Source: Candidatus Heimdallarchaeota archaeon (GTDB lineage Archaea > Asgardarchaeota > Heimdallarchaeia > Heimdallarchaeales > Heimdallarchaeaceae). Taken from it: a stretch of 19,975 nt of DNA. The position numbers were made by a program, and so were the translations under genes. The notes beneath the pieces are model-generated. The model made no database searches and was not told where the DNA came from. It saw only the letters and a program-made list of their open reading frames with translations. Shown here in pieces: positions 1 through 19,975 of the stretch; within the stretch, counting starts at the first letter, position 1; each line of letters opens with the position of its first letter. The stretch spans positions 1 to 19,975 of the forward strand of contig DXJF01000009.1 in the NCBI GenBank assembly GCA_019057375.1. The letters run 5' to 3'.

Positions 1-2
1 AT

Positions 3-281
3 GATTCAGATACGGATAATGATGGAATGAACGATATAGAAGAGATAGTTTATGGAACAAATCCATTAGTTAATGATGCAAATCTGGATCCTGATGGTGA
101 TGGTTTAACTAATTATGAAGAAGTTACCATCTACTTCACTAATCCATTCAGTTCAGACACTGATGGAGATGGATGGAGTGATTATTTAGAGGTTTTTGGT
201 TTAGGTCCTTTGAATCCTTCAGACCCTAATGATCCAAACAGCGTTCCTTCCACAAGTGGAGGAGGAGGATTTTTCCCATAA
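3..281 (+). CDS. C-terminal fragment of a protein with bacterial/archaeal thrombospondin type-3-like Ca2+-binding repeats (5' truncated by window edge)
   Basis: Frame is open from position 3 (DSDTDNDGMNDIEE). Repeated DxDxDG-x-x-(D/N)-x-x-E...TNP units: DTDNDGMNDIEE..GTNP, DPDGDGLTNYEE..TNP, DTDGDGWSDYLE. The ATG at 27 is internal. Confidence 0.8.
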   Translation, partial: DSDTDNDGMNDIEEIVYGTNPLVNDANLDPDGDGLTNYEEVTIYFTNPFSSDTDGDGWSDYLEVFGLGPLNPSDPNDPNSVPSTSGGGGFFP

Positions 282-303
282 TTCTTTTTCTTTTTCTTTT
301 TTT
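282..303 (+). terminator. Oligo-T archaeal-type terminator
   Basis: TTCTTTTTCTTTTTCTTTTTTT directly follows the TAA at 279-281. Confidence 0.6.
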
Positions 304-457
304 CTATATATAGGGAACCTCTAATGTACCTTGGACTTTAATTCTTGAGTCTCACACTCTTTTGGTTTTTTTTCATTTCTTCCATAATGTAAAAATACCA
401 TTTTCTGCACTATTCTTTTAGAAATAGAATAAAGGAGGTCCAATAACTTCTTCTTGC

Positions 458-1085
458 TCACATCACTCCCTGTAAAAACAAATTATAATTGTACCAAATG
501 AATCTGCAGAGAATAGTATTATCCCAGGTAGAAGAGAGACGGTCTCGTACTACACCCCTTTGAAGCTTTATCAGTCCAAAGACATGTTTGACACTTGCTC
601 TTCTTTCTGGGGGGAGATTGTGACGATAGAGACTAGGATAATGCAGATGTGCTAGGACGATTCTATTATGGGGAGAGTCTGTCCCATGATCCTTCGAATT
701 CTTTTTTGGAGGGATAATGGGATGGAGGGTTTATTATCTGGATACATTCCATATTGCCAACGTAAATCCCCATTTCATATTTTCTGGTTTATTAGACATC
801 CTATTATCTCTTGTTTTGACATCCTATTATCTCTTGTTTTGTAATGTTAATTTTATCTAAAATTTCTTCTAAAGTTTTCCCTGTTCAATCAATTTGGTCA
901 ATGCTAGAACAAATAAACCTTGAGCTCCGTTGCTATTGAGATTATTACAACTTCTCACTTCCTCATCAAGGAACAAGTTTTTCTACTCCTTATGAATGAT
1001 TTATGAATGTCCCCCATGACTCTCCATGTACCCTCAAGTGTAACCCATGTCTGTTAAGTTAACATCTTTCGGTTGTTTTACATAA
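458..1085 (-). pseudogene. Degraded DDE transposase remnant (IS4/IS5-like DDE_Tnp_1 superfamily)
   Basis: Manual translation of minus 730-458 gives TLHPIIPPKKNSKDHG...SLYRHNLPPERRASVKHVFGLIKLQRGVVRDRLSS...WYNYNLFLQGVM*. This matches the IP-x-K-x-N and R-x-x-V-E-H-V-F-G-x-I-K motifs, with the catalytic E replaced by K. The upstream part (731-1085) has stops and frameshifts and a possible D-x-G-Y motif (LTDMGY); its boundary is uncertain. Confidence 0.7.
795..840. repeat. Perfect 23-bp tandem duplication
   Basis: GACATCCTATTATCTCTTGTTTT occurs at 795-817 and 818-840. Confidence 0.97.
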
Positions 1086-1179
1086 ACTTTTATTAGATAA
1101 ATTTCCCGAGATGTGAAGAGATAAATATGAGAGCATAAAACTCAATATTAGCTCTCGAAATTGTAGAAAGGGGAAGAAA

Positions 1180-1509
1180 ATGGGTAAAGTACCAAACGTA
1201 ACTTATGAAGAATTTGAGGAGATTCTAAAATCTGAAACAAGACCGATTATAGTAGATACTTGGGCTGTTTGGTGTGGACCATGCAGATCTATTGAACCAT
1301 TCTTTGAACTATTATTTGAAAAACATGCAACTTCTGTTAGATTCCTTCGCATGAATATGGACGAGGAATCGATATTTGCTCAAAAGTATATGATTGCCAG
1401 TCTTCCCACATTTGTGGTATTCAGGGATGGAAAGCCTTTTAATTCTCTTATTGGTGCTAAAAGAGATAAACTAAAAGATTTAGTTGAAAAAGCTGCAAAG
1501 GGTAAGTAA
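1180..1509 (+). CDS. trxA: Thioredoxin
   Basis: 109 aa with WAVWCGPC active site and IASLPTF cis-Pro motif; purine-rich leader AGGGGAAGAAA before the ATG. Confidence 0.95.
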   Translation: MGKVPNVTYEEFEEILKSETRPIIVDTWAVWCGPCRSIEPFFELLFEKHATSVRFLRMNMDEESIFAQKYMIASLPTFVVFRDGKPFNSLIGAKRDKLKDLVEKAAKGK

Positions 1510-1579
1510 TTACGCAGTTAAGTTTTTAGGCTAGTTTTTTTCATAGTTTAGTGTAAGAGAGACTTACAAGTGAAATTGC

Positions 1580-2206
1580 TTGAGCTTTGATAGAAAGAGA
1601 ATTACCTACCCTTCTGGCATGTACGAGTATTTAGCTAGAAAAGCTAATGCAGCAGTAGGTGAGGCTTTCATTACTATCTCATTTCCTGTTCTGGAGATTA
1701 AATTCCTAAATATTCGAAAAAAAGGCAGTCAGAAAACTATTGATTGGTTATTTGAAGAATTAAGTCAAAGAATTGTAAATATCTCAAAGAAGTATAAACT
1801 AGATTTAGGACAAAGTGCTCAAAGGAGGGATTTGCTGATTGACTATAAAGTTAAGCAACAATTTCATCAGATTAAAATCACAGGTTATCATTATATTCCA
1901 ATTAAATCGTTTGGAAATATTCTAGATATAGTTTTGTGGAGTTATATCATCTTTATAACTGGACATACGACAAGTGAAGATAAAGAAGCAAAGGAACTGC
2001 ATCAAAAGTATTTGGAGAGTTTCGAGGAATTCAAAAACTACTGGAATCGAATGCCAAGAAAGAAATTACCTTTACTAGATGAGAAAGCTTGTTTTATTTG
2101 TGGAAAAGAAGCATTTGCATTAAATGCTTGGATATACAAATCCAAAGGAACAAGTGTGGAGATTTATACTCCAGTTTGTAGAACACATCGAGATAGACTT
2201 ATCTAG
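1580..2206 (+). CDS. Hypothetical protein with C-terminal CxxC-x24-CxxH putative zinc finger
   Basis: 208-aa ORF with TTG start preceded by AAGTGA; CFICGKEA...PVCRTH at the C-terminus. Confidence 0.7.
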   Translation: MSFDRKRITYPSGMYEYLARKANAAVGEAFITISFPVLEIKFLNIRKKGSQKTIDWLFEELSQRIVNISKKYKLDLGQSAQRRDLLIDYKVKQQFHQIKITGYHYIPIKSFGNILDIVLWSYIIFITGHTTSEDKEAKELHQKYLESFEEFKNYWNRMPRKKLPLLDEKACFICGKEAFALNAWIYKSKGTSVEIYTPVCRTHRDRLI

Positions 2207-2350
2207 AAAAATTCATTTAAGAGAGTTTATGATAAGTTGTAGTCACTCATCATCTTAGACAATATATAATCTTTGAACAGTAGAATTCATCCTATTAAGG
2301 TGACATGGTGACAAATAACTTTAATAATTTTGCTCGTTCATTGTAGATTA

Positions 2351-2734
2351 ATGTTAGATTTTATAACTCCAGAAAAGAAGAATGAATTATTAATAGCACT
2401 GCGTGATATTTCAAAAGAATGTAGCTTAAGTGCAATCGCTGTTGTAAGTTCTGAAGGACAAGAGGTAGCTTTCTTTGCTGAGAAAAGTACAGATCAAGTT
2501 ATCATGTCAGCATTAGCGTCAGCTCTCAACTCAGCAGGTCAACAAACTGTAAATCAGATTAAGTGTGGAAATTTGGATCAAGTAATTATTAAAGGATCTG
2601 AAGGGTTTGTTATTCTTCTAAATCTTGACCAATTCATTATTCTTGCTGCATCTAAAGACATTTACACTTTAGCTCTAGCAATGAATGTACTTGGAAAATA
2701 CGGAAAAAAAGTATATCGGATTCTTACGACTTAA
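2351..2734 (+). CDS. Roadblock/LC7 (MglB-like) domain protein
   Basis: Roadblock pattern: helix, AIAVVSSEG, helix with MSALASAL, then LDQVIIKGSEGFVILLNL and a C-terminal helix. ATG 2351 is preferred over TTG 2330. Overlaps the convergent S8 gene by 11 nt. Confidence 0.88.
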   Translation: MLDFITPEKKNELLIALRDISKECSLSAIAVVSSEGQEVAFFAEKSTDQVIMSALASALNSAGQQTVNQIKCGNLDQVIIKGSEGFVILLNLDQFIILAASKDIYTLALAMNVLGKYGKKVYRILTT

Positions 2735-5579
2735 CTCGTTTTTTCCTGGTTATCAACAAATAAACAACACATACTGCTAGAGAAATTTCAACTACTATAG
2801 GTCCCCAAGAAACCTTTGCTAGAATATGAATTCTCCATGAATGTGTACCATATGAGGAACGGATTGCAAGAGTGTGTTCTCCTGGAGAAATTGAATATAG
2901 CGACGGGTCAAAAATGATTAAATATGTTCCATTACCATAATCAATCTTATCATAATTTCGAACTACAATGACATCCCCGTTCTCTACTGTTAAATAAAAA
3001 TCCCAATTGGTTAAGGGTTTATAATTGTTAGCAGCACTTATTGTTACTTCTATAGTGTCTTCTCCCTTTACTACTTCCAAACTAGATATATTATAAGCAA
3101 ATTCAAGATTTGAAACAACTGCTGTACCCATAATATTATGAAGTAATTCTTGATTATCTCCAAAATTTAAAGCAGAGTTCAACACTTTATAATCCATTTG
3201 CAAATTATCATAGAGATATGGAGAATTTAGAAACATTGACAAATCATTTACTGCGACTACTAGCGAACCATTGTTACTTCTATTGTCAGAATAAACAAAA
3301 CGATCAAATATTGTACTATCGGAATCATTTGTTTTTATCACATTAAAAGGAGATGGAATAAAGATCTCTTGCAGACTATTAGGATTTGAAGTCAAAAGAC
3401 GGAAATCTGATGATAAGTTAACCGTTTCATTGATTACTCCTGTTTGACTATAAGTAATGTTAAGTGCTTTAAGAAGGCTATTAAGGCTATCAATATCACT
3501 TTCTTTAGAAGGAAAAATTACTATTGCGCCACCCGAATAATCTTCTTCTGGATAGATGTAATCTAAAATTGCTGAAGAATCCAAAGAGGAGAAATTATGA
3601 AGAAGTGAACTATTATGGTTAATTAAAGCTATAACTTCGTAATTATTGAGATTCAGTTGATTTAGATGGAAAACATTTTCATCTCTTCTTAGTATTTCAG
3701 GAATCAACCCATAGAATCTAGCAGTATCTAGAAAATTGTTCAGATTACCAAATAACGAGAAAAACTTCTCATCTCCAACCTCATTACAGTCAAATAATAT
3801 CCTCCCTTTTCCAACTCTTATGTGAAGGTTAACATCTACAGGATAAATTTGATCATCGATTATGAAATCAAGATGACTACTTATGGGTCCCGTATACTGA
3901 TTCTCTGATGAAATTTCCACTAGAATATCGTATTGACCGATTTCATAGTCCGCTGGTATGTTGCTTAACGATAGTAACTCACTTAATACTACTGAATACT
4001 CTACTCTTAAATTATCAATTTCCTTGTTGATAAACAGATGAATATAGAATGATTGCCTTTCATTTTTGAAAAATACTTGTCGGATATAGGGTAAATCTGA
4101 AGGCCAGATGGTTATACTTTGTGGATGCTGTAAGTAGTATCTTGCTTCACTGGCATCTACTAATCCAGCTCCTTGATAAACTGGTGGTACTAAGAGGCTG
4201 ATATATTCTCCAAAAGGAGATAGATAATCTATTGTTAATGGATCCGAAGTTTCAAGAAGTGCAGCTTTCAAAATTGATGGTTTATAATCAGGATAAATTT
4301 GCTTTAATAACAAACACATTCCAGACACTACAGCTGTTGAATAACTTGTACCTGTTACCGTGGTTGATCCTTGTAAATTAGTAGAAGTAGTATTTAACAA
4401 AACACCCGGAGCAACAACATCTGGTTTTAACCAAGTATTTTCTAAATCTACCGAGTCAAAAAGAAAATTCTCTGAACTCACATTATAATTTTCTGCTACA
4501 GGACCAGCACTACACTCCTCGAATAAAATTATGTTATTATCTATAGCTCCCACTGTAATAGCCTGCATAGCAATTCCCGGACTTAAAATAGTATATTTAT
4601 CATTATAACCAAATTCAGAAATTCCACGTGAATTGCCTGCAGCTACACAAACCACAACTCCATTTCTTACTGCACTATTAACAGCTTCAACCTCCGGAGA
4701 TTCTTTATTCGATACTTCTTTTCCTAAAGAGAGATTTATTACATCTGCCCCGTTTTCTACAGCCCAATCAATTCCCTCAATTAAATCTTCAATTGAACCT
4801 GTAGCATCGTAGGAAAGAATCTTACCGACTAGAAATTTGCAGTTAGGGGCTACTCCGCGATCATATCCATATAATCCGTTACCACCAATTATCCCAGCAA
4901 CTTCTGTACCATGTCCATTATCATCTTCAACTTTAGCATCATTATCAATGAAATTCTTGCTGTCTATTATTCGATTTTCACCATCCATACCTACATCTAG
5001 TGCTGGATGATCTGTTTTTATTCCTGTATCCAGAATTGCAACTACTGTATCATTTCCGAAATATCCTAAATTCCAAAGGGCTTGAGAATGGATTTTGCTA
5101 TTAAAATCATCTATGTCTCTACTTAAGTTTAAAGAAGCCAGATGAACATCTGAACTAGCTGCTCTAATCCTTGAGTTTTTCCATACTGAAAGTATATTTC
5201 CCCTACTTATCTGGTGCAACAATGCATCTTTTGAAATTGTTAAAGCAATCCCTTCAAATGTTTCAAAGAATTTGAGATCTTTTCCCACAATTTTAAGAGA
5301 ATGAATAGCTTCTTCATTTTTAGTCTTTACTAGAAGTCTAAAGAAGTCATTATTTTTCGAATGAAGAATTTCATCTAGGAGAAAATTCTCTTGAAAGATA
5401 TTTGATAATTTATTGGCATCATTTGAAAGATTTAGAAAAGAATCATCAATTGAATGACTATAGGAAGTATAAGAAAACAAGCATAAAGTAATAATTAGAA
5501 AACCTGAACATTTTGTAAATAGGAGGGGAATTTGTTTCACATAACAAGTTTTACAATTTAAGTATAAAAATTTAAGCAC
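2724..5579 (-). CDS. Secreted, C-terminally membrane-anchored S8 (subtilisin-like) serine protease
   Basis: Catalytic motifs ILDTG (D), HGTEVAG (H), AAGN (oxyanion N) and GTSYS (S). N-terminal hydrophobic signal and propeptide; C-terminal TM WGPIVVEISLAVCVVYLLIT followed by RKKRVKS; many N-x-S/T sequons. The true start may be GTG at 5540 (MKQIPLLF...). Confidence 0.93.
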   Translation of the reverse strand: MLKFLYLNCKTCYVKQIPLLFTKCSGFLIITLCLFSYTSYSHSIDDSFLNLSNDANKLSNIFQENFLLDEILHSKNNDFFRLLVKTKNEEAIHSLKIVGKDLKFFETFEGIALTISKDALLHQISRGNILSVWKNSRIRAASSDVHLASLNLSRDIDDFNSKIHSQALWNLGYFGNDTVVAILDTGIKTDHPALDVGMDGENRIIDSKNFIDNDAKVEDDNGHGTEVAGIIGGNGLYGYDRGVAPNCKFLVGKILSYDATGSIEDLIEGIDWAVENGADVINLSLGKEVSNKESPEVEAVNSAVRNGVVVCVAAGNSRGISEFGYNDKYTILSPGIAMQAITVGAIDNNIILFEECSAGPVAENYNVSSENFLFDSVDLENTWLKPDVVAPGVLLNTTSTNLQGSTTVTGTSYSTAVVSGMCLLLKQIYPDYKPSILKAALLETSDPLTIDYLSPFGEYISLLVPPVYQGAGLVDASEARYYLQHPQSITIWPSDLPYIRQVFFKNERQSFYIHLFINKEIDNLRVEYSVVLSELLSLSNIPADYEIGQYDILVEISSENQYTGPISSHLDFIIDDQIYPVDVNLHIRVGKGRILFDCNEVGDEKFFSLFGNLNNFLDTARFYGLIPEILRRDENVFHLNQLNLNNYEVIALINHNSSLLHNFSSLDSSAILDYIYPEEDYSGGAIVIFPSKESDIDSLNSLLKALNITYSQTGVINETVNLSSDFRLLTSNPNSLQEIFIPSPFNVIKTNDSDSTIFDRFVYSDNRSNNGSLVVAVNDLSMFLNSPYLYDNLQMDYKVLNSALNFGDNQELLHNIMGTAVVSNLEFAYNISSLEVVKGEDTIEVTISAANNYKPLTNWDFYLTVENGDVIVVRNYDKIDYGNGTYLIIFDPSLYSISPGEHTLAIRSSYGTHSWRIHILAKVSWGPIVVEISLAVCVVYLLITRKKRVKS
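5563..5570 (-). promoter_or_regulatory. Putative TATA box of the S8 protease gene
   Basis: TTTTTATA on the minus strand, 23-30 nt upstream of GTG 5540, the spacing expected for a leaderless archaeal transcript. Confidence 0.45.
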
Positions 5580-5583
5580 GTTA

Positions 5584-5700
5584 TGAAACTTGGCTAGACT
5601 AGCCAGAAGGCGTCTAACTGTCGTTTAAATGGGTCCCCTACACGTGCGTTGAGGGGAAGGAATCTTTAGGAAGGAGTTTACCTGAGAGGGAGGAAATATT
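5584..5700 (-). ncRNA. Candidate omegaRNA/reRNA scaffold and right end of the TnpB-like element
   Basis: Hairpin TCCCCT..AGGGGA (5634-5657) spans the stop codon; hairpin TGGCTA-GTC-TAGCCA at 5591-5605 is followed by AGTTTCA. The layout resembles IS200/IS605 right ends. Boundaries are inferred. Confidence 0.55.
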
Positions 5701-7566
5701 CCATGCAGCATTTTTATGAGTATTAACTTGTTGTCCACACTTATTACAAGGAGCAATATCATACTGACCAAGTTGACGAGTAAGGACTCCCCCACATCTA
5801 TGATGGGATGTGCTAGTGTTATAAGGAAGAACTTCCTCTAGTTGTACATCATAACCTAATTCTAAGGAGGCTAGCCAGACAGCTTTTTTATAAATGAAGA
5901 TACCATCAGGCATGGTGTAAATAGCCTTAGCTAATGCACCTTTAGTTCCAGTAGGATCTGCATTAAGTCTTTCAATCTTGAGTGTTTGACATTTCTTTTT
6001 CACCATCACTGCTGCAAGAAAATGTGGAAGAAGACGAAGGATTTCTCGAAGGATCCTGCTACGACGAGTATGCACACGATTAAGTTCTCCCTTCAGTTTA
6101 CAACACCCTCTGACATCATGTTCTTTTCTCTTACGGAGCAATCCTCGAGTTAGCTCGGGAAGAACTTTCTCGCTCAGATGAGTATAATGTTCTGCTAATC
6201 TTAGCAAATCTTGAGGGAGACTAAGAGCAGCATTGAACATAACCATATACTGCCCTAAACGATTGATATCTATCCCAAGAACTGGTGATTTTCCTCTAGG
6301 AATATTAGCTAAATAAGTGTGGAGAAGAGTACTGGAATGGAAACAGACATGTGTTCCTTCTAGCACCACATCCACACGAGGTTTGAAACAAGGGGCATGT
6401 CCACTACTCACTTGGAAGACTCTGATATGAGCACCATTTTGGAGATAATCTAGAACTTTGGGAGGGAATTGAACTACAGCTGTGAGTTTCTTCTTTCCTT
6501 TCTTTGGAAAGCCTAGTTGGGTCCATCCATGTTTCTTAACTTGATTGGTGAGGTCTTGAGCATTCCCTTGACGGGTAATAACATAGTCTTTTTTCATGTG
6601 TAATTTAATGGGTAGATTTCCTTTCTTCTTTCGTTTATATGGGAGAGTAACAACTGCTGTAGCTGGAATGACCTTGATTAACTGAGGGACACTCTGCATG
6701 AAATAATCAAAGAGTGTGAAAACTACTATTAAGCGCAATGCTGAAAAGAGTTTTCGGGTAGGTTTTCCTATTACAATAGCTAGTTGTTCTGCGAGAGTTT
6801 TGAAACTTTTCCAACGAGAACTCTGAGGACTGCTAATCCATGAAGTGAGAAAGGGAACAATAATATTCTGTTCTTTCTTTAAGAGTTGGAGTTTTTCTAG
6901 AAACGCTTTCTGATTCTTCTTCAATTGTGGAAAGAGGGAAAATTTATGGTTGTGGTAAAACAGTGCATCATCAATAGCTTGGACAACTTCAAGTTGAGTA
7001 CATGTTGGAAGGAAGGCGTTTAATTGTAAGAACTTGGGAATATTGTATTTCTTTTGCTTTTTTCTCCAATAAGAATCGGTCTGTGCCCTAGTACTTGTCA
7101 GAAGATTAATTATATATCTTCTTCTTACTCTCCAATGGTTCTGCAAACTACGTTCAGTATAAGGAGAACGACTGAAAATCAACCATTCTATCAGTTGTTG
7201 AGGATTCTTCAATAAAAAGTTGAATAATCCTTGTACTTTTCGTTCTTTGTCAACTTTCCCCTTGATAGCAATGTGAAGCCAATGAAATGCACTTTGAGCA
7301 ATATTGGGGCTTTTCCCTACTTCTTTACAGAGTTGTTGAGTGAAGAATTTTTCTCTAGGTTTTCTTTGATACAACTCCACAGCTTTCTTTATAGTTCGAG
7401 TAGTAAGCAGTTTATGTTGTCTTTCTTCTAACTCTCTTATTCGTTGATTAATCTCTTCTCGTTGGTGTTGGTCAACACATTTTAGTACTACTTGATAACT
7501 TCTCATCACTTTCTCTGAAGGAGAAGAGGTATGTGCTTGTTTCTTACTTGATGCTTGTGTGACCAA
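5638..7566 (-). CDS. tnpB: Large TnpB/Cas12-like RNA-guided RuvC protein with RuvC-III Asp replaced by His
   Basis: RuvC-I VLGIDIN (D433), bridge helix, RuvC-II LKIERL (E532), VLPYNTS, Zn site HHRC...CNKC (588-610), RuvC-III NTHKNAAWNI (H617 at the D-x-N-A-A position). Likely start is ATG 7506 (MRSYQVVLK, a WED beta1-like strand). Confidence 0.88.
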   Translation of the reverse strand: MVTQASSKKQAHTSSPSEKVMRSYQVVLKCVDQHQREEINQRIRELEERQHKLLTTRTIKKAVELYQRKPREKFFTQQLCKEVGKSPNIAQSAFHWLHIAIKGKVDKERKVQGLFNFLLKNPQQLIEWLIFSRSPYTERSLQNHWRVRRRYIINLLTSTRAQTDSYWRKKQKKYNIPKFLQLNAFLPTCTQLEVVQAIDDALFYHNHKFSLFPQLKKNQKAFLEKLQLLKKEQNIIVPFLTSWISSPQSSRWKSFKTLAEQLAIVIGKPTRKLFSALRLIVVFTLFDYFMQSVPQLIKVIPATAVVTLPYKRKKKGNLPIKLHMKKDYVITRQGNAQDLTNQVKKHGWTQLGFPKKGKKKLTAVVQFPPKVLDYLQNGAHIRVFQVSSGHAPCFKPRVDVVLEGTHVCFHSSTLLHTYLANIPRGKSPVLGIDINRLGQYMVMFNAALSLPQDLLRLAEHYTHLSEKVLPELTRGLLRKRKEHDVRGCCKLKGELNRVHTRRSRILREILRLLPHFLAAVMVKKKCQTLKIERLNADPTGTKGALAKAIYTMPDGIFIYKKAVWLASLELGYDVQLEEVLPYNTSTSHHRCGGVLTRQLGQYDIAPCNKCGQQVNTHKNAAWNISSLSGKLLPKDSFPSTHV

Positions 7567-7600
7567 CTTACTTTCACTAGTAGGTATATCCGCAAAATGA

Positions 7601-7608
7601 TATTTAAA
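7601..7608 (-). promoter_or_regulatory. Putative TATA box for the tnpB-like gene
   Basis: TTTAAATA on the minus strand about 35-42 nt upstream of the TTG at 7566; palindrome GAGAAA-A-TTTCTC (7613-7625) lies just upstream of it. Confidence 0.45.
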
Positions 7609-7762
7609 GGGTGAGAAAATTTCTCTAAAGAGTTGTTTTTCCTATTTTGCTTAATTTGTTTCTTTCTTTTTTCTTCTTACTCTGAAAAACCTTTTTGATC
7701 GCTTTCTCCCTCTTTGTAAGATTTGATAACTTTTTACTACTCAGTAGTTTAAGGTGAAGTAC

Positions 7763-8599
7763 CTAATTGAAATCATTAACAGCATCTTCGAGATTGTTGA
7801 TAATTATATCTGGTCCACTGTCCTCTTCCAAATCTCCAAGATCATTCATTGATGTTACACCAGATAGAACTAAACAAGAATTTATCCCTGCTTTATTAGC
7901 TCCATATATGTCTGTTTCAATTCTATCTCCAAACATTATTGAGAGGTCCTTCTTCGATTCAGCTATCGATATTGCTGTTTCATACATTAAAGGAGCAGGT
8001 TTTCCAATAATAATTTCAACAGTCCTGTTAGATAATGCTTCAAGCATTGCAATCATTGCTCCTCCTCCCGGGATTAGACCTTTAACCGTTGGGAATGTAA
8101 AATCTCCATTTGTTGCTATGAATTGAACATTTTTATAATTTACAAGTATATGAGTTGCTCTAGCTATTTTCGTGTAATTAAAATTTCGATCCATTCCAGT
8201 AATAACATAATCAATATTGTCAAAATTTAAATTGAAAATATCTTCATCATTTTTCTCTTCCCAATTATTAACAACATCCAAACCCGCAAGCAATAGTTCT
8301 TGTTTCAAACCTTGCTCCCCAATAACATACACAGAAGAGTTTGGGGCTTTTTGTTTCAAATATTCAGCTGTTAAAAAGGCTGAAGTTAAAATATGATTTA
8401 CAGGTAAAGAAATACCCAAGTTCTTTAGTTTTTCTTGGAATTCTTCTCGTGTCTTTGTACTATTATTAGTTAAAATGAAAACTTGCTTGTCCTTCTTTTC
8501 AAGCAAGTGTAAAAATTCCATGGCTCCTGGAAGAGGTGAATTTTCTTTATACAAAACTCCGTCTCCATCAAAGAGAAAGGTTTCAAAAATCTCAAACAT
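7763..8599 (-). CDS. HAD superfamily subfamily IIA (NagD/phosphoglycolate-phosphatase-like) hydrolase
   Basis: Motif I FDGDGVL, motif II LTNN, motif III GKP, motif IV GDRIETDI; AGAGGA before the ATG. Confidence 0.93.
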   Translation of the reverse strand: MFEIFETFLFDGDGVLYKENSPLPGAMEFLHLLEKKDKQVFILTNNSTKTREEFQEKLKNLGISLPVNHILTSAFLTAEYLKQKAPNSSVYVIGEQGLKQELLLAGLDVVNNWEEKNDEDIFNLNFDNIDYVITGMDRNFNYTKIARATHILVNYKNVQFIATNGDFTFPTVKGLIPGGGAMIAMLEALSNRTVEIIIGKPAPLMYETAISIAESKKDLSIMFGDRIETDIYGANKAGINSCLVLSGVTSMNDLGDLEEDSGPDIIINNLEDAVNDFN

Positions 8600-8744
8600 T
8601 AGTATCCTCTAATATTCTATTAATATATTATATAACAGTTTTTGAGAAAGAGGATTTTAGAAAAACAAAGAGGATACAGACAAAAGATACTATACTTAAA
8701 CTAATTTCCAAACTTTTTTTATAGACCGAAGATATTGGTAATTC

Positions 8745-10247
8745 ATGTCATATGTTGAGAAAGCTTTCTATAAATATATCAAAAATATCTTCACTAGTGG
8801 TTTTAAAGTACTTTTCAGCAAAAGATATATCTTTTACACTTTAGCTTTTGTTTTGATTAGTCTAACAACTACAATCTTCTATCTAATTCGTAAAAATGTT
8901 GAAGTTGGTCCTCCTGGGGCACTGAAGATAATAGCTAATTTACTTATAGCAATAGAGTTGTCTGTAGCTATCACATACGTGCTGTTCGGACTATTTTTCT
9001 CAAAATATCCATTGAAATACTGGGTTCCTCCAGCAATATTATCTGCAGTAGGTGGAGCAGCATTGCTTTACTTCGTTCCTATTCTTTCGCCTTATATCGC
9101 ATCAATTTGTTATTTTAGCTGGATAATTGTATCTATATTTCTAACATTTTCATTATCAAGAAATTTCTGGGGAAGTAAGGTTTTAGGAAGTATTATGTTT
9201 CTTGGAAAACCAGCAGATGAAGGAACAATTATATTCAGTGGTATTGCGTTTTTCTTCTCATTAGTTAATTCTGTTTTGGCTGGTTATGTTATCTATGATT
9301 CCGTTAAAAGGTTCCTAATATCACAAATAACAGCTGAAACCATAACTAGCTTTGTCTTTACTTTAATGACAGTCTTATTTGCACTTCTAGCCATAATTCT
9401 GGTTAATCTCATGATTTTTGTTTGGGGAAAGAAGGATGATGTTTTTTACACAATTTTAGCATTCTTCTATGTTTTTTCCTCATTTACATTATGGAAATAT
9501 GCACTTTACACATTCCAAAATAGAGCGGAAACTAGCATAATCCCATATGATAATGCAGGAAGTATAATTATTGCTCTCTTCTTCATTTTCTATACTGTTT
9601 CTAGTTATGGGAGAAAAGTAAAAAAAATAGAGAAAGGTGAAGCTAAGGAAATGACCCTATCTATTGATGAATCAACTAAGAGTGATGATATCATTGAAAC
9701 TGAAGCTGAGGAGGATTGGTATTTATTGAAAATTCCCAGATTCATGGGTCCTTTAGGAGTTCTAATTACTTTAATGGGATTGGTTTTAGGATATCATGTA
9801 ACTATCCTTCAGTTTATTGCTACTGAAGATCTCTTTACTCAAACCTTTTTCTCACTAAATGATCTGGTTGGCTTAAAGGATAAAATAGCAATTATTCTTT
9901 TACCTCTTATAATAATATTCTTCCTATTTAGTTACAAATGGTCTTCAAGATTTCGTAGATATTCATCACCTGAACTATACAGATTTGAATTTCTACCATC
10001 ATTTGAAGAATTAGAAGAAAGATTGGATAGAATCAGACGTGGGGAAGATTCATGGAAAGATTACGCAAACATGGTAATTAAGGAGGGGATTAAAATAGGT
10101 GCTAAATCTGCAGCAAGAAAGGTTTTTATAACCCCTACCAAAAAAGTTGCAGGAGCTATTGGTGGAGCTTACTCTAAAACGAAAAAAGGAGTTTCTAAAG
10201 GCTTTAGAAAGGTTTTCAGAAGAAAACCTAAAGATAAAAATGATTGA
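8745..10247 (+). CDS. Polytopic membrane protein of unknown function
   Basis: 500 aa with roughly 10-12 hydrophobic segments, an acidic cytoplasmic loop and a Lys/Arg-rich C-terminal tail. TTTTTATA lies about 25 nt upstream of the ATG. Confidence 0.85.
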   Translation: MSYVEKAFYKYIKNIFTSGFKVLFSKRYIFYTLAFVLISLTTTIFYLIRKNVEVGPPGALKIIANLLIAIELSVAITYVLFGLFFSKYPLKYWVPPAILSAVGGAALLYFVPILSPYIASICYFSWIIVSIFLTFSLSRNFWGSKVLGSIMFLGKPADEGTIIFSGIAFFFSLVNSVLAGYVIYDSVKRFLISQITAETITSFVFTLMTVLFALLAIILVNLMIFVWGKKDDVFYTILAFFYVFSSFTLWKYALYTFQNRAETSIIPYDNAGSIIIALFFIFYTVSSYGRKVKKIEKGEAKEMTLSIDESTKSDDIIETEAEEDWYLLKIPRFMGPLGVLITLMGLVLGYHVTILQFIATEDLFTQTFFSLNDLVGLKDKIAIILLPLIIIFFLFSYKWSSRFRRYSSPELYRFEFLPSFEELEERLDRIRRGEDSWKDYANMVIKEGIKIGAKSAARKVFITPTKKVAGAIGGAYSKTKKGVSKGFRKVFRRKPKDKND

Positions 10248-10272
10248 GATAATTCCTAATTATCTCCTCTTT

Positions 10273-12441
10273 TTATGTGGTTTTAATTTCTAATTCGGAT
10301 ATATGTTCAATAAAGAACTTCATAACTTTCTTTCTTACTCCCGCATAGAATTTAATTGAACCTACAACTTCGTGCCCGCCACCCTCAACATCGGCTTCAG
10401 GAATTTTGCTTTGCATTAATTTCACAGCATTGGGGAAATTTATTACAAGTCCCTTAGAACGAAGAATTATGAAGTCTGGACCTTCTCCAAGAGTAACCAC
10501 AGCTTTATCAGGATTTTCATGACAATGATGATCGAAAATTAATCCTGTTAGTTTACCAGGATTCGGGAAAGTAAATCTATGCGTATACATCTCTACATCT
10601 ATAGTTACCAGTAACACACCATTTGTTAGTTCCTTGACCTTACTATGAGGAAGAGCATTCTTATACGCTTTATCCATCATCTCTCTTGTTTCTCTTCCGA
10701 TTAAAGTGTACATCTTTGTATGCCATTCTGCTGGAGTATCAACACCAAATAAAATTTTCATAAGATTTTGTCCTTCCGAAAATCTTAGTTGATATACTTC
10801 ATAGTCCACAGCTATACCAATATTCTTCAGATCATCTATTGTATAATCTTTGGATTCAGCTAACTTGATGTATTGCTCCAGTTCTTTTCCTTCAACTCTA
10901 TCCATCAACCCTGCAATTGCTGGTAGATGTAGTAAATCATCATGGATACTAGAGCAGATTATCCTAGCTAATTCAAAACCCAACATACCAGCTGATAGTT
11001 CATATCCTCCACCGACGAAATATGGATTTACATGTATATCTACTAAATCTTTGATTTCTTTATCGGGAAAATGGTGATCTATTACAATTACTTCTAAATC
11101 TAGTGATTTAATTTGTAAATAGGGGAAGAGAGATTCAGTACTCGATCCAAAATCTAAGCACACGAATAAGGGTAACTTGTCACCAAATCTTTCCTGATCT
11201 GCTAATGCAAAGTCAAGATCTTTTGTAACGTCAATAGCATCATAGAATGGTGGTTTATTAGGTAGGCGTTTCAACCTCACCCTTATTGTATCGGCATCAT
11301 ACCCCTCTTTTTCCATCAAGTTTTTGATAGCCATCTTGACTGCAAATCCTGCAACTGTACCATCAGCATCAGCATGATTTCGTATGATTATGGGTTGACC
11401 TGTGTAAATGGCTTTCCTAATACGTTTAGCAGCTTTAGTAAGGTCTGGTCTAAGTTTTTCTAGAAGCTCACTTTTAATCGAAAAATCTATTTTTTGAGGA
11501 GTAGCTTTTTTATCTATGGCTTTCTCGATTTCTTTTACTAAAATAGAACTCTCAGCTGCATCCAAAGTTTCCATATCTTTTATTTCAATTTGTAAAATAT
11601 CTCTATGTTTATTTATTTCTCCGAAAATTGCTACAACCGTATCTTCTTCAATTTCTGGAAATGCTCTTTCTCCGGGTTTAATGAATGCAGCACCATTAAT
11701 TGAACCAGTTTGATCAACAAGAGTAAAACGAGTGGGTCCCGATGTTTGTAAAACAGAAACAACTTGTGCATTAAGAGAGATAAAGGAACCTTCCATGTCT
11801 TGATTCAGGTTATTAATTTGAAGTTTTCTTACTCTTCCTCGTAAAGATTCTATTGCATAATCATCTATATTCTGAGGAATACCAAAAAGTTTTCCTTGAT
11901 CATTTATGAAATTGACTTTAACAATTACTTCCTCTCCAATATCCCATGCATAGTCTTGAGTTACATCTTTTGTTCTTATTAGAACATTCGAATCAGGTGC
12001 AATTTGAACAAAAACACCTACTTTTTTCACTGCATCAACTCTAGAAAGAATTAACATTCCTGTTCTAACTAGTCGTGAATCAACGGGGGGTTTTAAACTA
12101 TAAACAACTGGAACTTTCGTTTTCTCACAACTACTACATATGCCAGAAGAAGTTGGTTCTTTTATTATTTTCATGCAATTTGAACATAATTGAACTGATT
12201 TGTTTCCTCCACATGTTGGACACTTTTCACGTAAAATGATTTTTCCTGTTCCTTGGCATTTCTCACAAGCTTGTCCTTCTTTAGTTTCACCTAGTGTGAA
12301 GGCTGTTTTACCTATACCTAAACACGATGGACAAGTCATTTTTTCCTTTATAATCTTTCCTCGACCTTTACAAGTGGGACATTTTGAACTCAAGATTTTT
12401 ACACCTATATTTAATAATAGACTAACGAAACAAAAATTCAA
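10273..12441 (-). CDS. Archaeal RecJ-like DHH phosphoesterase with DnaJ-type Zn finger, S1 and OB folds (COG1107, HAN-like)
   Basis: CxxCxGxG repeats (CPTCKGRG, CPSCLGIG, CEKCQGTG, degenerate CPTCGGNK); S1-like VGVFVQI; OB fold; HADADG, LDFG, IDHH and GGGH (DHHA1) motifs. Likely start is TTG 12393 after AGGTG. Confidence 0.9.
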   Translation of the reverse strand: MNFCFVSLLLNIGVKILSSKCPTCKGRGKIIKEKMTCPSCLGIGKTAFTLGETKEGQACEKCQGTGKIILREKCPTCGGNKSVQLCSNCMKIIKEPTSSGICSSCEKTKVPVVYSLKPPVDSRLVRTGMLILSRVDAVKKVGVFVQIAPDSNVLIRTKDVTQDYAWDIGEEVIVKVNFINDQGKLFGIPQNIDDYAIESLRGRVRKLQINNLNQDMEGSFISLNAQVVSVLQTSGPTRFTLVDQTGSINGAAFIKPGERAFPEIEEDTVVAIFGEINKHRDILQIEIKDMETLDAAESSILVKEIEKAIDKKATPQKIDFSIKSELLEKLRPDLTKAAKRIRKAIYTGQPIIIRNHADADGTVAGFAVKMAIKNLMEKEGYDADTIRVRLKRLPNKPPFYDAIDVTKDLDFALADQERFGDKLPLFVCLDFGSSTESLFPYLQIKSLDLEVIVIDHHFPDKEIKDLVDIHVNPYFVGGGYELSAGMLGFELARIICSSIHDDLLHLPAIAGLMDRVEGKELEQYIKLAESKDYTIDDLKNIGIAVDYEVYQLRFSEGQNLMKILFGVDTPAEWHTKMYTLIGRETREMMDKAYKNALPHSKVKELTNGVLLVTIDVEMYTHRFTFPNPGKLTGLIFDHHCHENPDKAVVTLGEGPDFIILRSKGLVINFPNAVKLMQSKIPEADVEGGGHEVVGSIKFYAGVRKKVMKFFIEHISELEIKTT

Positions 12442-12468
12442 TATACAAAAAAATTATGTTGTAAGAGA

Positions 12469-12867
12469 TTAATCTGGAATTAAAGCTATTTCACTGAAAT
12501 TAAGTAATCTAGTGAATATTAGATTGCTTATTTCTAATTTTAGTTTTTCTGAACTATCTTCAAATCTTTCTGCAGCACTATAGATTTTCATTGAAAGATC
12601 TGCATCTCCAAAAACATAATGTACATAGAAAGCTAAATCACGAGTTCCTGCATCGTCGGAGTCATCACAAGAACATACATGAGCTTTGATTATTTCAGGA
12701 CCTAGGTCCAATACGCACTCATATAATTCTTCTAATGTTGAACTGGAACAAAGAACACCTTGTGTATCAGGTGAAATAAATTTGAACCTTTCATTTGGTC
12801 CTTCATCACCACTAGCCATTTTAGCTAGTACTTTAAGAGTAGTTAAATCCACAGCTTTCAACCTCAT
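12469..12867 (-). CDS. DUF5752-like small protein
   Basis: F-x-F ... S-x-x-L-E-E-L ... I-x-x-H ... D-L-A-x-Y-V-x-x-V-F-G-D-x-x-L pattern resembles DUF5752 as I recall it; not confirmed by search. Confidence 0.55.
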   Translation of the reverse strand: MRLKAVDLTTLKVLAKMASGDEGPNERFKFISPDTQGVLCSSSTLEELYECVLDLGPEIIKAHVCSCDDSDDAGTRDLAFYVHYVFGDADLSMKIYSAAERFEDSSEKLKLEISNLIFTRLLNFSEIALIPD

Positions 12868-12874
12868 TTCTTGT

Positions 12875-13252
12875 TTAACTTATCATCATTGGAGTTAGTT
12901 GTTGCAGTAATCGTTTAATGTTGTGTTCTAGAAGACCTCTGTTTTCTTCCTTGGTAGTTATAATTACTGCGTAATACTCATCACCAATTGGACGAAGATA
13001 AACAAAGTGATCTTTTTCTTCAATTGTAACACTCATCAAAGTAAATTCTTTCATTAATTGTTGGAGTGATTCCTTAGCTAGAGAAAGCATCTTTTCACTT
13101 AACCATTGAATAACAAGTCTTTCAAATTTTTGGGATGATTCTGCTAATAATAAGGCATCTTTAGCATAGATAATTGAACAACCCAACACTCCTTCTGTAT
13201 TAGATTCAAATTCATGAAGCATTTTTTCTATTTGTTGACCAGACAGACTCAT
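12875..13252 (-). CDS. Roadblock/LC7 domain protein
   Basis: EGVLGCSIIYAKDALLL, helix, SVTIEEKDHFVYLRPIGDEYYAVIIT, RGLL helix. ATG 13252 is preferred over TTG 13264. Ends 7 nt before the next gene. Confidence 0.82.
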   Translation of the reverse strand: MSLSGQQIEKMLHEFESNTEGVLGCSIIYAKDALLLAESSQKFERLVIQWLSEKMLSLAKESLQQLMKEFTLMSVTIEEKDHFVYLRPIGDEYYAVIITTKEENRGLLEHNIKRLLQQLTPMMIS

Positions 13253-13409
13253 CTTATACACCAATATCTTTGGGTAAGTAGTATTTCTAATAGTATATCA
13301 ATCTTATCTTTATTTTTGAATGTTCATTCAGTGATAGAATAAGGATTTAGTATATAAACTAACAATTTTAGAAAGAAAACTTCTTGTTGAATCAGAATAT
13401 TGAGAATTT

Positions 13410-14336
13410 CTATAACATTCTCTCAACAAACATAGAAATTCTACTCATGTGAGGAGACATAGATTCTAGTTCATCTCGAAAACTGCTAAAAACAATAGAT
13501 TTTGAGGTTTGATTCTTATTTATATAAACCAAAACCCAGTATGATTCATCTCCCACTGTAATTGATTTAATTAGATTTTCTGAAGATTCAAAATCGATTC
13601 TAATTTCTGAAGGATTGGCCAGAAGGTATTTTATTACAGGATATATATCAGAAAATATTCGTCTACTAAAAACAAATGAAAAAAGCTGATCATCCTTTGC
13701 GACTGCAAATAAACTTGAAATTAGTTTCTTATACCCCAAGAAGAAATTTGTTAAAGATTTCTTAATACTATTAATTTTATCTCCACCTAATTTTTCTTCG
13801 TCAGTTAAAACCTCAACGTAGAATTCTTCCATTTTGACTGTTGGGATAGAAATTCCAGGGAGTGGCAAAGATTCTTCTGTAAGTACTTCATTACCAATAG
13901 ATTCCTCAGGTTTTTTCTGCCCTTTTCTTCTTATTTCTGCAACTAAATCTAGAGGTATGATTGTATCCCCTATATCAAACAAAGAAGAAATTTCACTAAT
14001 AGATTTATTTTCTGTCAAAATTTCATATCTAAGAGAAATATTCTGAATAAGTGCACTTTCAATTTCTTTGCTTAGGTTTTCTTTGGTGATTATAACAAGC
14101 AATTTTTCATCATGAAGTTCTGCAAAAAGAAATTTGCTTGTGCCAAAATCTATTGACACAACCTCTTCATTACCTATAGCATAAGTATAGCTGTACAGTG
14201 CCGATATGAATCCGAATACTAATACATCATCTATATTCAAGAAATCTGTAAATTTTTCAGTAAATATACTAACTCCTTGATCTATGACTTGGATTGAGAA
14301 AATCTTCTCTTTGTACTTGGAAATATCAGCACTCAT
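13410..14336 (-). CDS. Longin-like domain protein with a second alpha/beta (roadblock/profilin-like?) C-terminal domain
   Basis: N-terminal IFSIQVIDQGVSIF...LVFGFISALYSY...SIDFGTSKFLF...LLVIIT matches the Asgard longin-like pattern. An acidic/Pro linker precedes the C-terminal domain of about 120 aa. Confidence 0.65.
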   Translation of the reverse strand: MSADISKYKEKIFSIQVIDQGVSIFTEKFTDFLNIDDVLVFGFISALYSYTYAIGNEEVVSIDFGTSKFLFAELHDEKLLVIITKENLSKEIESALIQNISLRYEILTENKSISEISSLFDIGDTIIPLDLVAEIRRKGQKKPEESIGNEVLTEESLPLPGISIPTVKMEEFYVEVLTDEEKLGGDKINSIKKSLTNFFLGYKKLISSLFAVAKDDQLFSFVFSRRIFSDIYPVIKYLLANPSEIRIDFESSENLIKSITVGDESYWVLVYINKNQTSKSIVFSSFRDELESMSPHMSRISMFVERML

Positions 14337-14368
14337 CTGATAGAGATATAGTAAGAGGATTTTTATTC

Positions 14369-14911
14369 TTATTGTTGTTTTTCACTAAAAAAATCAGCGA
14401 TTATTGATTGGGAATAGAAAGTAAGCCCAACAGATTCTAAATTTCTTTGAATGTAATCCTGTGTGGATGAGAACAAGTAAACATTCCTCTTCCAAATTTT
14501 TTCCAAGTCTTTATTGTCAGGAAAACTTCGATTTTTTCTCCAATTCTTTCTTCTGTTTTTATAAATTCCATAATCTTTTAAGAGAACCAGATACCCTATG
14601 AAAGTAACCTTCTTTGAAACATGAGGAAATTTCTTTCTTTCTAGTTCTCGTAAAATCAATATTCTTAGATATTCATTTAGTTGTTCTAGAAACTTATCTT
14701 CATTTCCTGCTGTTACTTTGCTGTAGTGTTTTGCTTCAAAAACAATATAGTATGTTTTATCTCTAATAGATCTTTTAGCTAATATATCTATTCTCTTATT
14801 CTCAATCCTTCTCTCTTCCCAAACCTCAAAACTGTTGTTGTGTAAAAAATGTGCTATTGAACTTTGAGCTACCCTCCATTCTTCGGTAGTATTTTCATTA
14901 TGGAGATTCAT
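14369..14911 (-). CDS. PD-(D/E)xK restriction-endonuclease-fold nuclease
   Basis: WEE...RIDILAK...VFEAKHY gives an intact E-D-ExK set. ATG 14911 overlaps the TPR stop as ATGA; the ORF track start is 14926. Confidence 0.8.
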   Translation of the reverse strand: MNLHNENTTEEWRVAQSSIAHFLHNNSFEVWEERRIENKRIDILAKRSIRDKTYYIVFEAKHYSKVTAGNEDKFLEQLNEYLRILILRELERKKFPHVSKKVTFIGYLVLLKDYGIYKNRRKNWRKNRSFPDNKDLEKIWKRNVYLFSSTQDYIQRNLESVGLTFYSQSIIADFFSEKQQ

Positions 14912-16683
14912 ATAGAGTTTTCCCATTCTTCGAATCGTGCAGCTGTTTTATAATCTTTATTCTTTATAGCAATGTCCTTTGCTTTGTTATAACAATCCTT
15001 AGCTTCATTCTTAAGTTTCAGTTCTTCATAGAGTATACCTAGATTAGCCCAGGAAATGGCTTTGTTTGGTTCGATATCAATAGCTGTTTGATAAGCATCT
15101 ATTGCTTCATCATACCTCTTTAATTCTTTCAAAACATTACCTAAATTGTTTAAAGCTGCATGATCTTCAGGATTTAACTCCAATACTTTTTTGTATGTTT
15201 CTTCAGCTTTTTTGTAAAGTGATAATTCTTGATAAGCTAACCCAAGATTAAACTGTATCCTAGAATCATCAGGATCGAATGATATTACTTTTCTGAAAGC
15301 TTCACTGGCACCAAGATAGTCTTTAGCTCTCATAAGGAGATCACCAATTTTATTCCAAAGAGTAGTTTCATCCCAAGGGAGATAAGAAGATACCATCTTA
15401 AGAATGCGAACTAATCGCTTATCATCATGAAGCACAGTCAAAATTGAAGTAATTTTCTGAAGATACTTTTGAACTTCTTTACCAGACATCAGTAATTCTT
15501 CATAAATGCTTATAGCTTCATCCACCCTACCCATTCTTTCATAAACCAAAGCCAAATTCTCCAATATTCCAGTATTCTCAGGAAATTTTGATACCCCAAT
15601 CTGGAGTATTTCCAGAGAATTATCATATTTCTTTCTACTGATTAACCCAGTTACGAATCTAACAATGGCTTCAGCTGAAGACATCAATTGAATTTGTTTA
15701 ATAAAATACTCATATTCTCCCATAGATTCAATAGTTGCTATAGCTTTTCCAGCTAAAGTCCAACTTTCTAAACATGCTGGATCCAGTGTTAAAGCGGTCT
15801 TAATCGCTTTGATTGCTTGTTCATCTTTATGCTGAGCAAAGAAGCAATCAGCTAATTCATTCCAGTACTCAGGTATATCATTTTTAATCTGAAGTGCTTT
15901 CTTGAAATGTTCTTCTGCAATGAGATAATGTTTGCCTTCAAATGCTGCTTTTCCTGTGAAAAATAATATTACATGGCTATCTGGTTGCTTAAGAACTACG
16001 CTTGAAAAGAGAATAAAGGCTTCATCAGTATTATTATTTGCTAAAGCTTCTTGACCGTTAACAAAATCTTTGATTGCGTATAATTCTCTTAATTCATGCT
16101 CAAATTGCTGTTTCAATTCAGTTGAAGTCTGAGCTCTTCGAGTTAGAGATTTCAAAGATTTTGGCAGAGGATAAGCAGTTGAAATATTCAATATCCTGTA
16201 TGCATCAGATGTTGAATCTTTTTTCTCATTATTTGAATGTTCTATAAATTCTGGACGAAGCCTAAGATAACAATCCATCGCTTCCTCATGTTTACCTTGA
16301 AGCATGAATATTGACATCAGGTTTGCCCAAGCAAATTGGTTGTCTGGATTGTAATTAGACAATTTACGATAAATTTCGATTGCCATATCATATTCTTTAA
16401 TTTCAGTTAAAAGATTAGCTAATATAATAACTTCATCTTCACGATCATAAGGTAGTTTGGTGATTTCTTTTTTCAGTACTTTCTTTATTAAATCAAAATT
16501 GTCTGTAAACTCTTTAAGAAAAATATCATCCTCAAATTTGAATAAACTTGAAGTAATTTCACCAGGAGGATAACTTGCATATATTCTGCTGGTTGAATGT
16601 ACAATTTCAGAAGCTATAGTCTCCAATAGGAGGGTAGTATTTTTCAACATCTCATTTATTGTTCTAATATTTTCTTGTGTCAT
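14908..16683 (-). CDS. Tetratricopeptide repeat protein
   Basis: Many 34-aa TPR units, e.g. AWANLMSIF..QGKHEEAMDCY, FNLGLAYQELSLYKKAEETYKKVLELNP, LNNLGNVLKELKRYDEAIDAYQTAIDIEP. Confidence 0.93.
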   Translation of the reverse strand: MTQENIRTINEMLKNTTLLLETIASEIVHSTSRIYASYPPGEITSSLFKFEDDIFLKEFTDNFDLIKKVLKKEITKLPYDREDEVIILANLLTEIKEYDMAIEIYRKLSNYNPDNQFAWANLMSIFMLQGKHEEAMDCYLRLRPEFIEHSNNEKKDSTSDAYRILNISTAYPLPKSLKSLTRRAQTSTELKQQFEHELRELYAIKDFVNGQEALANNNTDEAFILFSSVVLKQPDSHVILFFTGKAAFEGKHYLIAEEHFKKALQIKNDIPEYWNELADCFFAQHKDEQAIKAIKTALTLDPACLESWTLAGKAIATIESMGEYEYFIKQIQLMSSAEAIVRFVTGLISRKKYDNSLEILQIGVSKFPENTGILENLALVYERMGRVDEAISIYEELLMSGKEVQKYLQKITSILTVLHDDKRLVRILKMVSSYLPWDETTLWNKIGDLLMRAKDYLGASEAFRKVISFDPDDSRIQFNLGLAYQELSLYKKAEETYKKVLELNPEDHAALNNLGNVLKELKRYDEAIDAYQTAIDIEPNKAISWANLGILYEELKLKNEAKDCYNKAKDIAIKNKDYKTAARFEEWENSI

Positions 16684-17002
16684 TTAGCTTCCCAAACCAG
16701 ACTATTTGTTTTCCCCCTATGTTGTAAATGACCCCAACCAGAGGTTTGTATTAGTTTCTAACTAATCACTTTGAAATAGCTCTTCATTACTCGTTTTATT
16801 TAAACATTGCTAGTTAATTTCTGATCACTAGTCTAGTTTCAATAATATAATTCACATGGGTATTTATTAATTTAATCTTCTAAAAAAATGGAGTTCGTGC
16901 AAAAAATCGAATTTCCAACTATTTCTTAATCATCTGTTTTACGTTTTATCTACTCATGCAATAAAGCTTATATGGACTCTCATAAACAAAACAAAGACAC
17001 TT

Positions 17003-19087
17003 ATGAGTAATCGTAGAGAGAGTGAAACTGAGATAGATGATTATATCTTTTGTCCCAAATGTGGGAAAATCATACCATCTAATGCAAATAATGGAATTTG
17101 TACTAAATGCGACACACCTCTCAGTCAACCAGTTGTTCATAAGCGAGTAAATACGAATAAAGTGTGGGAGGAGTATTTTCCTTATATTGAAGTTAGACCT
17201 CTTCAAGATCAAATTATTGAGAGTATTTCTGAAGAGAACAACAATCAAAAACATGTAACTATTCAAGCTGCTAACGGTGTAGGTAAAACAATCGCTGTTT
17301 TGACAGCTTTATTACCAATCTGCATAAAGAAAAAGAAAACTATAGTTTACTGTTGCAGAACTCATCAACAAATGAGTAGGGTGATAGAAGAACTAAAGAT
17401 GATTAAACAGCTTAAACCTATTTCAGGAATTGCTCTAAGAGGGAGAAAAGAATTATGTTTACACCCTATTATTCAGAAGTTTGCATTAGATTCCGCAAAT
17501 GCTGCAGATATTTGCAGATATCTAAAAAAAGAGAATAAATGCAAATATTTCTCCAACATTGCTAATAAAGATATTAAAACAAAAATAGATGAGATAACTA
17601 AAAAGCAAGTTCTAGATAGTTTGGAGATATTTGGAATTGGAAAATCCCTTGAAGTATGCCCATTTGAAATTTCGAAGAAAGTGATACCAAACGTAAATGT
17701 TGTAGCAGCTAGTTATCAACATATTTTCAATCCGGGAGTACAAGCGAATTTCCTAATGAATTTGGATAAAGAATTGAAGGACATCATATTAGTAATTGAT
17801 GAAGCTCATAATTTACCTTCAACAGCTGTTGATATTAGTAGTAGTAGTTTATCAAATTTTAGTATTGATAATGCTAAATCAGAAGCGATGAAATACAAGA
17901 TGGGTGAAATTTATGATCTACTAGATGCTTTATCTTTAGTATTGCTTGATGAGAGTTCTTCTTTAGAAATAAATGAAGAAATGGTTTTCAATCCAGTAGA
18001 TATTATTAAAAAAGTAGAGAAGGAAGCTGGTCAAAAAATTGATGACCAGCTCCTAAAATCGCTAGACAGACTTGCTGATTTCGTTAAAGAAATGCAAGCT
18101 AAACAGAATAAAGCTCCTCTTTCTTACACATCTGCAGTTGTATCCTATCTCAAACGGCTTCTTGAAACAAAAACAAGAGATGACTATGCTCATTTCATTT
18201 TGAAAACAGAATCAAAAGCTGGAAACATAGGTTCAAAACTATTAACACAATCGCTTGACCCAAGATCAATAACAGGAGATATTCTAGCTAATGTACATAT
18301 GTCTGTTTCCTTATCAGGAACTTTAGATCCAATTGAAGCCTATACATCACTGATTGGGCTTCCACTTGAAAATTTAAAGAGTCTTAGTTTGCCTTCTCCT
18401 TACAAAAAAGAAAACCATGTTACTTTGGTAATTGATAAGCTTTCATCCAAACTAGAAGATCGAATTCCTGCTACATTTCTGAAAATGATGGAAGTAATTA
18501 CAGAAACAGTTGAGTCAACACCAAAAAATGTAGGTATTTTCTGTGCAAGTTATGTTATTATGAAAAGTATCCTTGAAACAGGTTTAGAAAGAGCTATATC
18601 AAAACCTCTTTTTATTGCTCATCAGGGAATGTCTTCTCGAGAAAACGATAAATTAATTCAGGATTTTAAGAATGAATCCAAGAAGAAAGGTGGTGTATTA
18701 ATTTCTGTTCTAGGGGGTAGGTCATCTGAAGGTAGTGACTATCCAGCAAGTGAAATGCAGAGTGTAATTATTGTAGGAATTCCTTATGCAAGACCAACTC
18801 CTACAGTAAAAGCCAGCATAGATTATTTGGAAAAGCAATTTCCAACCAAGGGGAGAGAGTTTGGCTATAATATCCCTGCAATTACAAGAGCAGCTCAAGC
18901 AGCGGGGAGACCAATTAGAAGCTTGGAAGATTACGCAGTAATCATGTTACTTGACTATCGCTTTGCTAGACATTATTATAAAAAACATCTCCCTGTATGG
19001 TTAAAGGATAACTTACATCTAGTGCAACCAGAAAAGGAAATATTGCAGGATAAAATTAAACAATTCTATCAATACCATGGAGACTAA
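17003..19087 (+). CDS. xpd: XPD/Rad3-family Fe-S SF2 DNA helicase with N-terminal zinc ribbon
   Basis: Q motif RPLQ, Walker A AANGVGKT, Fe-S cysteines (LCLHP, ICRY, KCKYF, VCPF), DEAH, SGTL, SEGSDY, QAAGRPIR. N-terminal CPKC..CTKC. Confidence 0.93.
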   Translation: MSNRRESETEIDDYIFCPKCGKIIPSNANNGICTKCDTPLSQPVVHKRVNTNKVWEEYFPYIEVRPLQDQIIESISEENNNQKHVTIQAANGVGKTIAVLTALLPICIKKKKTIVYCCRTHQQMSRVIEELKMIKQLKPISGIALRGRKELCLHPIIQKFALDSANAADICRYLKKENKCKYFSNIANKDIKTKIDEITKKQVLDSLEIFGIGKSLEVCPFEISKKVIPNVNVVAASYQHIFNPGVQANFLMNLDKELKDIILVIDEAHNLPSTAVDISSSSLSNFSIDNAKSEAMKYKMGEIYDLLDALSLVLLDESSSLEINEEMVFNPVDIIKKVEKEAGQKIDDQLLKSLDRLADFVKEMQAKQNKAPLSYTSAVVSYLKRLLETKTRDDYAHFILKTESKAGNIGSKLLTQSLDPRSITGDILANVHMSVSLSGTLDPIEAYTSLIGLPLENLKSLSLPSPYKKENHVTLVIDKLSSKLEDRIPATFLKMMEVITETVESTPKNVGIFCASYVIMKSILETGLERAISKPLFIAHQGMSSRENDKLIQDFKNESKKKGGVLISVLGGRSSEGSDYPASEMQSVIIVGIPYARPTPTVKASIDYLEKQFPTKGREFGYNIPAITRAAQAAGRPIRSLEDYAVIMLLDYRFARHYYKKHLPVWLKDNLHLVQPEKEILQDKIKQFYQYHGD

Positions 19088-19598
19088 TATCTCATCTTTT
19101 GGGAAATTGAGAAACTATTTTAAGACTCATAACCAAACAACAGATATGAAGGTCATTTATGAAATAAAAAACACAAGTGAGTTTCTCAATCAATTAAATC
19201 TGATTGCTCAGAAATATGGAGCACAGGTTTCAAAACAAGATGAAGGACCAGGGCATTTTATTTTCATCAAATCCAGACTTAAAATTGCTGAAAAACGGAA
19301 AGACAACAAACAATATGCATATGTTTGGGGAGCTACAGATGAAGATCTTTCTTTCTTGGAATCTTTTTGGGGAGAACCTGATCAAGTTATTGTACTAAAA
19401 ATGACACCTCTCGAATTTGCATCTGAGCTAATTGAAATTCCACAAGCAGAAACACTTACTGTAGAGGAAATATTACAGATCATGAATATTACTGATAGAG
19501 ATTTCAAACAATACTCAAGATATATTAAAATGGCTTCTAGAAAATCTGATATCTCCGAAGATGTAAAACGTGCAAACACAATTTTAAAACATCTGTAG
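19077..19598 (+). CDS. Hypothetical protein
   Basis: 173-aa ORF overlapping the xpd stop by 11 nt; alternative start ATG 19146. No motif recognised. Confidence 0.7.
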   Translation: METNISSFGKLRNYFKTHNQTTDMKVIYEIKNTSEFLNQLNLIAQKYGAQVSKQDEGPGHFIFIKSRLKIAEKRKDNKQYAYVWGATDEDLSFLESFWGEPDQVIVLKMTPLEFASELIEIPQAETLTVEEILQIMNITDRDFKQYSRYIKMASRKSDISEDVKRANTILKHL

Positions 19599-19656
19599 AA
19601 ATCTTGGTTTGGTTTAGACCATACATATTTATTTAGTATTATCTGTATGTATAGAT

Positions 19657-19975
19657 ATGATTAGAAAAAAACAAATTATCTTTTTAGCAATTTTGTCGCT
19701 ACTTTTACCATCATTTATTCCATTTAGTGCAAATCAACAAGTACTTGTTGCTACAAATTTTGCTAATAATCTAGATAATATTACTTTAGATACTATTACA
19801 ACAGAAACATTTTCAGGAATAACAAATATTACTACTTTTGTAGGACCAGATAATGCACATGAAATTGTTATAAATTCTATTAAAAATGCACAATTAACCT
19901 TCTATCTCGAAGTTTATACATTGTCAAGTGAATCTTTAATTAATGAGCTTATTGCAGCTTATGTCAGAGGAGTTA
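19657..19975 (+). CDS. Secreted phospholipase D-like domain protein (3' truncated by window edge; not on ORF track)
   Basis: Manual translation gives MIRKKQIIFLAILSLLLPSF (signal peptide)...TFVGPDNAHEIVINSIKNAQLTFYLEVYTLSSESLINELIAAYVRGV, typical of the region preceding the HKD motif in PLDc_2 domains. The HKD motif would lie outside the window. Confidence 0.75.
   Translation, partial: MIRKKQIIFLAILSLLLPSFIPFSANQQVLVATNFANNLDNITLDTITTETFSGITNITTFVGPDNAHEIVINSIKNAQLTFYLEVYTLSSESLINELIAAYVRGV

Follow-up and report, generated by a model that had tools for sequence, protein, structure and literature searches.

The question raised by this locus is what an oversized TnpB/Cas12-like gene is doing, apparently alone, between housekeeping-like genes of a Heimdallarchaeota archaeon. 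The reading frame itself (5638..7566, on the minus strand, as are all features of the element given below) proved open and intact, and it encodes 642 aa from TTG 7566 or 622 aa from ATG 7506. Also confirmed was the statement of the initial annotation that tnpA, cas genes and CRISPR-like arrays are all absent from the window, by which we mean the whole 19,975-nt stretch that was analysed. The neighbouring genes encode an S8 subtilase, a HAD hydrolase, a DHH/OB protein, a TPR protein and an XPD helicase, and the sole tandem repeat is 2 x 23 bp at 795-841. The gene is very probably the tnpB of an IS607-family element that lost its serine-recombinase tnpA by internal deletion. The element represents a distinctive version of a mobile RNA-guided system that is already known, and is neither domesticated nor a CRISPR-like novelty.

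By sequence, the large-TnpB family to which the protein belongs ranks as a distant outlier of TnpB. The Pfam Cas12f1-like TNB domain (PF07282) passed its cut-off in the window protein (1.2e-6), the NCBIfam model NF040570 (guided_TnpB) gave 7.7e-6 and 25.4 bits and did not reach its cut-off of 100 bits, and the best sequence-level match in the PDB was CnCas12f1 8hr5 (3.9e-4 with the single sequence, 5.7e-7 with the family profile). A search of 1.84 billion proteins returned 151 representatives that match the family, and its known range comprises only Heimdall-group Asgard archaea. An Asgard clade of unusually large TnpB-like proteins, as the initial annotation had proposed, is present; it is restricted to Heimdallarchaeota, with the enlargement in the REC lobe. 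Whole-protein dN/dS between paralogs ranged from 0.11 to 0.18, which indicates purifying selection on the family. Long relatives of 1,200-1,800 aa gave only faint MazE-like matches.

An AF2 model of the window TnpB (pLDDT 91, pTM 0.81) confidently predicted the TnpB/Cas12f architecture, i.e., a WED-REC-RuvC-TNB fold. Foldseek searches with this model returned top matches that were all Cas12f/TnpB, at a probability of 1.00. The VIA Z score was 14.3 against ISFba1 TnpB (342 residues aligned), 11.9 against ISDra2 TnpB and 11.8 against the Fanzor2 structure 9b0l, the last not above bacterial TnpB or Cas12f; nothing in the finding points to a special Asgard-eukaryote (Fanzor) connection. The Cas12f proteins among the best sequence and fold matches could suggest a type V CRISPR effector whose array lies beyond the window, but TnpB structures match equally or better (ISFba1, above), an omegaRNA-type 3' scaffold is fused to the gene end, ten copies are dispersed in the genome, and the genome's only Cas1 gene is on a different contig, apart from every tnpB copy. 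We regard this explanation as hardly credible. Compared with Cas12f (CnCas12f1 8hr5, AsCas12f 8dzj), the protein is alike in architecture and overall size, whereas Cas12f sits in a CRISPR array/tracrRNA context and the window gene has neither, being transposon-borne with a predicted omegaRNA. The Heimdall family further differs from Cas12f in a His variant of the active site and in a REC lobe of no detectable relation. Association with Asgard Cas1 (aCas1), which is known for two Asgard TnpB groups, was considered separately and rejected, as the lone Cas1 match (contig C8) adjoins no copy.

Only about 340-350 of the 622 residues could be superposed on the 360-420-aa TnpB/Cas12f chains. The enlarged, all-helical REC lobe is encoded at 6619..7479 (residues 10-296 of the 622-aa form). 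In the AF2 model, residues 13-285 are purely helical and are flanked by strand 2-9 (MRSYQVVLK) and strand 300-302 (LPYKRKK), which is where the initial annotation had placed the roughly 200 aa of extra length. Folded alone by AF2, the lobe gave a confident model of 14 helices (pLDDT 94), and its dN/dS was 0.09-0.19. Compared alone with PDB structures, it had no significant match (best Foldseek E 0.5, best VIA Z 6.3), and these scores are within the noise expected for helical proteins. No structural relative of the lobe was detectable, Cas12 REC lobes included, a result that does not prove a new fold.

The gene does not stand alone. It lies inside an insertion of 2,177 bp with exactly defined boundaries (5574..7750), which constitutes the entire tnpA-deleted IS607-family element. 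The orthologous site is empty in five congeners, in which the flanks are contiguous and are 73-94% identical to those in the window. The source genome contains about 10 full-length paralogs (seven at 69-75% identity and three at 41-44%) plus one fragment, and DNA similarity among the copies begins about 100 nt before the ATG and breaks off abruptly 62 nt downstream of the stop codon. The same genome also harbors non-coding mini-derivatives of the element of about 320 bp. Empty sites were found for two mini-elements as well, which allowed empty and occupied sites to be compared at three loci (the window copy and the two mini-elements).

The left end (7716..7750) carries the family motif ACTGAG...AAAGTTATCAAATCTTAC, which autonomous copies have ahead of tnpA and mini-elements have at their start. 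In the 5' flank next to it is the target or TAM-like motif ACCTT (7751..7755), retained in the empty sites of relatives. The family target consensus is ACCGT, with the last two bases forming the core dinucleotide; ACC+GT is conserved before about 24 of about 33 left ends, and the TT core of the window copy deviates from the GT of the family. The junctions can be written as ACC|GT...GTGC|GT: GT opens most of the approximately 33 left ends and comes after the right end in most of the approximately 55 copies. Terminal inverted repeats were absent in the three-locus comparison, as was any target duplication beyond the 2-nt core. As judged from these alignments, the element obeys the junction rule described for IS607, in which inverted repeats and duplications are lacking and the exchange spans 2 bp (PMC6188088; bioRxiv 10.1101/2023.11.20.567912). 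In CboIStron, the TGGG target doubles as the TAM (bioRxiv 10.1101/2023.11.20.567912), and the ACCGT-type motif likely does the same here. The hexamer CTTAAA occurs twice at the window-copy junctions and once in the empty sites, which would fit a 5-6-bp target-site duplication. This possibility was rejected because three mini-elements have identical first 5 nt and differing 3' flanks, and because the empty site of the mini-element on contig C81 has only GT in common.

In six sister genomes, an IS607-type serine-recombinase tnpA is found directly upstream of the same tnpB, as an ORF of 196-200 aa (MerR/HTH plus resolvase) located 50-110 nt before it. Two distant family members show the tnpA-tnpB arrangement likewise, and decayed tnpA remnants adjoin other tnpB copies. 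In the window, the place that tnpA holds in autonomous copies is taken by a degenerate spacer (7610..7715), in which part of the 3' end of tnpA survives at about 7630-7642; at the position where autonomous tnpA genes terminate in GGAAAAGCACCACC, immediately ahead of the TATA box, the window sequence is GGAAAAACAACTC. The archaeal TATA box TTTAAATA (7601..7608), the putative promoter element of tnpB, is kept in all copies about 35 nt before the start codon. Since this spacing holds for TTG 7566 and sister copies carry ATG, GTG or TTG there, the TTG is probably the genuine start of tnpB. Neither an IS607-type nor a Y1 (IS200/IS605) tnpA was found in the source genome, which is 89% complete. With no IS607-type tnpA found, the window copy can probably not move at present, unless it receives TnpA in trans. 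The four resolvase-type recombinases of the genome were rejected as partner transposases because their catalytic domain lies at the start, they have no N-terminal HTH and they adjoin no TnpB.

These observations bear on the alternative that the gene is a host-recruited, domesticated TnpB derivative, or a TnpB-to-Cas12 intermediate with a host function, both of which the initial annotation had raised. The enlarged REC lobe, the lack of tnpA in the window and in the genome as searched, and the housekeeping-like neighbours would all suit such a role. Domestication is nevertheless contradicted by the empty sites in five congeners, by the many paralogs with transposon ends and by the tnpA adjacent to tnpB in sister genomes and distant members. 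An intermediate position finds no support in a REC lobe with no detectable likeness to those of Cas12, nor in a gene with no array or cas gene in the window and no other CRISPR link. We consider domestication or an intermediate with a host function very improbable, and continue with the reading of a tnpA-deleted IS607-family element.

The 3' end of the gene is predicted, from conservation and covariation, to contain the core of an omegaRNA-like scaffold (5574..5661) that ends at the element boundary. The predicted structure includes a stem spanning the stop codon (5634-5657), a pseudoknot in which 5643-5647 pairs with 5576-5580, and further stems at 5623-5626/5586-5589 and 5592-5619. Identity among copies is about 90% in the scaffold vs. 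about 75% in the ORF, synonymous divergence (dS) is lowered in the last 45 codons of tnpB, and conservation ends abruptly at the right end in about 55 copies. In the scaffold model of 25 pairs, 98.4% of cells were paired. Double changes were present in three of the five pairs of the pseudoknot helix, a value reached by 0 of 500 shuffles. The window copy has a variant stem in its scaffold, and no Rfam family matched within the window. The comparisons indicate that a structured and conserved RNA, i.e., an omegaRNA, is specified by the 3' end; we infer that it is transcribed and processed. The first ~20 nt beyond the right end (5554..5573) would be the source of the guide, a role taken from the TnpB/IS607 model (bioRxiv 10.1101/2023.11.20.567912). 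This predicted guide flank falls in the promoter/5' region of the S8 protease gene.

The active site departs from that of canonical TnpB. Residue conservation was scored over 36 aligned family members of 22-77% identity. The RuvC-I Asp (D413, 6268..6270) and the RuvC-II Glu (E512, 5971..5973, aligned with the catalytic Glu of CnCas12f1) are invariant. The RuvC-III Asp is replaced, also invariantly, by His (H597, 5716..5718) within the motif N-T-H-x-N-A-A-x-N-I, and this residue aligns with the Asp of N-A-D-Y-N-A-A in 8hr5; all 36 members therefore have D-E-H in place of the D-E-D triad. The TNB zinc finger HxxC...CxxC (5737..5805; Pfam PF07282) has H568, C571 and C587 invariant and C590 kept in at least 90% of the members. 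D583 is almost invariant too and may be a carboxylate that has changed its position. Our search of the literature found no bench-tested TnpB with His at the RuvC-III position.

A His in every member might also mark a protein without nuclease activity that binds DNA under RNA guidance, comparable to TldR, Cas12k or Cas12m, if the substitution abolishes cleavage and the protein acts in regulation or aids the transposon in some other way. Inactivated TnpBs recruited for DNA binding are indeed documented (PMC10691335). However, the other two catalytic residues are invariant and the single change is always to the same metal-binding residue, and conserved single RuvC substitutions were read by Altae-Tran et al. 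2023 as retained activity (PMC10691335). The copies are also mobile, numerous and each supplied with a different flank as guide. TldR-type repressors, as Wiegand et al. are said to have described in 2024, are reportedly immobile, with fixed guides directed at promoters. The Heimdall family was found to be multicopy and recently mobile with differing guide flanks, rather than immobile and single-copy with a fixed promoter guide. We think it unlikely that the family consists of such dedicated binders. The D-E-H TnpB probably cleaves DNA, with binding without cleavage as the less likely, though still appreciable, outcome.

A mechanism can be proposed from the order of the full element in sister genomes: left end, tnpA (~200 aa, MerR-type HTH and resolvase catalytic domain), TATA box, tnpB (622-646 aa) and right end. 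Excision by TnpA would yield a circular form of the element, which the same enzyme would integrate at ACC|GT-type sites, with strands exchanged across the 2-nt core and no duplication of the target. The pseudoknotted omegaRNA scaffold would form from the final ~90 nt of the transcript of tnpB (the ORF end and 62-64 non-coding nt), and the flank adjoining the right end would provide the guide. The TnpB-RNA complex would then recognise the vacated donor site through the TAM-like ACCGT followed by a guide match, and most likely cut it, which would lead to the element being copied in again (homing or retention). Experiments on other IS607 and IS605 elements have demonstrated homing or retention by donor-site cutting.

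Known IS607 systems (H. pylori IS607, CboIStron of Clostridium botulinum, and ISFba1, 8iaz) are alike in the order tnpA (HTH serine recombinase)-tnpB, in a 2-nt core common to ends and target without inverted repeats or duplication, in a target motif 5' of the left end that likely doubles as the TAM, in a guide-RNA scaffold overlapping the 3' end of tnpB and terminating at the right end, and in having tnpA-less and miniature derivatives. They differ in their core (GG) and target ((T)GGG), whereas the Heimdall family has a GT core (TT in the window copy) and an ACCGT target. Their TnpB is ~350-450 aa with a D-E-D triad and a CCCC zinc finger; that of the Heimdall family is 620-700 aa, with its own ~290-aa REC lobe, a D-E-H triad and an HCCC finger. 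Unlike the known IS607-type comparison set, the Heimdall family has no group I intron.

The description of the clade as new did not hold, as His-variant and archaeal serine-recombinase-linked TnpB branches, the latter rearranged, are already catalogued (Altae-Tran et al. 2023, PNAS; PMC10691335): the RuvC-III Asp-to-His clade RIIIr-4 and the archaeal branches Ser-6 and RIIIr-6. Compared by description, these branches share with the Heimdall family the conserved RuvC-III His with the other catalytic residues kept, and the archaeal ones share the archaeal host and the serine-recombinase association. RIIIr-4 is described as lacking a zinc finger (PMC10691335), whereas the Heimdall family keeps its HCCC finger.

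The current picture of TnpB biology is unchanged by the finding. What had looked like an orphan "Cas12-like" gene now belongs to an Asgard IS607 element that is fully delimited, with its ends, target motif, guide-RNA scaffold and non-autonomous derivatives. REC-lobe enlargement tends to be treated as a stage on the way from TnpB to Cas12; it now becomes testable whether it occurs and functions in a plain transposon lineage. Likewise testable are whether a RuvC site with His for the third Asp cuts DNA, and what target rule (ACCGT, GT core) an archaeal IS607 transposase/TnpB pair has in common.

We tentatively extend the reading of a tnpA-deleted IS607-family element to one in which the family is an active D-E-H RNA-guided nuclease with its own enlarged REC lobe and an ACCGT-type TAM, mini-elements exploit TnpB in trans, and an internal stretch of the ORF (6546..6846) is a second functional RNA/DNA site; all of this together is possible rather than probable. 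If true, growth towards Cas12 size would have arisen inside a transposon lineage, with CRISPR uninvolved. The mini-elements in this extended reading are promoter-bearing, ~320 bp long, and carry only the ends and the omegaRNA. The internal stretch has extra, unexplained conservation at synonymous sites: third-position identity is 0.68-0.78 there and about 0.55 elsewhere. No overlapping ORF is conserved in it, and sense and antisense RNA structure was not convincing (low consensus energy, with a covariation term of only -1.5 kcal/mol). It contains a ~45-nt block that is invariant over 24 aligned copies, and a short motif of the stretch recurs in the mini-elements.

The oversized tnpB-like ORF (5638–7566, minus strand) was uninterrupted and encoded 642 aa from a TTG at 7566 or 622 aa from an ATG at 7506; residue numbers below refer to the 622-aa form. 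Because sister copies carried ATG, GTG or TTG at the TTG site followed by identical codons, and because this start lay ~35 nt 3' of a conserved TTTAAATA box, the 642-aa form is probably the real product. The initial annotation had considered the gene stand-alone and had proposed copy number and synteny as a check, which we carried out within the genus. In the window's own genome (159 contigs, 89% complete), tnpB was multicopy, with seven copies at 69–75% protein identity (two with a stop codon), three at 41–44% and one fragment. DNA similarity among the close copies began ~100 nt upstream of the ATG and stopped sharply 62 nt past the stop codon, at ...CATAACGTGC. A locus search of relatives recovered the empty site in five same-genus genomes, in which both window flanks were contiguous and 73–94% identical. 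The insertion at the window locus was 2,177 bp, and the sequence CTTAAA, present once in the empty sites, was found at both junctions of the window copy. Together with tnpA-linked sister copies (described below), these results contradict the stand-alone reading.

A single rule, flank ...ACC | GT-N5-ACTGAG ... GTGC | GT-flank, held over approximately 33 left and 55 right ends. Three empty/occupied pairs showed that ACC was part of the target and that only a dinucleotide, GT (TT in the window), was common to both junctions. IS607-family elements have no inverted repeats, make no duplication and exchange a 2-bp core (PMC6188088; bioRxiv 10.1101/2023.11.20.567912), which is GG in IS607 (PMC6188088). 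Judged by this end signature, the window tnpB element is an IS607-family insertion sequence. Under the IS607 end convention, it runs from 7750 to 5574 on the minus strand, with a TAM-like ACCTT motif at 7751–7755 (minus strand) and a predicted guide starting at 5573 (minus strand). In another copy (contig C145 of the window's genome, ~92700–92790; L066), the left end directly abutted an oppositely oriented tRNA gene.

As the initial annotation had reported, the window contained no tnpA, cas gene or array, and no Y1 transposase was found in the genome. Four resolvase-type genes in the genome were considered as a partner and rejected, being neither IS607-type nor near any TnpB. P0133 (682 aa) and P0150 (708 aa), two distant members of the family, were encoded directly 3' of a 207- or 227-aa MerR/HTH_17+Resolvase gene. 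Searching the genus with this protein gave matches in 16 of 24 other genomes and none in the 89%-complete window genome. The best matches were encoded immediately 5' of the same tnpB and in the same orientation; intact tnpA–tnpB pairs occurred in G032:C28, G034:C37, G005:C71, G001:C16 and G008:C48, and decayed tnpA genes adjoined further tnpB copies. In autonomous copies, tnpA was preceded by the same left-end motif. Since the same tnpB follows tnpA in these sisters and the tnpA end of autonomous copies (GGAAAAGCACCACC) persists as a recognisable remnant at 7630–7642, the window copy is a tnpA-deletion derivative.

A word-indexed search returned 124 relatives, every named one from Heimdallarchaeota or Heimdallarchaeaceae, and an exhaustive search of 1.84 billion proteins gave only 151 representatives. 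The family was present in 10 of 121 genomes sampled evenly across the phylum and was concentrated in the window's own family. Sequence signals for TnpB/Cas12f were weak but mutually consistent, and all fell in the C-terminal third: the Pfam Cas12f1-like TNB domain exceeded its cut-off, NCBIfam guided_TnpB was far under its own, and the PDB match was CnCas12f1 (8hr5). An AlphaFold2 model built from 36 family members was confident (pLDDT 91, pTM 0.81), and Foldseek matched it only to Cas12f, TnpB and other Cas12 structures (probability 1.00). VIA Z scores were 14.3 for ISFba1 TnpB, 13.1 for AsCas12f, 11.9 for ISDra2 TnpB and 11.8 for Fanzor2. Since modelled residues 13–285, which connect the first WED strand to the WED barrel, were all-helical, and since only ~340–350 of 622 residues were superposable on 360–420-aa relatives (VIA), the extra ~200 aa map to the REC lobe, where the initial annotation had placed them. 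Folded alone, a prediction also suggested there, the lobe formed 14 helices (pLDDT 94), and structure searches found no significant match to it. The model presents a family-specific helical lobe, for which likeness to any Cas12 REC domain cannot be claimed. Pairwise dN/dS among intact paralogs was 0.11–0.18, and constraint on the REC lobe equalled that on the whole protein.

Other proteins of this kind were also observed. Metagenomic P0156, P0173, P0184, P0189, P0190 and P0182 were 1,200–1,800-aa relatives with a C-terminal TnpB-like core, two with faint MazE/AbrB-like matches mid-protein; these may be fusions or mis-called genes. The window's genome encoded ~8 classic TnpBs of ~420 aa and ~6 of 520–570 aa (contigs C47, C124, C116, C146, C94, C75, C66, C92, C65, C79, C72, C80, C81 and C63), and therefore several TnpB lineages coexist.

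Residues invariant across 36 members, at identities down to 22%, included D413, N415, E512, H568, C571, C587 and H597, and in HMMER alignments H597 lined up with the RuvC-III Asp of Cas12f. On the basis of these alignments, the D-E-H triad is fixed in the family, which also carries an HxxC..CxxC zinc finger. By analogy with experiments on IS607/IS605 systems, TnpA would excise the element and reinsert it at ACC|GT sites. TnpB with the 3' RNA would then recognise and cut the scarless joint left at the donor site (ACCGT followed by the guide match), so that the element is copied back. The occupied site would be spared, its right end reading GTGCGT versus the target NACCGT. This whole scheme is most likely, with catalysis its weak step, as one carboxylate is replaced by His. 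A protein that only binds is an unlikely reading of this replacement. In other nucleases with an RNase H fold, histidine serves as a metal ligand. Altae-Tran et al. (PMC10691335) argued that conserved single replacements imply kept activity. We consider it somewhat probable that TnpB cleaves DNA with the D-E-H triad.

Copies were ~90% identical over the final ~90 nt of the element versus ~75% over their ORFs, and synonymous divergence was lowered in the last 45 tnpB codons. A structure with a stop-codon stem, two nested stems and a pseudoknot (first hairpin loop GCACG with the last five scaffold bases, CGTGC) was tested on 47 distinct sequences. In total, 98.4% of cells were paired and seven pairs changed on both sides, values reached by 0 of 500 shuffles; slid controls gave 21–47% pairing. 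The predicted pseudoknot passes the covariation test, its helix showing double changes in three of five pairs (e.g., GCTCG/CGAGC and GCACA/TGTGC). We infer that this 3' RNA is expressed and processed.

The genus also contained many ~320–350-bp non-coding derivatives with the same IS607-type left-end motif, their own TATA box, an unrelated middle of ~130 nt, and the same last ~90 nt, which comprise the predicted omegaRNA core and the right end. Examples in the window's genome were C81:24423–24740, C65:8485–8836, C49:36429–36733 and C40:1–144, with many more across the genus (L040–L058). Two also had empty sites in relatives, and the C65 copy disrupted a short-chain dehydrogenase gene that was intact in three relatives. 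From their sequences, these mini-elements look like guide-RNA-only parasites of TnpB elements. Within tnpB, third-position identity was 0.68–0.78 across ORF nt ~660–960 (6546–6846, minus strand) versus ~0.55 elsewhere, with a ~45-nt block unvarying over 24 aligned copies; neither an overlapping ORF nor convincing covariation was found in this stretch. Its core (TGTCCCTCAGT) also occurred in mini-elements and, when reversed, is similar to the left-end motif ACTGAGG. This could represent a TnpA-binding repeat like those at IS607 ends (PMC6188088), or a second RNA element.

By organisation and mechanism, the window element is a member of the IS607 family. It differs from characterised members in the size of TnpB and its REC lobe, in having a D-E-H triad and an HCCC finger, and in using a GT core with an ACCGT target. 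In CboIStron, TGGG is both target and TAM, and the RNA scaffold terminates in the core dinucleotide (bioRxiv 10.1101/2023.11.20.567912). A 2023 survey (PMC10691335) lists branches with an Asp-to-His change at RuvC-III, as well as rearranged archaeal branches linked to serine recombinases; our family was compared with these by branch description only. Our literature search for TnpB in Heimdallarchaeota found no specific paper.

Among the window neighbours, the start region (5541–5579, minus strand) of the 951-aa S8 subtilase ORF had a mechanical GTG start at 5579. As this GTG falls within the transposon right end, translation probably begins at an ATG ~35 nt downstream of it. The element therefore lies in the promoter/5' region of the protease gene, which the predicted guide covers. 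A 722-aa protein (10273–12441, minus strand) had a RecJ/GAN-like architecture with an unusual N-terminus, in which a DnaJ-type CXXCXGXG zinc-finger domain is joined with an OB fold and a DHH domain. A perfect 2 × 23-bp tandem repeat was present in the intergenic region at 795–841.

Follow-up and report, generated by a model that had tools for sequence, protein, structure and literature searches.

The histidine at the RuvC-III position of a TnpB-like protein from a Heimdallarchaeota genome is almost certainly a conserved family hallmark, carried by a mobile IS607-type element. It is not a private defect of one gene copy, and it does not define a new type of system. The gene was found in a window that comprises the whole analysed stretch of 19,975 nucleotides. 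We propose that this residue, His617, would be the normal, selected third active-site residue in an Asgard-restricted clade of IS607-family TnpBs. Most likely, the protein works as an RNA-guided nuclease through a D-E-H site, an activity that we infer. We hold the whole proposal, in which His617 is a selected active-site residue of an RNA-guided IS607-type nuclease and the activity is included, with moderate confidence.

The protein and its active site

The tnpB-like reading frame is located on the minus strand at positions 5638 to 7566. It encodes 642 aa from the TTG at 7566 or 622 aa from the ATG at 7506, and the ATG start (MRSYQ...) is the one conserved in the family. At positions 5716–5718, the plus strand reads ATG and the minus strand thus reads CAT, the codon of His617; the numbering counts from the TTG, and the same residue is His597 when counted from the ATG. 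The motif H-K-N-A-A-W-N-I that had been predicted from the sequence was recovered, with its flanks, as V-N-T-H-K-N-A-A-W-N-I. To place the residue, we used single-sequence and profile alignments against solved Cas12f and TnpB structures. In these alignments, His617 stands opposite the RuvC-III Asp of CnCas12f1 (8hr5, 'VNADYNAARNI'), ISFba1 TnpB (8iaz, 'EDRAFNAALNL') and OsCas12f (9nzq, 'ANADFNASQNI'), which confirms that His occupies the position held by Asp in canonical TnpB and Cas12. Asp433 (GAT, 6268–6270, minus strand), within the family motif G-x-D-x-N-R, and Glu532 (GAA, 5971–5973, minus strand) fall on RuvC-I and RuvC-II in the same alignments, and both codons are intact, as predicted. 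The third position of the triad differs from the canonical D-E-D throughout the family.

The remaining protein has the WED-REC-RuvC-TNB architecture of TnpB and OMEGA nucleases, with the domain order WED-REC-WED-RuvC-TNB-RuvC and a large helical REC lobe at about residues 33–305. The full-length AF2 model has a mean pLDDT of 88.8 and a pTM of 0.78. Its best Foldseek matches are Cas12f and TnpB (E 1e-9 to 1e-7, 460–540 alignment columns), and Pfam detects Cas12f1-like_TNB in the protein. The TNB zinc finger (5737–5805, minus strand) is of the His-Cys3 type (H588, C591, C607 and C610). In alignment A1 (36 sequences, mean column identity 24%), the three cysteines are invariant and H588 is conserved in at least 90%. 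The clade consists of large TnpB proteins of about 620–700 aa, and no member of the family was found outside Asgard archaea in the data searched. We also considered an N-terminal RHH/MazE fusion and discarded it, as residues 20–29 form the first WED strand in the AF2 model and are followed by the helical REC lobe. A sub-threshold MazE match is present in a single relative (1784 aa).

Conservation and selection at the histidine position

The original prediction proposed to check the residue across homologues and by dN/dS. All ten paralogues in the same genome have His at the motif, at identities down to 41%, and so do all 34 Heimdallarchaeota loci, where it is encoded by CAT in 19 cases and by CAC in 15. 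Chance and sequencing error are thus excluded. Among the 150 listed representative relatives that cover the motif, distant Asgard relatives included, nearly all carry His, and the family-wide RuvC-III motif is N-T-H-x-N-A-A. No Asp was seen at this column among the close orthologues. At least 15 TnpBs of other families in the same genome have kept Asp, and the His is thus specific to this lineage and not the result of general drift. Asp433 and Glu532 are invariant in A1, as is Asn435 of RuvC-I. Pairwise dN/dS has a median of 0.13 (range 0.10–0.19, 231 pairs), and the copies within the genome are old, with dS around 1.

The original prediction also cautioned that CAT might be a private inactivating mutation. 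An inactivation from GAT to CAT, a sequencing error or a decaying pseudogene would be in line with the single substitution that separates the two codons, and one internal stop is present in two of the ten paralogues of the genome. However, the close homologues all have His, in both codons and within a motif that is shared family-wide, and the window copy combines an intact reading frame and low dN/dS with a confidently predicted fold. We thus reject the caveat and give this reading practically no weight. The presence of His in all close homologues supports the view that it is a meaningful alternative residue. In two distant lineages, Gln replaces His while the Asp and Glu are retained; judged from these sequences, strong metal binding may not be required at this position.

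The mobile element, its omega-RNA and its guide

The gene is part of an insertion of about 2.18 kb (5571–7753, minus strand), a tnpA-less IS607-type element that has the repeat CTTAAA at both bounds (7753–7748 and 5576–5571). The left end with its conserved LE motif is found at 7716–7753 (minus strand), and the junction follows host ...TTCAC. The tips carry no inverted repeats; a 19-nt subterminal imperfect inverted repeat is present. In comparison to the empty site, both junctions share the six nucleotides CTTAAA, and most copies share CGT. This identity fits core-identity exchange as described for IS607 elements (PMC6188088), and a short duplication would be an alternative reading of the same letters.

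The window appears to hold one intact tnpB copy without its transposase gene. Here tnpA has apparently been deleted, which leaves only about 190 nt between the left end and the reading frame. In full-length relatives, TnpA sits between the left end and tnpB: in L018 and L036, reading and scanning the reading frames upstream of tnpB revealed a TnpA with a MerR-HTH and a resolvase domain, and the gap between left end and tnpB is equally long in L020, L028, L040 and L041. Within the genome, all ten copies lack a neighbouring tnpA, and the assembly (89% complete) yielded no orthologue of the family's TnpA. The genome encodes four other resolvase reading frames, all on other contigs. An assignment to IS200/IS605 by a Y1 TnpA was dismissed, as the genome has none. 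We also dismissed the Cas1-linked Asgard TnpB type (described in PMC10691335), as its downstream GTTCACTCA motif is missing at the 34 loci; Cas1 was not found beside the Odinarchaeota relatives either. The window itself contains neither a CRISPR array nor cas genes.

The element would be transcribed from its own TATA-like promoter. An archaeal TATA-like TTTAAATA box is present at 7601–7608 (minus strand), about 95 nt upstream of the ATG, and is kept in 27 aligned upstream regions; it is the putative promoter of both tnpB and the omega-RNA. The 3' end of the transcript is predicted to fold into an omega-RNA scaffold of two hairpins and a pseudoknot (5574–5668, minus strand), as delimited by conservation and covariation in the 34 loci. 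Hairpin 1 pairs 5656–5652 with 5639–5635 and spans the stop codon, hairpin 2 pairs 5619–5613 with 5598–5592, and the 7-bp pseudoknot joins 5648–5642 to 5581–5575. Changes on both sides were observed in nine of the 20 pairs, and 91.6% of the cells are paired, compared to 20–50% when the partners are slid. The compensatory changes extend to the pseudoknot. The minimum free energy of the 3' region is unexceptional (z −1.07), and the case for an omega-RNA thus rests on covariation. Scans of the window with Rfam and for tRNAs found nothing, and the scaffold matches no Rfam family. Across the 34 loci, conservation falls sharply past ...TTTCATAACGTGCGT and stops past ...CATAACGTGCGT, which sets the boundary between a scaffold that overlaps the 3' end of the reading frame and the guide.

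The guide would be supplied by the flank that adjoins the scaffold. The first flank bases give the predicted guide CTTAAATTTTTATACTTAAA (5557–5576, minus strand), with its first base placed to within 6 nt. The 34 loci have flanks that bear no relation to one another. In four sister genomes, the orthologous spacer between the HAD and S8-protease genes lacks the insertion, and its empty site, ...TTCAC|CTTAAATTTTTATA..., corresponds to the left flank followed by the guide. The predicted guide thus matches the uninterrupted target of the sister genomes completely or almost completely, and this target adjoins a conserved left-flank motif, as in TnpB and OMEGA systems. An AC directly 5' of the left end is found in 17–18 of 18 loci and may act as the TAM, judging from its position. 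Both the different contexts and the insertion polymorphism show that the element is mobile.

The original prediction had raised a repurposing similar to that of TldR, Cas12k or Cas12m. At this locus, a domesticated TldR-like protein would then repress the adjacent S8 protease gene, and its guide would cover the promoter. The guide (5576–5557) covers a TATA-like TTTTTATA that closely precedes the probable start of the S8 gene (5540), and the missing transposase, both beside the ten copies and in the assembly, is in line with such a role. Like TldR, the protein is TnpB-derived with a non-canonical RuvC, and the window copy has no adjacent transposase. However, TldRs have lost catalytic residues or the C-terminus, are immobile and have fixed regulated partners, and none of this was found here: D, E and H are all kept in an untruncated protein, and the element is multicopy and polymorphic in its insertion, with a guide that equals the insertion flank. 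The flank and guide differ in every copy, and where the element is inserted, the DNA that matches the guide follows scaffold sequence (...CGTG) and not the flanking AC. Furthermore, the S8 gene works without the element, as the spacer is empty in the four sister genomes. We thus did not retain the suggested repurposing and consider a repressor of the S8 gene highly improbable.

Comparison to related nucleases and possible function

The family shares many features with IS607 TnpBs (ISFba1, 8iaz; IS607 and IS1535, Chen et al. 2018, PMC6188088). These are a serine-recombinase TnpA upstream in full-length relatives, tips without inverted repeats, junctions with a short identity that is probably not a true duplication, a guide RNA from the 3' end of tnpB, and a fold and RuvC-I and RuvC-II motifs that align. 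In contrast to these TnpBs, RuvC-III has His and not Asp, RuvC-I reads D-x-N-R and not D-x-G, the finger is His-Cys3, and the protein exceeds them by about 200 aa and has a larger REC lobe. In addition, the shared junction is CGT-like (CTTAAA in the window copy) and not GG, and in the data searched the present family was seen only in Asgard archaea. The best PDB matches in structure and sequence are Cas12f proteins (CnCas12f1, 8hr5; AsCas12f, 8j3r), which resemble the protein in size and share its domain order. Unlike Cas12f, the gene is transposon-borne, with no CRISPR array or cas genes in the window, takes a single guide from the flank and has a D-E-H triad.

Branches with a conserved Asp-to-His replacement at RuvC-III have been catalogued before (Altae-Tran et al. 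2023, PMC10691335). The authors inferred them to be active, and they note branches that occur solely in archaea and are associated with serine recombinases. By the branch descriptions given there, the present family resembles RIIIr-4 and the archaeal branches Ser-6 and RIIIr-6 in that the replacement is branch-wide. RIIIr-4, with Asp-to-His across the clade, has no C4 zinc finger by its description, whereas a His-Cys3 finger is present here; this contrast would be less clear if 'lacks C4' includes His-Cys3. The RIIIr-4 exemplar (Nocardiopsis, 529 aa), which we translated from the RNA in the supplement of PMC10278001, reads ...S-R-H-D-A-A-S-I..., compared to N-T-H-x-N-A-A here. In vitro, a clear site of omega-RNA processing was obtained with one His-type RIIIr-4 orthologue, and AmaTnpB needs RuvC for such processing (PMC10278001). 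In the dsDNA TAM screen of the same study, an RII-r5 orthologue is the only one named as active among the rearranged enzymes, and not the one RIIIr-4 orthologue tested. The full-text literature on TnpB in Heimdallarchaeota or on RIIIr-4 yielded nothing beyond these two papers.

According to our proposal, the ribonucleoprotein would recognise the uninterrupted allele, that is, ...AC followed by the guide-matching sequence, and its role would be transposon retention or homing, as for canonical TnpB. The D433-E532-H617 centre would be catalytically competent for both omega-RNA processing and DNA cutting. The imidazole of the His may bind metal or water in place of the carboxylate, and the family-specific Asn435 perhaps assists the centre. 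Argonaute PIWI domains, with their DEDH tetrad, and other RNase H-fold nucleases use His ligands, which is a precedent for His replacing a carboxylate in a two-metal centre. In Argonaute, three carboxylates stand beside the His, whereas two are evident here; the comparison is an analogy and not a homology of the substitution.

Alternatively, the protein might be an RNA-guided DNA binder that does not cleave DNA and has kept the D-E-H centre only for omega-RNA processing, similar to Cas12c or Cas12m. Such a binder could benefit the transposon, for instance by flagging the empty allele to the serine recombinase, or it could disturb replication or transcription. Loss of the RuvC-III carboxylate normally abolishes Mg-dependent DNA cleavage, as in D-to-A mutants of TnpB and Cas12. 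The tolerance of Gln in two lineages points in the same direction, and RNA processing alone could account for the invariant Asp and Glu. Furthermore, the His-type orthologue of PMC10278001 processed RNA and was not reported as active on dsDNA. However, the layout is that of canonical homing, with AC next to the left end and a guide that equals both the right flank and the empty site, and in characterised TnpBs this layout operates through cleavage. According to PMC10691335, known binder-only derivatives have usually lost more than one catalytic residue, or else are both truncated and immobile, whereas here the three catalytic positions are fixed and the elements are mobile. We regard a pure binder as possible, at a probability well below that of a nuclease. 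In our view, it is unlikely that the D-E-H centre and the co-varying Asn435 reflect a changed chemistry. The enzyme could then prefer Mn2+ or a different transition metal, or could only nick. It could also cleave RNA only and, by binding DNA, pass the empty allele on to the serine recombinase of IS607; this case, if true, would be RNA-guided homing without a double-strand break.

As a genome feature, the element is an ordinary insertion sequence. We know of no TnpB or Cas12 with a RuvC-III histidine that has been shown to cut DNA. The family is a well-defined test case in this respect, as its protein is intact, its scaffold delimited and its flanking motif probable, and sister genomes reveal a natural target. 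If the nuclease is active, it would widen the chemistry of RuvC nucleases and add compact archaeal enzymes to the editing toolbox. If the protein only binds DNA, the family would represent a transposon that is still mobile without cutting, which would change the view of how TnpB serves IS607 elements.

The D-E-H triad and its conservation

The longest ORF at the site lies at 5638-7566 on the minus strand and encodes 642 aa from a TTG, from which residues are numbered here. The true tnpB start is more likely the family-conserved ATG at 7506 (MRSYQVV...), which would make the residue in question His597; residues 1-16 of the 642-aa form are disordered in the AlphaFold2 model. As the original prediction stated, the minus-strand codon at 5716-5718 is CAT (plus-strand ATG) and encodes the His of V-N-T-H-K-N-A-A-W-N-I, and D433 (GAT, 6268-6270, minus strand) and E532 (GAA, 5971-5973, minus strand) are intact. 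A phmmer search against the PDB aligned '...KCGQQVNTHKNAAWNIS' to '...KCGYKVNADYNAARNIA' of CnCas12f1 (8hr5). In the family profile, His617 falls on the RuvC-III Asp of 8hr5, ISFba1 TnpB (8iaz) and OsCas12f (9nzq), and 'GlDvN' and 'viEdL' fall on RuvC-I and RuvC-II of these structures, respectively. The D-E-H feature is real and well defined.

The protein has the TnpB fold. AlphaFold2 with the family alignment gave a mean pLDDT of 88.8 and a pTM of 0.78, and the top Foldseek matches in the PDB are Cas12f and TnpB complexes (8hr5, 8j3r, 8iaz, 8dzj and 8h1j; E 1e-9 to 1e-7). The model comprises a first WED strand (residues 20-29), a helical REC lobe (33-305), the WED sheet (320-404), the RuvC-I strand (429-434), long helices leading to the RuvC-II strand (528-532), a zinc-finger TNB insert and a final helix (616-626) that starts at His617. 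The zinc finger of the His-type TnpB is His-Cys3, not Cys4.

The genome of the window (3.47 Mb, 159 contigs, 89% complete) contains ten full-length paralogues with 41-75% identity, two of them with one stop, and one fragment. All ten carry N-T-H-x-N-A-A. With 32 further loci from other Heimdallarchaeota genomes, we read 42 loci, and His is present in all 34 that cover the motif. It is encoded by CAT in 19 and by CAC in 15, so that the codon has drifted without a change of residue. We searched 1.84 billion representatives exhaustively with HMMER, which yielded 152 relatives at E <= 0.001; among the matches listed, nearly all motif-covering relatives read N-T/V/S-H-x-N-A/S-A, and we saw none with Asp at the RuvC-III position. 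Two distant lineages have Gln in place of His (P0025, P0058 and P0084; P0098 and P0119) and keep D and E. In a 36-sequence alignment with a mean column identity of 24%, D433, N435, E532, C591, C607 and C610 are invariant, and H588 and H617 each reach at least 90%.

The original prediction cautioned that CAT is one step from GAT, so that the His might be a private inactivating mutation, and proposed conservation and dN/dS as a check. We can rule out a private mutation as the source of His617 because the residue is conserved across all 34 loci that cover the motif. Pairwise Nei-Gojobori estimates for 22 intact copies gave a median dN/dS of 0.13 (range 0.10-0.19; dS about 1). The D-E-H site is under selection.

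The guide-RNA scaffold and the ends of the element

The 3' end of tnpB carries a structured guide-RNA scaffold. In the aligned 3' flanks of the 34 loci, conservation runs about 60 nt past the stop codon and stops sharply after ...AAGTTTCATAACGTGCGT. Two hairpins and a pseudoknot, which joins the hairpin 1 loop to the last scaffold bases, are 91.6% paired in the 34-sequence alignment A2, compared to 20-50% with slid partners. Both sides changed in 9/20 pairs, including five of the eight pseudoknot pairs tested; the eighth pseudoknot pair is unsupported, which leaves 7 bp. None of 500 shuffles reached the observed covariation score, and this test supports the predicted pseudoknot. Distant paralogues keep the pseudoknot with other sequences, for instance CACATAC with GTATGTG.

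The upstream region contains a conserved TTTAAATA box and a leader. At the left end, the host sequence in front of the motif CGTAGTCAACTGA.GAGTAAAAACTTACCCAATCTT has AC as its last two bases in 17-18 of 18 loci. The left and right ends share a 19-nt subterminal imperfect inverted repeat (GGCAAG.TT....AAGTTT), with a mean identity of 13.1/19 in register compared to 2-8 out of register. The window copy (minus strand; left about 7733-7715, right about 5604-5586) is the most degenerate at 10/19, and the repeat is clearer in L005-L033. These repeats are probably TnpA binding sites. Two family loci, L018 and L036, contain between the left end and tnpB a 196-aa ORF with MerR-HTH and resolvase domains, which is an IS607-type serine transposase; L020, L028, L040 and L041 show an equally long gap at this place. 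In the window copy the transposase gene has been lost. We found neither a TnpA orthologue nor a Y1 TnpA in its 89% complete genome; the four resolvase ORFs found there are different ones and lie on other contigs.

Insertion polymorphism, predicted guide and proposed activity

The 34 loci have mutually unrelated downstream flanks. We located the HAD hydrolase / S8 protease spacer in four sister genomes, with flanks 70-96% identical to the window, and the element (5571-7753) is absent from all four. The empty site reads ...TTCAC CTTAAA TTTTTATA..., and CTTAAA is found at both window junctions (7753-7748 and 5576-5571). These junctions are consistent with an IS607-type exchange in which recombination at a short identical core leaves no true duplication (Chen et al. 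2018, PMC6188088); a short duplication is also conceivable.

The predicted RNA would have ...AACGTG and then CTTAAATTTTTATAC... at its end, and the CTTAAATTTTTATAC segment is exactly the uninterrupted target, with the conserved AC of the flank beside it. The guide match runs for only 6 nt at the occupied left junction, and at the right junction scaffold DNA, not AC, precedes the guide-matching bases. Canonical TnpBs attack the empty allele by the same arrangement of guide and flank. The data show an IS607-type context and insertion polymorphism for this element. Repurposing as a TldR-type repressor, raised in the original prediction, is rejected for a domesticated repressor of the S8 gene because sister genomes have empty sites and each copy has a different guide.

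Several further observations concern the flanks and the rest of the window. At 5527-5579 (minus strand), the S8 protease ORF as listed begins at GTG 5579, within the right end of the element; its true start is likely GTG 5540 (MKQIPLLF..., signal-peptide-like). The TTTTTATA box lies between both GTGs and also occurs in the sister-genome empty sites. L002, a paralogue on contig C65 of the same genome, has near-identical tRNA gene pieces on both flanks (...GTCAAGGAGGTATCATAGCCA.GCTAGATCACTGCCCC...), and L004 abuts tRNA-like sequence. At 792-837, a 23-nt unit (TT[A/T]GACATCCTATTATCTCTTGT) occurs twice in tandem; the surrounding 900 nt or so (282-1179) lack an ORF of at least 80 aa. A 722-aa protein with a DnaJ-type CXXCXGXG zinc finger, an OB fold and a DHH domain (RecJ/GAN-like; 10273-12441, minus strand) and a nearby XPD-type helicase with an HBB domain (17003-19087, plus strand) are ordinary archaeal replication and repair context.

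We infer an active D-E-H enzyme in which His617 would coordinate a metal or water. His ligands have precedents in Argonautes with a DEDH tetrad and in further variants of the RNase H fold. Asn435, which is Gly in Asp-type TnpBs of the same genome, may make up for the missing carboxylate; a published RIIIr-4 exemplar also has D-A-N at RuvC-I (PMC10278001). The main alternative is that the protein processes RNA and binds DNA without cutting it. A His-type orthologue studied by Nety et al. has a clear processing site and was not reported active on dsDNA, RNA processing by AmaTnpB is RuvC-dependent (both PMC10278001), and the RuvC-III position tolerates Gln in two lineages. We consider this alternative less likely and favour an active enzyme; retained activity was also inferred for branches with altered RuvC-III in the TnpB census by Altae-Tran et al. 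2023 (PMC10691335).

Distribution and relation to known TnpB branches

Named relatives of the His family are Asgard without exception (Heimdallarchaeota, Odinarchaeota). In a 151-genome sample of the phylum, the family occurs in 9/9 same-genus and 11/13 same-family genomes and sporadically elsewhere; a carrier genome typically has 2-8 copies, most of them intact. In an Odinarchaeota contig (L085, 1389-12035), genes for Piwi (pAgo), SLFN/AlbA_2 and a DNA methyltransferase adjoin a 1344-aa N-T-H relative and may form a defence island. P0066, a relative of 1784 aa, has a MazE-like match below the threshold.

In the genome of the window, two other TnpB families with at least 15 members (L043-L059) have retained the canonical Asp: INADVNAAYNI (about 420 aa, without the zinc-finger cysteines) and LDADLNGAKNI (about 550 aa). 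Their RuvC-I reads G-x-D-L-G, whereas that of the His family reads G-x-D-x-N-R, which suggests that the RuvC-I +2 change from Gly to Asn is correlated with the RuvC-III change from Asp to His.

The feature belongs to an already known kind. The census describes six large TnpB branches with altered RuvC-III, of which RIIIr-4 (Asp to His) is the largest, and also rearranged branches that occur almost only in archaea (Ser-6, MazE and RIIIr-6; PMC10691335). Compared to RIIIr-4 as described there, the His family of the window keeps a His-Cys3 finger and its motif differs; it is plausibly a separate branch, perhaps Ser-6. Contigs of Heimdallarchaeota AB_125 with the His family (L016, L021, L022 and L024) have MEHH01 accessions. 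We take this assembly to have been deposited years before the census, so the family is probably already within the census data. For the window copy, the present analysis adds the empty site of the sister genomes and its match to the guide. It also adds the comparison with the Asp-type TnpBs that share its genome, the association of Asn at RuvC-I with His at RuvC-III, and the Gln variants.
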